Below, in pieces: positions 1 through 64,000 of a stretch of DNA of 64,000 bases. Below the pieces are notes generated by a model that saw only the letters and a list, made by a program, of their open reading frames with translations, was not told the DNA's origin and searched no databases. Where the stretch lies: the sequence record NC_047815.1. One strand, 5' to 3'. A program made the translations under genes and the position numbers. How positions within the stretch are numbered: position 1 is the first letter of the stretch; every line of letters begins with the position of its first letter.

Positions 1-586
1 AGGCTATCAGGTAGTTGCCGCTGTGTTGCGTGTTGGTGAGAATCACGTTGCGACTGTTATCTCAAGCCTGCTTGACCTTGGCATTATCAGCTACGAAGCC
101 GCTAATCATACCGTGATCATTCCTGGTCTGAGTGTAGGCACAATGCGTACAGCTATTCTTGATTCAGTCACAACTGTTGAGAACAGCCTGATTCAACGTA
201 GCGTTATGTTGCACCTCGCAATCGCAGACGCATTCCCTGAGCTGGCAAACTTTGTTGGTAAGTACAATCTTGCTGCTAACCTGCATGAAGCCGCGCACTT
301 CGGTTCACACTATCAATCAGATGATTATGCATATCTGGCGGACAGCGAATCGATGGAGAAAGCACTCAAGCGTTTGGTCGCTCGTGACTTCCCTGAGTTT
401 GCTGATCAGTATGATGAGATCTCACGTCAGGCGGCATACATTGATGACCTGTTAAGTCTCGATGAAAACTTGTACCCTGTCGCTTGCTCAGTGCGTGCTG
501 TATCAGAGCAACAGCCCGTTGAATTGTGGGATGTTACTGTACCCGCCACCAGCGCTGTTGTTACTAACGGCTTTGTCAGTCATAAC
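1..586 (+). mobile_element. Intein, C-terminal part, in recA
   Basis: Blocks F/G VELWDVTVPATSAVVTNGFVSHN end at 586 with His-Asn, followed by Ser+1 (TCA 587-589). SSLLDLGIIS resembles LAGLIDADG-intein block H. Confidence 0.9.
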
Positions 587-1120
587 TCAGACGTGCGCAT
601 TCGTCTTGCTTCGCGTGCTGTACCTCAAGGCTGGCCGACGCTTAAAGATGAACGTGCTATTGTTGGAGAGAAGTCTGTTACCGTTGAAGGTGGTATTGAC
701 CGCTATCGTTTCATCGCTGCTAAGACCATCAAGAACAAGATGGGCGGCATCCCGAATCAGCAGACGTGGTTACGTTTGTGGGAAGCAGATGGCAATGGCG
801 AAGCGCGTGGCTTTGACCCTGTGTTTGATACGTGGCACTATCTGAAAACGCTTGGTCTAATCAACGGTATGCGCAAGAAGTTCAAGATCAAAGCGCCTTG
901 TCCTATCGCCAGCGATAAAGCGATGGACTGGGATCAGTTCCGTACTCTGATCAACGGAAGCAAAGCACAGATTACAGAAGTCTGTAAAGAACTTGGTGTG
1001 AAGCCTGGCAGTCTTCGCGCTTGGTGCTTCAAATTCATCGCCAGTGAAAAAGGTCAGGCTATGCTGAAAGACAGCATCAGCCGCAGTACCAAACAGAACG
1101 ACGACGAAGACGAAGATTAA
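2..1120 (+). CDS. recA: RecA-family recombinase, 5'-truncated, interrupted by an intein
   Basis: Frame open from the window edge. After the intein, SDVRIRL...KTIKNKMGGIP...GFDPVFDTWHYLKTLGLI matches RecA SVRLDIR...KVVKNK.AAP...GIN...L...LI. Confidence 0.8.
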   Translation, partial: GYQVVAAVLRVGENHVATVISSLLDLGIISYEAANHTVIIPGLSVGTMRTAILDSVTTVENSLIQRSVMLHLAIADAFPELANFVGKYNLAANLHEAAHFGSHYQSDDYAYLADSESMEKALKRLVARDFPEFADQYDEISRQAAYIDDLLSLDENLYPVACSVRAVSEQQPVELWDVTVPATSAVVTNGFVSHNSDVRIRLASRAVPQGWPTLKDERAIVGEKSVTVEGGIDRYRFIAAKTIKNKMGGIPNQQTWLRLWEADGNGEARGFDPVFDTWHYLKTLGLINGMRKKFKIKAPCPIASDKAMDWDQFRTLINGSKAQITEVCKELGVKPGSLRAWCFKFIASEKGQAMLKDSISRSTKQNDDEDED

Positions 1121-1185
1121 TAATCAGCCTGGACAAGGACGTCCACCCAACCTATCTCGATAGCCCACAGCGGCAGGAGAAAACT

Positions 1186-1917
1186 ATGCACGCAATCCAA
1201 ATCGAAAGCCCAGAAGTATTTGAAGGTATTATGCATGGCTTTATGCATAAAGGCATTACACAAGAAGCGCATACGCATTCGTCGCCTGAGGTATTGTACA
1301 TTAGTACCTCAGACAGAGCAGCCGATTTTGAAGTCAAAGGCATTCTGCGTAAAAATTCTGTACCTCACACTTTCATTGCGTGTGGTTACACTTCCATAAT
1401 GAGCCGAATTCGAGGTCGCACTCGCAGCAATATCACTGTGATGCTTTCTCCAGAAGTGCTGCACATAGACCCTATCTTGTTTTGCGGTAAAATGTCTGAA
1501 CTAATCGAATTTGGATCGTGTACCACGCTGATTGCCTTCGGTCCAAACAATGAAGTTATGCTTGAAGCTATCCGCAATCGCATGTACTCGAACTATAAAA
1601 GTCGCAATCCAACATTCGTTGAAGGAAGCGTACAGCTCACGAGTAACCTCAACTTCGAGGAGTTCCGCATGTGTGTTAGTCGTGTAGAAGCCTCCTTGAC
1701 GATAGGTGATTCTAATACTCCACTGTCTCAACTTAGCCGTCAGTATTTCTTTGGCGAAGAATTCTTGGCACTGGACCAACACGAGTTTCATGCCGACCTG
1801 CTGAAAATCGCGCAAAGCATTATGCCTAGCGACAGTATGGTGTTTCATCCTAAGGTACTAGAGCGGTTGTTCCGTGAAGTTCTTTGTAGCTTGAAGCTAA
1901 CGAACGTGATCCTGTAA
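1186..1917 (+). CDS. Hypothetical protein (243 aa)
   Basis: Long ORF, AGGAG SD, followed by terminator. Confidence 0.8.
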   Translation: MHAIQIESPEVFEGIMHGFMHKGITQEAHTHSSPEVLYISTSDRAADFEVKGILRKNSVPHTFIACGYTSIMSRIRGRTRSNITVMLSPEVLHIDPILFCGKMSELIEFGSCTTLIAFGPNNEVMLEAIRNRMYSNYKSRNPTFVEGSVQLTSNLNFEEFRMCVSRVEASLTIGDSNTPLSQLSRQYFFGEEFLALDQHEFHADLLKIAQSIMPSDSMVFHPKVLERLFREVLCSLKLTNVIL

Positions 1918-1931
1918 CACTATAAACAATC

Positions 1932-1954
1932 AGAGCGGCTTCGGTCGCTCTTTT
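1932..1954 (+). terminator. Intrinsic terminator
   Basis: AGAGCGGC-TTCG-GTCGCTCT then TTT. Confidence 0.8.
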
Positions 1955-1972
1955 CATATCTGAGGAACACGT

Positions 1973-2998
1973 ATGTCTGATAAGCCTTGGCACTTAGAAA
2001 TTCACGATTCAACCATCAGCAACAACTTTTCTATCGGCATGAGTCGCAAGCATATGACCGCTGCGTTTGAAAAGTACATCGAAAAGAATAGTGGTCAAAT
2101 TCCATTTTACGCTTTCTCGTTTGAGGAGTTCTGTCGCTGGGCTGGCGATAGACATGTGCCTTGGAAAGATAAACCTGTACGCGCTAGTGTTATGCATAGC
2201 GTGAATCTTATCTACGGACAATTTCTCTGGTCCTTTACCAAAGGTTGTTTCTCACCTGAGAAAGGGCTGCTTGAGTATTTAATAAACAGTGAACTTCCTA
2301 AGACGTTTCCTGTCTCTATGTTGCGTCGTCTGCCTCACTGGTCACAATGGATAAACACAAATCTATGTGTTGATTACACCTCCTCTGGTACAATGTATTC
2401 CATCGAGAGTACAGGATTTTGGGCAACCTACTGCATGATTGAGGGACGCACGAATCTTTCTCTTTTCGGTCTAGGTCTGTTCAAGAATGGAGAGCAAGAC
2501 AGAGAGATTATGAATGTTCAGGCCATGTTTGAGATTGAAGAAGATCGACCAATCGAAGACACTCTGGAAACATTCATGTTTCTTATGGGAAGCGAAGGTA
2601 GATACGGTGTTGAGGAGACGCACCCTGATTACGAAAATATTCGTGATGCTATCATTGCTTGGGTAAAGCAAGCGGCCAACATCATTCTGTTTGTATCGAG
2701 TCAGGTAGATGACCTATACAAAGGCGGTGTCAAGCAAGTACAACCTCGACGTAAAGGTAAAAGCTATAAACTTATGCCTGTCGCTAAAGAGCGTAATTGG
2801 TCTGTCGGCACAGAGTTCCTGAACCCTATACGCGAGTATGAAAAAACTATAGGCACCATGACGTCTATTCAAAAGCGTGCTGCCCATATTCGTCGCGGTC
2901 ACTACCATAGTTTCTGGCGTGGACCTCGCGATGGACAACGTGAATTATTCAGCAAATGGTTGCCACCAACAGTTGTCAGAGGAACTTTAGAAACATAA
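1973..2998 (+). CDS. AcrVA2/FinQ-family protein
   Basis: Colinear motifs LP..FP.S....LP.W, GFWA.Y..IE, WSVG and C-terminal HIRRGHYHSFWRGP...KWLPPTVV match AcrVA2 as recalled; GAGGA SD. Confidence 0.7.
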   Translation: MSDKPWHLEIHDSTISNNFSIGMSRKHMTAAFEKYIEKNSGQIPFYAFSFEEFCRWAGDRHVPWKDKPVRASVMHSVNLIYGQFLWSFTKGCFSPEKGLLEYLINSELPKTFPVSMLRRLPHWSQWINTNLCVDYTSSGTMYSIESTGFWATYCMIEGRTNLSLFGLGLFKNGEQDREIMNVQAMFEIEEDRPIEDTLETFMFLMGSEGRYGVEETHPDYENIRDAIIAWVKQAANIILFVSSQVDDLYKGGVKQVQPRRKGKSYKLMPVAKERNWSVGTEFLNPIREYEKTIGTMTSIQKRAAHIRRGHYHSFWRGPRDGQRELFSKWLPPTVVRGTLET

Positions 2999-3043
2999 GA
3001 ATATTCTTAGTCCTTTTCTCTAATTTAAACACGTTGGCAAGAA

Positions 3044-3349
3044 GTGCTGACGCTGATTATTAATTGGGGAATTATTTTTATGTGTGTTCGATCTCTGGTG
3101 AAACTGGCATACTGCGAACGCCGCGCCGAGTGGTGTAAGCCTTATGTTAATGCATCCCTGTCTCAAACCAAGACAGCCCAGAAGGTAGACTGTTCTGCAT
3201 TTACAACAGCTATGAAGGGTTGTCGTCCTGTTCAACTATCTCCCAATCTCGTCAACTTTTATCGTGAAAACGAATTGGTTGGACAGACTGTATGGAAAGA
3301 AGAAGAAGGCGATAGTGAATTGCAGTTCCGTCTGCTCACAGCACATTAG
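3044..3349 (+). CDS. Small hypothetical protein, hydrophobic N-terminus
   Basis: ORF track; alternative ATG at 3080. Confidence 0.6.
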   Translation: MLTLIINWGIIFMCVRSLVKLAYCERRAEWCKPYVNASLSQTKTAQKVDCSAFTTAMKGCRPVQLSPNLVNFYRENELVGQTVWKEEEGDSELQFRLLTAH

Positions 3350-3437
3350 TACATAGGGCACTTGAGATTATTCTCGGTGCCCTTTCTCTTTTGTATGCTA
3401 ATTTCGATGACAAGACACAACCACAACGGAGAATGTC

Positions 3438-4097
3438 ATGGAAATCATTGTATCGCTGTCTTTTCAGCAGCCGAAAGAACCGCCCATCATCAGTTATGAT
3501 CCGCAAAAAGCTCCTCATGTGAATGACAACAGCAAGCCCGGTCAAGTGTTTGACTTGCACACGCTGCAACAGATGAGCTACCTCGACATGCGTAAAGTTC
3601 GAGGTGACGGTGGTGCGAAGTATGCTAAGGTGATTGCTGACTGGCTTAATGGTCAACGCAACATTGAAGTAAAGTTCCGTGTATCAAAGCGTAGCAAGAT
3701 CTCGATCGAGGTCAAGAACACAAAGCAAGAAGCAGCACGCTATACCACTGTGTATCTTCTTAGCCCAGAACGTTCAAAGTCCAAGAGCTGGATGCTGATT
3801 GGCGAAGGCCCGCACAACAACGTCAACTCTGTAGACCTTGGTGGTCGCTTGCAGCCTGACGTATTGTACGCAACAGCACGCAGTTTGCTTGGAGCGCATT
3901 TGCCTACTGACGAGTGGCCAGGAGACAACACTTGTGAGCAGGTAATTTTCAAGTTCGACAAGATGCGTAAAGAACATAAAACTGTTCCTGATCGTGCTTA
4001 CCGTTACGTAAACAAAAACGAATCCCAGATAATCACCATGATGCAAGATGGCATGAGCATCGATGCGATTGTGGCTTGGGTACTTAAACAAAGCTGA
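3438..4097 (+). CDS. Hypothetical protein
   Basis: GGAG SD, 219 aa. Confidence 0.8.
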   Translation: MEIIVSLSFQQPKEPPIISYDPQKAPHVNDNSKPGQVFDLHTLQQMSYLDMRKVRGDGGAKYAKVIADWLNGQRNIEVKFRVSKRSKISIEVKNTKQEAARYTTVYLLSPERSKSKSWMLIGEGPHNNVNSVDLGGRLQPDVLYATARSLLGAHLPTDEWPGDNTCEQVIFKFDKMRKEHKTVPDRAYRYVNKNESQIITMMQDGMSIDAIVAWVLKQS

Positions 4098-4104
4098 GGA
4101 AACT

Positions 4105-5562
4105 ATGAGCATCATTTCATTATCGGCCACAGCCGCACAGAAGGACGCTGCCGTCTATTTGTTTGGCTCTAAAGGGCACAGCATTATCGCTGCTATTGAA
4201 GCACTGGCTAAGTCCAAAGAACTCAACACTCCTCATCTGAATGGTCTGATGGCCATGCTGAAAGAAGCGGAAGATGATGAGATCATCAAGTTCAAAAACA
4301 GCGCTGGTGGCAAAAAGTCTATTGAGGCTGCAAAGCAGTTAGTTACGGCCAAGACTCTGGTAACCAGCATCAAGGCGCTGCGTGCTGTTAAGGTTCCGTC
4401 TAAGTGGATTCCTAATCACGATGACGTCAAGAACCAAGCTGTATCTGAAACCGTTGTGCATCGCGCTACTGGTCGCGGTACTCGTCCGAAGAAAGCTGAA
4501 CAGATGGTAAATCCTCAGGCACCTGAAGCAGAGGAGATTGATGACTACGCACAGTACGCAGACATTAAAAATCTAGCTGCCAAAGTTCAGGACGCTCTCG
4601 AAGAAGATCATGAGATGGACGTCAAGATTACTGGTCATGCTGCGAAAGGTAAAGGTTCTTCTGCATATATGGAGGTTAAACAAGGGCGTCGTGTATTAGG
4701 TTCAATCTTTGTTCCTTACGCCGGTCGTCAAGTCCGCAGTGGTGAGTGGTTTAACGCGTCCGAAATCACGATGCAAGTCGAAAGTTTCGAACACAACGAC
4801 ATGGTTTATGATAAGATGAAGGGCTTAGGTCTTATCGACGTTGCTGGGTCAATCGCTGACAAGTTTGCAGAGCTTGCAGAGAAAGCTAACAAAGGTCCAG
4901 ATACAACTTCTCGTCGTAAAGATGGTGCTCGTATGGAAGCAGTAACCAGCGATTACCCTAACAGTTTTAGAATTGACCCAGAGCGTAACCCTGGATTAAT
5001 TGCTAAGATTGATCCTTACTTTAATAAAATTTCAGGCAAGAAAAACAGATCTGTTCAAGCCCGAGGTATTGTCAACTTCTCGTTTGCTACCAAACGTGAT
5101 ATGAACAGCGTGATTAAACAGTTTGACCTGACTTTGAACGCTATCGGTGATGCATTCTATCACCCACCAAGAGTTGTTGGCAGCGTAGTGCCTAGTAAAA
5201 CTGCGGCCAAACGCACTACGACAAATTCAGACCTGTTTACGATCGGTAACGGTGCTACTACCGTTAAATCTGTCAAGCGTGTCAATAACGGTGGCATTGA
5301 AATTCAATTCGCTGGTCCGAAGCCTTCATCAGTTCTCGTCAGTACAGAAGATGAATGGTTAGTAGTTGAGAACAAGCGTGGCGGTCAGAGTGGTTGGGAC
5401 GTTGCTGCGGAATTCTTGAACAAAGCAATCGTTGCCGCAGGTTCTTCTGTTGTTGAGCAGTCAGACCAAGCGGGCTATGAAGGATTTAAGCTGCCTAATG
5501 ATGCGGAAGTTGATAAGGTTATTGCTTATCTCGCCAAACTTAAAATCAACGCAAAAAAGTAA
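4105..5562 (+). CDS. Modular hypothetical protein (485 aa); probable -1 frameshift extends it to 5942
   Basis: GAGGA SD before ATG 4105; ends GCA AAA AAG TAA. Confidence 0.8.
   Translation: MSIISLSATAAQKDAAVYLFGSKGHSIIAAIEALAKSKELNTPHLNGLMAMLKEAEDDEIIKFKNSAGGKKSIEAAKQLVTAKTLVTSIKALRAVKVPSKWIPNHDDVKNQAVSETVVHRATGRGTRPKKAEQMVNPQAPEAEEIDDYAQYADIKNLAAKVQDALEEDHEMDVKITGHAAKGKGSSAYMEVKQGRRVLGSIFVPYAGRQVRSGEWFNASEITMQVESFEHNDMVYDKMKGLGLIDVAGSIADKFAELAEKANKGPDTTSRRKDGARMEAVTSDYPNSFRIDPERNPGLIAKIDPYFNKISGKKNRSVQARGIVNFSFATKRDMNSVIKQFDLTLNAIGDAFYHPPRVVGSVVPSKTAAKRTTTNSDLFTIGNGATTVKSVKRVNNGGIEIQFAGPKPSSVLVSTEDEWLVVENKRGGQSGWDVAAEFLNKAIVAAGSSVVEQSDQAGYEGFKLPNDAEVDKVIAYLAKLKINAKK
5553..5562 (+). other. 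Candidate -1 programmed frameshift site A_AAA_AAG then TAA
   Basis: Heptamer in the correct phase; -1 frame open from 5544 to 5942. Confidence 0.6.
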
Positions 5563-5942
5563 CAAGCGAGCCTGAGTCAACAACGACAAACAAATCTACA
5601 GCAACGCTGGTGGATGAGTTGTCCGAGATGCAGCCTCGCAAGTTCAGTAAGCTGAATAGCTTTGATCGATATAGCTACATGAAGGCACTGCGTGATATGG
5701 TGCACGATGCCATGCCTGCTGATGCCGACATACAAGTTGTATTGACTGACAACGATACGCGTCTGACGATCAGTAATGGTCGTCGCAAGACCTATCAGTT
5801 CTACATCAAAGGCAATAGCTGGATCATGTACGATCAGTCTGACAAATCCGAATCAAAGATGGGTGATTCCATCGATGTTTCTGAATTGATTGAGGTTGCA
5901 CATGAAACAGCAAACACCTCAAGTCTAATCAAGTTCAAATAA
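5559..5942 (+). CDS. Frameshift extension / downstream ORF (track 5610..5942)
   Basis: No convincing SD/ATG; reads VTSEPESTTTNKSTATLVDELSEM...; resembles an internal domain of the upstream ORF. Confidence 0.65.
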   Translation, partial: VTSEPESTTTNKSTATLVDELSEMQPRKFSKLNSFDRYSYMKALRDMVHDAMPADADIQVVLTDNDTRLTISNGRRKTYQFYIKGNSWIMYDQSDKSESKMGDSIDVSELIEVAHETANTSSLIKFK

Positions 5943-5945
5943 CCA

Positions 5946-5969
5946 AAAGGGTACCTTCGGGTGCCCTTT
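5946..5969 (+). terminator. Intrinsic terminator
   Basis: AAAGGGTACC-TTCG-GGTGCCCTTT. Confidence 0.75.
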
Positions 5970-6226
5970 CACCGTTCTGTAACAAAATTTACAATCCAAT
6001 CATAAATAACCTATACAGGCCCGTCAGCCGAGTTGTGTCGTGTTTAACTCACAAGTTACCCTGCCTGTATCGCCACTATTGGTATAACTCTAGTACAGTT
6101 CGGTACGTCCGAAATCGATCTGAATCTTTCCTCTTGTTTTATCGTTAATTAAGCAGAGTAGGCAAGCTACCTACACACACTTATCTAGGCAAATTTGCTA
6201 TCGGTTAACACCAAGAGGAATATTCC

Positions 6227-8041
6227 ATGATCGAAGTAAACAGTTTTGATGAACTTCGCAAAACAGCTCCAAGCAAAGCTGGTGACCTTGCGATTTTGAA
6301 ACGCTACTACGACAAAGACAGCAAGTTCCGTGGCGGCGGTTGGTTCATCGGCTTCCCACAAACAAACGTACCTGCTGATGACGGTGGTATCAATGCCGTT
6401 GATGCAAACAAGAAATTCTTTTGGCAGCGCGTTGTAAACGATCCAGAAGAGATTAACATCATGCACTTCGGCGGCAAGTGCGATGGCAAGACCGATGACT
6501 CAGACGCATTCCGTCGCAACTTCATGTGGGTATACAACATGAAAGACGGCAGTGATACCTTAGGCGTTAAATTGCCTTCAGGTACCACTATGCTCAAGCC
6601 TATGGACTTTACTGATCTCGGTGAAGTACCTGTGTTCGCTGTGTATGGTGACACGCGCTGTACCAAAGGCTGGCGACCACGCGTCAAGATTATCAGTGAC
6701 AAGTCCGACCAAAACGTGTTCAAAGTAAAAGCGCGTCGCATGATCATTCAAGGCATCAACTGGAATGGTCAGTGTACTGCTGACACTACAAAGAACACGG
6801 GCGCCATTCCTCCTGAACTGCGTTCAAACAATCAGATCTTTTTTGAAAACATTTGCACCATGGGTCAATACATTGGTGTTCACTGTTTCCGTGCTGAGAA
6901 CAACGGTGGCTCCGCATTGAAGTTTCAAGACACCATTGATACTTCAATCACAGAGATCTACGGCTCTAAAAGCTATGGCGCCGTGATTGAAGCCAAGTGG
7001 TCAAACACAGTGCAAGCAGGTTGGAATCACTCTACTGCTGTGCGTCTTGAGAACGGTAACTTCCAGTACGGCTACGGTCCTGCTGTGCTTGATATGCCGC
7101 GCATGACTCAGGCATTCATGAAGAACATCTGGATTGAGCACACTCGCTTCCCAGGTAACTTGAATGATGGTCAGTGGGTATTCGAAGGTAACTCTATCGA
7201 GAGTTCTGACAATCCACTTAACCTTGCTAACACTCGTTGCGTTATCAACGGCTTCTACTTCCAGGGTAAAGGTACCATGAATCTGGAACGTGCTAAGAGC
7301 CCTGATAACTGGTTGAGTGGTTACGAGCGTGGTAACATTCGCACAGAGACCTATGGTATCATCATGACCGATAGCTGTTTCCGTGCTGGCTACTACACTG
7401 GCTACAAGATTACGAACAACACTGACCAAGACAAGTGGTTCTACATCGGCAGTTTCTCTTTCCCTAAAATGAATCAGATCTGGGAGATTGAACTGTTGGG
7501 TAAAGCTGGTGGCACCGTACCAAATGCGAAAAGCCAACAGCCTGTCGATATGACTGGTATGGGTCGTCGCGTTATCACGATGCAGCGTTGCAACACTCCT
7601 AACAAGAAAGTGTATGCTGATATGCGTCAAGAAGGCACAGATGGTATTGCAGATGTTGTGTACCAGCGTCTGTGGGAAGATTACGGCAAAGTGTTTATTA
7701 AGCTGAAAGCCAACAGCGGTGACACTATCTTCAATCTGACAACTACTGGTCCAACTCGCTTTGAAGCTGGTCAGTGTACGTTGTTCTCCGACGGTCCATG
7801 TGAATGTGTTGACGATCTGCTGACTGAAATGACAACCAGCGTAGAGAAGAATCAGAAAGACTATGCTCGTCCTCAAAATCGTTTCAGTCTCCACAATGGT
7901 CTTGCTGGCATCGGCGCAAACGAACAGGGTGTGCTGACCATGCAGACGGCAGAAGGTAAGGCGCCGAAAGATCTTACCAAACCAGCGGGATATACCACTA
8001 TCAACATTAACGGCGTTGATCGTGTGATCCCATACTTCTAA
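6227..8041 (+). CDS. AmsF/WceF-like tailspike-fold (beta-helix) glycan-binding/depolymerase protein
   Basis: VNSFDELRKT.P...GGG.F, HFGGKCDGKTDDSDAF (pectate-lyase-3-like N-terminal motif), WNHSTA, MPR.TQ, IWIEHT; no signal peptide. Confidence 0.6.
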   Translation: MIEVNSFDELRKTAPSKAGDLAILKRYYDKDSKFRGGGWFIGFPQTNVPADDGGINAVDANKKFFWQRVVNDPEEINIMHFGGKCDGKTDDSDAFRRNFMWVYNMKDGSDTLGVKLPSGTTMLKPMDFTDLGEVPVFAVYGDTRCTKGWRPRVKIISDKSDQNVFKVKARRMIIQGINWNGQCTADTTKNTGAIPPELRSNNQIFFENICTMGQYIGVHCFRAENNGGSALKFQDTIDTSITEIYGSKSYGAVIEAKWSNTVQAGWNHSTAVRLENGNFQYGYGPAVLDMPRMTQAFMKNIWIEHTRFPGNLNDGQWVFEGNSIESSDNPLNLANTRCVINGFYFQGKGTMNLERAKSPDNWLSGYERGNIRTETYGIIMTDSCFRAGYYTGYKITNNTDQDKWFYIGSFSFPKMNQIWEIELLGKAGGTVPNAKSQQPVDMTGMGRRVITMQRCNTPNKKVYADMRQEGTDGIADVVYQRLWEDYGKVFIKLKANSGDTIFNLTTTGPTRFEAGQCTLFSDGPCECVDDLLTEMTTSVEKNQKDYARPQNRFSLHNGLAGIGANEQGVLTMQTAEGKAPKDLTKPAGYTTININGVDRVIPYF

Positions 8042-8055
8042 TAAAGAGGCTTACC

Positions 8056-8298
8056 ATGACCTACAAACTGGAACTCCAAGTTGATGAACAGAATGAACAG
8101 GCACTGACTCAGGAAATCGCAGAGTATGCGGACAAGCATGACATTTCCTATGTTGTAGAGCCTAGTGAATCTGGTAAAAGCACTGTCACTTTCGAATCTG
8201 CTGAACGCCAACCGTTGGTAGATTTAATCGAACAGGCATACGCGCCTGATGATGACGCTGAACACCAGCAGTACATCGACAAAATCCACGAAGTATAA
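8056..8298 (+). CDS. Small acidic protein, paralog of 8625..8882
   Basis: GAGG SD; alignable with 8625 ORF. Confidence 0.8.
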   Translation: MTYKLELQVDEQNEQALTQEIAEYADKHDISYVVEPSESGKSTVTFESAERQPLVDLIEQAYAPDDDAEHQQYIDKIHEV

Positions 8299-8309
8299 TC
8301 AACATCAAC

Positions 8310-8334
8310 GGGCTGCCTTCGGGTGGCCCTTTTT
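8310..8334 (+). terminator. Intrinsic terminator
   Basis: GGGCTGCC-TTCG-GGTGGCCC-TTTTT. Confidence 0.85.
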
Positions 8335-8508
8335 GTTTTTCTACACCCACAACTCTTGTGCTTTAAAGACCTTAGACGTGCTTAGTCTTGGAAACAGTCC
8401 GGGCACCGAAAACTACAAATCTGTGGTCAAAATAATCGCAGAAATCACTAGACAAATCTTTCTCAACCTGATAGACGCGGCAGTCGAAAATCTTTTTTGA
8501 AAAAGTGC

Positions 8509-8536
8509 TTGCAACATGTGTTCAGCATGATATTAT
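8509..8536 (+). promoter_or_regulatory. Sigma70-type promoter
   Basis: TTGCAA-16nt-TATTAT with extended -10 TG, intergenic. Confidence 0.65.
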
Positions 8537-8624
8537 GCAATCTCAGTAAGACGCAGCGCAGACAACGCAGCGACTTACAAACGCTCTTTAACAATATGAC
8601 TAATCAACTAAGAGAGAAAATCTT

Positions 8625-8882
8625 ATGACTACTTTTAATTCTTTTGCCGTAGAACTCGATGTGATCGCTGATAACAAGTTTGATGTGCCGCGTGATATTG
8701 TAGAATATTGTGAGGCTAATAACGTCGGCCTGTTTGTAGCAGTCAGAAAAGACGTAGACAATTTGCCTATCGTTTTCACAGCGTCGAGCCGTGATGATCT
8801 TGTACAGATGATCAACACAGTTTACGAAAAAGAAGATCGTGAGCAGCAAGAATTTTTCGCAACAATGATCAAAGCATTCTGA
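8625..8882 (+). CDS. Small acidic protein, paralog of 8056..8298
   Basis: ORF downstream of promoter. Confidence 0.8.
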   Translation: MTTFNSFAVELDVIADNKFDVPRDIVEYCEANNVGLFVAVRKDVDNLPIVFTASSRDDLVQMINTVYEKEDREQQEFFATMIKAF

Positions 8883-8890
8883 TAAAACTT

Positions 8891-8919
8891 AGGCGATGGC
8901 GTTTTGCTGTCGCCTTTTT
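8891..8919 (+). terminator. Intrinsic terminator
   Basis: AGGCGATGGC-GTTTT-GCTGTCGCCT-TTTT. Confidence 0.75.
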
Positions 8920-8933
8920 CATAGGGTTGAAAA

Positions 8934-9383
8934 ATGAAAACGTTATTTATTCGCTGTGATTATGCTGGCTTCAACGCGGGCCGTGTACAACTACGTGCCG
9001 TGAATGTGCGCCGTGTGTCTGATGTTGATCGTATCGTGATGTGTATTGTTCACGATAACAAATTGCATCGCACCGTACAGATGCGCCGCGTGTCAATCGA
9101 ACATGTAGAAGCGCAAGGCGATTCAATGTGCTATGCGTTCTGCTTCACGGACCGTGATTACATTGAAACAGAACTGCGTGAAAATGAACAGCAACGTTTC
9201 GACGCCACACGCAACAACAGATTTTTCTTGCAAGACCTGCGCCAGCCTGTGATAGAACTGAAACTTGATGTTGTACCTCGCACAGCACCTCAACGTATTA
9301 AGACGCTTGACGAATACACAATAGAAGAATTGCTTGAACATGTAAAGCGCCGCATCAACGGCAAGATAACAATCGAAATCTAA
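8934..9383 (+). CDS. Hypothetical protein, local paralog family
   Basis: C-terminal LDEYTIEELLEHVKRR helix like those in neighbours. Confidence 0.8.
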   Translation: MKTLFIRCDYAGFNAGRVQLRAVNVRRVSDVDRIVMCIVHDNKLHRTVQMRRVSIEHVEAQGDSMCYAFCFTDRDYIETELRENEQQRFDATRNNRFFLQDLRQPVIELKLDVVPRTAPQRIKTLDEYTIEELLEHVKRRINGKITIEI

Positions 9384-9386
9384 AAC

Positions 9387-9417
9387 AAGGGGCCGCTCGA
9401 AAGAGTTGGCCCTTTTT
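9387..9417 (+). terminator. Intrinsic terminator
   Basis: GGGCCGCTC-GAAA-GAGTTGGCCC-TTTTT. Confidence 0.8.
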
Positions 9418-9429
9418 CGTTTGTCTGCA

Positions 9430-9518
9430 CTTAACTCAAATCAGAAAAAGCTCAGATCTCGCTTAACTCAAATCGCTGTAAATTTGACTTAGTGCATGGT
9501 CGTGACTTAACTCAAATC
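9430..9518 (+). repeat. Three exact 13-nt direct repeats CTTAACTCAAATC
   Basis: Copies at 9430, 9462, 9506; inverted variant AATTTGACTTAG at 9481. Confidence 0.9.
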
Positions 9519-9521
9519 AGA

Positions 9522-9573
9522 CAAATCTGCGGTCAAAACAGTGATTGCAATGCGGTCATAATTATCGCATTAT
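9522..9573 (+). promoter_or_regulatory. GGTCAAAA-class promoter
   Basis: CAAA..GGTCAAAA 9531; TTGCAA 9545; CATTAT 9568. Confidence 0.75.
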
Positions 9574-9643
9574 ATAAGCTCAACAACGCGATGCAGTCTA
9601 CGTGATTGCGTCAACAATCAACGCTACATATGAGACAACGAAC

Positions 9644-9967
9644 ATGACGACTAACATTTTTCCAGAACTCAACATCGATGAACTGACAGCATTCGTTAAT
9701 CGCATCAATCCGCAGCTCAACAAAAACGTAAAGCTGTGTGTTGAGTCGCACGATGACGAAGACAACACAGGGCATATCTATGCGGTCGAAGTCGATGAAA
9801 ACGGAGAAGACTCTGATGCTATGTGGGGCTGGTTGATTGACGTGCCGTGTGCTGAGTGCGAGAAATTCTATTTCATGTACGGCGGTAACTTCCCGCATGA
9901 TCAAGAAGGTTCGTGCGAAATTGACGACGCTTCATTCATTGCGAAAGTAAACTCACTCGAATTCTAA
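9644..9967 (+). CDS. Hypothetical acidic protein
   Basis: ATG 9644 after GAG. Confidence 0.75.
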   Translation: MTTNIFPELNIDELTAFVNRINPQLNKNVKLCVESHDDEDNTGHIYAVEVDENGEDSDAMWGWLIDVPCAECEKFYFMYGGNFPHDQEGSCEIDDASFIAKVNSLEF

Positions 9968-9977
9968 TCTAACGTGC

Positions 9978-9991
9978 GGGCTTACGGGCCC
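9978..9991 (+). repeat. Intergenic hairpin GGGCTTACGGGCCC, copy 1
   Basis: Exact 14-mer also at 10443; UACG loop. Confidence 0.7.
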
Positions 9992-10023
9992 ACATCAACT
10001 CTATCATTCAAGGAATCTCAATT

Positions 10024-10428
10024 ATGTTCGCTAACGTATTTTTCGCTATCTCCGATTACAATGAATTGCAAAACTACTGTGATCTCGTCAATCGTCACTT
10101 GAGTAAAACTGACCGCAAGCTCGCCGTCAACGAAGCGTATAAAGACGCTGATTGTGTAGCTGATGCGGTCACAAGTGACAAGGGTGAACCTCTGCAAGTG
10201 CTTCACTTGATTGATGGGGAATATGACGTACAAGATTACTACGCTGTTTATTTCCCGACTGTTGAACGCCCGACGCTTGAACTGCAATACACAGCGATGC
10301 CCTACGATTGTAACGAAGCATATCCTATGCTGCACTGTGATGCAACGCCCGCAGTGTTTGCACAATTCATCGACGCACTTGATCAAGATGCGTTTCATCC
10401 TGACTTTGTGTCGCCCGACGTTGAGTAA
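10024..10428 (+). CDS. Hypothetical protein
   Basis: AAGGA SD. Confidence 0.8.
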   Translation: MFANVFFAISDYNELQNYCDLVNRHLSKTDRKLAVNEAYKDADCVADAVTSDKGEPLQVLHLIDGEYDVQDYYAVYFPTVERPTLELQYTAMPYDCNEAYPMLHCDATPAVFAQFIDALDQDAFHPDFVSPDVE

Positions 10429-10442
10429 CAACTAACACGACA

Positions 10443-10456
10443 GGGCTTACGGGCCC
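10443..10456 (+). repeat. Intergenic hairpin GGGCTTACGGGCCC, copy 2
   Basis: Exact repeat of 9978. Confidence 0.7.
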
Positions 10457-10482
10457 TGTTCTTTGATCAAGAGAAATCTATC

Positions 10483-10959
10483 ATGCGCGATTCAACACTA
10501 GTATTACTTGTCAATGAGAGTGAATTGACACAACCCTTGCTGCATAGAACGTCACTAGCAAACGCATTCAGTTTTAATCGCTTGCGTCTGCTTGTCACTC
10601 AGGGCTCTGGCGTAAACAATCCGAGCTACGCTGTTGATGTGATTGCTGTGCAAAAACTCACAGTGACCGAAGTAAGTGCAGATAAAACCTGCATCATGAT
10701 CGATATGAACTTTGAACTTGCTGCTACTTTGCATTCAGTGGTTAGTGTCGATGAGTATAATCGTGCTAAAACCACACGATCTAATATTCGTGCTTGGACC
10801 GCACGCTGGCAACAGGGCGATATTGTGACGGGCTTCGGTCAAGTCACTGAGATCCCATACGAAGCCCGACCCGATGTTATTCGCAGTCAACTATCTAAAT
10901 TCACTACTGAACAGCTACGCGCTGAATTGTCTTTACGCGACATGGAGATCTCTCAATGA
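10483..10959 (+). CDS. Hypothetical protein, local paralog family
   Basis: RPDVIRSQLSKFTTEQLRAELSLR. Confidence 0.8.
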   Translation: MRDSTLVLLVNESELTQPLLHRTSLANAFSFNRLRLLVTQGSGVNNPSYAVDVIAVQKLTVTEVSADKTCIMIDMNFELAATLHSVVSVDEYNRAKTTRSNIRAWTARWQQGDIVTGFGQVTEIPYEARPDVIRSQLSKFTTEQLRAELSLRDMEISQ

Positions 10960-11615
10960 AAACTACATCTAACGAACATGTATTGACCGTACGCAGCACA
11001 GACCTAAGCAAGCCCCACATGATTCGCATGTTGCAGTGCGACATTGAGCGCGTCGATTGCATTCGCTTTGTATTGTTTCAACAAGACAAGCAGCCCGAAC
11101 TGTGGCTTGCTGTGAGTGCCGACTGTACAGTCGAAACGCTTGGTCCCAGCAACTATCGCAATGCTGATCTTACGATTCGCGTTATCGAGTGGCAACAGTT
11201 GTATGAACCACTGCCGAAGTTGTTGCTTGATATGGAGCATGACGGTGAACGTGCTTATCGCACGCAACGCATTGCGGACTACGCGCTTAAAACACACTTG
11301 AGTCACGACCGCATTGAGTGGCACGAAAACACTCGTCCAGAAATCTTGATTGAGCGTCTTAGTGAGTTCACAACCGATCTGTTGCTTGCAGAAGTCTTAC
11401 GCCGTAGCAGTCAAGCGTGCGATAAGGAAGATGACGAGGCATACGCAAACTGTGACGATTGCGGCGAGCCGTTGAAAGAAGATGAAGTGTTCGGCGATCA
11501 ATGCGATCTGTGTGAAAGCTGTGTATCTAATCGTGACGAAGATGATGCAGAACGCGCACAATACGACGCCCATCAAGAGCGCATCAAGCGTGGTGGCTAC
11601 GAACGAGACGAGTAA
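10956..11615 (+). CDS. Hypothetical protein with C-terminal Cys cluster
   Basis: RPEILIERLSEFTTDLLLAEVLRR; CDDC...CDLCESC. Confidence 0.8.
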   Translation: MKTTSNEHVLTVRSTDLSKPHMIRMLQCDIERVDCIRFVLFQQDKQPELWLAVSADCTVETLGPSNYRNADLTIRVIEWQQLYEPLPKLLLDMEHDGERAYRTQRIADYALKTHLSHDRIEWHENTRPEILIERLSEFTTDLLLAEVLRRSSQACDKEDDEAYANCDDCGEPLKEDEVFGDQCDLCESCVSNRDEDDAERAQYDAHQERIKRGGYERDE

Positions 11616-11956
11616 TGACAGCACTGTATATCAAAAGCACCGAAGCCCAGATTCGTTCTGGGCAGTTAACTGTTAGTTCAATACGCGTCAAAAACCTTCA
11701 TCTACTCAAGTCTATTTTTGTTCTTGTTGAGCGTGAGGGCATTGATAGCGTGGCGTACACAGCCGAAGTGTTGCGTGCTACAGTGCGCAGAACACCACGC
11801 AGTGCGCAGACTGCAACTCTTGAGATCACGATCGACCAGTATCGTAAGCGTCCAGCCCATCACATTGAGAACGCCTACTTTGCGAGTCGCTTTAACACCA
11901 AGCATGTGCTGGCAGACATATCACCGCACTGCAAAATCAAATGGGAGAGAGAATGA
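11615..11956 (+). CDS. Hypothetical protein, local paralog family
   Basis: N-terminus alignable with 8934 ORF; coupled start/stop. Confidence 0.75.
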   Translation: MTALYIKSTEAQIRSGQLTVSSIRVKNLHLLKSIFVLVEREGIDSVAYTAEVLRATVRRTPRSAQTATLEITIDQYRKRPAHHIENAYFASRFNTKHVLADISPHCKIKWERE

Positions 11957-12192
11957 AAAAGCCAAGCATAGCAGCAAGAGCTAATCTTAACTTTGTTCCT
12001 CCTGGTAAAAAGAAGGCGGGCACCAGCTTTGTTCACCCAGTAGCGTTTAGTGTTGATGATACCATGCGTCGCAAGCTAAACATCATTGCCAACAAGCGGG
12101 GTATCAAGCTGGTGGTTTTGATGCGGGAGATAACTGCCGAGTATCTTGAGCAACACAGCACGGAGTGTGACCTAACGCAAATCGAAAGCTAG
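11953..12192 (+). CDS. Ribbon-helix-helix DNA-binding protein
   Basis: VAFSVDDTMRRKLNIIANKRGIKLVVLMREITAEYL fits the CopG/Arc pattern. Confidence 0.65.
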   Translation: MKKPSIAARANLNFVPPGKKKAGTSFVHPVAFSVDDTMRRKLNIIANKRGIKLVVLMREITAEYLEQHSTECDLTQIES

Positions 12193-12218
12193 TCTACAGG
12201 CAGCGGGGTTGAGCAAGA

Positions 12219-12270
12219 CAAATCACTGGTTAAAATACAGCTAGAACAGATCAGATTAATCTGATACAAT
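12219..12270 (+). promoter_or_regulatory. GGTCAAAA-class promoter with 16-bp palindrome
   Basis: GGTTAAAA 12228; TG-A-TACAAT 12265; ATCAGATTAATCTGAT 12250-12265. Confidence 0.8.
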
Positions 12271-12308
12271 AAATGTAGGGCAGTACATACCTCATTTAAT
12301 TCGTCATT

Positions 12309-12512
12309 TTGACACTAGGGAAATTCATCATGCTATCAGCACTTATCATTGCTGCTATGGTTCTGTTGATTATGTGTTTTATAGGTTTTTCTCTCTATCT
12401 CCAATCCGTCATTGAGAAAGAATCGGTACTTGAAGCCGAACTCGAGGAGGCGGTTGAAAACCTCGCTGTTATTCAACGTTCACGCGAACGCCAAATAAAA
12501 CGTTCTTGGTAA
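12309..12512 (+). CDS. Small membrane-anchored protein
   Basis: N-terminal TM helix then acidic coiled coil. Confidence 0.65.
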   Translation: MTLGKFIMLSALIIAAMVLLIMCFIGFSLYLQSVIEKESVLEAELEEAVENLAVIQRSRERQIKRSW

Positions 12513-12521
12513 GGAAACGCT

Positions 12522-13064
12522 ATGCAATATCCAATCGACATTGTGTCCAGCATCATGCACACAATCATCACTCATGTTCCAAACGTGAAGGGCATCAGTG
12601 AACTGAAATCCAGCTTAACTCCGCCTACTGTTACGTTCACTTTGGACGAACGCACCTATCGTGTATCGGGTTCGCTGTTTGTTCATGAGGTGCAAGGCTG
12701 TTTGTTGGCTGGTACTGGTGCTGCCGCCACAATGCAGAAAATTCTGCGTGATAAGCCCGTGCAATTTGAAGCAGTTAGTTCGGTAATCACGGGTCTGGTC
12801 AATGCTGCCTCAACTGCAACATTGAAAAGCATGGCTGAGTCGATGGGTTGGCCTGACCTTGACCCGCCTCGTGTGCTACGCAAGTGCTTTCGTGAGTATC
12901 TCGAAAAGAATGTAAATGAACAGAGTCCAGACGTTGAAAGCTGTCGTGAAGCAGTCGAACTTGTCTGGCTGTTCATGGGATCTGATAACCGTCAGCGTCT
13001 CGCCACTTCAATCGATAAACAGTTTGGGTACTCACTTGCGAAGAATATGGACTATGCGAAATAG
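12522..13064 (+). CDS. Hypothetical protein
   Basis: TAAGGA SD. Confidence 0.8.
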   Translation: MQYPIDIVSSIMHTIITHVPNVKGISELKSSLTPPTVTFTLDERTYRVSGSLFVHEVQGCLLAGTGAAATMQKILRDKPVQFEAVSSVITGLVNAASTATLKSMAESMGWPDLDPPRVLRKCFREYLEKNVNEQSPDVESCREAVELVWLFMGSDNRQRLATSIDKQFGYSLAKNMDYAK

Positions 13065-13074
13065 CGGAGCGCGT

Positions 13075-13539
13075 ATGAAAGAGCAACTGGCTTTTGAGAT
13101 TCAAAACGTAGTTGACCAGTGCTGCATTGCAGTAGCGCGTGCTGAAAACTCTCCTTTCGGTCACACTGCATTTCACATGACAGACCTCAAACGTTTGTCT
13201 GTGTATGTTCGTGGGCTTAGCGGCATTCAGCGTCAGTGGCAAATGCCTTGTCTTGTTATCAGCACAATCGACGTTATGCCTGCTTATCAGCGTCAAGGCT
13301 TGTTTAAGCAATTGCTTGATGAACTGATCAAGCTGTGTCGTCAGAACGGTTGGGTGCTCAAGTTTGAAAACGTGCTGGTGGATCACCTACGTGATTACCT
13401 TACTCGTTTCAATTTTCTACCTACTCCTGATGCTCGTGGTACTGAGCTAACACATGGCAGCCTGTACTGGATGCCAGACAATGATCTGCGTGGTCAGATA
13501 CCTCAGTTTGATATGACCCGTATGCGCAGTCCTGTATAA
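13075..13539 (+). CDS. GNAT-family acetyltransferase
   Basis: ISTIDVMPAYQRQGLFKQLL (motif A); GGAG SD. Confidence 0.7.
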   Translation: MKEQLAFEIQNVVDQCCIAVARAENSPFGHTAFHMTDLKRLSVYVRGLSGIQRQWQMPCLVISTIDVMPAYQRQGLFKQLLDELIKLCRQNGWVLKFENVLVDHLRDYLTRFNFLPTPDARGTELTHGSLYWMPDNDLRGQIPQFDMTRMRSPV

Positions 13540-13611
13540 CGAGATTAATCTGAAAGTAAGATTAGTCTCAACAAACGACCTTTCGACAGTTAATTTAGCT
13601 GAGGAGCTATT

Positions 13612-13926
13612 ATGTCATCATCTACCGAAATCTCCTTCATTTTCCCTTACCTGACTACTCTGGAAGTAGTTACTGGTTCAGGCAGTCTGGCAAACAAGCT
13701 GGGCGTTGACGCCAACGAGGAACAAACGTTCCTCGACAGTCAGGCGATGCAGCTCATGAACGGTCTGCACGTTCAGCAGGAACTCTGCCTGTTTGATCGC
13801 AGCATTCTCAATCTGATGATTGACCGTCAGATGGACTATGACGAAAAGATTACGACATACGAACGTGACAGCAAAGATCATGTTCCTCATGAAGGTCTGA
13901 TGTTGCTGGTGCGTCATACTCGTTAA
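13612..13926 (+). CDS. Hypothetical protein
   Basis: GAGGAG SD. Confidence 0.8.
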   Translation: MSSSTEISFIFPYLTTLEVVTGSGSLANKLGVDANEEQTFLDSQAMQLMNGLHVQQELCLFDRSILNLMIDRQMDYDEKITTYERDSKDHVPHEGLMLLVRHTR

Positions 13927-13992
13927 GTATGATTGCTGGGACGTCTTTGCGAGGGCGTCCTGTCGATCTTTACTTATGCTGAGGAGCATATC

Positions 13993-14004
13993 ATGGACGC
14001 ATAA
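13993..14004 (+). other. Minigene Met-Asp-Ala with strong SD
   Basis: GAGGAG-6nt-ATG GAC GCA TAA TAA TAA. Confidence 0.45.
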
Positions 14005-14103
14005 TAATAACGCAGTGGCTTTATGTTGTACCTGTTGTAAAATGCAGTGCCCATATTCCCGACCTATGTCGGCATACAGAAAAATTTAATAGGAAATATC
14101 ATA

Positions 14104-16332
14104 ATGAAAAACACACTGAAAACCTCTATCGTTGCTTCTGTTGTTACTCTGGCTCTGGTACAGTCTGCCTACGCGACTGGCTCGCACGACAACAACGGTG
14201 GCCTAGTCAATCTTGGCGGCAACGGCGGTTTGGTAAATATCGGTGGCAATGGCGGCCTGATTAATATTGGCGGCAACAATAACTCTGGTAGTCTGATTGA
14301 TCTTGACGTGCTGAATGGTAACGTCACTCAAATCGGCGCAAACGTCGGCGTGCTTAATGGTCGTGTTGATGGCCTTGAGCAAACTGTGACAACAGGCGGC
14401 GCTTTGTTGAATGACCGCATTGATAAATTGACTTCAAGTGTGGGCACTGCATACGATACTCTGGATGGTAAAATCAACAACGTGCAAGATCTCGCTATCG
14501 ATGCACGAGCAACAGCGGGCAACGCACTCGATACTGTGTATGGCCTGATTCCTCAAACACTCAACAACGCGAAAGCGATTGCAGACGTTGACAACAAGGT
14601 TGACACTGCCGTTGCTGCTGGTGTTCAGGTAGCTGGTGCACTCAACAACAAGATCGACGGCGTTGATGCTAAGGTAAATGACTTGGCGCAACAAGGGCAA
14701 GCTGCATACACTGAACTGAAATCCGATGTAGCCTCTGCTAACGGTCGCATTGACGACACTATCGCCGCTGTTGCCAACGTTGAAGCGAAAGCAAATACTG
14801 GTATTGCTCTTGGTGCCGCAGCTAATCTGAAAGCTGACCTTGTTGGTGCTGGTCTGATTGCTAACACAGTCTGGGATGCACACCAACAGAAAGAGATTGA
14901 TGCTAACGCTAAAGGTCTGGCTGCTAACAATGCAGTTGACGCGAAACAGCAAAAGCAGATTGATGGTAACTCGAAAGCAATTGGCGGTCTCCAATCTGGT
15001 CTCGCTGCTAATACAGCAAATGATGCCAAGCAGCAACAGCAGATTGATAAGGTACAGGCTGGCCTGAACTACACTGATAGAGTTGTAGCTCAGAACACGT
15101 CGGACATTGCCGATACCCGCTCAGGTTTGAAAGACCTGGCCGGTACTGTTGAAACCAACAAAGCAGCACAAGCTGATCGTGACCTTGGCCAAGACGTTCG
15201 TATGGACGGTATTGAAAAGCAAGCAGCAAACAATGACGGTCGTATCGGTGCTGTAGAAGTGCGTGCTGATAATCTTGAGCAAGGCCAGCGTGATCTGCAA
15301 GCGCAGAACGAAGTCACTGATGCACGTTCAATCGACAACGCTGATCGTATCAGCAATCTGGTTGATGTTACTGACAAGGACCGCACTGACATTAATAATC
15401 GTGTCGATGGTGTATCGACTCAGGTAAATAAAAACACCAACGATATTGCTAACGTAAGCAACGTTGCAAACGATGCATATAACAATGCGTACAACGCGCA
15501 GCAAACAGCAAATGCTGGTGTAGCGATTGGGCAGGATGCCAAGAACACTGCTATCAATGCACAGAACACTGCGGATTATGCTGTGGGCCAAACGCAAAAG
15601 AATGGCAACGACATTATCAATCTTGATAACCGTGTGACTGGTAATACGTCGGCTATTCAGAAAACGCAGAACGATCTGATCAACACCAACAATGTGCTGA
15701 CTCAGAACGTTAAGCAAACGCAGAGCAACACAAACCGCATCACCAACGTTGAAGGCACTGTCGCAACGCACACTACGCAGATCGCTAATCACGAAACGCG
15801 TATCACCAACAACGAAACCAGTATCACTAAGAACACCAGTGATATTAAAGAAACTCAGAAAGTGGTGAACAATCAGGGCAAAGTGATCAACAATCACGAA
15901 ACCCGTATCACCAACAACGAAACCAATATCAGCACGCTGAATCAAGACTTCAACTCGTTTAGCCAGACCGTTAACAACAATCAGGAAATCACCAACTACA
16001 ACATCCGTCAGGGTAATGCTCAGACTCTTAGCCAAAGCAAGAACTACACGGACAACAAGTTTGGTGAAATGAAGCAGTATGTTGATAAAGGTCGCAGCGA
16101 CGATCAGAAAGAGTATCGTTCAGGTATCGCAGGCGTTGCAGCTATGGCAAACATCCCGAACGTTCCTGGTACAACATTCTCTCTGGGTGCTGGTATGGGT
16201 CAGTACAAAGACCAAACTGCGTTAGCTGTTGGTGGTAACTGGAACGTATCGCAGCGTGTAGCGGTCAAAGCGTCCGTTGGATTTACTAACGAAGATGCAA
16301 CTGCTGGTGCTGGTATCGCATTCGGCTTCTAA
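14104..16332 (+). CDS. Trimeric autotransporter adhesin (YadA-like)
   Basis: Sec signal MKNTLKT...AYA; Asn-core coiled-coil stalk (NHETRITNNET x2); YadA anchor GIAGVAAMANIP...GAGIAFGF with terminal Phe. Confidence 0.9.
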   Translation: MKNTLKTSIVASVVTLALVQSAYATGSHDNNGGLVNLGGNGGLVNIGGNGGLINIGGNNNSGSLIDLDVLNGNVTQIGANVGVLNGRVDGLEQTVTTGGALLNDRIDKLTSSVGTAYDTLDGKINNVQDLAIDARATAGNALDTVYGLIPQTLNNAKAIADVDNKVDTAVAAGVQVAGALNNKIDGVDAKVNDLAQQGQAAYTELKSDVASANGRIDDTIAAVANVEAKANTGIALGAAANLKADLVGAGLIANTVWDAHQQKEIDANAKGLAANNAVDAKQQKQIDGNSKAIGGLQSGLAANTANDAKQQQQIDKVQAGLNYTDRVVAQNTSDIADTRSGLKDLAGTVETNKAAQADRDLGQDVRMDGIEKQAANNDGRIGAVEVRADNLEQGQRDLQAQNEVTDARSIDNADRISNLVDVTDKDRTDINNRVDGVSTQVNKNTNDIANVSNVANDAYNNAYNAQQTANAGVAIGQDAKNTAINAQNTADYAVGQTQKNGNDIINLDNRVTGNTSAIQKTQNDLINTNNVLTQNVKQTQSNTNRITNVEGTVATHTTQIANHETRITNNETSITKNTSDIKETQKVVNNQGKVINNHETRITNNETNISTLNQDFNSFSQTVNNNQEITNYNIRQGNAQTLSQSKNYTDNKFGEMKQYVDKGRSDDQKEYRSGIAGVAAMANIPNVPGTTFSLGAGMGQYKDQTALAVGGNWNVSQRVAVKASVGFTNEDATAGAGIAFGF
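15787..15925 (+). repeat. 34-nt near-exact direct repeat in the stalk (105-nt period, 5 heptads)
   Basis: 15787-15820 vs 15892-15925, one mismatch. Confidence 0.85.
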
Positions 16333-16343
16333 GTAAAACACAC

Positions 16344-16365
16344 TGGGTGGCTTCGGTCACCCATT
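16344..16365 (+). terminator. Hairpin, weak U-tract
   Basis: TGGGTGGC-TTCG-GTCACCCA. Confidence 0.55.
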
Positions 16366-16405
16366 GTCACATCTAATCAACTTCACACCCTTGAGGAACT
16401 TCACC

Positions 16406-17245
16406 ATGAAACAACTTTATTTTGGCAATCACGATGTACTTGACGTTAAACCCAACTTGTTGCCTACCGTTGTTATCGACGGTCGTCAGGACATTGCACG
16501 CATCGCGCATCTTGAGCATGTAATGCAGTGGCTGCAAGGCACAGTCAACATTCAGCTTGTTTATGGTGAAGATCGTCCGAACGTCCCTGGCATGTATATC
16601 TGCACAGACAGCGCAGGCAATGTTCGTTATGGTGAAGTGCAAGACACGGCGGCTAATTGCTTCCGCTTTGTTGAGCGTTACGAAAACACAGGCTACACAG
16701 CTTGGTATGACAAGCAATCGGCTGATGAAGATTGTATCGTTGCCAGCGATCTTGATATGTCAGAACTCAGCAACTGGATGCTGTTGATGCCTACTCGTAG
16801 CCGCAATCAGGCAGACGTGACCAAGTTTCCTGCCGAGTATCGTGCCGTCAAAGACGCTACCGAAGTCAGTGTCACTGCCAAGCCATGTGATCTACGTGAT
16901 GCACAGACTCTGGGGCGCACAGAAAAGATCAATGAGTCTGTGCGTCAGTATTATTTGTGGCAGCGCAATCTTCGTGGTGAAAGCCGCGTCACGTTTGCTA
17001 CGGCTCTTGCTGCATATGTCTCAGGCATTGAGGGTGATTGGGAAACAGATGAGCTGTATGACCTAACGCTTGAAAGTTGGAAAGAGTATGCACGCTACTT
17101 GAAGCCTGATGGTTTTCAACGAGAACTCGCTACAGACAACATCTTTGTTATTGCCCGCACCTGCTACTATCATGTAGTCAAGCGCACTCCTAAAACTAAC
17201 CGTTACTACGATACTGTTTTATCTCAGGTGGAAGAACATGCGTAA
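16406..17245 (+). CDS. Hypothetical protein
   Basis: GAGGA SD before ATG 16406. Confidence 0.8.
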   Translation: MKQLYFGNHDVLDVKPNLLPTVVIDGRQDIARIAHLEHVMQWLQGTVNIQLVYGEDRPNVPGMYICTDSAGNVRYGEVQDTAANCFRFVERYENTGYTAWYDKQSADEDCIVASDLDMSELSNWMLLMPTRSRNQADVTKFPAEYRAVKDATEVSVTAKPCDLRDAQTLGRTEKINESVRQYYLWQRNLRGESRVTFATALAAYVSGIEGDWETDELYDLTLESWKEYARYLKPDGFQRELATDNIFVIARTCYYHVVKRTPKTNRYYDTVLSQVEEHA

Positions 17246-17447
17246 ACTCTTAACTGGTCCTGTCGGAAAACTTGTTGCTGTCCTTGCTTTTGTCTTAACT
17301 TATTTTGAACTGCGTCTGACCGAGACGGTGCCTGATGAACCATTCGGTTGGATGCTGTGTTTCTTTAGCGCGTTGGCTATCGTTCACCTGACACCACTAG
17401 CGTGTGAGCAGTGGCTACAGTTTCGTTCTGCAAGGAGAGTAAAATGA
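17238..17447 (+). CDS. Small two-TM membrane protein
   Basis: Two hydrophobic segments. Confidence 0.7.
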   Translation: MRKLLTGPVGKLVAVLAFVLTYFELRLTETVPDEPFGWMLCFFSALAIVHLTPLACEQWLQFRSARRVK

Positions 17448-17719
17448 GTCGTCTGCGTCACTTGCCCGTGTTTCTCAAATGGCGTCGTCGTCTCAAAGGC
17501 GCAATTGCTTTACCTGTGTTTATCATGATCGTTCAAGGATATATGGGCGGCATGACTGACAGCATGTGGATGTGGACTGGTATCTTGTTTGCTCCCATCA
17601 TCGCACACTGCTGGTACATGACCAGCTACTATCTTGATGCGCATTGCTCCGAACTTGCAGGCGCCACTGTATCAACCGAATACACTCGAAGCATTGACTT
17701 CCCTAAGGATAAGAAATGA
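17444..17719 (+). CDS. Small two-TM membrane protein
   Basis: AAGGAG SD; basic N-terminus plus two hydrophobic segments. Confidence 0.75.
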   Translation: MSRLRHLPVFLKWRRRLKGAIALPVFIMIVQGYMGGMTDSMWMWTGILFAPIIAHCWYMTSYYLDAHCSELAGATVSTEYTRSIDFPKDKK

Positions 17720-18042
17720 TCAAAGCACTTCGTCGTATGTTAGGCCTGTGGCCAACCGTTGAACAGGCACTGGACCAGCCTGAAAGCTGCGTGCAAGTCG
17801 GTGAGAACTCGTATGTCGTCAAGAATCATGCAGGTCAGGCGGCGGCAGTTGTACGCGAGACCCGACGTTTGATGCAGACAGAAACTCCTGTCTCTTATCA
17901 AGCTGCGACAACCAACATGCTGCGTAACATCAACGCCGACACGACAGGCTTTCCGCAAACAATCTTCTTTGGTCAAGCTGGTGTTGTCACGATCATGAAG
18001 GTCGAATACAACATCTGCATCACTGATCTATACGACTGCTAG
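17716..18042 (+). CDS. Hypothetical protein
   Basis: AAGGA SD, overlapping start. Confidence 0.75.
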   Translation: MIKALRRMLGLWPTVEQALDQPESCVQVGENSYVVKNHAGQAAAVVRETRRLMQTETPVSYQAATTNMLRNINADTTGFPQTIFFGQAGVVTIMKVEYNICITDLYDC

Positions 18043-18043
18043 A

Positions 18044-18095
18044 CAAATAGCTGGTCAAAATGCACAGAGCAACGTGGTTGCTTTTGTGTTATAAT
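18044..18095 (+). promoter_or_regulatory. GGTCAAAA-class promoter
   Basis: GGTCAAAA 18053; TG-T-TATAAT 18090. Confidence 0.85.
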
Positions 18096-18139
18096 AGTGT
18101 TAGAGCAATTGTGCTCACGTTCTATATGGAAATCTCACT

Positions 18140-18409
18140 ATGAACAACTATAAACGCGCTTGTACCATTCGTATTTTCCTCTACCTGTTATTGGCTGCCT
18201 TCTGTCTTGGTGCGTGTACCGTGTTCTACTTGCAATATGCAGAACTCAACTTCAAGCTGGTTGCTGTCTCAACGGGTTTGGTTGCTGTCATGGTTTTTGC
18301 AGGTAACGGTATCGGCGAAGAGATTAGCGAATTGATTCGCATGTCTCGCATTCACGCGTTTCGCCGTATCTGCCGAGTGACTCAATCAAGCCGTCACGAC
18401 TTCTCATAA
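18140..18409 (+). CDS. Small two-TM membrane protein
   Basis: Hydrophobic pair of helices. Confidence 0.75.
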   Translation: MNNYKRACTIRIFLYLLLAAFCLGACTVFYLQYAELNFKLVAVSTGLVAVMVFAGNGIGEEISELIRMSRIHAFRRICRVTQSSRHDFS

Positions 18410-18419
18410 GGAATCTATT

Positions 18420-18785
18420 GTGGCCCGTTTGTTTACTGCAAAGCACCGTCAACAATTTATGCGTGAACCTGATGATCTTCACTATCACGGTGAAACATCA
18501 GAACGCATTTACATTGAGGGCATGGCGGTGCTTGCTGACTTGCATTACATTCAGAAGGTTCTCAGCTATCGCAGCAGTACAATGTCTGTAAAGAATAGTC
18601 GTAAACGTTTACGGGAAATTCGTGACAATCTTTATGACCCGCGCAGCACTCGACGTTTAGTTGCTGTGTACAAGGAACTAGAGGGGCGCCTGCGTGCGCT
18701 CAAGCGTCACTACTTGTTTCAACATGAGGCGCTGCATAATCCTAAACAGTTATCAAATATTGGTTGGTGGAAACAATGGCCGTAG
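18420..18785 (+). CDS. Hypothetical protein
   Basis: AAGGA SD, GTG start. Confidence 0.7.
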   Translation: MARLFTAKHRQQFMREPDDLHYHGETSERIYIEGMAVLADLHYIQKVLSYRSSTMSVKNSRKRLREIRDNLYDPRSTRRLVAVYKELEGRLRALKRHYLFQHEALHNPKQLSNIGWWKQWP

Positions 18786-19033
18786 GTTTTGTACGTGATG
18801 ATGGTGTGAACGATACCATCGAAAGCAATATCAACAACGAAATAGATTTTGCGCGTAGCCAACTGATTGGAGTTGGCACAACGCATTGTGTTGAGTGTGG
18901 TCAAGCTATTCCACTCGCTCGACGTAAAGCAATGCCGAGCGCCAAGTATTGTATTGATTGCCAGTCGGGTCACGATGGTTCGGGTTACGTTTACTACAAT
19001 CGTCGTGGAAGCAAGGACAGCCAGTTGAGGTGA
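18776..19033 (+). CDS. ybiI: DksA/TraR-family C4 zinc-finger protein
   Basis: CVECGQAIPLARRKAMPSAKYCIDCQ; C-terminus YNRRGSKDSQLR as recalled for E. coli YbiI. Confidence 0.85.
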   Translation: MAVGFVRDDGVNDTIESNINNEIDFARSQLIGVGTTHCVECGQAIPLARRKAMPSAKYCIDCQSGHDGSGYVYYNRRGSKDSQLR

Positions 19034-19037
19034 CGTT

Positions 19038-19412
19038 GTGCCGAAGAGAACAGAAGAAGATGCAGCTTTTAGGCTGCACTGTTTTAAATTCCGAGAGTAC
19101 CTAGAAAGCGTACCTGATCGTGTGTTGCTTGAGATACGTGCCTTGCCTATAGCGCAGATGTGCAAAACTCGTAACGCCGATGATGTACGCGCCGTGCTGA
19201 AAGGTCTGACGCAGGCCGGCATGTTGTTCCTTATAAACAGCAGCGTCAATCATCGTTACTGCACGACATTCGATTTATCCGAAGTCGTGTATTCAGAGCA
19301 GGAGCTTGCTCAACACAGCTTGCTCCGTTCATTCATTGAAAATGCGGAATCATTGTATGACTGTGAAAAAGAAGTGGCCGACGAAACAATTCCGCCACGC
19401 CTGCGGGCATGA
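19038..19412 (+). CDS. Hypothetical protein
   Basis: GAGGTG SD. Confidence 0.7.
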   Translation: MPKRTEEDAAFRLHCFKFREYLESVPDRVLLEIRALPIAQMCKTRNADDVRAVLKGLTQAGMLFLINSSVNHRYCTTFDLSEVVYSEQELAQHSLLRSFIENAESLYDCEKEVADETIPPRLRA

Positions 19413-19528
19413 TGTAGCAGTTGATGCAGTTTTTACTATCCGTGGCTATGCGCTGATTGCGTTTGTCATTTTCTTATTTTTGCAGGCATTCAATCAGCTT
19501 GCCAACTTTGTAGAGTGGTTATTTCCAA

Positions 19529-20017
19529 ATGTCTAACAGAGCTATCAATCCTATGTTTAAACCCGCTGGCGTACCACTAAGTCCTCAAGAGTTTCGTGAT
19601 CACGTTGAAGAACAGCGTGAGCTACGCAGCAATTGGCTGGACAAGAAAGTTAACGAGGTTAACAAAATCCTTGTTGAGCTTGCGGGCAACAAACCTCAGA
19701 CCTGTCTTCTGAATCGAAATCCGATTGACCCAGATTACATTGCGTATGTTAAAGATCGTGTGCGCAACGAAGGTCACTTCGATGTTCCTGCTGACGCTAT
19801 TGCCATTTACCTCGATCTCGGCAGCACAGGCATTGTTGTTGACCCTGACCTGTTGCCTGAGTTCGCGCAGCGATTTATTGATGTTGGTTGGGGATCGAAG
19901 ACAACAGCGCATATCAGAGCATGTCACGACTATGATGTATGGTTGTTCCTTGATCCAGTTGAGGACGAAGATGACGACTTCGACGAAGAGGACGAGGAAG
20001 AGGAAGAACACGAATGA
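19529..20017 (+). CDS. Hypothetical protein, acidic tail
   Basis: ORF track. Confidence 0.75.
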   Translation: MSNRAINPMFKPAGVPLSPQEFRDHVEEQRELRSNWLDKKVNEVNKILVELAGNKPQTCLLNRNPIDPDYIAYVKDRVRNEGHFDVPADAIAIYLDLGSTGIVVDPDLLPEFAQRFIDVGWGSKTTAHIRACHDYDVWLFLDPVEDEDDDFDEEDEEEEEHE

Positions 20018-20397
20018 TTCAGGAAACTCCAGAAACAACCAAGCTGATTGCATTGATTGCAAGTCTGATTACTGAACCCTACTACGAGCTTGCCTTACGC
20101 TTATCCGAAACTGGATTCAACGATGAGCAGGTAGCTCGTTGTCTTAACTTAACTACAGAAGGAGTTGCTGCACTTGCAACAGGCAATCGTCCTTATCCTC
20201 GTGTGCTTCGTTTCCGTTCTTCCTCTGATTCCGTACAGACGGCACAAGTCGGCGATCAGTCGAATGATCGACTTCGTGAAATCGAGCAAGAACTTGCAGC
20301 AAGAGAATCTCGTTCTTCGGGAACGCCTGTTGAAAGCCGCGATCAACAAGGAGCGTCGCCAGCTTCAAGCGAGGATGCCACAGACAAAGGTGACTGA
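20014..20397 (+). CDS. Possible HTH protein
   Basis: LSETGFNDEQVARCLNLTTEGVAAL. Confidence 0.5.
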   Translation: MIQETPETTKLIALIASLITEPYYELALRLSETGFNDEQVARCLNLTTEGVAALATGNRPYPRVLRFRSSSDSVQTAQVGDQSNDRLREIEQELAARESRSSGTPVESRDQQGASPASSEDATDKGD

Positions 20398-20491
20398 TTC
20401 TAATTACCGAGAGCTTATTGCTCGGAAGCGTCAATCACCTAGACCTGCAAGCTCCTCCCCACAAACCGCTAGTGATGTAATGGAGAAATGT

Positions 20492-20806
20492 ATGGCAGTG
20501 CCACTCAGCGTTATACATGACTTTGTAAAGGTCAAACGCTTTGCCGTGTGGCTGCACAGTGAATTGTCTATCGGTCGTTTGATGCTACAAGACACAGACA
20601 ACGATGGTCCTGCTGTGATGTTGCAGCTACGTCTCGCTATCTCTAGTCCACGTCCACATGAAGTCGCGGACATTCTACACAATCACGTTTGGCCTCACAC
20701 AGTTGAAGCACTTGAGCCTCGCGTGTTATCCATTTGCAGTCGTAGCAGTACAGTTGCTTGCTTTTTCGAAGACCCCGAAGACGAACTGCATATCGATCTA
20801 CTTTAA
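20492..20806 (+). CDS. Hypothetical protein
   Basis: GGAG SD before ATG 20492. Confidence 0.65.
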   Translation: MAVPLSVIHDFVKVKRFAVWLHSELSIGRLMLQDTDNDGPAVMLQLRLAISSPRPHEVADILHNHVWPHTVEALEPRVLSICSRSSTVACFFEDPEDELHIDLL

Positions 20807-20817
20807 AGGTACTTATC

Positions 20818-21690
20818 ATGAAACAAGTTGCACAATTCCAAGGTCACGAAGTAACTGCCGACGGCGTTCTTGTAGAAGTCGTTCGCGCATTTGGTCAGTC
20901 TGCCGAACTGCTTGCTGTGTTTGATGAAGACCAGTTACGTGAAGTTCTTGGGCTTTTCGGCACAGCGCCAAGCAATGTGCGTGACTGCAATCGCCTTGAA
21001 CTGTTGTATCTGTTGAGTAACAGAGTACGCGATTCCGATGATGCATTGCGCGTCGCTGCTTACGTCACACATAAGTTTGGTGCATCGGAAGACGATGACG
21101 TCCTGCTGCCTTTGTGTGAAGGTCTGATTGACCATACCTCTTATCTCAATGATGAAGATGCCGATGACGAAGACGAAGATGATGATGACTTCGATCATGT
21201 TGCCGACGACGAAGAAGACCAAACTAACTGCGATAGCTGCGGTGATGAGTTTGATGCTGTTGGTCGTTGTAGTTGTGCGACTAGCTATGACTTTGACGAA
21301 GATGAGGAACACGCCGTGATTAAACCTAAAGATGGCTCACAAGTGTTGGAAGTCAACTATGTTAATGCTATCGGTACTATGCGCGATGACGTTGTGCTTG
21401 CGCTAGTTCCGTTTATTGTTGACAGTCAAGGCGGGGATGTGTCTGTGCTTACCGCTCAAGAAGTTCGCCTGTGGTTGCAGCAAGCCAAGTCTGTGCAGCT
21501 TCGCACCGTGCTGCGTTATGTTCGTGATGCCGAAGGTCAGGCGTCAGATGCATGGACTGAGCAGAATCCAAACCTGTTCAGTGAGCGTCATGCTATCCTG
21601 CTTACTATTCTCAGCATTCTGCATCCACAAGATCCACCTTCAGATGATGACGATCAAGCGGACGATGAGAACTATGCGCTTGCACCGTAA
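20818..21690 (+). CDS. Acidic hypothetical protein with CDSC..CSC motif
   Basis: AAGGT SD. Confidence 0.8.
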   Translation: MKQVAQFQGHEVTADGVLVEVVRAFGQSAELLAVFDEDQLREVLGLFGTAPSNVRDCNRLELLYLLSNRVRDSDDALRVAAYVTHKFGASEDDDVLLPLCEGLIDHTSYLNDEDADDEDEDDDDFDHVADDEEDQTNCDSCGDEFDAVGRCSCATSYDFDEDEEHAVIKPKDGSQVLEVNYVNAIGTMRDDVVLALVPFIVDSQGGDVSVLTAQEVRLWLQQAKSVQLRTVLRYVRDAEGQASDAWTEQNPNLFSERHAILLTILSILHPQDPPSDDDDQADDENYALAP

Positions 21691-21706
21691 CGTTGAATTC
21701 CCGAAC

Positions 21707-22033
21707 ATGACCGACAAGGAAGTCGAGTCATTCTTGCTTGCTCCTGACCAGTGTAACTTTGTTAAGGTAAGAAAGCTGGAAGATGGTGAATGGATTGGCA
21801 TCTATCGATTAGCCTATACTTGGTCAGTGTGCTGCGGTATCGGTGAAGTCACTAGCTTCAAATATCGCTGGTGCTTTGAGAACAGAGAAGAAGCCGAGTA
21901 CATGTTTGCCAACTGTGTAGACTTCGATGATGAGCCGGATGTTGATCATCGACACACTCTTGTTGGTCATCGTTATGGTTCACGCGGCCCTCGTCTCGTT
22001 ATGCTCGATCAACATGGATTCCCAAGATGGTAA
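21707..22033 (+). CDS. Hypothetical protein
   Basis: Alternative start 21674. Confidence 0.7.
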   Translation: MTDKEVESFLLAPDQCNFVKVRKLEDGEWIGIYRLAYTWSVCCGIGEVTSFKYRWCFENREEAEYMFANCVDFDDEPDVDHRHTLVGHRYGSRGPRLVMLDQHGFPRW

Positions 22034-22341
22034 AGAATATTCTCGCACGACTTTATGAACATGTTGCCAGCGGTAAATCAAACGCTGTAAGTACCATTAC
22101 CGATATCCTTGAATATCAGGGCGGCGTTGAAGATATTGAACAAAACCCACAACCGTTCCTTGATTACCTGCACGACAAGTTTGATATTCTCGATTGGTTT
22201 GAAACGCGTATCATTCTGGAAGATATGTTGTGTGTAACGTTTCCTCGTTTGTTTGATGAACACCTCGAGCGCGCAACAACTGTTGAGCAGTTTGAACAGA
22301 CATTGCTGCCTTATATGGAGGTCGAGGATGATAGTGCCTAA
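22027..22341 (+). CDS. Acyl-carrier-protein-like protein lacking the Ppant serine
   Basis: DILDWFETRIILEDML...DEHLERATTV aligns to ACP [16 protein letters not shown]...DEEAEKITTV. Confidence 0.6.
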   Translation: MVKNILARLYEHVASGKSNAVSTITDILEYQGGVEDIEQNPQPFLDYLHDKFDILDWFETRIILEDMLCVTFPRLFDEHLERATTVEQFEQTLLPYMEVEDDSA

Positions 22342-22786
22342 CATCGAAGATCATACTGGCATCGACAATGCCGTGATACTTGTTGATTCTGAAATCGATG
22401 AGGGCAAGCGAGCTATTGAGTCTTGCTTACTTGCCTTTGGCCTGAAAGCCTCAGACATTTTCTATTCACCAGTTTACTTTGACGAGCACGGTGAATCGCA
22501 AGGAGGATGGGGCGCAGAGCTGACAGATAGTTCGAAAGGACGTCTCAAAATCTGTGATGATAAATCAATTCGTGACGTCTGCATGATTAGCGGTGATGAC
22601 CTGCCTAGCATACTCGATACAATCCGCGATACTGGTAATCGTATGCGGCGTCGTGCTCTCGGTACAGTAAAGACCCTGAGCAAGCGTCGTGTGTATCTTG
22701 AATTGACCTCAGACGAATACGCCTCTCTGCAAGCTAAAGCAGGTGGACAATCTATCAGTGATTATATTAAGAGAAAACTTCTATGA
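22328..22786 (+). CDS. Hypothetical protein with C-terminal RHH-like domain
   Basis: VYLELTSDEYASLQAKAGGQSISDYIKRKL; GAGG SD. Confidence 0.65.
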   Translation: MIVPNIEDHTGIDNAVILVDSEIDEGKRAIESCLLAFGLKASDIFYSPVYFDEHGESQGGWGAELTDSSKGRLKICDDKSIRDVCMISGDDLPSILDTIRDTGNRMRRRALGTVKTLSKRRVYLELTSDEYASLQAKAGGQSISDYIKRKLL

Positions 22787-23025
22787 GCGAGTTCAATCCT
22801 ATTGCCTTACGTCCGTTGATCAAAAAGTTTCAGCACGGCACAGAGGCACTGACCAACAATGAAGTGCGCCAGTTACGTGAATACTATCGCGTGGCAAGTG
22901 ACGTAGCAAAAGCTGATCCTGCTCTGGAGGGCATCAGTGCCTACGTCAACCTCAGCTATCAGCAACTGGATCGCTTCTTTGAGGCGCGTAAGCTGAAAGA
23001 GCCTGAAACTGACAGTGCTTCATGA
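22783..23025 (+). CDS. Hypothetical protein
   Basis: Coupled start. Confidence 0.7.
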   Translation: MSEFNPIALRPLIKKFQHGTEALTNNEVRQLREYYRVASDVAKADPALEGISAYVNLSYQQLDRFFEARKLKEPETDSAS

Positions 23026-23121
23026 TCTAACTCAAACCCCTACGTATCAACCCTAATCTGTAAATACTGTTTGGGAGATCTGATAAAGATTTCCCGTCGT
23101 GCATTCTAAGGAGAAAAAGTA

Positions 23122-23547
23122 ATGCCTCGACCTATGTCTAGTCCGTATCGCACTATGGAAATAACTCTTCCGAACCTTGCCGCTTTCTTCGAAGATCTCA
23201 AGCAAGACTCGGACGCTGTTAAGATTGTAGAACAAATGCAATGGGCAGTGCATGATCCAGACGTTCGCATCTATGCTGCTTACTACGACAACAGACCAGT
23301 TGCTGTTATTGGTATTCTGCAAGATGTGTATCTGCGTTTCATTGTGGTACGTGAACCACATCGACGCAAGGGCGTAGGTCGTTCGCTTGTTGAGAAGTAC
23401 GCTCAACATGTGAAAGGTATAACTGTAGATAAAAGTGATACAGGTTGTCAAATGTTCTTCCGCAAAGTTGGTTGGGTCGATTACGAAGCAATGCAGCTTG
23501 ACCAGCTTGACCAGCTTGCAATGATTCGCGGTGATTTTTTAGCATAA
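23122..23547 (+). CDS. GNAT-family acetyltransferase
   Basis: LRFIVVREPHRRKGVGRSLV; TAAGGAG SD. Confidence 0.75.
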   Translation: MPRPMSSPYRTMEITLPNLAAFFEDLKQDSDAVKIVEQMQWAVHDPDVRIYAAYYDNRPVAVIGILQDVYLRFIVVREPHRRKGVGRSLVEKYAQHVKGITVDKSDTGCQMFFRKVGWVDYEAMQLDQLDQLAMIRGDFLA

Positions 23548-23554
23548 GGTTTTT

Positions 23555-24538
23555 ATGAAACTCGGATTCGCCTGTAAACTTATTGACGAGAACGGCAAGC
23601 AACCATTCGCTAGTCGCAGCGTCAACTTTTCTCAATTGTCTAAGCTGTCTGAAACAGATCAGATTGCAAAGCTGATAGAGATTGCACAGCACAATGTTCA
23701 GGCCCTGTATGATATGATTGTTCATGTTGGTCGCTTGCGTCCTGATATGCGTATGTTCCGCATCACCAGTGGCTTGCTGCCGTTGTTTACTCATGAGCAC
23801 GTCCATCATCTGTATGTTGAGTACGTGAATGATCTGATTGCGCCTCAGCTTGCAGCGTGTGGTCGTGCCGCTCGTAGTCGTGACGTTCGTATCAGCTTTC
23901 ACCCAGGTCAGTTTACCGTGCTTGCCTCTCATCGTCCTGACGTGATTGAGAACAGCATCGAGGAACTTGAGTACCACACCTGGTGTGCAGTTCAGATGGG
24001 TTATGGTCGCAAGTTCCAAGACTTCAAGATCAATATTCATCTGTCAGGTAAACTTGGCGCATTCGAGTTTCGTCGTAGCTTCGGTCGTCTCAGCCGTGAG
24101 TGTCGTCGTATGCTCACAGTTGAAAACGACGAAGTGTCCTCAAGCATTGAAGAATGTTTGACGCTTGCGGACATCTGTCCTGTTGTTCTCGACATTCACC
24201 ATCATTGGGTTATGACCAACGAGTACATATCTAGTGGTGACAGTCGCGTTCAGCAGGTTATCGACTCTTGGCGCGGCGTTAGGCCGACGATGCATTTCAG
24301 TGTATCACGCCCAGAGTTTGTTCCTTCAGACACACTGCCAGACCAGAACAAGTTGAGCGTCAACAAGGTCAAGCTACGTGCTCACAGTGACTACTACCAC
24401 AACGAGGTAGTTAATGCATGGGCACTGTCATTTGACCAGTTCGATATTATGTGCGAGTCGAAAGCTAAGAATCTAGCGCGAACAGCGTTGCTTTTAAGGC
24501 AGCCGTACTCTGCAAATCATTGGTCAAAAAACAGCTAG
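23555..24538 (+). CDS. uvsE: UV damage endonuclease (UvsE/UvdE)
   Basis: LGFAC, MFRITS, RISFHPGQF, LTVENDE, VLDIHHH, AHSDY, DIMCESKAK. Confidence 0.92.
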   Translation: MKLGFACKLIDENGKQPFASRSVNFSQLSKLSETDQIAKLIEIAQHNVQALYDMIVHVGRLRPDMRMFRITSGLLPLFTHEHVHHLYVEYVNDLIAPQLAACGRAARSRDVRISFHPGQFTVLASHRPDVIENSIEELEYHTWCAVQMGYGRKFQDFKINIHLSGKLGAFEFRRSFGRLSRECRRMLTVENDEVSSSIEECLTLADICPVVLDIHHHWVMTNEYISSGDSRVQQVIDSWRGVRPTMHFSVSRPEFVPSDTLPDQNKLSVNKVKLRAHSDYYHNEVVNAWALSFDQFDIMCESKAKNLARTALLLRQPYSANHWSKNS

Positions 24539-24564
24539 ATCTTGAGGTCGTAATACGATATACT
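24513..24564 (+). promoter_or_regulatory. GGTCAAAA-class promoter overlapping the uvsE end
   Basis: GGTCAAAA 24522; TATACT 24559. Confidence 0.8.
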
Positions 24565-24616
24565 GTCTGTGCAGATGCTGTCTGTTTATTCTGTTAAACA
24601 AGCATAGAGGTATATC

Positions 24617-24907
24617 ATGTTCACTGCTCCGAGAGCTAACGCAACGAATAATATTGACCCGTCTGAGGTCAAGTTGCGTGTTGTGCCACCGTCACGCCGA
24701 CTCTACCGTCTCGGCTTGTACACGTTGGAACTGCCTCAGTCAGTAAAGCGTGCTGCACGTAGTTTAGGTATTGTCATGAGCATGGATGATTTTCGTGAAA
24801 CCTTTACAGGCGAACGTAACCACATCCTAACGCTTATTCAAAAACACTTAGCGCCTAACGACCCTGCCAAGCAGCGTGAGTTAGTGCGCCAAATGATCGA
24901 GGCGTAA
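24617..24907 (+). CDS. Hypothetical protein
   Basis: GAGGT SD. Confidence 0.8.
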   Translation: MFTAPRANATNNIDPSEVKLRVVPPSRRLYRLGLYTLELPQSVKRAARSLGIVMSMDDFRETFTGERNHILTLIQKHLAPNDPAKQRELVRQMIEA

Positions 24908-24910
24908 CGT

Positions 24911-25111
24911 ATGAAGGTTCCCCCAATTGAGGCCACCAGCTTTTTTCTTGAACCACCGAGAGAAACTGAGTGTCGCCAAAAACACCAGGCCCAGGGGCCA
25001 AAAGAAACTGTAGCTGATTCCGCCAGTGATGTTGCAGGCAGTATCGTAACATTGTCGGCAGAACGGACTTCGGTTATATACACAAGTGACGGCACGTTAG
25101 TTCGATACTAA
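24911..25111 (+). CDS. Small hypothetical protein
   Basis: GAGG SD. Confidence 0.6.
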   Translation: MKVPPIEATSFFLEPPRETECRQKHQAQGPKETVADSASDVAGSIVTLSAERTSVIYTSDGTLVRY

Positions 25112-25182
25112 CCTCTGCCGTCTTAAATGGAATTTGAACTACCACTAATAACATTAACTAACATTGTGGAAGGAATATTGAA

Positions 25183-25560
25183 ATGGTTGTCATCTGTAAC
25201 AGCGAACGAGATTTTAGTTTAAGCCGTCTTTTCCAGGGCGATGCTTTTGTCTTTGGTAAAAGTCACATGCTGGTTCGCGCAGACTATATTGCGCTTACTG
25301 ATAAAACTGGTTTGTTTTATATCGTCCGTCAGCAAGATATTGTGTGGCCAACAGTCATGACTGGTGCTACGCATGTTGTAAACATTTTGGCATTTGCCTC
25401 GGTTAGACAGTTAGAAGTAGCAGCGGCCTGTCCTCGTTTTGACGCTCGACGCACGGGTACTCTTGCTTTTCGTAACCTTAGCTTCGAACTCAGACTTGGT
25501 ACTTTACCTTTTGTCCGAACAATGTACGGAGAACAGAATGTCCAACTATCTTGTGCATAA
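25183..25560 (+). CDS. Hypothetical protein
   Basis: AAGGA SD. Confidence 0.7.
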   Translation: MVVICNSERDFSLSRLFQGDAFVFGKSHMLVRADYIALTDKTGLFYIVRQQDIVWPTVMTGATHVVNILAFASVRQLEVAAACPRFDARRTGTLAFRNLSFELRLGTLPFVRTMYGEQNVQLSCA

Positions 25561-25774
25561 CGCACTTGTGCCATTTAAAGGGGATGCTTACAAAGGTCCT
25601 CTGTTACAAGAACTAGGCTACGGTGATAATGCCGTAGCTGATTTCCCCAGCATCAACGAAGCCGTAGAGTGCGCGGACAACTTACATGCTGTGAATGACA
25701 GCGGCTGGTTAGTTGTCCATTCATTTAATGAACGCGTGCTTTACGATAGCCGAGCGAAACAACGCGTCGGTTAA
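25538..25774 (+). CDS. Hypothetical protein
   Basis: GGAG SD. Confidence 0.7.
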   Translation: MSNYLVHNALVPFKGDAYKGPLLQELGYGDNAVADFPSINEAVECADNLHAVNDSGWLVVHSFNERVLYDSRAKQRVG

Positions 25775-25841
25775 ACTTGTTTCTACTATTAATTGCTGCC
25801 GAGCTTGCGGGCTAGGCGTCTCCTCCACAAAGGAAAAACCA

Positions 25842-26351
25842 ATGACTATCAATGCAATCGTTACCGCTGCCTGTTTATCTCTGTTTGCCGCTTCTATTCA
25901 CGCAAACACCTCTGTTTCCAAACTGACTGACCTTAGCAACGAGATTGCTGCCGAGAACCTGAGTCTTCCTATCAACGTTGCGATGGACACGGACTGCAAG
26001 CAAAGCCTGCACAAGTTTCCAAAGCTGCGTGAATCAAACATCATGTTTGCCGTCAACAAGGACACTGTTGAGAGTTATCCAGCATGGCCTCTTATTTGCA
26101 GCTATGTAGCTGTCAGCGATGAGGTAGACGTGCGCGATTTAGGTAAAGGTGATCGTGAGATTGTTTTTAAACGTAAAACAGAACAGCAACCGTTCCTGAC
26201 GATTGTGTTGCAGCAAATCACGGACGATGAGCAAGATGGTTACGACTATCAGCTTACAACAATGAACAACCAGTATGCGATGAAGTATGAACATCAAAAA
26301 CTGGTAATGAATCTTATGCTGAAAAACTACCATCACGTTGTTGGTCTTTAA
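25842..26351 (+). CDS. Exported hypothetical protein
   Basis: AAGGA SD; signal peptide MTINAIVTAACLSLFAASIHA. Confidence 0.75.
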   Translation: MTINAIVTAACLSLFAASIHANTSVSKLTDLSNEIAAENLSLPINVAMDTDCKQSLHKFPKLRESNIMFAVNKDTVESYPAWPLICSYVAVSDEVDVRDLGKGDREIVFKRKTEQQPFLTIVLQQITDDEQDGYDYQLTTMNNQYAMKYEHQKLVMNLMLKNYHHVVGL

Positions 26352-26362
26352 GGAGACGCCTC

Positions 26363-27271
26363 ATGTACAATCTCAATCTTGTAGCAATCAATGCAGCCTT
26401 CGCTGAACGTGCGCGTCTTGAGCGTCATATTCTAAGCACTGCCAGCTTTCTCAAAGCGCGTGGTACAGTAGCTACTACAATCTCTTGGTCTTACTGCGTC
26501 AATCATCTTGAGCAACCGCTGCCTGCCGAAGAAGTGCTTATTCGTCTGCGTAAACATGTTGGCGCAAGCACTCAACCTAAAACAACTACGCCTCGTGTGT
26601 TCTTGCATGAGATACGCGACTGCGAATCAATTGGCCATCGTACTTTGCATGAACGTTTTCTGCGTAGCTTGCTGGTAAACTCCTTGCGTCGTATGACTCC
26701 TTCAAACGATTATGTTGGTTTGATTGTTGACATGGAACTAGACATAGTTTGGTTTGCTAACTGTGTGCCTAACGGTGATGCGCATGAAATTCAAATCAAA
26801 GCAATCGCGTGTCCTCACGTTGAACCTGATTGGCGTCTTGATGATTTTGTACGCCGCGAGGTTCATCTGTACGAACACGACATGTATGGCGATCACGGTC
26901 GCATGAGTCTGAGTCAGTTTTTGGACTTCAATGAGCTTAACGACCTTACATACAATGAACTGCGTGAATACGCTTATCGTAAAGGCATCTATGCCAGCCT
27001 TGATGAGTGGCTCACGCTTGAACAGGATGACCTGTATCTGCGACTGTATGACCAGACTGTGCAGTATAAACCTCGTTTGCTTATGTCGCAAGCCGATCGT
27101 TTGGAACTACTGCGCCATCGTGTCGCTTTGCACCAAGTTGAACCTGCCGAGGCATTCTACTGGATGCAGATACTCGGTATCCCTTATGCGGAAGCGTTGT
27201 CTAACAGCAAACTTTCCATGTACAACAGTCTGTTAGTTTCAGACCTCAATCAAGTGCTAGACGATGAGTAA
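26363..27271 (+). CDS. Hypothetical protein with HeH/Rho-N-like module
   Basis: LNDLTYNELREYAYRKGI; AAGGAG SD. Confidence 0.75.
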   Translation: MYNLNLVAINAAFAERARLERHILSTASFLKARGTVATTISWSYCVNHLEQPLPAEEVLIRLRKHVGASTQPKTTTPRVFLHEIRDCESIGHRTLHERFLRSLLVNSLRRMTPSNDYVGLIVDMELDIVWFANCVPNGDAHEIQIKAIACPHVEPDWRLDDFVRREVHLYEHDMYGDHGRMSLSQFLDFNELNDLTYNELREYAYRKGIYASLDEWLTLEQDDLYLRLYDQTVQYKPRLLMSQADRLELLRHRVALHQVEPAEAFYWMQILGIPYAEALSNSKLSMYNSLLVSDLNQVLDDE

Positions 27272-27617
27272 GCTACCACCAGCTAGAACATTACAGCGGT
27301 CTGTAGGTCAAAAGAAGGCCGCTAATAAAACCAAAGTCGTATACGTTGAAGATCTGCGTGACTTTGATGCTATGATTACCACGCTGCGTCTCGCACTGGT
27401 TAACGAACCAAAGATGAGCAACAAACGTTTTGCTCAAATCGTTAAGCAGATGATCAACGGTGGTCAGTACGGAACAAGTAAGGAAGTTCTTGAGACATTG
27501 GGCATTCTGTATCTTGCTCGCAACCCACTCAAGTATTTCCATTCCCTTAACGAGATAGCGTTACGCGAAGATGCTAACGCCAAGGAAGTGGTGATAGAAA
27601 ATGATGACGAAGAATAA
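27264..27617 (+). CDS. Hypothetical protein
   Basis: Overlapping start. Confidence 0.7.
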   Translation: MSKLPPARTLQRSVGQKKAANKTKVVYVEDLRDFDAMITTLRLALVNEPKMSNKRFAQIVKQMINGGQYGTSKEVLETLGILYLARNPLKYFHSLNEIALREDANAKEVVIENDDEE

Positions 27618-28617
27618 AGATAAAGTAGTGGCTACTGGTGAGTCTAAAAAAGAGATAGCACAAACAATCTCTGGCTTGATTGCAGAGGACGATCATTACC
27701 GCAATCTTCGTGCAAAGATTCGTGCTGTGCTTGCGCCTTTATTGCTTCGTGATTCTTGCGCTCCGAAATATTCAGCTATGTCCTTGCTAGCTGCTCTGCA
27801 TAGGCTGTCTGATTGTTCCAGCCAGTGCAGTCTTGCTCGACACAGCATACGTTTTATTGACGGTCAAGAGCCTAAGACTGAGGCCATTAAACCTCTTGGT
27901 AGCTTGCTTAGACTTACAGAAGACGACGCCCTCTTGATTATTAATAATGTTGTGCGTTTGCGTGGTCCTCGTGTTAATCGTGTTTTGCGTAGCTATGTTG
28001 ATTTGAACATCAACGAAATTCTGCCTAATTGGCAGCGCAGCGAAACAGCGATACGTAACGGCGCGTTCAATCAGCATGTTGAGTCCGCTAACATGACGAA
28101 TGCGGATATTGTTGATCGTACATTCATCCACAACAGTTCGCAACTTGCAGAAGCATTCGCACATTCTTTCTTGTCACATGTTATTCTCCACGGCATGAAT
28201 AACATTGGCAGTAAGCTTGGTGAGAACGGTTTGCTTGGTTGGACAAGCGTGTGTCTTGTTGTTGCTGTGCTTGACGCTGATAATAAGTGGGAATTCTGCT
28301 GTGTTGACTTGGCTCGCGGTCGTACCGTTCCTGTTATCCTTAATCGTTCTGTTGATCTACCTTCTGCGAAAGGTATTCGTAGTAGCAACGATCATTCAAA
28401 ACATCGCATTGAACTCAAAAGCAATACTGAACGATTTTCAGTAATGTTTGATCTCATGCCTGAATCATTTACTGGCCAGTTGTTTGATAGCTTTATTAAT
28501 CATCGTATGTTGCTGGGTGCGTATGGAATGAATGCCCATCGTGAAATCAACAATCCCAATTCTCGTGAGTTTGCAGAACTAGCCGCTGCTATGTATGAGA
28601 TAATGGAACATGACTAA
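27601..28617 (+). CDS. Hypothetical protein
   Basis: 338-aa ORF. Confidence 0.8.
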   Translation: MMTKNKDKVVATGESKKEIAQTISGLIAEDDHYRNLRAKIRAVLAPLLLRDSCAPKYSAMSLLAALHRLSDCSSQCSLARHSIRFIDGQEPKTEAIKPLGSLLRLTEDDALLIINNVVRLRGPRVNRVLRSYVDLNINEILPNWQRSETAIRNGAFNQHVESANMTNADIVDRTFIHNSSQLAEAFAHSFLSHVILHGMNNIGSKLGENGLLGWTSVCLVVAVLDADNKWEFCCVDLARGRTVPVILNRSVDLPSAKGIRSSNDHSKHRIELKSNTERFSVMFDLMPESFTGQLFDSFINHRMLLGAYGMNAHREINNPNSREFAELAAAMYEIMEHD

Positions 28618-29254
28618 ACTCAACGAGCAGGGCATACAGCGTCTCAAGGAAATGATAGACCAGCTACGCACTAAAACCGCTGGAGCAAAAACGTTGTATG
28701 ACACGGTAGACTTGGGCTTTGCTCGTCCAAGTGTGACCGTATTCGAAATTGTTCAAGGCAGCTACTGCCTAGACCTGATGCTGAGTGAATCAGCATTGTG
28801 TGCGATAGACGAAACACTGGTACCCGAACTACTGGACCTTGCCGCAGATTGCAGCGTTGGTCTTTTTCTTACGTGTGCTGCCGAACTTGCTGAGCGTGCT
28901 CGTGCTCTCCACAAGCATATCTTTATGGCTCGTAGCTACCACACGTTTGCCTATCTTCACGGTGCAGGGTTGTTATACACAGTTGTTATCTTCTCGGATA
29001 AAGGACGGTATCTGAGTGCTATGTCGCTTTTCGGACAAGTCGAAGGTCCTGCTCAATATGTTGAAGGCTGGAACATACCAGCTCCCAAATCTCTTGCAGA
29101 GATAGACCAAACCTCACCAGAAGAAATAGCAAAACGTTTCAAGATAAGACGCGATGATGTGATCAGCGTGACAGGCGATGCAGACACTGTGACCATCAAG
29201 CTGGCACGACAGGCACTGACGAAACGAGCAAAATTCTGGTCAAAACAGCGTTAG
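28610..29254 (+). CDS. Hypothetical protein
   Basis: 214-aa ORF. Confidence 0.8.
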   Translation: MTKLNEQGIQRLKEMIDQLRTKTAGAKTLYDTVDLGFARPSVTVFEIVQGSYCLDLMLSESALCAIDETLVPELLDLAADCSVGLFLTCAAELAERARALHKHIFMARSYHTFAYLHGAGLLYTVVIFSDKGRYLSAMSLFGQVEGPAQYVEGWNIPAPKSLAEIDQTSPEEIAKRFKIRRDDVISVTGDADTVTIKLARQALTKRAKFWSKQR

Positions 29255-29280
29255 TATTGCGTGGTACTATGTGATACTAT
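29229..29280 (+). promoter_or_regulatory. GGTCAAAA-class promoter
   Basis: GGTCAAAA 29238; TG-A-TACTAT 29275. Confidence 0.8.
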
Positions 29281-29363
29281 ATCTGTGCAGCGCAAGCTGC
29301 TACTACACTATAGTCCTCGATGACTATCACGCGAAAGCGTTTATTAATAAGGATAATATTTCA

Positions 29364-29663
29364 ATGGCAATTTCACGCAAGAAAGCTGTAGACACAATGG
29401 CAAAGGTTTACGGTTCTAACCACGCTCGTTATCAACTTATGTTGATGAAGGAAGATATGACTGCGAATGACTTGTTCAAGTTTCGTGAACATGTTATCAC
29501 TGAAATCCAGCGTGGCGAGAACCCTCTGACCGCAATTGACAACATGGTAGAGACTGCAATTCGTACAACTCTGTTAGAGCGCCGTATGAGCAACGCGTAT
29601 AACCCGCAGCTCCGCGATGTGCTGACCGATGAAATCCGTGCTGAATTACAGAAACTCAACTGA
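29364..29663 (+). CDS. Hypothetical protein
   Basis: TAAGGA SD. Confidence 0.75.
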   Translation: MAISRKKAVDTMAKVYGSNHARYQLMLMKEDMTANDLFKFREHVITEIQRGENPLTAIDNMVETAIRTTLLERRMSNAYNPQLRDVLTDEIRAELQKLN

Positions 29664-29676
29664 GAAGGAACTCACT

Positions 29677-30195
29677 GTGAAAAAGTCAACTAAGAAAATT
29701 TTGTGTGCAATCGGTGCTGGCGTTGTAACGGCAGGTGCTGTAGTAGGTGCTGTAGTTCTATTGGGCAGAAGTGATAATACGCATCATGCGTCGGTCATCA
29801 CTCACGGTCTGAAAGAGCTGGGCAAAGCAGTTGGTGGCGATAGTATGTTAGCGGGCGTTGCTGTAGTTGCAGCCACTCCTGTTGCTGCGATGGCTACTGG
29901 TTATGGTGCAGGTCAACTTGCGTTTGGTGATGATGAACCTCAAACAATCATCAAGTATGTTGAGCGTAATCCTGAACCGACCGCTGCTGAACGTGCTGAG
30001 GCCGCTCGTCGTGTCTACGAGGCAACTCGTTACGCGTATGAGAATGATAACATCGCTGCATATGATCGTTGGGAAGAGGAGCAACGTCGCCGCAGTGCGA
30101 TGCATCCTTGGAACACGTCAAGCAATGTTATTCCTCTTACTAAAGTTTCTGCTGAGTATTTTCTGTCTCAGGATGAGCTTGATGAAGCTATCTAG
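29677..30195 (+). CDS. Gly/Ala-rich membrane protein
   Basis: AAGGA SD, GTG start; two hydrophobic glycine-rich helices. Confidence 0.7.
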   Translation: MKKSTKKILCAIGAGVVTAGAVVGAVVLLGRSDNTHHASVITHGLKELGKAVGGDSMLAGVAVVAATPVAAMATGYGAGQLAFGDDEPQTIIKYVERNPEPTAAERAEAARRVYEATRYAYENDNIAAYDRWEEEQRRRSAMHPWNTSSNVIPLTKVSAEYFLSQDELDEAI

Positions 30196-30255
30196 TTTGT
30201 ATCATTTACGCGCTGTCTTGAGGGGCAGCGCATTTTAAGATCTAAGGAGAGTAAC

Positions 30256-30858
30256 TTGAACGATTCTAAGGACTACATTATGGACCACACAGCCTTGTAT
30301 GTTTTGACTCATGTTCGCGCAATTGTCCAGCTCCGCAAACTGAACATGATGCCTGCCGAAGAAGTATGGCGTCAGGTGTACATGACGCAAATGAAAGCGC
30401 GTGATGTTATCGACAACCCGCTCAACACCCTTGCAGTGCCTGCAGGTACGCGTGCGCTTGTTAGCGAACTGCATCAAGCCCTGTTTCCTGTTGGTGATAA
30501 ACTGACGTGGGAACAACGCGTGATGATGATCGAAGTCTACATCCGCGAAGAGATTGAACGCTGCGTAGGCGCTAAGTTCATCTGGCCTCACATGTACGAC
30601 GAAGAAGCATTGAAGTTACTTGGCTTTAACGAGACAAACATCGAGGGTTTCTATCAGGTGCCTTACTATATGATAGATCACTTGTCGCGTGACAGTCTGT
30701 TGTTCTTTATGGATGGCAACTTCACTACTACGATTGAACGTAGTGAACCTCTGCAAGGATACGGTCCTGATCAGAGTGGCATGTTGCCACTAGGTATGTA
30801 TGCATTGGGTGCTATGCCTGACGCTCACAAACATCATTTCTTTTTGGAGACAAACTAA
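30256..30858 (+). CDS. Hypothetical protein
   Basis: TAAGGAG SD, TTG start. Confidence 0.75.
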   Translation: MNDSKDYIMDHTALYVLTHVRAIVQLRKLNMMPAEEVWRQVYMTQMKARDVIDNPLNTLAVPAGTRALVSELHQALFPVGDKLTWEQRVMMIEVYIREEIERCVGAKFIWPHMYDEEALKLLGFNETNIEGFYQVPYYMIDHLSRDSLLFFMDGNFTTTIERSEPLQGYGPDQSGMLPLGMYALGAMPDAHKHHFFLETN

Positions 30859-31295
30859 TGGGCGTAGTTAATGGTATTGACGCACACAACTTCCCAACGC
30901 AAAGCCGTGACGTTGGCGTTAAGAGCTTGTTAGAAACACCTCATGGTAAATATCCTGCTGTAGCTGTTCGTCGTGACCGGGAAGAACCGAACGACGTTAT
31001 CTGGCGCATCGACGGTGAACTGCTGCCTATCGATATGCAGTTCGGCTCTGCGCAGCACGCCTACATTTCTCAGCGCAGTCTGGACAGTTATCCGAATGAA
31101 CCGTTCATTCGTGCTCGCGGTAAATTTTGCATGGAAGGCAAAACAACTGCCATCTGCTTCCGTTACAACACTAAAGAATCATGCGAAGGCATTTGCGTAT
31201 ATGATCGTGGACCATTCACTGTGTTCCTGATTACCACAGGTCCACACGAAGGTCGCTACGTCAGCGCACACGAATGTCAGTACAGTCACTGCTGA
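30858..31295 (+). CDS. Hypothetical protein
   Basis: GGAG SD, coupled. Confidence 0.8.
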   Translation: MGVVNGIDAHNFPTQSRDVGVKSLLETPHGKYPAVAVRRDREEPNDVIWRIDGELLPIDMQFGSAQHAYISQRSLDSYPNEPFIRARGKFCMEGKTTAICFRYNTKESCEGICVYDRGPFTVFLITTGPHEGRYVSAHECQYSHC

Positions 31296-31319
31296 TTCTG
31301 TAAAGACAAGAGGTCAACA

Positions 31320-31499
31320 ATGAAATACCAAATTCTGGTGATCACCAGCCGAAACAATAACAATGTCGGAGGTGTTGGCGTTTCTCAAGCAGTTGTCGAA
31401 TTTGACGCACGCGGCGATGCTGATGTAGCTTTCGATAAAATCGAGCTTGCAGCTAAAAGTGATAGTCACCATGAAATCAAACCAATCAAATTGTATTAA
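31320..31499 (+). CDS. 59-aa protein absent from the ORF track
   Basis: GAGGT SD; MKYQILVITSRNNNNVGGVGVSQAVVEFDARGDADVAFDKIELAAKSDSHHEIKPIKLY. Confidence 0.75.
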   Translation: MKYQILVITSRNNNNVGGVGVSQAVVEFDARGDADVAFDKIELAAKSDSHHEIKPIKLY

Positions 31500-31507
31500 G
31501 GACCATC

Positions 31508-31999
31508 ATGTTCATTCAGATTAAACCTCACGTCGCTAACTTCATCGCACCTAAACGCGGTTCCGCGCAGGCTGCTGGTCTGGATATCTTTGCTCAAGAA
31601 GATATGACTATCACAGAAGAAACTCAGATGATTGATCTGGGCTTTCGTGCTGCTGTGCCTGAAGGCTATTGTGCTGTTCTGTTACCTCGCAGTGGTAGCG
31701 GTGCTAAGTACAACATGCAACTGTCTAACACGCTGGGTCTGATTGATAGCGACTATCGTGGTCCATGGATGGCGGCCATTCACTTGGGAGGTAAAGGCAC
31801 TAAAGCAAATGATATTGATCATTGGACTGGTGAGTCATATCGCAAGAGCCTTGAGTTCAAGCGTGGTGAAGCAATTGGTCAGATGATCTTTATCGAAGTG
31901 CCTCTGTTTGATGTTGTGGTCTGTGAGGCAACAGAGCTACCTAGCACATTACGCGGTGAAGGTGGTTTCGGCAGCACGGACAAGCAGCCTAGCGAGTAA
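31508..31999 (+). CDS. dut: Trimeric dUTPase
   Basis: Five motifs: AGLDI, PRSG, GLIDSDYRG, GEAIGQ, RGEGGFGST. Confidence 0.95.
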   Translation: MFIQIKPHVANFIAPKRGSAQAAGLDIFAQEDMTITEETQMIDLGFRAAVPEGYCAVLLPRSGSGAKYNMQLSNTLGLIDSDYRGPWMAAIHLGGKGTKANDIDHWTGESYRKSLEFKRGEAIGQMIFIEVPLFDVVVCEATELPSTLRGEGGFGSTDKQPSE

Positions 32000-32084
32000 T
32001 CTGATTATGGGCCTTGCGTGGGCCCATGTTCTATTCAACACTAATTTCACCAAGTGGGGTGAATATGATTATTGAGATACCGTT

Positions 32085-32396
32085 ATGGCAAGAAAGTATT
32101 TACTCCGCTCAGAGCGACCAACAACTCTGCCTAATCTCAGAGCGTACTTGTTGTATTGCGCAAGGACTCCAAACAAGCACAAAGAAGTGTTCCGACATTA
32201 CTACGAACGAAGCAAGACAGAACTACATCGTCAGCGTTTCTTCTTAGGGAACCTGTTCGGCTTTAAGGTTAAGTCCAAAAAGGGCGCAGTCCGTTATACA
32301 GTGATTTGGATTGATCCGTATAACTATGACTGTCTAGTATTAGATCATGTGGAGAAGAAGCCTAAATACAAAAACCTTTACGGCCTGATTCTTTAA
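32085..32396 (+). CDS. Basic hypothetical protein
   Basis: ORF track. Confidence 0.7.
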   Translation: MARKYLLRSERPTTLPNLRAYLLYCARTPNKHKEVFRHYYERSKTELHRQRFFLGNLFGFKVKSKKGAVRYTVIWIDPYNYDCLVLDHVEKKPKYKNLYGLIL

Positions 32397-32435
32397 TTAG
32401 GTCCTAGCGCCGAATTCACTAGGAGAAACTAACTG

Positions 32436-33107
32436 ATGGTAACTGTTTTAAACAATCGCACTGATGAGGTAATGAGACGCCTGAATGTCTTTATATGGTC
32501 ACTGGTCGTAACGCTGTGTATTCTCTACAGCGCCATAATCAGCTTTCAGGCACAAGCCAGTTTATCGACTGAGCCCGACAACACTATACACATGCAAAAC
32601 ATCGTTTCTCTTGATCCTGAGAATCGTGTTGCCCTAAAATACTTAGAAGACTTGGAGCGAAGACGAGAACATCAAAAACTCTTGGCAGCGTCTACCAGTC
32701 ATAAAAGACTTAATGCTATTTATTCACATTTACCGCGGCCCAAAGACCTTGGCCTCGAATTTGATCGCGCTGCAAAGAAATACAACGTTAGCGCAAGATT
32801 GCTGCTGTCAATGTGTGTCACTGAATCTCACCTAGGCGTCAAGAAAAGAAACCGAAGTGGGGCAACAGGCATTTGTCAGATCATCCCGTCACAGCACGGC
32901 ACGACAGCTAGAGCCATGCTGGACTACAGAAAGAACATCGATATGGCTGCTAGCATTCTAGCAGATTACGCACAGCAATGTGGTGGGCAGTGGTGTGCCG
33001 TTCAGGCATACAATGTTGGTATTGGAGCATACAAGAAGGGCATTCGTGCCCGAGCATACTTAGCCAAAGTCAAGCGTGAATATAACAAACGAATCAGTGC
33101 AACCTGA
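32436..33107 (+). CDS. SLT-family lytic transglycosylase with N-terminal TM
   Basis: MCVTES (catalytic Glu), GATGICQI, NIDMAASIL, AYNVG. Confidence 0.85.
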   Translation: MVTVLNNRTDEVMRRLNVFIWSLVVTLCILYSAIISFQAQASLSTEPDNTIHMQNIVSLDPENRVALKYLEDLERRREHQKLLAASTSHKRLNAIYSHLPRPKDLGLEFDRAAKKYNVSARLLLSMCVTESHLGVKKRNRSGATGICQIIPSQHGTTARAMLDYRKNIDMAASILADYAQQCGGQWCAVQAYNVGIGAYKKGIRARAYLAKVKREYNKRISAT

Positions 33108-33117
33108 GGAATAATGA

Positions 33118-33846
33118 ATGAAAATCAATCTTGAAGATCTGTATACTGTACAGTGTGAACTCCTGAAACCTTTTTCACCTTCTCAGGAATTTGCACTAAT
33201 CAATCTGCTGTTGGAAAACGTTGACGACAACGAGCTTGAAAAGTTTGGTCACAACGTTGTTCATGCTTACCCTCACTTGGACCGTCTGTACAGCGGCTTT
33301 GTGAATGCAAGTCAGAACGTAAGCAACGTCGTACCATTTGCCGTGCCTGTTACAGACAGCGACCACGCAATGGAAGATTTGCTTCACGACAGCGAAGGTC
33401 AGTTGTCACTTGCTCCAGATTTGATTGCCATTCTCGATCAGGCATTCGAACGTATTCCAGAGCGCGAAGTTCATGTTGACGAACTCAACTTTCCTGTTGA
33501 GCGTACAGAACTTGCTGTTGGTCATATCGCACAGGCTGCTATGTCAGCACTGCGTAGTGGACTTGCGCCGATTGTTGTGCGTGCGTCAAAAGACCAACGT
33601 GCTAATCGAATTGATCGCTTGCTTACATTCAAAGCACTTGGAAGTGTGTTCAATACCGACGTGCGCGAACAGATTCCTGAATCTCGTTGGCAGCGTCCGC
33701 AGAGTATGTGGCAGCGTGCGCATATCGATCAGATTGTTAGTCGTATGTCTGCCCGCCAGCCAGAAGCTGATTACACAATCACTATGGCTCGGCAGCCAGG
33801 TAAAGCGTCGATGGTAAACATGCTCAAGGCGCGTGCTACAAACTAA
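33118..33846 (+). CDS. Hypothetical protein
   Basis: GAGGA SD. Confidence 0.8.
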   Translation: MKINLEDLYTVQCELLKPFSPSQEFALINLLLENVDDNELEKFGHNVVHAYPHLDRLYSGFVNASQNVSNVVPFAVPVTDSDHAMEDLLHDSEGQLSLAPDLIAILDQAFERIPEREVHVDELNFPVERTELAVGHIAQAAMSALRSGLAPIVVRASKDQRANRIDRLLTFKALGSVFNTDVREQIPESRWQRPQSMWQRAHIDQIVSRMSARQPEADYTITMARQPGKASMVNMLKARATN

Positions 33847-33856
33847 ACTATCCAGC

Positions 33857-33883
33857 GGGAGACCTTAAACGGTTTCCCCTTTT
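33857..33883 (+). terminator. Intrinsic terminator
   Basis: GGGAGACC-TTAAAC-GGTTTCCC-CTTTT. Confidence 0.7.
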
Positions 33884-33906
33884 CATTTCTACCGAGGAAT
33901 TTTTAA

Positions 33907-34677
33907 ATGATGCATCGTCGACCTCAGCACATGACCTTCACCGAGTTTCAAAAGCACGTAGATACTTTCTTTGATGCTGCTATCACAACCTACGGGCTTG
34001 AGAACTTGTGGCAGTATGTGTGCCAGAACAACACCTCTTGCAGTGGGCACAACTATCACTCTACGCGTCACATGCGTGAAGTAACATCGATTGCTTTCTG
34101 GTTGTTGCTAAAAGACTTTGATCGTGAGGTGTTTGGTAAAGACAAAGATCAGAACCACGCACAAGATGAAGTCCGCGCGATGTTGGCAGCATGTATGATT
34201 CACGATATGGACCACTCGCTCGGTCATCAAGACGATGCGTGGAACATCAACACTGCTATCGATGCGCTGGTTGAATACGTTAAACGTTACGGTGATGACA
34301 GCTTTGGATTCGTTGTTCATGCGGGCACAGGCATTGCTGAGATTGAACGCAATATCCGTACTACGCAGTTTCCATATCAATCTGATTGGGCACCTGCAAC
34401 TATCTACCAACAATGTATTCGTGACGCCGACATCCTGTACTCAATGCAAGACAATGCCTGTATGGCGGTACTTGAAAACTTACGCACAGAAATGTCAGTC
34501 ACTTATCCAAAGTACGCTGCAATGTCGCGTCGTCAATTCTTAGCAGACCGTCTGCCGTTCATTCGCAGTTGCGAAATGTTTACTCCGACGGGCCGTAGTG
34601 TAATGTCTTATCAAATTCAGAGCGGCCACCACGAGCGCGTGATGGATGCGTACATCGACAACGTAGAAAGCAAATAG
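33907..34677 (+). CDS. HD-domain phosphohydrolase
   Basis: YHSTRH...AACMIHDMDH...IRDADIL. Confidence 0.8.
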   Translation: MMHRRPQHMTFTEFQKHVDTFFDAAITTYGLENLWQYVCQNNTSCSGHNYHSTRHMREVTSIAFWLLLKDFDREVFGKDKDQNHAQDEVRAMLAACMIHDMDHSLGHQDDAWNINTAIDALVEYVKRYGDDSFGFVVHAGTGIAEIERNIRTTQFPYQSDWAPATIYQQCIRDADILYSMQDNACMAVLENLRTEMSVTYPKYAAMSRRQFLADRLPFIRSCEMFTPTGRSVMSYQIQSGHHERVMDAYIDNVESK

Positions 34678-34722
34678 TTGGTCGAAACTGTGATAGTGAC
34701 GCAGACCTTCTCCTGATATAAT
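34671..34722 (+). promoter_or_regulatory. GGTCAAAA-class promoter
   Basis: GGTCGAAA 34680; TG-A-TATAAT 34717. Confidence 0.8.
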
Positions 34723-34748
34723 AAACATGCAGGCTGCAACAGATGCAG

Positions 34749-34783
34749 CAAACTTCACTCCGTTAGGAAACTTCGCTATGAAA
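34749..34783 (+). repeat. 35-nt exact repeat containing SD and start codon, copy 1
   Basis: CAAACTTCACTCCGTTAGGAAACTTCGCTATGAAA, identical at 38326. Confidence 0.9.
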
Positions 34784-35338
34784 CAAGAAACAAGAAACAA
34801 TATGGCTCATGTTGCACGCAACTATGAAGGCAATGAAAAGACCCGCATTGAAACATTGATGATAGCAAACACAATGTTTGGTACAGGTATGTTTGATGAA
34901 CCTGATGCACCTACTAAACAGCGCCGTACCTTGTTTGCCATCCATGGCATCACGCTAGTACCTACGCAAGCATCACAAAACAGAATTGATAAAGCGTTGG
35001 ACAAAGCTGGTTTTCGTATCGACGCTATTTCACAAGATTCAAACCAAGCAGAGCAGTATGCAAACGTCTATTATCCTCAAATGGAACGGTTCACAACGTT
35101 TGTCGAAGAACTACAGGCGCTGCAAGAAATGGGGCCACTTGAATGTCTCGTCGTGCCTGTGTATCTCGATATGAACGGTGCGCGTTTTCTTGTGTACAGC
35201 CAAACATCTACACTTTACAACCGCGATGAAGTTCGCAAAGACTTTGAAGACTGGTTGATCAAGCGTTGGCCGAGATTTGCTAAAACACTTGGTATGGAAA
35301 TTGAAACAACAACTAAAATCTTTGAGCGTGGAGAATAA
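34778..35338 (+). CDS. Hypothetical protein
   Basis: Start within the repeated cassette. Confidence 0.8.
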   Translation: MKQETRNNMAHVARNYEGNEKTRIETLMIANTMFGTGMFDEPDAPTKQRRTLFAIHGITLVPTQASQNRIDKALDKAGFRIDAISQDSNQAEQYANVYYPQMERFTTFVEELQALQEMGPLECLVVPVYLDMNGARFLVYSQTSTLYNRDEVRKDFEDWLIKRWPRFAKTLGMEIETTTKIFERGE

Positions 35339-35340
35339 CA

Positions 35341-35781
35341 ATGAAACAGACTTTCAATGAACGCCGCAAGCATGTTGCAACGTTAGCCATTTATGTAAAG
35401 CTCAATAAAGATAGCTTGACTGCTTTCGGTCAGGCTGCAATGAAAGATCGCTCGGCAGCCTCAGCCGAACAGCTTGCAGAGTTTGGTATGATGCAGAACC
35501 GTCTACACCGTTTTCTTTGGGACGAAGGTCTGACTGCTGAAATCGGACTGCAAGCCAGCATGAACTTTGACTCTAATAGCAGCATTGGTACTAACGGTCA
35601 TATCTATCTGCACAGCGATATGTCAGACGGGCCTGGCTTTCATGCAGACTTCGATCATATGATTCGTGGCTTTCAACAAATCTGCCGCGATTACGGTTTT
35701 GAATTTACGTGGCGTGTGTTCTGGTGTGCAGAAGAATACAAGTCCAACCTTTCATACTTTGTGGGCGGCGCTCACGTATAA
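35341..35781 (+). CDS. Hypothetical protein
   Basis: GGAG SD. Confidence 0.8.
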   Translation: MKQTFNERRKHVATLAIYVKLNKDSLTAFGQAAMKDRSAASAEQLAEFGMMQNRLHRFLWDEGLTAEIGLQASMNFDSNSSIGTNGHIYLHSDMSDGPGFHADFDHMIRGFQQICRDYGFEFTWRVFWCAEEYKSNLSYFVGGAHV

Positions 35782-35790
35782 GGAAAAGCC

Positions 35791-36231
35791 ATGAACGAAT
35801 TACACTATGTATCACAGCTTATTGAACTGCGACTTACGCCAGGCGGTGATGTGTATTCGGCTCATCGTGCTTTTGTTAGCTTGTCGGGCGGAAAGATTCT
35901 TGATACGGGCCATGTACTGAACGTGACCGTACTCAAGATAGCTCGCAACACGCTAATGGTCAGTGTGCAACTGGAAGCGTATGACCCGAAACTTGTACGT
36001 ACCCTTAAAGCACGTTTGCATGTCTTTATGCGTCAAGTCCATAAACTATGTCTCAAGTATGATCTAGAGCTGAACGTACCTGAGCCAGTAACTGAACCGA
36101 GATCAAACAATGTCGAAGCACAAGAAAAAGAACAAGCACAAAGAACTAGAATTCAACCTAAGCCTCGGAAGGAAAATATTAGACCATGCCGTGTCGTTGT
36201 TGGCGGTGTCTCCTTCCACGTCGACGCGTAA
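35791..36231 (+). CDS. Hypothetical protein
   Basis: AAGGA SD; overlaps next ORF by 122 nt. Confidence 0.7.
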   Translation: MNELHYVSQLIELRLTPGGDVYSAHRAFVSLSGGKILDTGHVLNVTVLKIARNTLMVSVQLEAYDPKLVRTLKARLHVFMRQVHKLCLKYDLELNVPEPVTEPRSNNVEAQEKEQAQRTRIQPKPRKENIRPCRVVVGGVSFHVDA

Positions 36232-36565
36232 CGTTAAAGGCTCATATACAGTGCGCAAGCCTGACGACGCACAGGTCGAAGTCTGGTTCAATCAGCCCCA
36301 ACAAACCATAGTTGAGTTCGACCAAGAAATAACAAAGAAGGGCAAGTTTAAACTCAAGGCAGTTGTATCGCGTCGTGCTAAACAGCGCATTCGCTTTTGC
36401 TGTGAAGAAGCCCAGCAGATGTTGGTGCGAGAAATCAGTGAGGCTGATGCTGTTGAAGACAAGATCAATGCGATGCAGTGGCGTCGATTGATTGAAGCAA
36501 CCGAACGCGCTATTCGTATTCTGGTAATTGAAGCCTCGTTAAAAACATTTGAAATGAAACTCTAA
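36110..36565 (+). CDS. Basic hypothetical protein
   Basis: ORF track. Confidence 0.7.
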   Translation: MSKHKKKNKHKELEFNLSLGRKILDHAVSLLAVSPSTSTRNVKGSYTVRKPDDAQVEVWFNQPQQTIVEFDQEITKKGKFKLKAVVSRRAKQRIRFCCEEAQQMLVREISEADAVEDKINAMQWRRLIEATERAIRILVIEASLKTFEMKL

Positions 36566-36575
36566 AGGAAAAGAA

Positions 36576-38006
36576 ATGATTACTTATCACGATGTACCAG
36601 CAAGTGAAGTTCAAGACCATTCTGCTGCTGCGCGTCATATTGCTATGACTATCGCCTCAGAGCTAGTTGAGCACATTGCAGACGCGCACCGTCCACCTTT
36701 GCGGAAGACCAAGCGTTTGAAATTTGATGTGACCAAGTTCTCTGTCAACTGGATGCTAGTGATTGCTGAGGCGTTGCGTCTTGACTATTGCCGTGAGCTT
36801 GCCCAGCCTTATCGAAATGACTTTCTGAGTCTGATAGAGATCGACTCAGACGAGGTTCAACTGACCGTTGATGATCTACAGTTGATCCGTGCGCTTGATA
36901 TGAAAGGCATTAATCGCAGTCACAACTTGTCGTGGAACAAAGTTAGTTCTGAATTTGATATGACACAGGGTACATTAAAGCTGTTGCGTCACGAGGAGTT
37001 CTTCCGCAGCAAAGAACTGTTTGCAGATTTCATGCAGCGCCTCATCGAAACTGTAGAACAAGGCCATCGTGATTGTACGCGAGATACTGATCCAAGTGAG
37101 TTGGACGATCAGTTGTTTGACCTGCATAATGTGCTGAATCGTGTGTGGCAACAGCATTGCATGGAGTTCGGTCGACGCAATATTATCTCTCTGAGCGAAG
37201 ATGCCGAGTGGGCCATGACGTTAACCCGTGCTAACTTGACCAGTAACTCAACAATGGATCAACGTTTTGGTGAGCGTATTCTCTATCGACAGCATCTGTC
37301 CGATGCGTTTGAGGTGTTGAGCGTTGCCTCAAGCAAGGACAGTCTTGCATATCATTTAGAAGCTGTGATGTGCTTGCTGTATAATCTCGAAATTGAAAAC
37401 GATATTGATGATGACCTCGTTGTTCAGATCAAACGCAAGCTGGACGACAGTCTTTTATCGCTTAATGAAAACTTGCATGGCGATTATCTGCCTGATTGGA
37501 ATCTATTGTCTTTAGTACAGACCAAAGCCGGAACGCCAAATCAACCGACAGTTGAATCTATGATTGCATATCTGACCGAGCATAGCACTGTATCTAAACG
37601 TATGCTAGATGCAGTGGGTGAGGATGATATTCGTGAACTGTACATGAAGACCCTTGCAGACTCCGAAGACGCAATCGACGCTGACGAAGACGAAGAAGAT
37701 GAGGACGAGGAAGAAGACGATCCAGCTTGTATTTCTCCAATGCCTAACTATCTTCATTCCGTCCAGGAGTCGCAGATTGCACGCATGGTCACTCCTTGCG
37801 ATCTAGCCGGTAATCTTGCACTCAAGCGTCCGACCTTTGAGTTTTCTGTTGCTGGTCAAGTATTCGCTCTCAACATCTTTCAGGTTCAAGCAGCACCTGT
37901 TGATGTGTATGTTCCGTCTCGCGCACTGATTCATGCAGTGTATTCTAATCTGATTGCTCTTGGTGTATTCCATCAGGACAACGACAAACCACAGTGGGTA
38001 CGCTAA
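36576..38006 (+). CDS. Acidic hypothetical protein (476 aa)
   Basis: AAGGA SD. Confidence 0.85.
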   Translation: MITYHDVPASEVQDHSAAARHIAMTIASELVEHIADAHRPPLRKTKRLKFDVTKFSVNWMLVIAEALRLDYCRELAQPYRNDFLSLIEIDSDEVQLTVDDLQLIRALDMKGINRSHNLSWNKVSSEFDMTQGTLKLLRHEEFFRSKELFADFMQRLIETVEQGHRDCTRDTDPSELDDQLFDLHNVLNRVWQQHCMEFGRRNIISLSEDAEWAMTLTRANLTSNSTMDQRFGERILYRQHLSDAFEVLSVASSKDSLAYHLEAVMCLLYNLEIENDIDDDLVVQIKRKLDDSLLSLNENLHGDYLPDWNLLSLVQTKAGTPNQPTVESMIAYLTEHSTVSKRMLDAVGEDDIRELYMKTLADSEDAIDADEDEEDEDEEEDDPACISPMPNYLHSVQESQIARMVTPCDLAGNLALKRPTFEFSVAGQVFALNIFQVQAAPVDVYVPSRALIHAVYSNLIALGVFHQDNDKPQWVR

Positions 38007-38290
38007 TGCAATTTAAAGATCTCTCACCAAACGTTAAACTAGCTGTGCTGTTGATGCACAACTTTGGTATCATCGAACAAATCTGCGATCAGCAAGGTAT
38101 TGGCGAAGAAGCTAAGGAAGAAGCCATCACAGAAAGTCTTGCTGTTATTGGTATTTCGGCTGATGATGTTCAAGGCATTCTGTCAAACAACTTATCAGAG
38201 CAAGAAGCCTTAGAGCTTGAACAGTACCTCAATCAGTATGCTGAGGATGACTCTGACGACGAGCACGACGACACGCCACACATGCACTAA
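38006..38290 (+). CDS. Acidic hypothetical protein
   Basis: Coupled TAATG. Confidence 0.75.
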   Translation: MQFKDLSPNVKLAVLLMHNFGIIEQICDQQGIGEEAKEEAITESLAVIGISADDVQGILSNNLSEQEALELEQYLNQYAEDDSDDEHDDTPHMH

Positions 38291-38325
38291 TGTCTGTGGG
38301 AGGTAACAGCCTCCCCAACTTCTTT

Positions 38326-38360
38326 CAAACTTCACTCCGTTAGGAAACTTCGCTATGAAA
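38326..38360 (+). repeat. 35-nt exact repeat, copy 2
   Basis: Identical to 34749-34783. Confidence 0.9.
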
Positions 38361-39368
38361 ATCTCAATGTCTCATGTACCAGAACTAGGCTCAAGCCATG
38401 AAGTAGGTATTCTTATAGGTGATGACGAACAGCATGAACGCGTTATCTATGTTCCAATCCTTGTTGATGAAAGACAAGTACGCATCCCTGTTAATGGTGG
38501 CACTCTCGGTCTTCACGCAATCAAACGCCCTATGCTGGTAATCAATACACTGACTCACAAGTATCGGCTTGTGGTTGCCAACATTCGGCAGCATGTAAAG
38601 AGCAACATTCATACGTTCACGCCAGATAAAAGTATTCTCGACCATATGCTTGCTGTGCCTGGTACGTTTCTTGATTTATCCGACTCAGTGCCTGATGACT
38701 ATCAGCCTACGTCTGATCGTTATGGTGTGTTTGCTTATTCAACGCCTGTCGATCGTGGTGCGCATATAAAGCCTCGTCAGATCTATATCAGTGATCGTAA
38801 GTTTCATCATCCGTTTCTTGACGCGATTTCTGATGAGGACATGCAGCAGGTTCTCGACTACATCAAGCAGACCAAGACGTGGGAAGACCTGTGTCTTGAT
38901 CATGCTCGTGGTCGCTGCAAGATTGATGCGCCAGGCATTGATACCTACTTGCGTTATGAGACAGATATCCCTAAATATGTTCCTGAGATATTTGCGGCAG
39001 CATGGAAATCTCTGAACATCATTAACGCCATGCCACCAGCAGAGATTGCAGATCGGCGCACAGAGATGGTAACAGCTATTGAAGTTGCTATGTCGTTTGA
39101 TCGTCTTTGGGCTTGCGGTCCTAAAGTAACGTATGCCGGGGAGATTCCTGAAATGCGTTTTGAGTGGCAACGTGAAGAACGTGAAGGTCAGGTGGCAGCT
39201 ACTCGCTACATGTGTTACTGCGTTGTGCCAAACGATCTGCCTATACCAGGTCGCTTTCTCGTTATCGACACGCAGGCAGAAGGGTTTGAGAATCGCTTCC
39301 GTCCGTTTATGTCTATTAGTGATGCTCTGACTTTCGTATCAACCGAATACCACAAAGAAGAGGTTTAA
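38355..39368 (+). CDS. Hypothetical protein (337 aa)
   Basis: Start within the repeated cassette. Confidence 0.85.
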   Translation: MKISMSHVPELGSSHEVGILIGDDEQHERVIYVPILVDERQVRIPVNGGTLGLHAIKRPMLVINTLTHKYRLVVANIRQHVKSNIHTFTPDKSILDHMLAVPGTFLDLSDSVPDDYQPTSDRYGVFAYSTPVDRGAHIKPRQIYISDRKFHHPFLDAISDEDMQQVLDYIKQTKTWEDLCLDHARGRCKIDAPGIDTYLRYETDIPKYVPEIFAAAWKSLNIINAMPPAEIADRRTEMVTAIEVAMSFDRLWACGPKVTYAGEIPEMRFEWQREEREGQVAATRYMCYCVVPNDLPIPGRFLVIDTQAEGFENRFRPFMSISDALTFVSTEYHKEEV

Positions 39369-39369
39369 T

Positions 39370-39741
39370 ATGATGATGCAAGACGGAACCAAAATCGCAG
39401 CCAAAGATATGTTAGCTGCCAGCACTATCCCTGCCGAACAGCGCATAGCTCATACGGTACCTAACGTTGTTATCGTGGCGGTTGTGTATGAGTCTGACAG
39501 TTTCAGTGGTCAGCGTCATGATGGTTTCTGCTACATGCCGAACAACGAATCCTATCAGGCATTCAAAGCGCATTTGCAAAAGCACAAGAGCCGTGAAAGC
39601 TACTGTTTCATGACAGACGTTAATCTACTGTCTATAGAAGATGCAGGACTTGAGGCGATGATCGCTGCGGTGGCTGAGCGCCCAGATCGACCGTGGCTGT
39701 GGGTAGATACTGATTATGCTGTATGTGCGTGGTACGACTAA
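39370..39741 (+). CDS. Hypothetical protein
   Basis: GAGGT SD. Confidence 0.8.
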   Translation: MMMQDGTKIAAKDMLAASTIPAEQRIAHTVPNVVIVAVVYESDSFSGQRHDGFCYMPNNESYQAFKAHLQKHKSRESYCFMTDVNLLSIEDAGLEAMIAAVAERPDRPWLWVDTDYAVCAWYD

Positions 39742-39745
39742 TCAG

Positions 39746-39797
39746 CAAAATCGTGGTCAAAATAGCTGTTGCGTTTAGGCGCTTGTTTTGATAAACT
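39746..39797 (+). promoter_or_regulatory. GGTCAAAA-class promoter
   Basis: GGTCAAAA 39755; TTG at -35; TG-A-TAAACT 39792. Confidence 0.8.
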
Positions 39798-39847
39798 GTG
39801 AGTGGGCAACAAGCTCACTCATATACAACGTCTGAGGAGACGAGACA

Positions 39848-40279
39848 GTGACTACTAAGATGACAGGATTACAGATTCACAACGCACGTAAAAACGATCC
39901 ATACGACTGGACTCGTTTGACTTCTCAAGTTCAAGGAATGCTGATTCAAGCCGAAGCTGAGAAGATACAAATGGTGGCCATGCCCCTCACCGCTTTTCCT
40001 AAGTTTAAAGAGCACGCCAATCTAAACTATGTGCTTGATGAATTGAACGACTGGCGTTTATCCGAACTGTCTACTCTATCTCAAATCAGTCATGATTGGT
40101 TTGCTAGTGATGGAACACACTTTGATTATGTGTTGTTTATTCGTTGTCCTGAGGCTCGTCAGACAATGCGTACTTTTGATGCGGAAACAAACAAGCTGGT
40201 TGACGCCCGTATGTTAAGTAGCTCGACCATCATCATGCCAAAAGATTTTGAGTTGTTTGATACCGAAATAGCAGAATAA
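39848..40279 (+). CDS. Hypothetical protein
   Basis: GAGGAG SD. Confidence 0.75.
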   Translation: MTTKMTGLQIHNARKNDPYDWTRLTSQVQGMLIQAEAEKIQMVAMPLTAFPKFKEHANLNYVLDELNDWRLSELSTLSQISHDWFASDGTHFDYVLFIRCPEARQTMRTFDAETNKLVDARMLSSSTIIMPKDFELFDTEIAE

Positions 40280-40287
40280 AAATATCT

Positions 40288-40311
40288 AGCGCCTGCACAA
40301 GCAGGCGCTTT
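40288..40311 (+). terminator. Hairpin/terminator
   Basis: AGCGCCTGC-ACAA-GCAGGCGCT-TT. Confidence 0.6.
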
Positions 40312-40338
40312 GCTTATACACTGTCTGAGGAGACGGAA

Positions 40339-40830
40339 ATGAATACAACGCATAAATTCGACGATGAATCAAACACAGCCATTAGCCTTGCTGTTGAGGC
40401 CGCACAAAAGCTGATCGGTGATCTCAACATGCAGTCAATTGACGTTGCTATCACTGGTGCTCGCGTGTATCTCACTGTTGCTGATATGCTTGGCGGTCAT
40501 TTGCAGCAAGCCAGTTTTATCTTTAACGGCCAGCTCGTAACTGTGGTCATCAACGTTAAGCAAGCTGATGACGCTGAGGAATTTGTCTCAAACGAAATTG
40601 ATCGCAATTTTCAGATGGAACTCGGCGACCTACTGATCGGCACTATGGACGAAGCTGTTGATGAAGGAGTTATCAGCGGTTACGAACAAGGTGCGATGTT
40701 TATCGCTGCCCTGTCCTTGATGTATATCGGACTCAAGAACAGCGGCATTACGGAACTCAGATTCCGACACAGCAAGAAAAACTACGTTTCACACATTACC
40801 CTTATGCCAGAGGAAACTGAATCAAAATGA
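40339..40830 (+). CDS. Hypothetical protein
   Basis: GAGGAG SD. Confidence 0.8.
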   Translation: MNTTHKFDDESNTAISLAVEAAQKLIGDLNMQSIDVAITGARVYLTVADMLGGHLQQASFIFNGQLVTVVINVKQADDAEEFVSNEIDRNFQMELGDLLIGTMDEAVDEGVISGYEQGAMFIAALSLMYIGLKNSGITELRFRHSKKNYVSHITLMPEETESK

Positions 40831-41015
40831 AAACCGTGAACGAGTTGGTAAAGCAATTAAAGCAGTCCAATTCTATCGTATTAACCGAATCAGTGGCAGA
40901 CAGTGTTCTGCCCGATTTAAAATTCACCCTTGATGTGTTGTGTATGAATTACCGTCTGCGTCAAATCGATACACTCAGCGGAGGGCGCCAGACGAAAATT
41001 GAATTACGCAGTTAA
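40827..41015 (+). CDS. Small hypothetical protein
   Basis: Overlapping start. Confidence 0.65.
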   Translation: MKTVNELVKQLKQSNSIVLTESVADSVLPDLKFTLDVLCMNYRLRQIDTLSGGRQTKIELRS

Positions 41016-41029
41016 CTGAACTACCCTTT

Positions 41030-41113
41030 GGCCTTACGTTATTTATCCATCCCTCCTGACAGAGGTTGCGTAAGGTCCTTTTTAAAGCGTGTTTTCGAGC
41101 GTGCTTTAAAAAG
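41030..41113 (+). ncRNA. Two-stem RNA module 1
   Basis: Stem 41030-38/41069-77 directly followed by CTTTTTAAAG hairpin 41078-41113. Confidence 0.5.
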
Positions 41114-41157
41114 CTGATAACTAGAAAACTCACCTTCTAGTTGGTACGTGAAAGCTG

Positions 41158-41209
41158 CAAATCTGCGGTCAAAACAGTGCTAGCAACAAGCGAAACGCTG
41201 TGCTACAAT
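41158..41209 (+). promoter_or_regulatory. GGTCAAAA-class promoter
   Basis: GGTCAAAA 41167; TG-C-TACAAT 41204. Confidence 0.85.
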
Positions 41210-41215
41210 ATATGT

Positions 41216-41540
41216 GCAGCATGTCGTGTGCTGTAACATCGAGGAAACTTGCTAGTCTTTGAGTCTCTATCTATATGTGCGGCCATGCACTGATATGAGA
41301 CTCCTTTTTAAAACAGGTTCAATGAGCCTAGTTTAAAAAGCAATTAAAGCCAAGAGACTTCAACCCACTACTTGGTTAGTAACACCTCTGGTGCCAGGTC
41401 GGCGGCTGCATCCCAGAGACTGGGGCCTGGCTCCCTTTTTAAAGCTGATTTTGATTAGTCAGTTTTCGAAAGGGTTCGATACCCTTGAGCGCATTTGGAT
41501 TTACGCGGTTTTCACCAACTGTGCTCTCATATTAAACCGC
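41216..41540 (+). ncRNA. ~330-nt structured leader with modules 2 (41261-41340) and 3 (41390-41472)
   Basis: Consecutive hairpins, no credible ORF between promoter and ATG 41554. Confidence 0.55.
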
Positions 41541-41553
41541 AAAGGAAATAACA

Positions 41554-42267
41554 ATGCCTACATTACGCAAACCTCGTCCAGCAGATAAGTTCTCTCAAGC
41601 TCGCGCCGCCAAGAACTCTCCTGAACGTCAAGAAGCAGCCAAGAAGAAAGTGCCACGCGGTCCTAAATCAGCAGGCCCTCGTCGCAATACTGTCCAAGTG
41701 GAACGCGCTGCTACGATACGCGACGAGGACCGTGTTGTAAACCTCGTGCTGTTTATCTTACGTGGTTGGAAACAAGCTAAGGCGGATAGTGAAGCCAGCG
41801 CTGCACAGGGCATCATTAAGGTAAGTCGTCGTGAAATCGAACTAGCTTTACGCGATCTCAAAAACACGCGTTTCACTAAAATCCCGACACTGATTAACGA
41901 TGTGTTGGTCTACAACGAAATCGTAAATGAGTTTGGTCAGTGGGTGTACGTAGAGCATGATAGTCCTGACTGGATGTTCATCTTAACGCCAGATCGTGAA
42001 ACGCTTGTGACACGCTGTCGCATTCGCCGCAATAAAGAGACAGACGACCTGACACAGCTCATATCCTCAGAAGTTCTGTTGAAAGATTGGAGCGAAGAAG
42101 AGGTAGAGATAGACGTCTCAGAAGAAGGCGAGGAGTATCAATCATGGACCCTCAGCCAACTTCAAAACTTTGCTAAAGCCGAAGGTTACATGGGCATCAA
42201 AGATGAAGGATGGAACGATCGTTCAGCACTCATTGCTCGAATCATCAACAAGGGCGCAATCAAATGA
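41554..42267 (+). CDS. Hypothetical protein: basic N-terminus, C-terminal HeH/Rho-N-like module
   Basis: WTLSQLQNFAKAEGY...RSALIARII; AAGGA SD. Confidence 0.8.
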   Translation: MPTLRKPRPADKFSQARAAKNSPERQEAAKKKVPRGPKSAGPRRNTVQVERAATIRDEDRVVNLVLFILRGWKQAKADSEASAAQGIIKVSRREIELALRDLKNTRFTKIPTLINDVLVYNEIVNEFGQWVYVEHDSPDWMFILTPDRETLVTRCRIRRNKETDDLTQLISSEVLLKDWSEEEVEIDVSEEGEEYQSWTLSQLQNFAKAEGYMGIKDEGWNDRSALIARIINKGAIK

Positions 42268-42593
42268 GTCTGACTATTCGTTCTGCCGCTGAGGCCGCCT
42301 CGATGATCGTAGAAAACGTTACTCTTTACTCTAATGAGAAAGAGTTCGAAACAATACTACCTCGCTTTAAAATGCCAGAGACGGCGATACGTCGAATTTC
42401 AGGACACGCTCGCATAATACCTGAAAGTTATATCGAACAATTGTCTGTAGAAATACAGCAACTCGATTGGATGCTGCTGCGATGTAGTGCAAAAGAATTT
42501 ATCTTTATGCATTGTGATGTACCGTCAAACTGGACGACATTGAGTGCCAAGCGTGTGGCGCCAAATCATAGAGACGACTCAGTAGACGATTAA
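42264..42593 (+). CDS. Hypothetical protein
   Basis: Overlapping ATGA. Confidence 0.7.
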   Translation: MSLTIRSAAEAASMIVENVTLYSNEKEFETILPRFKMPETAIRRISGHARIIPESYIEQLSVEIQQLDWMLLRCSAKEFIFMHCDVPSNWTTLSAKRVAPNHRDDSVDD

Positions 42594-42621
42594 CTCTAAT
42601 TGAGCAAGGACGCATAATCTA

Positions 42622-42673
42622 CAAATAGATGGTCAAAATAGCGGTAGATTTCTACCGCTATTTTTGATACACT
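42622..42673 (+). promoter_or_regulatory. GGTCAAAA-class promoter with perfect 14-bp inverted repeat
   Basis: GGTCAAAA 42631; AAAATAGCGGTAGA-TT-TCTACCGCTATTTT 42635-42664; TG-A-TACACT 42668. Confidence 0.85.
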
Positions 42674-42679
42674 AGAGAT

Positions 42680-42806
42680 CAAGCAGTACATCTTTTTAAA
42701 GTGTTCTAAGTGGGATTAGAGTGCTTTACAAAGAGCAAGACTTTTGACTGTGTGGCGGACTTCTAATGTCCGATGAATACGCGTTCAACGCCACACAGTC
42801 CTTTTT
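42680..42806 (+). ncRNA. Candidate small RNA (~125 nt)
   Basis: Own promoter, no ORF, hairpin 42692-42733, 12-bp stem 42746-57/42789-800 with two inner hairpins, then CTTTTT. Confidence 0.6.
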
Positions 42807-42833
42807 GCAGAGAGCACCATCTAGTGTACTGTG

Positions 42834-42885
42834 CAAAACAGTGGTCAAAATGACCGTTGCTTTTAACCATGATTTTTCGTACTAT
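42834..42885 (+). promoter_or_regulatory. GGTCAAAA-class promoter
   Basis: GGTCAAAA 42843; TTGCTT 42857; TACTAT 42880. Confidence 0.8.
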
Positions 42886-42947
42886 TATATCTCTTGAGCA
42901 ATAACGCTCAACGCTATATCATCTACTAATACTGAGGAGTATTAATT

Positions 42948-44567
42948 ATGGCACGTCTCGAAACTTCTTCAAACCTGGTTGGCAAATCTATCGTTCTGCT
43001 GAACGGCACCAAAGCTAAAATTGTTGACGCTATCACAAGCGGCTACAAAACTGATAAGAGCGCGAAGCGTATCGCCACTCGCTGCGTTATCAAGAAGGGC
43101 ACTGGTTACGCAGAAATTGAACGTATGCCGCTGACCCAGCTTGTTGACACGGGTGAGGGTTATGTTGAAATCAAATCTGCTGACTCGAAAGCGCCTGCTA
43201 AAAAGACCGCTGCTAAGTCTACAGCAAAAGCATCAACCAAGACCACAACGAAAACTTCCGCCAAAAGCTCAACCAAAGCCGCAGCGAAAGCTGATAGCAA
43301 ACCAGCAGCAAAAGCAAAAGCGCCTGCTAAAACAAAAGCAGCCGCTAAGAAAGAAGAAGCCGAAGCGCCGCGTAGTCGTGTTCGTCGTAAGTCTGCACAG
43401 CCGACTACTTTGACCGCTATTGATCAAGAGTTCACCGAAGCTCTGGTGATGCGTGTTGTTGAGCATTTGAAATCAGGCAATCTGCTGTCACTTGCTACTG
43501 ACGGTGTTACGCCGATTGATAACGCGTTTGAAGTTACTTATGATGCGCAGTATGCAGCGCCGAATCAATTGCAGTTTACTATCGGTGTTGAGTATGCGAT
43601 GCCGCAGCAAGCCGCTGCAAACGATGCAGTAGAAATCAGCGCAGAAGTGCTGGAGCGTGCTGCTAAGAAAGTCGGCAAGACCATCGGCAAGAAACTTGCT
43701 GCTGCTATCAAGTCTGCGTACGGCGTAGACAGTGCGAAAGACCTGCTTGCTGGTACCGTACTGCGTCACGGCGATGATGAATTCATCTATATCGGTGCAA
43801 GTGCTGCCGACGCTGATAAAGCGTATATGTACAACGCCGAGTCTGATAAGTTTCGTGCAGTAGCCGCTGCTAATCTGTCTAGCTATGAGCTGGTGGCTGA
43901 CGAAGAACAAGACGAAGACGAAGAAGAGGAAGAAGAAGACGACAACGCTGACCTCGACTTTGAAGACGACGAAGAAGAAGAGGCTGATGACGAAGAAGCC
44001 GAAGAAGAGGAAGAGGACGAGGAAGAAGAAGCCGAAGAAGAAGAAGACGGCGAAGAATCTGAACCTGAATATTCTTATCGTTCAATCTCGAAAGATGAAT
44101 TGAGCCTCGTCAATAAGAAAGTAACTGCTAAGTATGTGGCGCAACTTGCTGAACAGTGGTCGCTTGATGTTGAAGCTCTGGTGCCTGGTCTGATTGTGTC
44201 AGACGGCGAAACCGAGTTCGCATATGTCGGCTTCGACTCTAAAGGCGGTCTGGTAGTTATCGATACACAAGACGGCGAAGCGATGGTCTACGCTAAAGCA
44301 CAGGTTAAATCGCTGACTGAGTTTGCCGCTGTGTTGGGCGACGACGAGACCTCTGACGAAGAAGCAGAAGAGGAAGAAGTTGAAGACGAAGAAGACGAAG
44401 AAGAAGACGGCGACGATGATTTTGACTTCGATGATGCCGACTCTGCTGACCTCGATGATATGTCAGAAGATGAATTGCGTGATAAAGTGATTCAAGCAGG
44501 TCTGACTACCGTACGCAAAGCTGGTCGCATGAACGAAGATGAATTACGCGAACTGCTGGCTGACTAA
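42948..44567 (+). CDS. Modular protein: K/A-rich segment, two D/E tracts, C-terminal 39-aa HeH-like module
   Basis: GAGGAG SD; composition read from translation. Confidence 0.9.
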   Translation: MARLETSSNLVGKSIVLLNGTKAKIVDAITSGYKTDKSAKRIATRCVIKKGTGYAEIERMPLTQLVDTGEGYVEIKSADSKAPAKKTAAKSTAKASTKTTTKTSAKSSTKAAAKADSKPAAKAKAPAKTKAAAKKEEAEAPRSRVRRKSAQPTTLTAIDQEFTEALVMRVVEHLKSGNLLSLATDGVTPIDNAFEVTYDAQYAAPNQLQFTIGVEYAMPQQAAANDAVEISAEVLERAAKKVGKTIGKKLAAAIKSAYGVDSAKDLLAGTVLRHGDDEFIYIGASAADADKAYMYNAESDKFRAVAAANLSSYELVADEEQDEDEEEEEEDDNADLDFEDDEEEEADDEEAEEEEEDEEEEAEEEEDGEESEPEYSYRSISKDELSLVNKKVTAKYVAQLAEQWSLDVEALVPGLIVSDGETEFAYVGFDSKGGLVVIDTQDGEAMVYAKAQVKSLTEFAAVLGDDETSDEEAEEEEVEDEEDEEEDGDDDFDFDDADSADLDDMSEDELRDKVIQAGLTTVRKAGRMNEDELRELLAD

Positions 44568-44578
44568 CTGATACACAT

Positions 44579-44597
44579 GCGCCCTTCGGGGCGCTTT
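44579..44597 (+). terminator. Intrinsic terminator
   Basis: GCGCCC-TTCG-GGGCGC-TTT. Confidence 0.7.
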
Positions 44598-44635
44598 ACT
44601 TATTCATTCAAACAATCAAACGAGAGATTACGATT

Positions 44636-45715
44636 ATGGCCAAAGCTATATCCTCTGCAAACACCAACTTGTTAAACGCCCGTGTTGTTCGTGCTGACGG
44701 CACAAAGACATTCATCAACAAAGTCAATGCTCGTGGTTACAGCACTGATGCGAAAGGACCTCAGATTCCTATGCTGCGTCTTGTACAAAGCGGTCGCACG
44801 CTGAAAGAGATTCCAGAAGCGTATGACAAAGCTGCGTGCATCATTAGTGATGGCATCGTGTTCAAACTGAACCGCAAGCAACAACGCCAGCTTGCTGATA
44901 ACGAGATCGACAATAAAGAGTTTCGCGTAGACCTCGATCGCTTGCAGTTTGTTACTGACGCGCCCACTAAAGTGCAGCGCATGGCTGTACGACACACTCC
45001 TAAAGCAGAGTCTGTTAAAGCAGACAAGCGCCCGACTGCTAAACGCGTGCGCAAGCAAGCGAAAGCCGAAGGCATTGAAGTAGATATGTTGACCAAGAAA
45101 ACACAGACGGCGTCTCGCAAGAACAAGAAAGAAAAAGATGTGCCTGCTGATTTCATCAAGCAGATGCCACGCGAGATCAAACGATTGATTCAAGACGGTG
45201 AGTTCAAACTCAATCGCAAACAAATCGAAGCTGTGTTGAGTGCGTTAGGCGTTGACAGCGCATTCTATGCAGTCGCTGTTGAGCGTTATTTAGACGGTAT
45301 GTCACTGCGTTTACCCCAGCAAGACAAGTCGAAAGCAGGTAAGCGAAGCAAAGCTATCACACCTGTATATGCTGACCAGCGTGAATACAAAAAGCTGTTT
45401 CGAAAACTGAAAACAAAAGTTGTTGTGCCGACCAAGAAGTTTGAAGCACAGCACAAACTAAAAGTGCGCGAAGTAAGAAAGTTCTGGCAGGAAGCTCTTG
45501 GTCTGTCTAGCCCTGCTGATATTAAGAAAGGACTCATGGTCATTGATGACTATGGAGATAAGTTGATGCTGGTCACTATCGATCAAGTATCAACTATCTT
45601 TGTGAAAGCAGACGGTAGTGGTGAACGTCTGATGGCTCACGCCTTGCTTAATCACAAAAGCGGGCTTGGTAAATTCACATTGGCTCCTGCCGATGAACTG
45701 GATGCTAGCGCATGA
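44636..45715 (+). CDS. Basic protein, partial paralog of 42948 ORF
   Basis: NL....V...GTK..I......GY.TD shared N-terminus. Confidence 0.85.
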   Translation: MAKAISSANTNLLNARVVRADGTKTFINKVNARGYSTDAKGPQIPMLRLVQSGRTLKEIPEAYDKAACIISDGIVFKLNRKQQRQLADNEIDNKEFRVDLDRLQFVTDAPTKVQRMAVRHTPKAESVKADKRPTAKRVRKQAKAEGIEVDMLTKKTQTASRKNKKEKDVPADFIKQMPREIKRLIQDGEFKLNRKQIEAVLSALGVDSAFYAVAVERYLDGMSLRLPQQDKSKAGKRSKAITPVYADQREYKKLFRKLKTKVVVPTKKFEAQHKLKVREVRKFWQEALGLSSPADIKKGLMVIDDYGDKLMLVTIDQVSTIFVKADGSGERLMAHALLNHKSGLGKFTLAPADELDASA

Positions 45716-46113
45716 ATGAAAAAACGAAGTTCGCAAAGAATGTTATCGCGGGCGCTGTTGCCCAAACCTATAGCCGTCTAACGTTGGCGGCAAGTCAAGG
45801 TCTGTTTCTCTACTATCAAGACCTATGCCCCATCATGTATGGGATGCATTTTGATCGTCTCAGTGAAGACCAGTCAGAAGCACTTTGGCAGTTACTTGCA
45901 GTCACCATGGAACTAGACGCGGCGGCGGGCAGATTGCCTCTTGCTGCCTTGTTTGTCAGTCGTCGTAAGGGCGAACATCAACCAAGAGCCGCGTTCTATG
46001 AAGTATATAAAAAGCTGTATGGCGAAACGCTTGATGCCGAAGGCTGGCGCAAACTAGTCGAGCGCATCTGGCAATCATACGCCATGCCTCCCGAACTGTT
46101 GGAGCGATTATGA
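45712..46113 (+). CDS. Hypothetical protein, possible winged helix
   Basis: LYYQDL...GRLPLAALFVS. Confidence 0.7.
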   Translation: MNEKTKFAKNVIAGAVAQTYSRLTLAASQGLFLYYQDLCPIMYGMHFDRLSEDQSEALWQLLAVTMELDAAAGRLPLAALFVSRRKGEHQPRAAFYEVYKKLYGETLDAEGWRKLVERIWQSYAMPPELLERL

Positions 46114-46577
46114 AACAACCGAAGAAGATTTCAATCAGTCGTTCGTCTATGCGCCCTGAACAACGTGACCACAAGCTGGCAAACGTTGTGAACTTTCTTT
46201 TGGGTACGATTGGTACTCAAGCTACTATGGTCAGTCAGACCATGTTGCTAAACACAGCTAACTATCACTGGCTTACCTCAGTATCAGACACTCGAAGCGA
46301 TACAAAAGAAAATCGCCGTGTGTTGCACAAAACTGTAAAAGATCTAAACGCGTATTGTAGAAAGAATAAAATACCGTTGGGATTACTAATTATGCCGCAT
46401 ACCTCAGCGTCTGATTCGTCTGGGGATGATGTGTGTGCCATACCGTGGACGCATGTTAAAGCAAGTGCAGCACAGCGCAGCGCAATCAATTCACTATTCG
46501 CACTAAGCATGAATGATTATGGCGAACAGTTTGTGCGAGACGCAAAAACTGATTCAGAGGGCAGCGATGTTTTATAA
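46110..46577 (+). CDS. Hypothetical protein
   Basis: GGAG SD. Confidence 0.75.
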   Translation: MKQPKKISISRSSMRPEQRDHKLANVVNFLLGTIGTQATMVSQTMLLNTANYHWLTSVSDTRSDTKENRRVLHKTVKDLNAYCRKNKIPLGLLIMPHTSASDSSGDDVCAIPWTHVKASAAQRSAINSLFALSMNDYGEQFVRDAKTDSEGSDVL

Positions 46578-47820
46578 ATCAATCTTCACAACGGAAGAGC
46601 AGAACCTTTTTCTGCAACTAATGCAGTGGCGCTTAATCCCGAATGAAGTTCCGAAGTTTATGGAAAGTTCGCAGTGTGTGATGAAAGTCCGACACAGCAT
46701 CATTCGTTACAATCAAGCGAGTCAGGTGGTGGCAAACATCCTGCCTCGTATAGCACCTCGTACTGTACTGCGTATTGTCAGTGAAGTGCGTGCAGGCAAT
46801 CTTGGTCTGCCGCTCACTCAACTTGCTGTGTTGTTTGAGCTTGGCATGGGCGTTCCTAAGCAGCGCGACATTGCACGCTATATTCGTGCGTATGACCCAC
46901 AAGAAGATCATGAAGGTCGTACACTGAAACATATACGCAAGATGATTGTGCAGTATCAGCGCAATCTCAAGCGCAGCCTGTACAACATTCAGTATCTGCC
47001 ACCAGCACCATACGTTGCTCAGATGTTGAAGCTCCAGCAGTTTGTTCATCTGCGAGAAGGCGGCTACAAGCACAAGGTCAAAGTACCAGACGGTCTGCCT
47101 GTCGTGCTGATCTATGCAAACGACAAAGTTGCCGAAGCACAGTTTACACTAACTGATGCCTTTATGATTAGCCCTCTTGGTTATCCCGTGCCGTTTGCTA
47201 ACATCGCAATGCGCAAGGAGTTTGGTGCTGTCAAGACTTTTCAGAGTCGTGCGCTGCAAGGCAAGGGAATGTACAGCATGGTGTTTGGTGTTGTCTATTG
47301 GTCTGGTCAAAAGACAACAGCGATGATGCGCCAACTGCGTTGTCTCGACACAGAAGAAAGCTATGCTGTGTTGTTCGACAACTATCCTGAATTGTGCAGT
47401 GAGGAATTGCTTGAGTCGTATCAATACAAGCGCACTGATACCGAACAGCACATCGCAGCACTGGAAACTGTAAAAGAATTTCGTGACCAACGTAGTCTGA
47501 CACCCAAGCAGCAACGTCGCCTTGATCGTGCAAATGAATACTTTGCCGTTCGCAGTGAAGCTCTTGGTGATCTTGAGAAATTGGAGAAACGTGAGGCGCG
47601 TAATCTCGAAAAGACAGGGCCTGTAGCCACAGCACGTTTTTGTGCAATTGACGCAGGTACCATCGAAGACCGAGATACCTTTACCAGTGTGAAGAACCCT
47701 ATTGAGAAAGTTGAAACTGTGTTAGCGCGTTGGGGATTTGAAACCCTAGGCAAAGCCGCTGATCGCAGTTCTGTCCTGACTTATACGAGCGCACCGAAGG
47801 GTCGCTGTTGGTCACTATAA
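46567..47820 (+). CDS. Basic hypothetical protein
   Basis: GAGG SD before ATG 46567. Confidence 0.8.
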   Translation: MFYKSIFTTEEQNLFLQLMQWRLIPNEVPKFMESSQCVMKVRHSIIRYNQASQVVANILPRIAPRTVLRIVSEVRAGNLGLPLTQLAVLFELGMGVPKQRDIARYIRAYDPQEDHEGRTLKHIRKMIVQYQRNLKRSLYNIQYLPPAPYVAQMLKLQQFVHLREGGYKHKVKVPDGLPVVLIYANDKVAEAQFTLTDAFMISPLGYPVPFANIAMRKEFGAVKTFQSRALQGKGMYSMVFGVVYWSGQKTTAMMRQLRCLDTEESYAVLFDNYPELCSEELLESYQYKRTDTEQHIAALETVKEFRDQRSLTPKQQRRLDRANEYFAVRSEALGDLEKLEKREARNLEKTGPVATARFCAIDAGTIEDRDTFTSVKNPIEKVETVLARWGFETLGKAADRSSVLTYTSAPKGRCWSL

Positions 47821-47844
47821 CGTTATATCTGAGGAGATACAAAG

Positions 47845-50826
47845 ATGACCGATCAAAACACTAACGGTTCAGCGAAGTCTAGTGCTGAGGAACAACAGCG
47901 CGTGATTGACCAGAACCGTCACAACACAGCGGCAGCCAGTCAAGATAAGACTGCACTGTTTGTTGTGCTTGCCCCAACCAATGCTGACAACGAAGTTAGC
48001 AACGTTGATTGCAAAGGCGATTTCTTTGCGCGGCAGCTTGAAACAAAAGCAATTGACCGTCTGCCTGACATGTTGAGTCATGTTAGTCAGGGTCTGAAAG
48101 CACAGCACTCCGCATACGATTTACTGCTGCCTCAAAACGGCGTGCCTACTTCTATCGATGCGCGTGTGCAATTGAATGAGCAGTACGACGCCAAGATCGT
48201 TCGCTATACTGTAAACGTTTCAAAGTCGGCATTGATGCAACGTCTCAGCATGGCAATCTTCGATGTTGCTGGTGACCGTAACATCTATGACGTAGCAGCA
48301 CAGTACGGTATTCACGCTATTGTCCTCTCAGATGACAAACAAGCTGTAAATGTACTGCGTGAGTTAGAGTCTCAGCTTGTAGCGTCTAAAGCTGACTTTA
48401 ACTCGGTAATCGATATTGATGATGACGCGCTGAATACCGTGCTGATCAATGTCAACACATTGCCTGCTAATCCGAGCGTGCTTATCGAAGGCGTGCGTCG
48501 TACTTTCGCAATTCAAAATGCTAACGGCCAGTTGCTGGCACCGTCTAAAATTGGAGAACAAACTGTGGTAGATAAAAACAATGGTCCTGTAGATCTCGAC
48601 GAAGATAACTTTGAATCCGTTGATCAGGACAACGAGCAGTCCGACGAAGAAGAAGTGGCAACGGGCCGTGCGCTGCTGGGCTATCAAGCTGATAGCCTGA
48701 CTCAAGAGCAAAAGATTGAAGCTCTGACCGCTATCGATTATGATTGTTCCGAGATGGACGAAGAAGCAATCGACGAAGCGTTTTTGGTTGAGCAAGAGAA
48801 GTTCCTCGACAGCGAAGACGAAGACTCAGAAGAAGAATCTGATGAAGAATCAGAAGAAGCCGAAGACTTCGACGCTGCTGGTGAAATCACTGCTATCCTT
48901 GAGCAGTACGGTGATGACCGTGACCAGATCAAACGTCTGGTGCGTGCTGCTGAACTGAAAGTGCTGGTAGCCGATACTGCTGAAACGCTGGCTGCTAAAC
49001 TGATTGCTCATGTTGAAGACATGAACGAAGAACAGTTTGCCGAATTCCTGACTGATCTGATTGCTGCCGTTGAAGGCAAGCCTGTTGACGTTGCGCCGCT
49101 TAACGAGTGGTTCGATGATACCGACTCTACCGACGAAGAAGAAGACGAAGAGTCCGAAGATGAAGATGAGCAGGACGAAGATGAAGACGAAGATGAGCAG
49201 CAATCTGCCATCGACGCTATTACCGACCCGCTTGATTACTTCGACTATGCTGGTGGTGACCTGACTCCTGAACAACGTATCTCTGCGGTTGAAGCGATGG
49301 GTCACTCCACAGAAGGCCTGAACATCATCAAAGTGATGAAGCTGTTTAACCGTCTGAAAGAAGAAGTATCGCCAGAAACTCTGGACGAAGAAGACGAGCA
49401 GGACGCTCTGCAAGTTCAAGCAGACCTCGACGAAGAAGAGGAGATTGCAGACGAGTCAGAAGACGTAGTTAAGGCGCGTGCGTATCTCGCTGCTGCCGCT
49501 GCTGATGACCTGTCTATCATCGCCGAACTGGTTGGTGCAGATGCAACTGACCTCGACGAAGAACAGACTATCGAAGCCGTGTTGTTTGAAGGTGATATTG
49601 ATAATCTGATCGCTGCTGCTGATACGTACGGTGTTGAAGCTGACTCCGATATCTCCTACTGGGAATTGCTGGTGGCGTTCCTGGAAAGCTACTTCTCAGA
49701 AGATGATTCAGAAGAAGCGGACTTCGGACAAGATGAACCTCAGTCTGAAAACGAAAGCATCCTTGCTCAGGCTGGTGTTGAGAACAACTCTAATCCACTG
49801 GGTATCGAAGCTGTGTCTGGCGCCGACAACAGCGGTAGCTTGAAGTTCCTGCGTAATGCACACAACAGCCCAGCAGGTACGCTGATGAGCGTTGATATGC
49901 CGCAGTCGCTGATCATCAACTTCACGCTGACTGACCGTGCATCGTTTGAAGAATTCAACGAAGAACTGCAGGACGTTGACGGCCTGAACTATCGCTTCCC
50001 GTTTGTTCGTCCGAAGAAAGCGAACAAAGCACAAGGCGCGATGTACCAGCCTGCTGCGTCACTGATTGAAATCATGGAGCAGACTGCAACAAGCCGCTTC
50101 ATGGTCGACACTAATCAGTTTGATGTTGGTCAATTCAGCGAAGCACTGAATGCGTCACTGGCCACCAGCGTTGAGAACAACCTGTATGACGGTCTGCTGG
50201 AACCAGGCGCTAACCCGCACGAAGAAGGTCTCAAGCTCGGTGACTTTGTTGATGACGAAGAACTGACCGATGATGAAATCGCTCCTGAGTATTGGGACGA
50301 ATTCCAGGGTGCTGACTTGCCTATGCACGGTATCATCAACGGTTTCGTGGGCGTTCGTCCTGTGCAAATCGAAGAACTGCACAGCGTGTTGTGCCTCGGT
50401 GTGCTGAACGTTGCAGTGCCTGGTATCTGGGAACTGGACCGTAACAAAGTTGGTGAGCTGCTTGATGGCGCAATCAATGCTGTCAAATCTCTGCTGGCAC
50501 CGAACAACAACATCAAAGTACACGTGGGCTTCACTCTGAGTTCTGCCTCTCTGATTGTTGATGATACGCTGATGCATGTTGTTAATCATCTGCGTGATCA
50601 GGAAATGCTGTACAGCTACTCCTCTGCCGACTGTGCGTTGTTCGCAGACAACGAAGACGTGCTGGAAGCCGCTGCAAGTCTCGACAACAGCGAACGTCTG
50701 CCGCTTGAACTGCTGTCTACTGGCTTCGCTGGCAAGACGTTTGAAAACGGCGGTGACCTGACTATTCTGGTTCCTTGCTTTGAAATCGACGCTGACGAAG
50801 ACGAAGACGAAGCAGACGAAGAATAA
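47845..50826 (+). CDS. Very acidic 993-aa protein with short helical repeats
   Basis: GAGGAG SD; several D/E tracts. Confidence 0.9.
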   Translation: MTDQNTNGSAKSSAEEQQRVIDQNRHNTAAASQDKTALFVVLAPTNADNEVSNVDCKGDFFARQLETKAIDRLPDMLSHVSQGLKAQHSAYDLLLPQNGVPTSIDARVQLNEQYDAKIVRYTVNVSKSALMQRLSMAIFDVAGDRNIYDVAAQYGIHAIVLSDDKQAVNVLRELESQLVASKADFNSVIDIDDDALNTVLINVNTLPANPSVLIEGVRRTFAIQNANGQLLAPSKIGEQTVVDKNNGPVDLDEDNFESVDQDNEQSDEEEVATGRALLGYQADSLTQEQKIEALTAIDYDCSEMDEEAIDEAFLVEQEKFLDSEDEDSEEESDEESEEAEDFDAAGEITAILEQYGDDRDQIKRLVRAAELKVLVADTAETLAAKLIAHVEDMNEEQFAEFLTDLIAAVEGKPVDVAPLNEWFDDTDSTDEEEDEESEDEDEQDEDEDEDEQQSAIDAITDPLDYFDYAGGDLTPEQRISAVEAMGHSTEGLNIIKVMKLFNRLKEEVSPETLDEEDEQDALQVQADLDEEEEIADESEDVVKARAYLAAAAADDLSIIAELVGADATDLDEEQTIEAVLFEGDIDNLIAAADTYGVEADSDISYWELLVAFLESYFSEDDSEEADFGQDEPQSENESILAQAGVENNSNPLGIEAVSGADNSGSLKFLRNAHNSPAGTLMSVDMPQSLIINFTLTDRASFEEFNEELQDVDGLNYRFPFVRPKKANKAQGAMYQPAASLIEIMEQTATSRFMVDTNQFDVGQFSEALNASLATSVENNLYDGLLEPGANPHEEGLKLGDFVDDEELTDDEIAPEYWDEFQGADLPMHGIINGFVGVRPVQIEELHSVLCLGVLNVAVPGIWELDRNKVGELLDGAINAVKSLLAPNNNIKVHVGFTLSSASLIVDDTLMHVVNHLRDQEMLYSYSSADCALFADNEDVLEAAASLDNSERLPLELLSTGFAGKTFENGGDLTILVPCFEIDADEDEDEADEE

Positions 50827-50839
50827 AATCTGTTAATGT

Positions 50840-50862
50840 AGGGCGTAGCGCAACTGCGCCCT
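50840..50862 (+). terminator. Hairpin, possible terminator
   Basis: AGGGCGTAG-CGCAA-CTGCGCCCT. Confidence 0.55.
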
Positions 50863-50879
50863 CATTTCTGGAGATTGTA

Positions 50880-51764
50880 ATGTCAGAACACAACAGCACT
50901 GAACAGCAAGACAGCGGTATGATGTTGCGTGACCACATCGTATCCCTTGAGCAGCGTGTTCGTAATCTGAGTGGTCAAGTGCAGGACTTATCTGCCGAGC
51001 TTGCTCAAACCTCTACGAACCACACCAACAAAAGCATTGAGTGCCGTCGCCTGACTCGTGTGTTAGCTGAACGTGATGCGCAACTGCAAGCAGCAACAGA
51101 CCTTGCCTCAGAACGTAAAACAGCACTTGAGCAAATGATTTCAGTCGGTGAAGCTCAACGGAAACTACGTGAGACGGAATCTCGCACTGCTGAAAAGCGT
51201 TACAATGAACTGCGTAACCAGCTTGCTAAGCCTGCTGGAAATCAGAAATTTGTTATGAACATGATAATTAACGCTGCACTGAACGAACTCCGTTGTGGTG
51301 TTGAGCGTGCGTTGTTCATGTACAGCACAGCAAATCCACGCAAGACCAATCGGCATCGTGCTGCCGAACAAGCACTGCGTGAGCAATTAACTTTGGAAGA
51401 CGTTCCAAGTTCTTTGCAGGATATTGTAAAAGTATACTGCGTTACAACAAACACGGCGTTTGATATTGATTCAGTCCTCAGCGAACTTAGCGCCCATGTG
51501 ATGTTGTGCCGAGAGACGATTGAAGACAGCGATACGGCGTCCGGCATGTTCAATCAAATGTCAAGCACGATAGTCGCACAGCGTGCCTTGCTTGAGCAAG
51601 ACGTAGCATCCGAACCTGACGACATTCTGTTTACGTTTATGTATGACGTAATCAACGATGACGAAAAGCCTTACGGCGATTCGCTGATTGATGCAGTAAC
51701 AAAATTGTGTGTACGTTACGCACAGCAATTAAGTTTCGAACTTCCAGTTTTATCTGACGAATAA
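50880..51764 (+). CDS. Coiled-coil hypothetical protein
   Basis: Heptad pattern in N-half; GGAG SD. Confidence 0.8.
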   Translation: MSEHNSTEQQDSGMMLRDHIVSLEQRVRNLSGQVQDLSAELAQTSTNHTNKSIECRRLTRVLAERDAQLQAATDLASERKTALEQMISVGEAQRKLRETESRTAEKRYNELRNQLAKPAGNQKFVMNMIINAALNELRCGVERALFMYSTANPRKTNRHRAAEQALREQLTLEDVPSSLQDIVKVYCVTTNTAFDIDSVLSELSAHVMLCRETIEDSDTASGMFNQMSSTIVAQRALLEQDVASEPDDILFTFMYDVINDDEKPYGDSLIDAVTKLCVRYAQQLSFELPVLSDE

Positions 51765-51844
51765 AAAATCAGAATAAATCTGTAAATTGTAATTGAACCA
51801 CACACGGTAATTGTACCGCGACTATTAATCATCTGGAGTTTTAA

Positions 51845-52414
51845 ATGGCAAAGTCCACTAGCACTGCACTGGTAGCACCGACTCGTATCAACCGCATTTC
51901 TAAAAAGAGCGGTTCTATTTCACAGTCTGCTGCTAAAGCGTCTCAGATGCCGCACGATGTAACTATCACCGCTACTCAGGTTTACGATGTTCAGGGTTTC
52001 ATCACTGAACTGACTGCTGACAGCGTAACTATTCGTCACAAACGTGGCTTCGGTTCAAGCGCCCAGGTTCTGTCAACGTTCCCACGCAGTCAAGTTATCG
52101 AGCTGGTGGGTGATACCGGTACTTTCGGTAGCCTGAGTGTTCTGGGCAACGTGCCTGTTCGTACTCTGAAAGGTCAGTTGCTGTCGTTTAAGGGTACTCA
52201 AGTCATTGCTACTGACTTCGATACCAAAGAAGTTACCGTGCTGAACACAACCGTGCCTGGCGTGTCTATCACTTACGCTGTGAACGAAACTGCCGCTGCT
52301 AAAAAGTATGGCATTGCTGCTCCGACCAAAGGCAAGAAAGCTGACGCGAAAGCAGCGCCTGCTAAAGCTGCTAAAGGCGGTAAGCCAGTCAAGGCTGGTA
52401 AATCAAAAAAGTAA
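51845..52414 (+). CDS. Beta-barrel protein with K/A-rich tail; -1 frameshift would add VSSDEDF
   Basis: GGAG SD; ends TCA AAA AAG TAA. Confidence 0.85.
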   Translation: MAKSTSTALVAPTRINRISKKSGSISQSAAKASQMPHDVTITATQVYDVQGFITELTADSVTIRHKRGFGSSAQVLSTFPRSQVIELVGDTGTFGSLSVLGNVPVRTLKGQLLSFKGTQVIATDFDTKEVTVLNTTVPGVSITYAVNETAAAKKYGIAAPTKGKKADAKAAPAKAAKGGKPVKAGKSKK

Positions 52415-52434
52415 GTTCTGACGAAGATTTTTAA
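52405..52434 (+). other. Candidate -1 frameshift site and 7-codon extension
   Basis: A_AAA_AAG in phase; -1 frame GTA AGT TCT GAC GAA GAT TTT TAA. Confidence 0.55.
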
Positions 52435-52555
52435 TCGTCAGTAAATCTGTAAAGTGTATTCGTCAAGGGCGTTGTTGTTTTAACAGCGTCCTCAAAAACA
52501 AATCTGTAAACTTTATTCGAATCAAGTCGATTCTACTCAATAGGAAAAAGTTATC

Positions 52556-53347
52556 ATGGCAAAAGCTAAAGCAAATACCGCAACTATCGTTCTGGCAAAA
52601 ATCCTGGGTGTGTTCGTTGAGAACGCAAGCGACAAAGAAATCGCTGCTGCCCTGGCCGAAGCCGGTCTGACTGTTTCTGGTGGCAAAGTCGTTAAAGCTG
52701 ACAAAGCTGCCAAAGGCGGTAAAGGCAAAAAAGCTAAAGTGGCAACTGTTGAACAAATCGTTGCGGCTGTGAAAGAAGAAGAAGCAATCGACCTGACTGG
52801 CGTAAGCGAAGATGATCTGCGTGCTGCCGTTGTTAAGGCCAAGCTGTCTGCTGCTAAGAAAGCCAAAGCGCTGGACGAAGAAGCTCTGCTGGAGCTGCTG
52901 AACGAAGCGATGGGCGTCGAGTCTGACGAAGAAGAAGACGAAGACGACGAAGAAGACGAAGACGAAGAAGACGAGGACGAAGAAGAAGAAGAAGAAGACG
53001 ACTCGGACGATGAAGACGAAGACGAAGACGAAGACGAAGACGAAGACGAAGACGAAGACGACGAAGATGAAGATGAAGATGAGGACGAAGATGAAGATGA
53101 AGATGAGGACGAAGATGAACTCGACCTCGCTAATCTCGACGAAGACGAACTTCGCGCTCTGGTAATCGAACATAAACTGGCGCCTAAGAAAAAGGCTGCT
53201 AAGATGGACGAAGACGAACTTCGTGAACTGTGTGAAGCTCACTTCGGCGATGACGAAGATGAGGACGAAGAAGACGAAGACGAAGACGAGGACGAAGATG
53301 AAGACGAAGACTTCGACGATGAAGACGAAGACGAAGACGACGAATAA
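52556..53347 (+). CDS. Poly-Asp/Glu protein with two 39-aa HeH-like modules
   Basis: AGGA SD; D/E run 52919-53119. Confidence 0.9.
   Translation: MAKAKANTATIVLAKILGVFVENASDKEIAAALAEAGLTVSGGKVVKADKAAKGGKGKKAKVATVEQIVAAVKEEEAIDLTGVSEDDLRAAVVKAKLSAAKKAKALDEEALLELLNEAMGVESDEEEDEDDEEDEDEEDEDEEEEEEDDSDDEDEDEDEDEDEDEDEDDEDEDEDEDEDEDEDEDEDELDLANLDEDELRALVIEHKLAPKKKAAKMDEDELRELCEAHFGDDEDEDEEDEDEDEDEDEDEDFDDEDEDEDDE
52919..53119 (+). repeat. (GAAGAC/GAAGAT)n coding microsatellite
   Basis: 67 codons, all D/E except two Ser. Confidence 0.9.
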
Positions 53348-53425
53348 TAGCATCTAACGTGCTGCACTTCTGTAACTCTTAATCTGAGTCGCACAGAAAA
53401 AAGTTTGAAATTTCCTCGATAAAAC

Positions 53426-53454
53426 TTGTAGACGTATGTTGAGAATGATAATGT
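53426..53454 (+). promoter_or_regulatory. Possible sigma70 promoter for the H1-like gene
   Basis: TTGTAG-17-TAATGT with extended TG. Confidence 0.4.
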
Positions 53455-53541
53455 ACGTCTACAGGAAATCGAAACCCTGAACACTTTTGTTTTTAACTCG
53501 CGCACCACATACAGCGCAAATCAAAAATTCTGGAGAAGAAT

Positions 53542-54063
53542 ATGTCTAAGAAAGTTATCGCCGGTCTGAACAAAAACCTGAAAGCAATCGCTAAATCAGA
53601 AGCTGCCCTGACCAAAACTGTTAACGCCACCAGCAAAGAAATCGAAAACCTGGGCGCACAGCGTGCCGGTATCGAAGCGCAGATCGCTGAACTGTCTGGT
53701 GTTGCTGCTCCGGCTAAAGCGCCGAAAGCGCCGAAAGCTGCGAAAGCTGAGAAGCCTGCAAAAGCTGGTAAGAAAGAAAAAGCTGCTAAAGCTGAAAAGC
53801 CAGCTAAAGTGAAAAAAGAAAAAGCTGCTAAAGCTGAGAAACCTGCCAAGGCCGGTAAAGCTGCTAAAGCAGAAAAAGCTGCTAAGCCTGCTAAAGCAGA
53901 AAAAGCTGGCAAGAAAGTGAAAGCCGAAACCAAACCAGCTAAAGCTGACAAAGCTGCTAAAGGCAAAAAAGCTGACAAAGCTGCTAAGCCTGCTAAAGCC
54001 GGTAAAGCTGGTAAGAAAGCGAAAGCATCTGCTGACGAAGATTTCGATTTCGAAGTAGCATAA
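53542..54063 (+). CDS. Histone-H1/AlgP-like Lys/Ala/Pro-rich protein
   Basis: N-terminal coiled coil, KAEKPAKA repeats, C-terminal ADEDFDFEVA; GGAG SD. Confidence 0.85.
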   Translation: MSKKVIAGLNKNLKAIAKSEAALTKTVNATSKEIENLGAQRAGIEAQIAELSGVAAPAKAPKAPKAAKAEKPAKAGKKEKAAKAEKPAKVKKEKAAKAEKPAKAGKAAKAEKAAKPAKAEKAGKKVKAETKPAKADKAAKGKKADKAAKPAKAGKAGKKAKASADEDFDFEVA

Positions 54064-54071
54064 AAACTGCG

Positions 54072-54138
54072 GCGGGTGTTACGGCACCTGCGTAAAACAG
54101 AAGGGGTTGACACTGAATAAAAGGTGTTAACCCTTTTT
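54072..54138 (+). terminator. Tandem hairpins, second with U-tract
   Basis: GCGGGTG-TTACGG-CACCTGC; GGGTTGACAC...GTGTTAACCC-TTTTT. Confidence 0.7.
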
Positions 54139-54174
54139 GCATTCTATCAGAATTTTTACCTAGAAGGATTTACT

Positions 54175-54621
54175 GTGTCAGAACCCACTAACTTTCGCGC
54201 AGTGCTTGAATTGCGATTCTCACATGCAGCCGCTCTCGCACGAGCAATCTACACGCTGAAAAGTCACGCTGTGTTTGGTGGCATTGAACCCAACGAAGCA
54301 ACAGCGTTTGCTATCGGCCAGTTGTTCCTCGATGAAATCCTTCAAGGTAAATGTCCTCTAGTCCCTGATGTTGTCACATCCATTGACAAGTTGCAGCACG
54401 GCGTTGACGTTACGTTTGTGTCTCATGCTAACGCCTGCATTGAAGCATTCAACACAGTGCTTATGGGCTATGCTACCCGCACAGCACTGCATATTCACTA
54501 CACAGAACAAATGAAAGTCACTGACGGTCAAGCTGCCCGCCAAGTCTTCAACATTAATCTTGAAGCACAGGACCTGCTGCCTAAACCTAACACTTGTGGA
54601 GAACATTGTAATCATGGCTAA
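54175..54621 (+). CDS. Hypothetical protein
   Basis: AAGGA SD, GTG. Confidence 0.7.
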   Translation: MSEPTNFRAVLELRFSHAAALARAIYTLKSHAVFGGIEPNEATAFAIGQLFLDEILQGKCPLVPDVVTSIDKLQHGVDVTFVSHANACIEAFNTVLMGYATRTALHIHYTEQMKVTDGQAARQVFNINLEAQDLLPKPNTCGEHCNHG

Positions 54622-55312
54622 GCGCACCAACATCGAACATGAATCCTGCCGCAAATCATCTAACGGTTGTCCTGGCTGTGGTGCACAGCCCACAATGTGG
54701 CAAGTTGAATACGATGACAACGTTATACGCTTTCTTGTGATGCATCATGGTCTGAATACCGCAGCACGCCAGTGTGCTAACTACAATCGCATCGGTGTTG
54801 GCAAGAACCCAGTTGAAGCTCTTGAAGACTGGCTCAAGGTAACCAAAGATAAACTCGCAGCACGCAAAGCACGCAGCGAACAGGACCGCATGTTCGATCA
54901 CGCTGTTGATGAAATCGGTGCTATCATTCGTCCCAACACAGACACAGTACCAGCAGATGTGTTCAATGCCTATCAACGCAATCTTGAACAACTGCAACAG
55001 ATGTGCCATCGTGTTGTGAATATCAGCGACCGATACTATGGTATCAGCTACTTTGATCAACACAGTGATGGTATTGAGTTTCGCGTAATGAACAAGACAA
55101 GCAACGTAGAGGTCAAGCTGCTTGATTCGCTTTCTCCTCAAGAATACGTCGCAATTGGTAATATACAGATAAGCATCCAAGAGTGGGCGAAAGCGGGCAT
55201 GACGCAAGCGTTCCCTATCTCAAATGACGCTGACGTCTACTCGCAGTACACACAGCACGCTGCATCAACTCTGCAAAACAGTGGTCAAAATGACGATAGT
55301 ACCGACAGTTGA
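54614..55312 (+). CDS. Hypothetical protein with Lar-like zinc ribbon
   Basis: GCPGCG...C...EALEDW. Confidence 0.6.
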   Translation: MAKRTNIEHESCRKSSNGCPGCGAQPTMWQVEYDDNVIRFLVMHHGLNTAARQCANYNRIGVGKNPVEALEDWLKVTKDKLAARKARSEQDRMFDHAVDEIGAIIRPNTDTVPADVFNAYQRNLEQLQQMCHRVVNISDRYYGISYFDQHSDGIEFRVMNKTSNVEVKLLDSLSPQEYVAIGNIQISIQEWAKAGMTQAFPISNDADVYSQYTQHAASTLQNSGQNDDSTDS

Positions 55313-55325
55313 TACGTGCTATAAT
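55274..55325 (+). promoter_or_regulatory. GGTCAAAA-class promoter for the topoisomerase operon
   Basis: GGTCAAAA 55283; TG-C-TATAAT 55320. Confidence 0.85.
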
Positions 55326-55398
55326 CTAAGAAGAATCTCAGATACACAGAGTTAAGTCAAATTGAGCTTTTTACTATTAATGTTTGGAGAGAGTATTA

Positions 55399-57432
55399 AT
55401 GGCCGTTAAAGAAAAGAAGGCTAAGCCCGCTAAGATCAAGAAGGGCAGCGGCTCGCAAGAAGGCTTCGAAATTTTAGAGGGCTTGGCGGGAATTCGTGCC
55501 AACCCTGGAATGTATATGGGGCAACGTGGTGCGGACATGGCATATCGTGCTGTGAAAGAACCTGTTGATAATGACTATGATGAATATATCGCTGGGCGTA
55601 ACAAGCTGATTGAGGTTATCATCGATTATGATAATGACCTGAACATCGTAGCCGACCAAGCTGGTGGTATTCCTACCGACTTCAAGAAGCTGAAAGACGG
55701 TTCGAAAGAAACAATAATGACCGCAGCGTTTAGTCGTGTTCATGCTGGTGGCAAGTTTAACGATCAAGCATACAAAACATCTGCGGGTACTCACGGCGTC
55801 GGTGTTGCGGCACTGAATGCTATCTCAGATCGTTTGCGCGTCTGGTCGATGTACAAAGGCAGTTGTGCCTATCAAATGTGGGAGAAGGGTGAAGTCAAGT
55901 CTGGCAAAGACCCGAAGAAAGTCAAGTCTATCGATAAAGATGTGATGGACCTGCTGAAAGATAAAAAGCATAGCAAGTACGGAACCGTTGTTGCATGGAC
56001 GCTTGATCAGACCGTTGTATCTGCCGATGTTATGCGCGGCAAGAAGCTACCGAAGAACTATCGTCATGCACGACCTGAGCCTAAGCAATTAGCAACATGG
56101 CTCAAGAACATGGCAATGCTTAACCCTGGCCTTGAGATTCGTCTCAGCTTGATTGCCAAAAAGAAGCGCAAAGACTTTGTGTTTCTCAACAAGAAAGACC
56201 TTGCGTTTGTTGTTAAGCAAATGTGTGAAGAACGTGAGCTTGGTACTACAGGCAAACCGTTTGTATTTAAGCATGACAACATCACAGCGACAATGATCTG
56301 GACTGATCATGCCGACACTGATAACTTCTTATCTTTCGTCAACACAAGCCCGACACTTGATGGTGGCTGGCATGTTGTAGGTTTCCGTGATGCGTTATTT
56401 ACTGCTATCAAGCCGTACATGAAAGCGACGAAGGGCAAAGGTAAAAAGCAGGGCTTCAAGCAAGAAGACTTGTTGATTGGTCTGACGGGCATGTTTGACT
56501 GGCGTATGCATGGCGCTCAATACACCTCACAGGTCAAAGACAAGCTAGCCAGCCGCGTCGAGAAAGAAGTGTATGACCTGATGTTCCCTCAGCTTGAGAA
56601 GTATTTCAAGGACAACAAGAAAGTTGCCAGCATGATCATCAAGCGTGCCGAAGCGATGAACAAGGGACGTGAAGAACTTAGTGCTGTTGTGAAGTCGATG
56701 GCTGACACGAAGAAAAAGCTGAAAGGCAACGCACTGCCTGCTGACTTGATCACAGCCAATCGTTGCAAACCACATGAGCGTGAACTTATCGTAGTAGAAG
56801 GGGACTCTGCTGGCGGTACTGCGAAGCACGCGCGTAACCCTGACTATCAGGAAGTAATGCTTGCTGGCGGTAAACCTCTGAACGGTCTGAAAGCAAGTCT
56901 GGCTGACGTGCTCAAGCACAAAGAAGTGCAGGGCATGTTGATCTCTATCGGTGCTGACTTGAAAACACTTGACCCGAAAGCAGAGAACCCTGTGTTGAAA
57001 ACTGACAAGCTGCGTATCGGTAACTTGATGTTCCTGATGGATGCTGACCCAGATGGATTCCACATTGCAACCCTGTTTCTTGGTGTTATCTATCGCTTGC
57101 TGCCTGACTTGATGAAAGAAGGTCGTGTGTGGATTATCGATAGTACCCTGTACAACGTAATCTACAAGGGCGTGAACTATGGCGGTATGACGTTTGAAGA
57201 ATGTCGCGCACTTGCACCTGCTGCTGTAAAAGATCGTGATATTGTTCGTGCTAAAGGTTGGGGTGAAGTTGAACCAGCAACGCTTGAGGCAATCGCATTC
57301 AATCCGAAGACTCGTCGTTTAATCAGAATCAATCCGTTCGAGAACGTCGAGCAAGAGCGTTTCTTCCGTGGTGTATTAGCAGAAGACGCCGTACATCGTC
57401 GTCGTTTACTTGGACTTGAGGACGCAGCATAA
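55399..57432 (+). CDS. gyrB: Type IIA topoisomerase subunit B (GyrB/ParE-like)
   Basis: IRANPGMYMG, EPVDN..DE, HAGGKF, GTHGVG, VEGDSAGG, DADPDG, KGWGE. Confidence 0.93.
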   Translation: MAVKEKKAKPAKIKKGSGSQEGFEILEGLAGIRANPGMYMGQRGADMAYRAVKEPVDNDYDEYIAGRNKLIEVIIDYDNDLNIVADQAGGIPTDFKKLKDGSKETIMTAAFSRVHAGGKFNDQAYKTSAGTHGVGVAALNAISDRLRVWSMYKGSCAYQMWEKGEVKSGKDPKKVKSIDKDVMDLLKDKKHSKYGTVVAWTLDQTVVSADVMRGKKLPKNYRHARPEPKQLATWLKNMAMLNPGLEIRLSLIAKKKRKDFVFLNKKDLAFVVKQMCEERELGTTGKPFVFKHDNITATMIWTDHADTDNFLSFVNTSPTLDGGWHVVGFRDALFTAIKPYMKATKGKGKKQGFKQEDLLIGLTGMFDWRMHGAQYTSQVKDKLASRVEKEVYDLMFPQLEKYFKDNKKVASMIIKRAEAMNKGREELSAVVKSMADTKKKLKGNALPADLITANRCKPHERELIVVEGDSAGGTAKHARNPDYQEVMLAGGKPLNGLKASLADVLKHKEVQGMLISIGADLKTLDPKAENPVLKTDKLRIGNLMFLMDADPDGFHIATLFLGVIYRLLPDLMKEGRVWIIDSTLYNVIYKGVNYGGMTFEECRALAPAAVKDRDIVRAKGWGEVEPATLEAIAFNPKTRRLIRINPFENVEQERFFRGVLAEDAVHRRRLLGLEDAA

Positions 57433-57653
57433 TGAAAAACAAACACATGACGTTTCCAGTCGTTAAGGGAACCGAGCGTTGGCCTGTGCCTTTGTTTGAT
57501 ATTCCAGACATGCATATCGGTATAGAGCTGACTTCTGAACAACGTAATGCAATGGACTGCGCTGTATCTAAGCTGCGCCAGTTGTCAAAAGATCGCGACT
57601 TCTGTACAAAATACGGCACCAAGTTCGTAGCCTCTCAAGGAGATTCATTTTGA
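57432..57653 (+). CDS. Small hypothetical protein
   Basis: Coupled TAATG. Confidence 0.65.
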   Translation: MKNKHMTFPVVKGTERWPVPLFDIPDMHIGIELTSEQRNAMDCAVSKLRQLSKDRDFCTKYGTKFVASQGDSF

Positions 57654-57904
57654 ATCGCTTTCAACAGCACATCAAAAACATGCCTGAGTCAGAATCGCCT
57701 TATCTGACTCGTCGCGTAGCACCAGAGTCTCAAACTGTTGTGACACACAGTAACGGTATTACTCGCGGCGTGACACGCATGGCTTATCCTCAGCTACAGC
57801 AAATTCCACGCGTCAACCTCGACCTCACAGCACTGCGCGGTCTGAAAGTGCGCCACATCGATATTAACTTGACTGAACAACTTTTCATTCAGTCACATTC
57901 GTAA
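57650..57904 (+). CDS. Small hypothetical protein
   Basis: AAGGAG SD, TTG. Confidence 0.6.
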   Translation: MNRFQQHIKNMPESESPYLTRRVAPESQTVVTHSNGITRGVTRMAYPQLQQIPRVNLDLTALRGLKVRHIDINLTEQLFIQSHS

Positions 57905-57915
57905 GAGATTAGCCC

Positions 57916-59541
57916 ATGGCCAAAGCAGCAAAGCCAGTTAAGATTAAAAAGAAATCGACCGCCGTTGCAACGAAAGCTGTTGCGCTTGATACAATCAAGA
58001 AGAAGAAAAAGAAAACAGAGGTAACAGCATCAACGTCCTCAATCAAGTCACTGTACATGATGAAGGACCAAGACGAGTCATTGATTCGTGATGAAGGTCT
58101 CAGTGACTACACAGCACGCGCTTTAAAAGTATACGGTTCATACGTTGTAGAAGACCGAGCTATCGCTGACTATCGTGATGGTCTCAAGCCTGTGCATCGT
58201 GCTATCTTGTGGTCACTGAGTGACTTAGGGCTTCGTCCAGGAGGCGGCTTCAAGAAAGCAGCACGTACCGTTGGTGATGCGCTTGGTAAGTATCATCCAC
58301 ACGGCGATGCAGCATGTTATGGCGCTATGGTCACGATTGCAAACACAGTGCCACCAGCAGTTGCTGGCTCTGGTAACTGGGGTGACCCTGTAACACCCGC
58401 CGCGGCAATGCGTTATACAGAAGCGAAAATGTCGAAGTTCACAGGGCTGTTCCTGTTGGACAATGACTATCTCGAAGTAACGCCGATGGTAGATAACTTC
58501 TCAAACGACATGAAGCTGCCGCTGTATCTTCCTGCTCTGTTGCCTTATATGTTGTTCAACGGTTCAGTACCTCCACCAGCCTATGGCGTTAAGTGTGGTA
58601 ACCCATCGTTTAGCTTTACCTCAGTAAGCAAGATCGTTATCGATATGCTGAACGGCGTTGAGTATGACGCGAAGAAGATGGCGAAAGTGCTTGAAGTGCG
58701 CCATGAGTTTGGTTGTGAAGATGTTAGCCCTGACTCGGACTTCTTTGAACTTGTCTCAACGGGACGTGGTAAAGTAACGTATCAACCACTCATGAAGCTC
58801 GATGAAAAGAACCGTACAATCACTGTACAGACCTATGTGCCTGGTGGTTTTGCTAACAATGGTGGTATCACTAAAAAGCTGGAGAAGATAGCAGAGTGGT
58901 CTGGTGTTGTTTCAGCATCGAATGCTAGTGGTGCAAAGAACAAGAATGCCGGGCCTTGGGGCGCAGCGTTTGAAATCAAATGTCGTTGCAGCGAGGACGC
59001 CTTATACGACATTGCCAAGCAAGTGCAGAAAGAGGTCACTTCAAGCATCAGCTACATGCTGGGCGTAACGATTCGTAATGCAGATGCAGCAAACGCCTTC
59101 AAGTATCTGAACTATGTGCAATACTTCAAAGCGTGGATTGCGTACCGCATCAAACTTGAAGTTCGTATGCTCAAGAACAAGATTGAGAAGGCAGAGAAGC
59201 AACTGCACCTCAATGAAGTATATCTCTGGGCTGTGGACAACATGAAGCAGTTACTTGCTGCCTTGCCTAAAGTGCTGGTAGCAGAAGACCCTGACAAAGC
59301 ATTGGCTAAAGCGTGCAAGATACCTCAAGAAGATGCGAAAATCATCCTTGACCGTCAAGTACGCAAGCTGGCCAAGCTGGAACGAGCAGCACTGGTAGCA
59401 AAAGTTAAGGAGCTGAAAGCCGAGATTGCTGGTTACAAGAAGGGACTGAAGGAGCCAGGCAAGTACGCTGCGGCAGACACAGAGCGTCGTGTCAAGCTGT
59501 ACATGAAATCACCAGACGAAAAGATTCCCGTAGCACTCTGA
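57916..59541 (+). CDS. gyrA: Type IIA topoisomerase subunit A (GyrA/ParC-like), no C-terminal pinwheel
   Basis: RAIADYRDGLKPVHR, YHPHGD, AAMRYTE (Tyr at 58414). Confidence 0.93.
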   Translation: MAKAAKPVKIKKKSTAVATKAVALDTIKKKKKKTEVTASTSSIKSLYMMKDQDESLIRDEGLSDYTARALKVYGSYVVEDRAIADYRDGLKPVHRAILWSLSDLGLRPGGGFKKAARTVGDALGKYHPHGDAACYGAMVTIANTVPPAVAGSGNWGDPVTPAAAMRYTEAKMSKFTGLFLLDNDYLEVTPMVDNFSNDMKLPLYLPALLPYMLFNGSVPPPAYGVKCGNPSFSFTSVSKIVIDMLNGVEYDAKKMAKVLEVRHEFGCEDVSPDSDFFELVSTGRGKVTYQPLMKLDEKNRTITVQTYVPGGFANNGGITKKLEKIAEWSGVVSASNASGAKNKNAGPWGAAFEIKCRCSEDALYDIAKQVQKEVTSSISYMLGVTIRNADAANAFKYLNYVQYFKAWIAYRIKLEVRMLKNKIEKAEKQLHLNEVYLWAVDNMKQLLAALPKVLVAEDPDKALAKACKIPQEDAKIILDRQVRKLAKLERAALVAKVKELKAEIAGYKKGLKEPGKYAAADTERRVKLYMKSPDEKIPVAL

Positions 59542-59583
59542 GAAATATCTGTAAATACAAAGAGTTACTAAGAATTTTCGCAG

Positions 59584-59634
59584 CAAATCTTTGGACGAAA
59601 CGCGGTTGAGTCGTGCTGCGTTTCGTGTTATACT
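59584..59634 (+). promoter_or_regulatory. Variant GGTCAAAA-class promoter (one nt shorter)
   Basis: CAAAT..GGACGAAA 59593; TTGAGT 59606; TG-T-TATACT 59629. Confidence 0.7.
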
Positions 59635-59804
59635 TAACACTGGAACTACCAGTAAGGAGAAGAGTAATTTTGCTTTGTTGAAAGTTATTTTAGTAACGTA
59701 ACTGCACCATAAATAACAATCGATTCGCATATGGTAATTTACCTATGTAGAATCGCTAGGGCCGAGTTATGGCTCTCACTATTATGAGTTAGGAATATTG
59801 ATCA

Positions 59805-60989
59805 ATGAATCAACCCATCATCAGACTTAAAGATATCCTTAACGACGTGATTCAAGGACTTGAATATTTGCGTCAAGGTAAAGAAACCAAGCGTGCCAAA
59901 TTTGTCGCACGTCTGCAACAACCAAAGGAACAGTTGTCTGATTGCCTACGCTCCATTAAAAGTAATGTGTACAAGTCATACCCCAACATTTTAGAGTTAC
60001 GCGATTCAGTTCAGGTCAGCGTAACCACCTGCCTATCATTGTCAGAACTTGTTGCCAGCGGAAAAATCAAAGTCCGTCCAGCTCTTGAGAAGATTGCAGA
60101 GGTGCAAACCAACCTGCAAGCTGATCAAACGCTGTGTGCAGAAATTCTGGAGTACGTCAAAGCTGACGCTACCGAAGAACAAGACGAAGCCAACATGAAA
60201 GCTGTTCGTCGCGATCAACGCGAAGATGCAGCAACGGCCAAGACAGCAAAAGTCCTGAGTCGTTTCAAAGCTACGTATGCACACAAGGTGCCAAAGCAGT
60301 TCACAGACACCATCAAATTTATTGAACTCCCTGTAATGGCTCGTTTCAGCACGTTGTCGATGAACGCCGATTCGCTTACGCGTATGGGTTTCAAAATCGA
60401 AACTGCCGGACTTCACTCAACTCCAAGCAGCGACCTCGGCATTATCTTTGAACGCCAGACGCTGTTATTCTTCCGCATGAGCGATGCACGCGAAGCAGCC
60501 GAAGAACAAATCAAGCGCCACAAGCGCACTGACAGCGTTCAGGTTCGTCGTACAGCAATCATGAAATCGCGTAGCGCAGAGAAGCGTGCTATTCGTAAAC
60601 TGGAGCGTGAAGCAGAGGGCCTTCCTCGTCGTCGTCGTTTGCTCATCGATAAACAAATCGGTGATCATCAAGCACGTATTGATGACCTGACCCGTGAGCT
60701 AGACAGCATGATCGAATCGGTCAAGCAGTCAAACTCGGTAACAAGGGTTGTTCGTCAAATGCGCGGCTCAAACGATCACGCACTACTCAACTATCTCAAC
60801 ACCATACTAGATGCAATCAACGCCAAGTCCAGCACTGACTACGCCTTGTTTACCACGATGCCGCTTCAAGGTATCATGCGTGACAGCGATGTTTGTGCCG
60901 CATGGTTGATGCCGAAAGGCGCAATCAAACGCTTACTCCATCACACAGGAGGCGACACTAAACTCCAGAAATGGATGTTGCCTTGGTAA
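59805..60989 (+). CDS. Hypothetical protein with coiled coils
   Basis: AGGA SD. Confidence 0.85.
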   Translation: MNQPIIRLKDILNDVIQGLEYLRQGKETKRAKFVARLQQPKEQLSDCLRSIKSNVYKSYPNILELRDSVQVSVTTCLSLSELVASGKIKVRPALEKIAEVQTNLQADQTLCAEILEYVKADATEEQDEANMKAVRRDQREDAATAKTAKVLSRFKATYAHKVPKQFTDTIKFIELPVMARFSTLSMNADSLTRMGFKIETAGLHSTPSSDLGIIFERQTLLFFRMSDAREAAEEQIKRHKRTDSVQVRRTAIMKSRSAEKRAIRKLEREAEGLPRRRRLLIDKQIGDHQARIDDLTRELDSMIESVKQSNSVTRVVRQMRGSNDHALLNYLNTILDAINAKSSTDYALFTTMPLQGIMRDSDVCAAWLMPKGAIKRLLHHTGGDTKLQKWMLPW

Positions 60990-61531
60990 TGTCGAAAGAC
61001 AATCGATTACCTGCCGAGTCTAACGGAGCACTGACCAGATGTATTATTTGCGGCCAATTTAGTCGCGCAATACACTGGCATCATACCGTACCTCGCAGTC
61101 TGGGAGGAGAGCTGTCGCTGCAAATCCCTATAGACGGTAACTGTCATACAACGTTGCACGCAAAGGCAGAAGCTGTTGTGAGCCGTTTGAATGGCAAGCG
61201 CCGTGAGCCGGTAGGAGAATTCTGGGCAGACCCAGAAGCCGAACATCGCGCTCAAACTTGGCTTCAAATCTTAGTGGATGCAATGCTGAATCCTCAAGTC
61301 ATTCCTGGCCAGAAAGAAATCCTGTTGCCGATGATTAAGGTTCCAGTGGATTTAAGGTTTGAGCTAGAACTTTTAAAGCGAGATACACCTGGCATTACTA
61401 ATATGAGTCAGGTCCTCCGCTATTGTATCGAATTTACTTTAAAACAAAAAGGGTTGAAACAACATGAGCAAAAAGACGATGAGCCAAGGCCAAATTCTCG
61501 ATCTGGTAAAAAGCGAACTGACCTGTGGTGA
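60989..61531 (+). CDS. HNH-motif protein with C-terminal RHH-like segment
   Basis: CIICG...HWHHTVPRSLGG......DGNCHTTLH. Confidence 0.7.
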   Translation: MSKDNRLPAESNGALTRCIICGQFSRAIHWHHTVPRSLGGELSLQIPIDGNCHTTLHAKAEAVVSRLNGKRREPVGEFWADPEAEHRAQTWLQILVDAMLNPQVIPGQKEILLPMIKVPVDLRFELELLKRDTPGITNMSQVLRYCIEFTLKQKGLKQHEQKDDEPRPNSRSGKKRTDLW

Positions 61532-62327
61532 TTGCCGCGGTCTAACTCGTGATGCACTTTTACCAACAGCCGAGAAACCATGTGCAAGTCAGGGCATTCA
61601 AGAAGCGTCGAAAACGTGTAAACATTTTCGTTCGGACAGCCCAAGTCTTCGTGAGTTGATGACCGATAATGGTGATGCATTAGTTGCCTTGTTTGATTTT
61701 TGTGGCAAGCTTGGTGACAAAGACCTACGCGTTATGGCGGGCATGATGTTGAGTGAAGCACGTACTCGTCGTCATGGTGTGCGTATGGGTCAGCCTGTAT
61801 TTATTCGTTATCGTGGTCGTGAGACTCGCAACTATCTCAACAACTTTATGGCGGCGCGTGTGCTTGATGTGTCAGATACCGAGATTCGTTGTATCAGCGA
61901 AAGCGGTGAAATGATCCTGACTTATCCAAACACTGGCTTTGATGGCCCATCAGTTTACAGCAAGTCCGCATTCAAAGCGATTCGCCGTGACATGATCGAC
62001 GCAGGCAAGTTGATTGATCCTGAGAAAGCAATCTCAACAAGCAAACGTTTCCTGCCGGATGAAGCTGACGTTAAGTTCTCAGCACCATCATCGCTGGACG
62101 GTGTATCTATCCCTCGTATGGACAAAGTTGTTAAAGGTAAAGGCGCGAAGAAGAAAAAGAAAAACAAGAATACCGATACTCTGGTTGATCTCGTTAGTAT
62201 GATAGAAAGTGGCATTGACATGGGTGCAGATGTTGATGAGTCAGGTCAAATGGAACTTGGTGAAAACAGTTACAAACGCAAAGTTAAGGTCGGCAAGAAC
62301 GGCGCAGTTGACCTAAGCGATCTGTAA
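61464..62327 (+). CDS. Hypothetical protein with Cys cluster
   Basis: CGDC...PC...CKHF. Confidence 0.75.
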   Translation: MSKKTMSQGQILDLVKSELTCGDCRGLTRDALLPTAEKPCASQGIQEASKTCKHFRSDSPSLRELMTDNGDALVALFDFCGKLGDKDLRVMAGMMLSEARTRRHGVRMGQPVFIRYRGRETRNYLNNFMAARVLDVSDTEIRCISESGEMILTYPNTGFDGPSVYSKSAFKAIRRDMIDAGKLIDPEKAISTSKRFLPDEADVKFSAPSSLDGVSIPRMDKVVKGKGAKKKKKNKNTDTLVDLVSMIESGIDMGADVDESGQMELGENSYKRKVKVGKNGAVDLSDL

Positions 62328-62396
62328 CAGACAACAAATCTACTATCAATTGTAACACCGAATATCAATCAACTATTAATTGGATGGACCTTAACA

Positions 62397-63536
62397 ATGT
62401 TTGATACAAACAATGAGCAGTCTCTTGAAGCGTTTATCTCCCAACGTCTTGCTCTTGATGTGACGAGTGATAGTTTTCGTCGTGTGTTTGCGTCCACTGT
62501 TAGATACCTAGCGTCGGGGTATAAATCGATTGCAGAATATCACCGAGACCTTCAACGTGAAGTTGATTTTAGTCAATTTGAATTCACAGCGGCAGACTTT
62601 CGTATTGAAGTAAGCAGTGTGTGTAATTTTATTCTCAAGATGCGTTTCTACGCACTGGCCTTGTGCCTTGAGCGTGACCCACGTGACGTTATCTATGAGT
62701 ATGGTCGTTATGGCCTGTGTCGTCGTGATGCGATTCTCGCGTGGAACCTGTGTCTCAAAGACAAAGACAGCCGCAAGCAAATTCGCTTGTGTGCAAAAAC
62801 AAAACATAAAGGCCTGTGCCGTGATATGGTAACTCATCAAGAGCTACATCATCGCCTGGGTCAAACATCAATATTGTTCGCAGAGCTGCACCGCAACGCA
62901 GAGCGACAGGTACGCAAGAACATGCGCTGGGTAGCAACAGCACACAACATACCTCTGCAAGATCTGACGTGTGATATTATGTGTAAGGTACTGACCAGCT
63001 ATTATCAGTGCTTGCCAAACAATTTCACGTTAGGCCACCAGCTCAACTATCTGCGTGCGACCTTGACCAACCGCATTAATAATATGAACAACTATTATGG
63101 TGCGGAGAAACGTCGTCGTATGCAGAAGGTTGGTGAAGACAAGTATGAGATTGTTGTAATGTCCGACAATCAACTCCAGAAGGCATTCGGTTCAGACGAA
63201 GATACCGTCAGCTATGAATCAATGCTGGGCGAAGATGCACGCGTTCACACAGAGCAGATGGAGAACAGCTTGACCATCAACAAGCTGTTAGACGAAGCAG
63301 AAGGAACGAAACGTCACAAGCTGTACGCAACCGTGTTGGGCCGTGACTGTGCTGACTTCACTGATTACTTGCGAGAGCACGGCATGTTGAAAGAGACCAT
63401 GTCGTGTGCCTCTGAGTGGTTGATGGTCAAGCCGTCAACTTTCATCAGAAAGACCTTAGCGCGTTGGCTTGACGTCAACGTAAGTTCTGTAAATACTGGA
63501 TTAGAGACGTTGCGTAATGCATTGCAAGCTGCCTGA
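62397..63536 (+). CDS. Possible phage sigma-factor-like protein
   Basis: QDLTCDIMCKVL...YLRATLTNRINN...KRRR resembles sigma region 2; VSYESMLGED resembles region 3. Confidence 0.45.
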   Translation: MFDTNNEQSLEAFISQRLALDVTSDSFRRVFASTVRYLASGYKSIAEYHRDLQREVDFSQFEFTAADFRIEVSSVCNFILKMRFYALALCLERDPRDVIYEYGRYGLCRRDAILAWNLCLKDKDSRKQIRLCAKTKHKGLCRDMVTHQELHHRLGQTSILFAELHRNAERQVRKNMRWVATAHNIPLQDLTCDIMCKVLTSYYQCLPNNFTLGHQLNYLRATLTNRINNMNNYYGAEKRRRMQKVGEDKYEIVVMSDNQLQKAFGSDEDTVSYESMLGEDARVHTEQMENSLTINKLLDEAEGTKRHKLYATVLGRDCADFTDYLREHGMLKETMSCASEWLMVKPSTFIRKTLARWLDVNVSSVNTGLETLRNALQAA

Positions 63537-63909
63537 GGTAAACTCCGATATCGTGATTAACAGCGATCTTGAAAGAGGCGCGTTTGCGTTGTTCAGCCGT
63601 AAAGACTTGGACGACGAGTACAAACGCGCCCTGTTATATATTGTATACAAGACTGTGGCACAACAGTCTAGCGCCATGCAGGTGAAACGCCTGCTGTATG
63701 TTATCAGTCAAAACTATGCGTTGAATCGTGAAGACATTAAGGGTGCTATCAGTGCCCTTCGCTGTTCGACTGCGTTTAACGCGCTTAGTATTTTCACAGC
63801 ACGCGGCGATGAGAACCAGCTTTGTCGCGCACAACAATCTCCAGAGATTAATTCGTGGCTGCAAGCGGTAGAATCAACTTATCCGCACATTAGTCGCATG
63901 GTACAGTGA
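63517..63909 (+). CDS. Hypothetical protein
   Basis: ORF track; start uncertain. Confidence 0.65.
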   Translation: MHCKLPEVNSDIVINSDLERGAFALFSRKDLDDEYKRALLYIVYKTVAQQSSAMQVKRLLYVISQNYALNREDIKGAISALRCSTAFNALSIFTARGDENQLCRAQQSPEINSWLQAVESTYPHISRMVQ

Positions 63910-63916
63910 GGTTCAG

Positions 63917-64000
63917 ATGGAGATTTCGTCGGTTGGCCTTGAAATCAGGGCCATTCGAACGGTTACTCATACTGGTCTGAAGGGAGCGTACAGGACGTCC
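63917..64000 (+). CDS. 3'-truncated ORF
   Basis: GAGGT SD, ATG 63917, open to the window end. Confidence 0.6.
   Translation, partial: MEISSVGLEIRAIRTVTHTGLKGAYRTS

What the first reader, a model, noticed from the sequence alone, without database searches (positions are those of the whole stretch)
42622..42806. Dedicated promoter driving an ORF-less ~125-nt RNA
Seen: two class promoters 212 bp apart with no ORF or SD between them. The interval folds into a ~18-bp hairpin and a three-way junction (12-bp perfect stem, two inner hairpins) followed by CTTTTT. The promoter carries the longest perfect inverted repeat I noticed in the window. Inference: a separately regulated phage sRNA.
Basis: partly seen in the sequence, partly recalled or inferred. 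Interest (0 to 1): 0.68.

Follow-up and report, generated by a model that had tools for sequence, protein, structure and literature searches.

The report
Promoter-proximal terminated RNA in jumbo phage
Between two genes of the Erwinia jumbo phage Yoloswag, a full-strength early promoter fires into about 125 bases of tightly folded, non-coding RNA that ends at a terminator just before the next gene's own promoter. It is a credible but untested phage small RNA, built from the same hairpin modules as a neighbouring mRNA leader.

Summary
The window is Erwinia phage vB_EamM_Yoloswag. The stretch lies in the 354-bp gap between gp313 and gp314. Two perfect copies of a ten-member early promoter class sit 212 bp apart. 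The class is CAAA-N3-TGGTCAAAAT-N28-TAnnnT, mostly with a TGn extended -10.

No credible ORF lies between the two promoters. The interval folds into an 18-bp hairpin plus a branched 12-bp stem followed by C-U5 (z = -5.2).

The only orthologue is in pEa_SNUABM_5, where gp313 is 29% identical in protein. There the branched stem keeps all 12 pairs through four double changes. A 19-22-nt apical sequence is nearly unchanged, and a 1-nt indel destroys the only ORF.

- The perfect palindrome inside P1 is one of the phage's 17 canonical terminators. It ends gp313 transcription, as in the PeSL terminator-promoter composites of T4-like phages, and is more likely that than an operator.
- The RNA is not unique. 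It is built from the same "hairpin, C-U5, U-tract-capturing hairpin" modules that occur three more times in the adjacent gap, where they lie in a leader.
- SNUABM_5 keeps the RNA without a recognisable P1.

No RNA-seq run was listed, so the choice between a stand-alone sRNA and a leaky-terminator leader stays open. Earlier notes of this scan on the same genome describe the module family; nothing was found on other DNA.

The parts
42264..42593 (+). gp313 (109 aa, unknown function), the upstream gene; context only
   Evidence: Annotation. Matches phrog_26231, unknown function. 29% aa identity to gp329 of pEa_SNUABM_5.
42622..42673 (+). Promoter P1. Elements: CAAAT 42622-26; 10-mer TGGTCAAAAT 42630-39; -35-like TAGATT 42645-50; TGn 42665-67; -10 TACACT 42668-73.
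   Evidence: One of 10 genome-wide class members, with fixed 28-nt spacing.
42635..42669 (+). Perfect 14+14-nt inverted repeat (42635-48 / 42651-64) running into T5. It is the intrinsic terminator of the gp312-gp313 transcript, embedded in P1.
   Evidence: I3. and 75 folds (-20.5 kcal/mol). One search lists it among the 17 canonical hairpin+T5 terminators of the genome.
42678..42806 (+). Predicted P1 transcript of about 125 nt. Start is inferred 5-8 nt after the -10; the end is in the U-run.
   Evidence: fold, z = -5.2. The start and end are inferred, not measured.
42692..42733 (+). SL-b hairpin (module D). It runs CUUUUUAAAG...CUUUACAAAG, about 17-18 bp, with loop GUGGGA.
   Evidence: Covariance model R1 scores 45.5 bits, E = 6e-6. 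It is 71% identical to the SNUABM_5 copy.
42746..42806 (+). Terminator T. A perfect 12-bp stem (42746-57 / 42789-800) closes a 31-nt apex (42758-88), followed by C and U5 (42801-06).
   Evidence: I8; -27.1 kcal/mol; 8 pairs identical, 4 compensatory, 0 broken compared with SNUABM_5.
42762..42783 (+). Conserved apical core, TCTAATGTCCGATGAATACGCGT-like. It is kept in SNUABM_5 with two 1-nt indels while the flanking stem covaries. Candidate recognition site.
   Evidence: It is unique in the genome. Of public viral contigs, only SNUABM_5 shares it.
42802..42838 (+). Weak SL-b-like hairpin that would form only in read-through RNA. The U-run of T pairs with UGCAAAA of the P2 upstream element.
   Evidence: folds.
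42833..42885 (+). Promoter P2 of gp314. Elements: GCAAAAC; 10-mer 42842-51; -35-like TTGCTT 42857-62; -10 TACTAT 42880-85.
   Evidence: It is 75% identical in SNUABM_5 and present in all relatives.
42894..42950 (+). gp314 leader: 5' hairpin 42894-42911, SD GAGGAG, ATG at 42948.

Best explanation
P1 to T is a genuine, separately initiated early transcription unit that makes a non-coding RNA of about 125 nt.

Proposed sequence of events:
- Host RNA polymerase with sigma-70 starts about 42678-42681. This phage group has no RNA polymerase of its own.
- It transcribes the 18-bp SL-b hairpin and then the branched hairpin T. Most polymerases stop in the C-U5 run at 42801-42806.
- gp314 is served by its own promoter P2, 36 nt further on.
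- Upstream transcription from gp313 is stopped by the terminator embedded in P1. The RNA is therefore insulated on both sides.

The product is a compact RNA made of two elements of a lineage-specific module family. Its sequence-conserved parts are the AU-rich base of SL-b and the 19-22-nt apex of T. These are the likely contact sites for a protein or RNA partner, so I read it as a stand-alone regulatory or decoy RNA.

Shown here: the promoter class, the fold, non-coding status, and selection on the RNA structure. Inferred: the start point, termination at T, accumulation of the RNA, and any action in trans.
For: - Promoter. P1 has a perfect 10-mer, exact 28-nt spacing, TGn and TACACT, and is one of only 10 such sites in 259.7 kb.
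- Terminator. T ends in a C-rich arm plus U5, the form of this phage's 17 simple terminators, 15 of which have exactly five T.
- Fold. z = -5.2.
- Selection. Against pEa_SNUABM_5 (gp313 29% and gp314 49% aa identity) the 12-bp stem shows 4 double compensatory changes and no break, and the apex core is nearly identical. SL-b is 71% identical, against 38% for the stretch before it.
- Covariation. SL-b covaries across 12 copies: pairs 8/38, 15/32 and 16/31 each show 4-5 pair types.
- Non-coding. A frame-shifting indel breaks the only ORF, and there is no remnant of the small gene that Alexandraviruses carry at this position.
- P2 alone has everything gp314 needs and is conserved in all relatives.
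- Tandem P1, ORF-less structured RNA, P2 also occurs in Y3 and in an uncultivated relative, IMGVR 3300031370.
- The kind is documented. Jumbo phage 201phi2-1 has 11 sRNAs defined by a terminator shortly after a start site (PMC11512511).
Against: - No transcript data. No RNA run was listed.
- No Rfam family matches.
- No target stands out. The best duplexes with 483 phage translation-initiation regions are no better than those of shuffled probes.
- SNUABM_5 keeps the RNA but has no recognisable class promoter before it. There it would be a 3' UTR.
- The same modules lie in the leader of gp312, where they must be read through for gp312 to be expressed.
- A branched 31-nt 'loop' is unusual for an efficient intrinsic terminator.
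- Only one informative orthologue exists.
Confidence: 0.45

Rival explanations
1. Cis-acting leaky terminator or attenuator, in the style of lambda PR'-tR'. P1 is an upstream tandem promoter of the gp314 operon. T stops most polymerases by default, giving the short RNA as a by-product. A phage or host factor, or simple leakiness, lets a fraction read through. In read-through RNA the U-run is folded away by pairing with the downstream A-run. The conserved apex and SL-b would be the factor's binding sites or stability elements.
For: - Modules of the same build (hairpin, C-U5, hairpin that captures the U-run) lie at 41261-41340 and 41390-41472. These are between the class promoter at 41166 and gp312, which has no other recognisable promoter, so they must be passable.
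- In Y3 and IMGVR 3300031370 the P1-to-P2 interval holds one such module and no free terminator. SL-b, which is made only after the U-run is passed, nevertheless covaries.
- The U-run of T can pair with UGCAAAA of P2 in read-through RNA.
Against: - P2 already gives gp314 a conserved, complete promoter, so P1 read-through is not needed.
- Read-through RNA would meet a further hairpin plus U-run inside P2.
- No alternative antiterminator pairing for the 5' arm of T is seen.
- No antiterminator protein is known here. gp312-gp314 have no Pfam hit, gp312 has no PHROG hit, and gp313 and gp314 match only PHROGs of unknown function.
Confidence: 0.3
2. The RNA itself has no function. T is kept only as the terminator or insulator in front of P2 (in SNUABM_5, as the terminator of the upstream operon). 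SL-b is a 3'-end stability hairpin. P1 in Yoloswag is a terminator-promoter cassette (PeSL-like) that landed there by recombination.
For: - SNUABM_5 has D+T directly behind gp329 with no class promoter.
- The gene content of this gap differs between genera. Alexandraviruses have a small ORF; others have RNA modules. This is the pattern expected at shuffling points, like the PeSLs of T4-like phages (PMC4122927).
- Every class promoter examined is preceded by a terminator-like element.
Against: - A terminator does not need a sequence-conserved 19-22-nt apex.
- P1 is a perfect copy of the consensus rather than a decaying one.
- P1-type promoters before ORF-less modules recur in three lineages.
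Confidence: 0.15
3. Origin-type element: tandem promoters whose short transcript primes or opens DNA for replication, as at the T7 primary origin or T4 oriF/oriG.
For: Tandem promoters with an ORF-less transcript, AT-rich CTTTTTAAAG motifs, and a locus among genes for DNA-handling proteins (note s1-160782).
Against: - The cumulative GC skew has its extremes at 37 kb and 185 kb, not here.
- The stems covary as RNA helices with variable spacing, which argues against DNA sites.
- There are no iterons.
Confidence: 0.04
4. A small protein is encoded, either the 43-aa ORF 42766-42897 or a shorter one.
For: An ATG ORF exists.
Against: - It has no SD, and its start is buried in the stem.
- It crosses the U-run and P2.
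- The SNUABM_5 frame diverges after 4 codons because of a 1-nt indel, while the RNA pairs are kept.
Confidence: 0.02

Closest known systems
Premature-termination and intergenic sRNAs of jumbo phages (201phi2-1, phiKZ) found by ONT-cappable-seq (PMC11512511)
   Same: A start site is followed within 250 nt by a terminator, in a 5' UTR or intergenic position. The predicted structure is conserved in related phages. Function is unknown.
   Different: Those RNAs were seen experimentally and are made by phage-encoded polymerases in nucleus-forming phages. This one is predicted only, is driven by a host sigma-70-type promoter, lies in the PaBG/Lu11-like group, and has no sequence relation to them.
Lambda PR'-tR' 6S transcript with Q antitermination (from my own knowledge of lambda)
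   Same: A strong promoter fires into a short ORF-less transcript that ends at a promoter-proximal intrinsic terminator just before a block of genes.
   Different: Lambda has no second promoter behind tR', and it has a defined qut site and Q protein. Here P2 follows T, and no antiterminator or qut-like site is known.
PeSL composite terminator-promoter cassettes of T4-like phages (PMC2839356, PMC4122927)
   Same: A stem-loop terminator is fused to an early host-type promoter and repeated at borders of small early genes. The gene content between copies varies between relatives.
   Different: In Yoloswag the hairpin lies inside the promoter, between the -50 element and the -10. Only some of the ten promoters carry one. 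There is no sequence similarity to PeSLs, and recombination at these sites was not tested.
HK022 put RNAs (from my own knowledge)
   Same: Two adjacent hairpins are made just after early promoters and upstream of terminators.
   Different: Here the first hairpin is followed at once by a U5 run, as in a terminator. There is no homology evidence.
Hfq-type base-pairing sRNAs and 3'-UTR-derived sRNAs of enterobacteria (from my own knowledge)
   Same: About 125 nt, with its own promoter in Yoloswag or a 3'-UTR position in SNUABM_5. It has a terminator hairpin with a U-tail and a conserved short sequence.
   Different: The conserved sequence sits in the apex of the terminator rather than in a 5' single strand. 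The U-tail has only 5 U. No target was found.

Membership tests
Trans-acting small regulatory RNA | Own promoter | tested here: met
   Met by sequence only. P1 is a perfect class promoter. It is not conserved in SNUABM_5.
Trans-acting small regulatory RNA | Intrinsic terminator giving a defined 3' end | tested here: met
   Met by sequence only. A 12-bp stem plus C-U5, matching the phage's own terminator form. Efficiency was not measured.
Trans-acting small regulatory RNA | Discrete, accumulating transcript | not testable with these tools
   No RNA run was listed for this phage.
Trans-acting small regulatory RNA | No protein-coding capacity | tested here: met
   There is no ORF with an SD. A frame-breaking indel in the orthologue leaves the RNA pairs intact.
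Trans-acting small regulatory RNA | Conserved accessible seed with complementary targets | tested here: inconclusive
   A conserved 19-22-nt apex exists. No phage translation-initiation region pairs better than with shuffled probes, and antisense k-mer matches are at chance level. The host genome was not tested.
Promoter-proximal attenuator or antitermination leader (lambda PR'-tR' type) | Terminator shortly after the start site and upstream of the regulated genes | tested here: met
   T ends 142 nt before the gp314 ATG.
Promoter-proximal attenuator or antitermination leader (lambda PR'-tR' type) | Alternative antiterminator fold or a dedicated antiterminator factor | tested here: not met
   No competing pairing for the arms of T appears in folds of 42680-42960. 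The neighbouring proteins have no recognisable family. A protein factor cannot be excluded.
PeSL-type terminator-promoter composite | Stem-loop terminator fused to an early sigma-70-type promoter | tested here: met
   The inverted repeat 42635-64 plus T5 lies inside P1 and is listed among the canonical terminators.
PeSL-type terminator-promoter composite | Marks indel or shuffling points between close relatives | tested here: inconclusive
   The gap content differs between genera. The only close pair, Y3 and SNUABM_52, is identical here.
Two-hairpin U-tract-capturing module of Yoloswag-like phages (SL-a, C-U5, SL-b) | SL-b hairpin running CUUUUUNAAG...CUUNNNAAAG | tested here: met
   42692-42733 scores 45.5 bits with model R1. 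It was in the training set.
Two-hairpin U-tract-capturing module of Yoloswag-like phages (SL-a, C-U5, SL-b) | Strong SL-a hairpin immediately 5' of the C-U5 | tested here: not met
   Not met for module D. Only a 4-bp AGAT/ATCT pairing exists, and its 5' arm lies before the likely start. T itself is an SL-a, with stem GACYGUGYG as in relatives, but its SL-b partner is only a weak 7-bp pairing.
Any Rfam family / tRNA / tmRNA | Match to a curated model | tested here: not met
   The best Rfam hit is tsr24 at 14.2 bits, E = 4.7, against a gathering score of 50. ARAGORN finds nothing in the window.

The most novel reading that the evidence does not exclude
The RNA, and the four sister modules in the next gap, would be the cis or trans recognition sites of a still unknown factor that gates host RNA polymerase through 'leaky' terminators. 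The factor could be phage-encoded; the arginine- and lysine-rich gp312, encoded right behind two of the modules, is a candidate. This would be an undescribed early-to-delayed-early switch in the PaBG/Lu11-like jumbo phages, which depend on host polymerase. The P1 RNA would then act as a free decoy or titrator of that factor.
Probability: 0.15. Interest if true: 0.75.

Novelty: new member of a known kind. Interest (0 to 1): 0.45.

Why it matters
Non-coding RNAs of phages are only now being catalogued, mostly in phiKZ-like phages with their own polymerases. This would be a first candidate in the PaBG/Lu11-like jumbo phages of plant pathogens, which rely on host polymerase. It comes with a precisely defined promoter class, a terminator, and a conserved 19-22-nt loop that can be mutated. 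It also ties into a small family of hairpin modules that may show how these phages meter early transcription. The claim can be tested with one Northern blot or one end-mapping experiment.

Tried and rejected
- RNA evidence. No RNA run was listed for this phage.
- Rfam at E up to 10 gave nothing meaningful. ARAGORN found no tRNA or tmRNA.
- More orthologues. Distant blastn with the Yoloswag gap and with the SNUABM_5 gap found only these two phages sharing D+T. The apex pattern in IMG/VR found only SNUABM_5. The same pattern in metagenomes gave 120 rows, truncated, and none had a class promoter together with a U-run or SL-b nearby, so they are chance matches. Y3 versus SNUABM_52 is 99% identical and uninformative.
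- Targets. Antisense k-mers and RNAduplex against 483 phage start regions are no better than chance. The 14-mer at record 193752 lies inside a coding region and has no module fold. The host genome was not searched.
- Repeated DNA site. The apex core is unique in the genome.
- Replication origin. GC skew gives no support.
- Relic of the Alexandravirus small gene. tblastn E is 8.9 or worse on the Yoloswag gap.
- Neighbour function. gp312-gp314 have no Pfam hit. gp312 has no PHROG hit, and gp313 and gp314 match only PHROGs of unknown function. The ESM Atlas gave no usable hit for gp312.
- The simple promoter/terminator scan misses both the class promoters (weak -35) and the long-loop or fully paired terminators. 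I used my own scans instead.
- CRISPR-repeat mimic. I considered this from memory of Erwinia repeats only. The hairpin arms do not fit, and I dropped it.

Full report
**Identity and setting.** The window is the last 64 kb of Erwinia phage vB_EamM_Yoloswag (NC_047815; window x = record x + 195700). All genes around the finding are on the + strand. The finding lies in the 354-bp gap between gp313 (42264-42593) and gp314 (42948-44567), both of unknown function. Yoloswag belongs to the PaBG/Lu11-like jumbo phages. The published genome analysis of PaBG identifies sigma-70-like factor genes as the RNA polymerase component (PMC7412058). Host-type promoters are therefore expected.

**The promoter class.** TGGTCAAAAT is over-represented in the window: 13 matches with up to one mismatch against 5.1 expected, and no shuffle reaches 13. 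Lining up the sites shows a fixed architecture:
- CAAA(T/A), 3 nt, then TGG(T)CAAAAT;
- exactly 28 nt;
- a TAnnnT -10 hexamer;
- a weak -35 (TTGCNT or TAGANN) 17 nt before the -10;
- in 8 of 10 cases a TGn extended -10.

A whole-genome scan finds ten sites with the upstream CAAA, all on the + strand between record 207927 and 250982. Eight of them lie about 35-67 nt before a start codon. For two of these the annotated start overlaps the promoter and is probably miscalled. The two exceptions are the promoter at window 41166 (338 nt before gp312) and P1.

P1 (42622-42673) and P2 (42833-42885) both carry a perfect 10-mer, and their 10-mers start 212 bp apart.

**The interval.** No ORF with a ribosome-binding site lies between them. 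RNA 42680-42808 folds at -44.1 kcal/mol, against -28.0 +/- 3.1 for shuffles (z = -5.2). The fold has an 18-bp hairpin (SL-b, 42692-42733) and a three-way junction. The junction is closed by a perfect 12-bp stem (42746-57 / 42789-800) and followed by C-UUUUU. I call this second element T.

A scan of the whole genome for simple hairpin+T-run terminators finds 17. Most have the form GGG...CCC-T5, so a C-rich arm plus exactly five U is this phage's normal terminator signature, and T fits it.

**The palindrome in P1.** It is the longest perfect inverted repeat within 60 nt in the window. As RNA it is an A-tract, a GC-rich stem and a U-tract (-20.5 kcal/mol), beginning 42 nt after the gp313 stop. 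It is one of the 17 canonical terminators found. Another class promoter (window 18052) also carries a small hairpin plus T-run in the same spacer.

I therefore read it as the terminator of the gp312-gp313 transcript packed inside the promoter. This is the arrangement described as PeSL in T4-like phages (PMC4122927). An operator function is possible but has no support.

**Comparative evidence.** Only pEa_SNUABM_5 (genus Rivsvirus) has an alignable copy of SL-b + T. The two phages are far apart: gp313 is 29% and gp314 49% identical in protein. Yet:
- the T stem keeps all 12 pairs, 8 unchanged and 4 changed on both sides, with none broken;
- a 19-22-nt stretch of the apex (ATGTCCGATGA(A)TACGCGT plus TCTA before it) is nearly identical;
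- SL-b is 71% identical, with an A-U to G-C swap;
- the stretch before it is 38% identical.

Two 1-nt indels in the apex shift the frame of the 43-aa ORF after four codons. The inner hairpins of the Yoloswag three-way junction are not conserved. The apex thus behaves as a conserved sequence in a large loop.

This is good evidence for selection on an RNA, and for sequence-specific recognition of the apex, though it rests on a single pair of genomes. SNUABM_5 has no recognisable class promoter in front of the element. There it would be the 3' end of the upstream mRNA.

**A tandem arrangement in other lineages.** The order P1, then ORF-less structured RNA, then P2 also exists in Y3 (Sasquatchvirus) and in an uncultivated 264-kb relative, IMGVR 3300031370. 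Alexandraviruses instead have a 48-aa gene and a hairpin before P2. The Yoloswag gap holds no remnant of that gene.

**The RNA is built from a repeated module.** CTTTTTAAA(R) occurs on the + strand four times in record 236778-238392 and once elsewhere in the genome. Each cluster copy starts a hairpin (SL-b) whose 5' arm is C-U5-AAAG and whose 3' arm is CUUUAAAAAG-like. In three of the four copies, SL-b is immediately preceded by a long, often branched GC-rich hairpin (SL-a). The U5 therefore looks like the U-run of a terminator that is 'captured' in read-through RNA. Copy positions are:
- A: 41030-41113
- B: 41261-41340
- C: 41390-41472
- D: 42692-42733

Relatives have one or two such modules each, always in these two syntenic gaps. 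Twelve SL-b copies align with covariation at several pairs. A covariance model finds no further copy in Yoloswag and only weak extras in five relatives.

T has the stem GACYGUGYG of SL-a hairpins in relatives. In read-through RNA its U-run can pair with UGCAAAA of P2. So the P1 RNA is SL-b of one module followed by SL-a + U5 of a second.

Modules B and C lie between the promoter at 41166 and gp312, and must be passed for gp312 to be expressed from that promoter. This is the main argument for the rival reading, in which T is a leaky terminator or attenuator and the short RNA is a by-product. Two earlier notes of this scan on the same genome describe the modules in similar terms. I reached the description independently and tested it.

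**Weighing.**

For a stand-alone RNA:
- a perfect promoter;
- insulation by terminators on both sides;
- a complete, conserved P2 for gp314;
- a sequence-conserved apex that a mere terminator does not need;
- retention of the element whether it is fused to an mRNA (SNUABM_5) or separately transcribed (Yoloswag).

For a cis role:
- the family context above;
- the covariation of SL-b, which is made only after a U-run has been passed.

Nothing computational separates the two readings. There are no RNA data, and no target signal among phage start regions. No alternative antiterminator fold appears, and the neighbouring proteins are uninformative. I put a discrete roughly 125-nt product at about 0.6-0.65. 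The readings are weighted as follows:
- functional stand-alone RNA: 0.45
- attenuator or leader: 0.30
- functionless by-product of a terminator-promoter cassette: 0.15
- origin and peptide: a few per cent together.

**Comparison with known systems.** Short transcripts defined by a terminator just after a start site, some conserved between genera, have been mapped in jumbo phage 201phi2-1 and phiKZ (PMC11512511). This candidate is a new member of that kind, in an unrelated phage group that depends on host polymerase.

In architecture it also resembles the lambda PR'-tR' 6S transcript (my own knowledge). Its promoter-with-terminator resembles PeSLs. It is not a member of any Rfam family.

**Verdict.** It is a real, conserved non-coding unit, moderately interesting, and its function is open.

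Noticed in passing
window 41016-41553: The neighbouring gap holds three more two-hairpin modules (A 41030-41113, B 41261-41340, C 41390-41472) around a class promoter at 41166. It also has a T-arm-like hairpin, AAGGG-TTCGATA-CCCTT, at about 41470-41490, which is conserved in SNUABM_16 and SNUABM_5. The annotated gp311 (41391-41588, GTG start) overlaps module C and is probably not a gene.
   Followed up: partly
window 29271 and 34727 (record 224971 and 230427): The annotated starts of gp290 and gp300 fall inside or directly after the -10 of class promoters (10-mers at record 224937 and 230379). They are probably miscalled, and the true starts are likely further downstream.
   Followed up: no
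whole genome (G000): The ten class promoters are confined to record 207927-250982, all on the + strand. Each is followed within about 5-30 nt of the start by a small 5' hairpin. The phage's simple terminators mostly have the form GGG...CCC followed by exactly five T.
   Followed up: partly
window 42884-42911, minus strand: A 10/12 sigma-70 match (TTGAGC-16-TATAAT) on the minus strand arises from the palindromic 5' hairpin of the gp314 leader. It is followed at once by a terminator-like hairpin (42855-42843). The -10 is not kept in SNUABM_5, so it is probably spurious.
   Followed up: partly
L004 1360-1400 (pEa_SNUABM_16) and the same place in other Alexandraviruses (L008-L017): In place of the P1 RNA, these phages have a 48-aa ORF followed by a conserved 7-bp hairpin, CAGGCAG-N8-CTGCCTG, just before P2. 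Its loop and arm contain GTTCACTGCC on the minus strand. From memory this resembles the start of type I-F CRISPR repeats. The arm order does not fit a Cas6f hairpin, and I did not test it.
   Followed up: no
window 41554-41700: gp312 has a very basic, low-complexity N-terminus rich in Arg, Lys and Pro, and is encoded directly behind modules B and C. No family or fold hit was found. It is a speculative candidate for an RNA-binding factor.
   Followed up: partly
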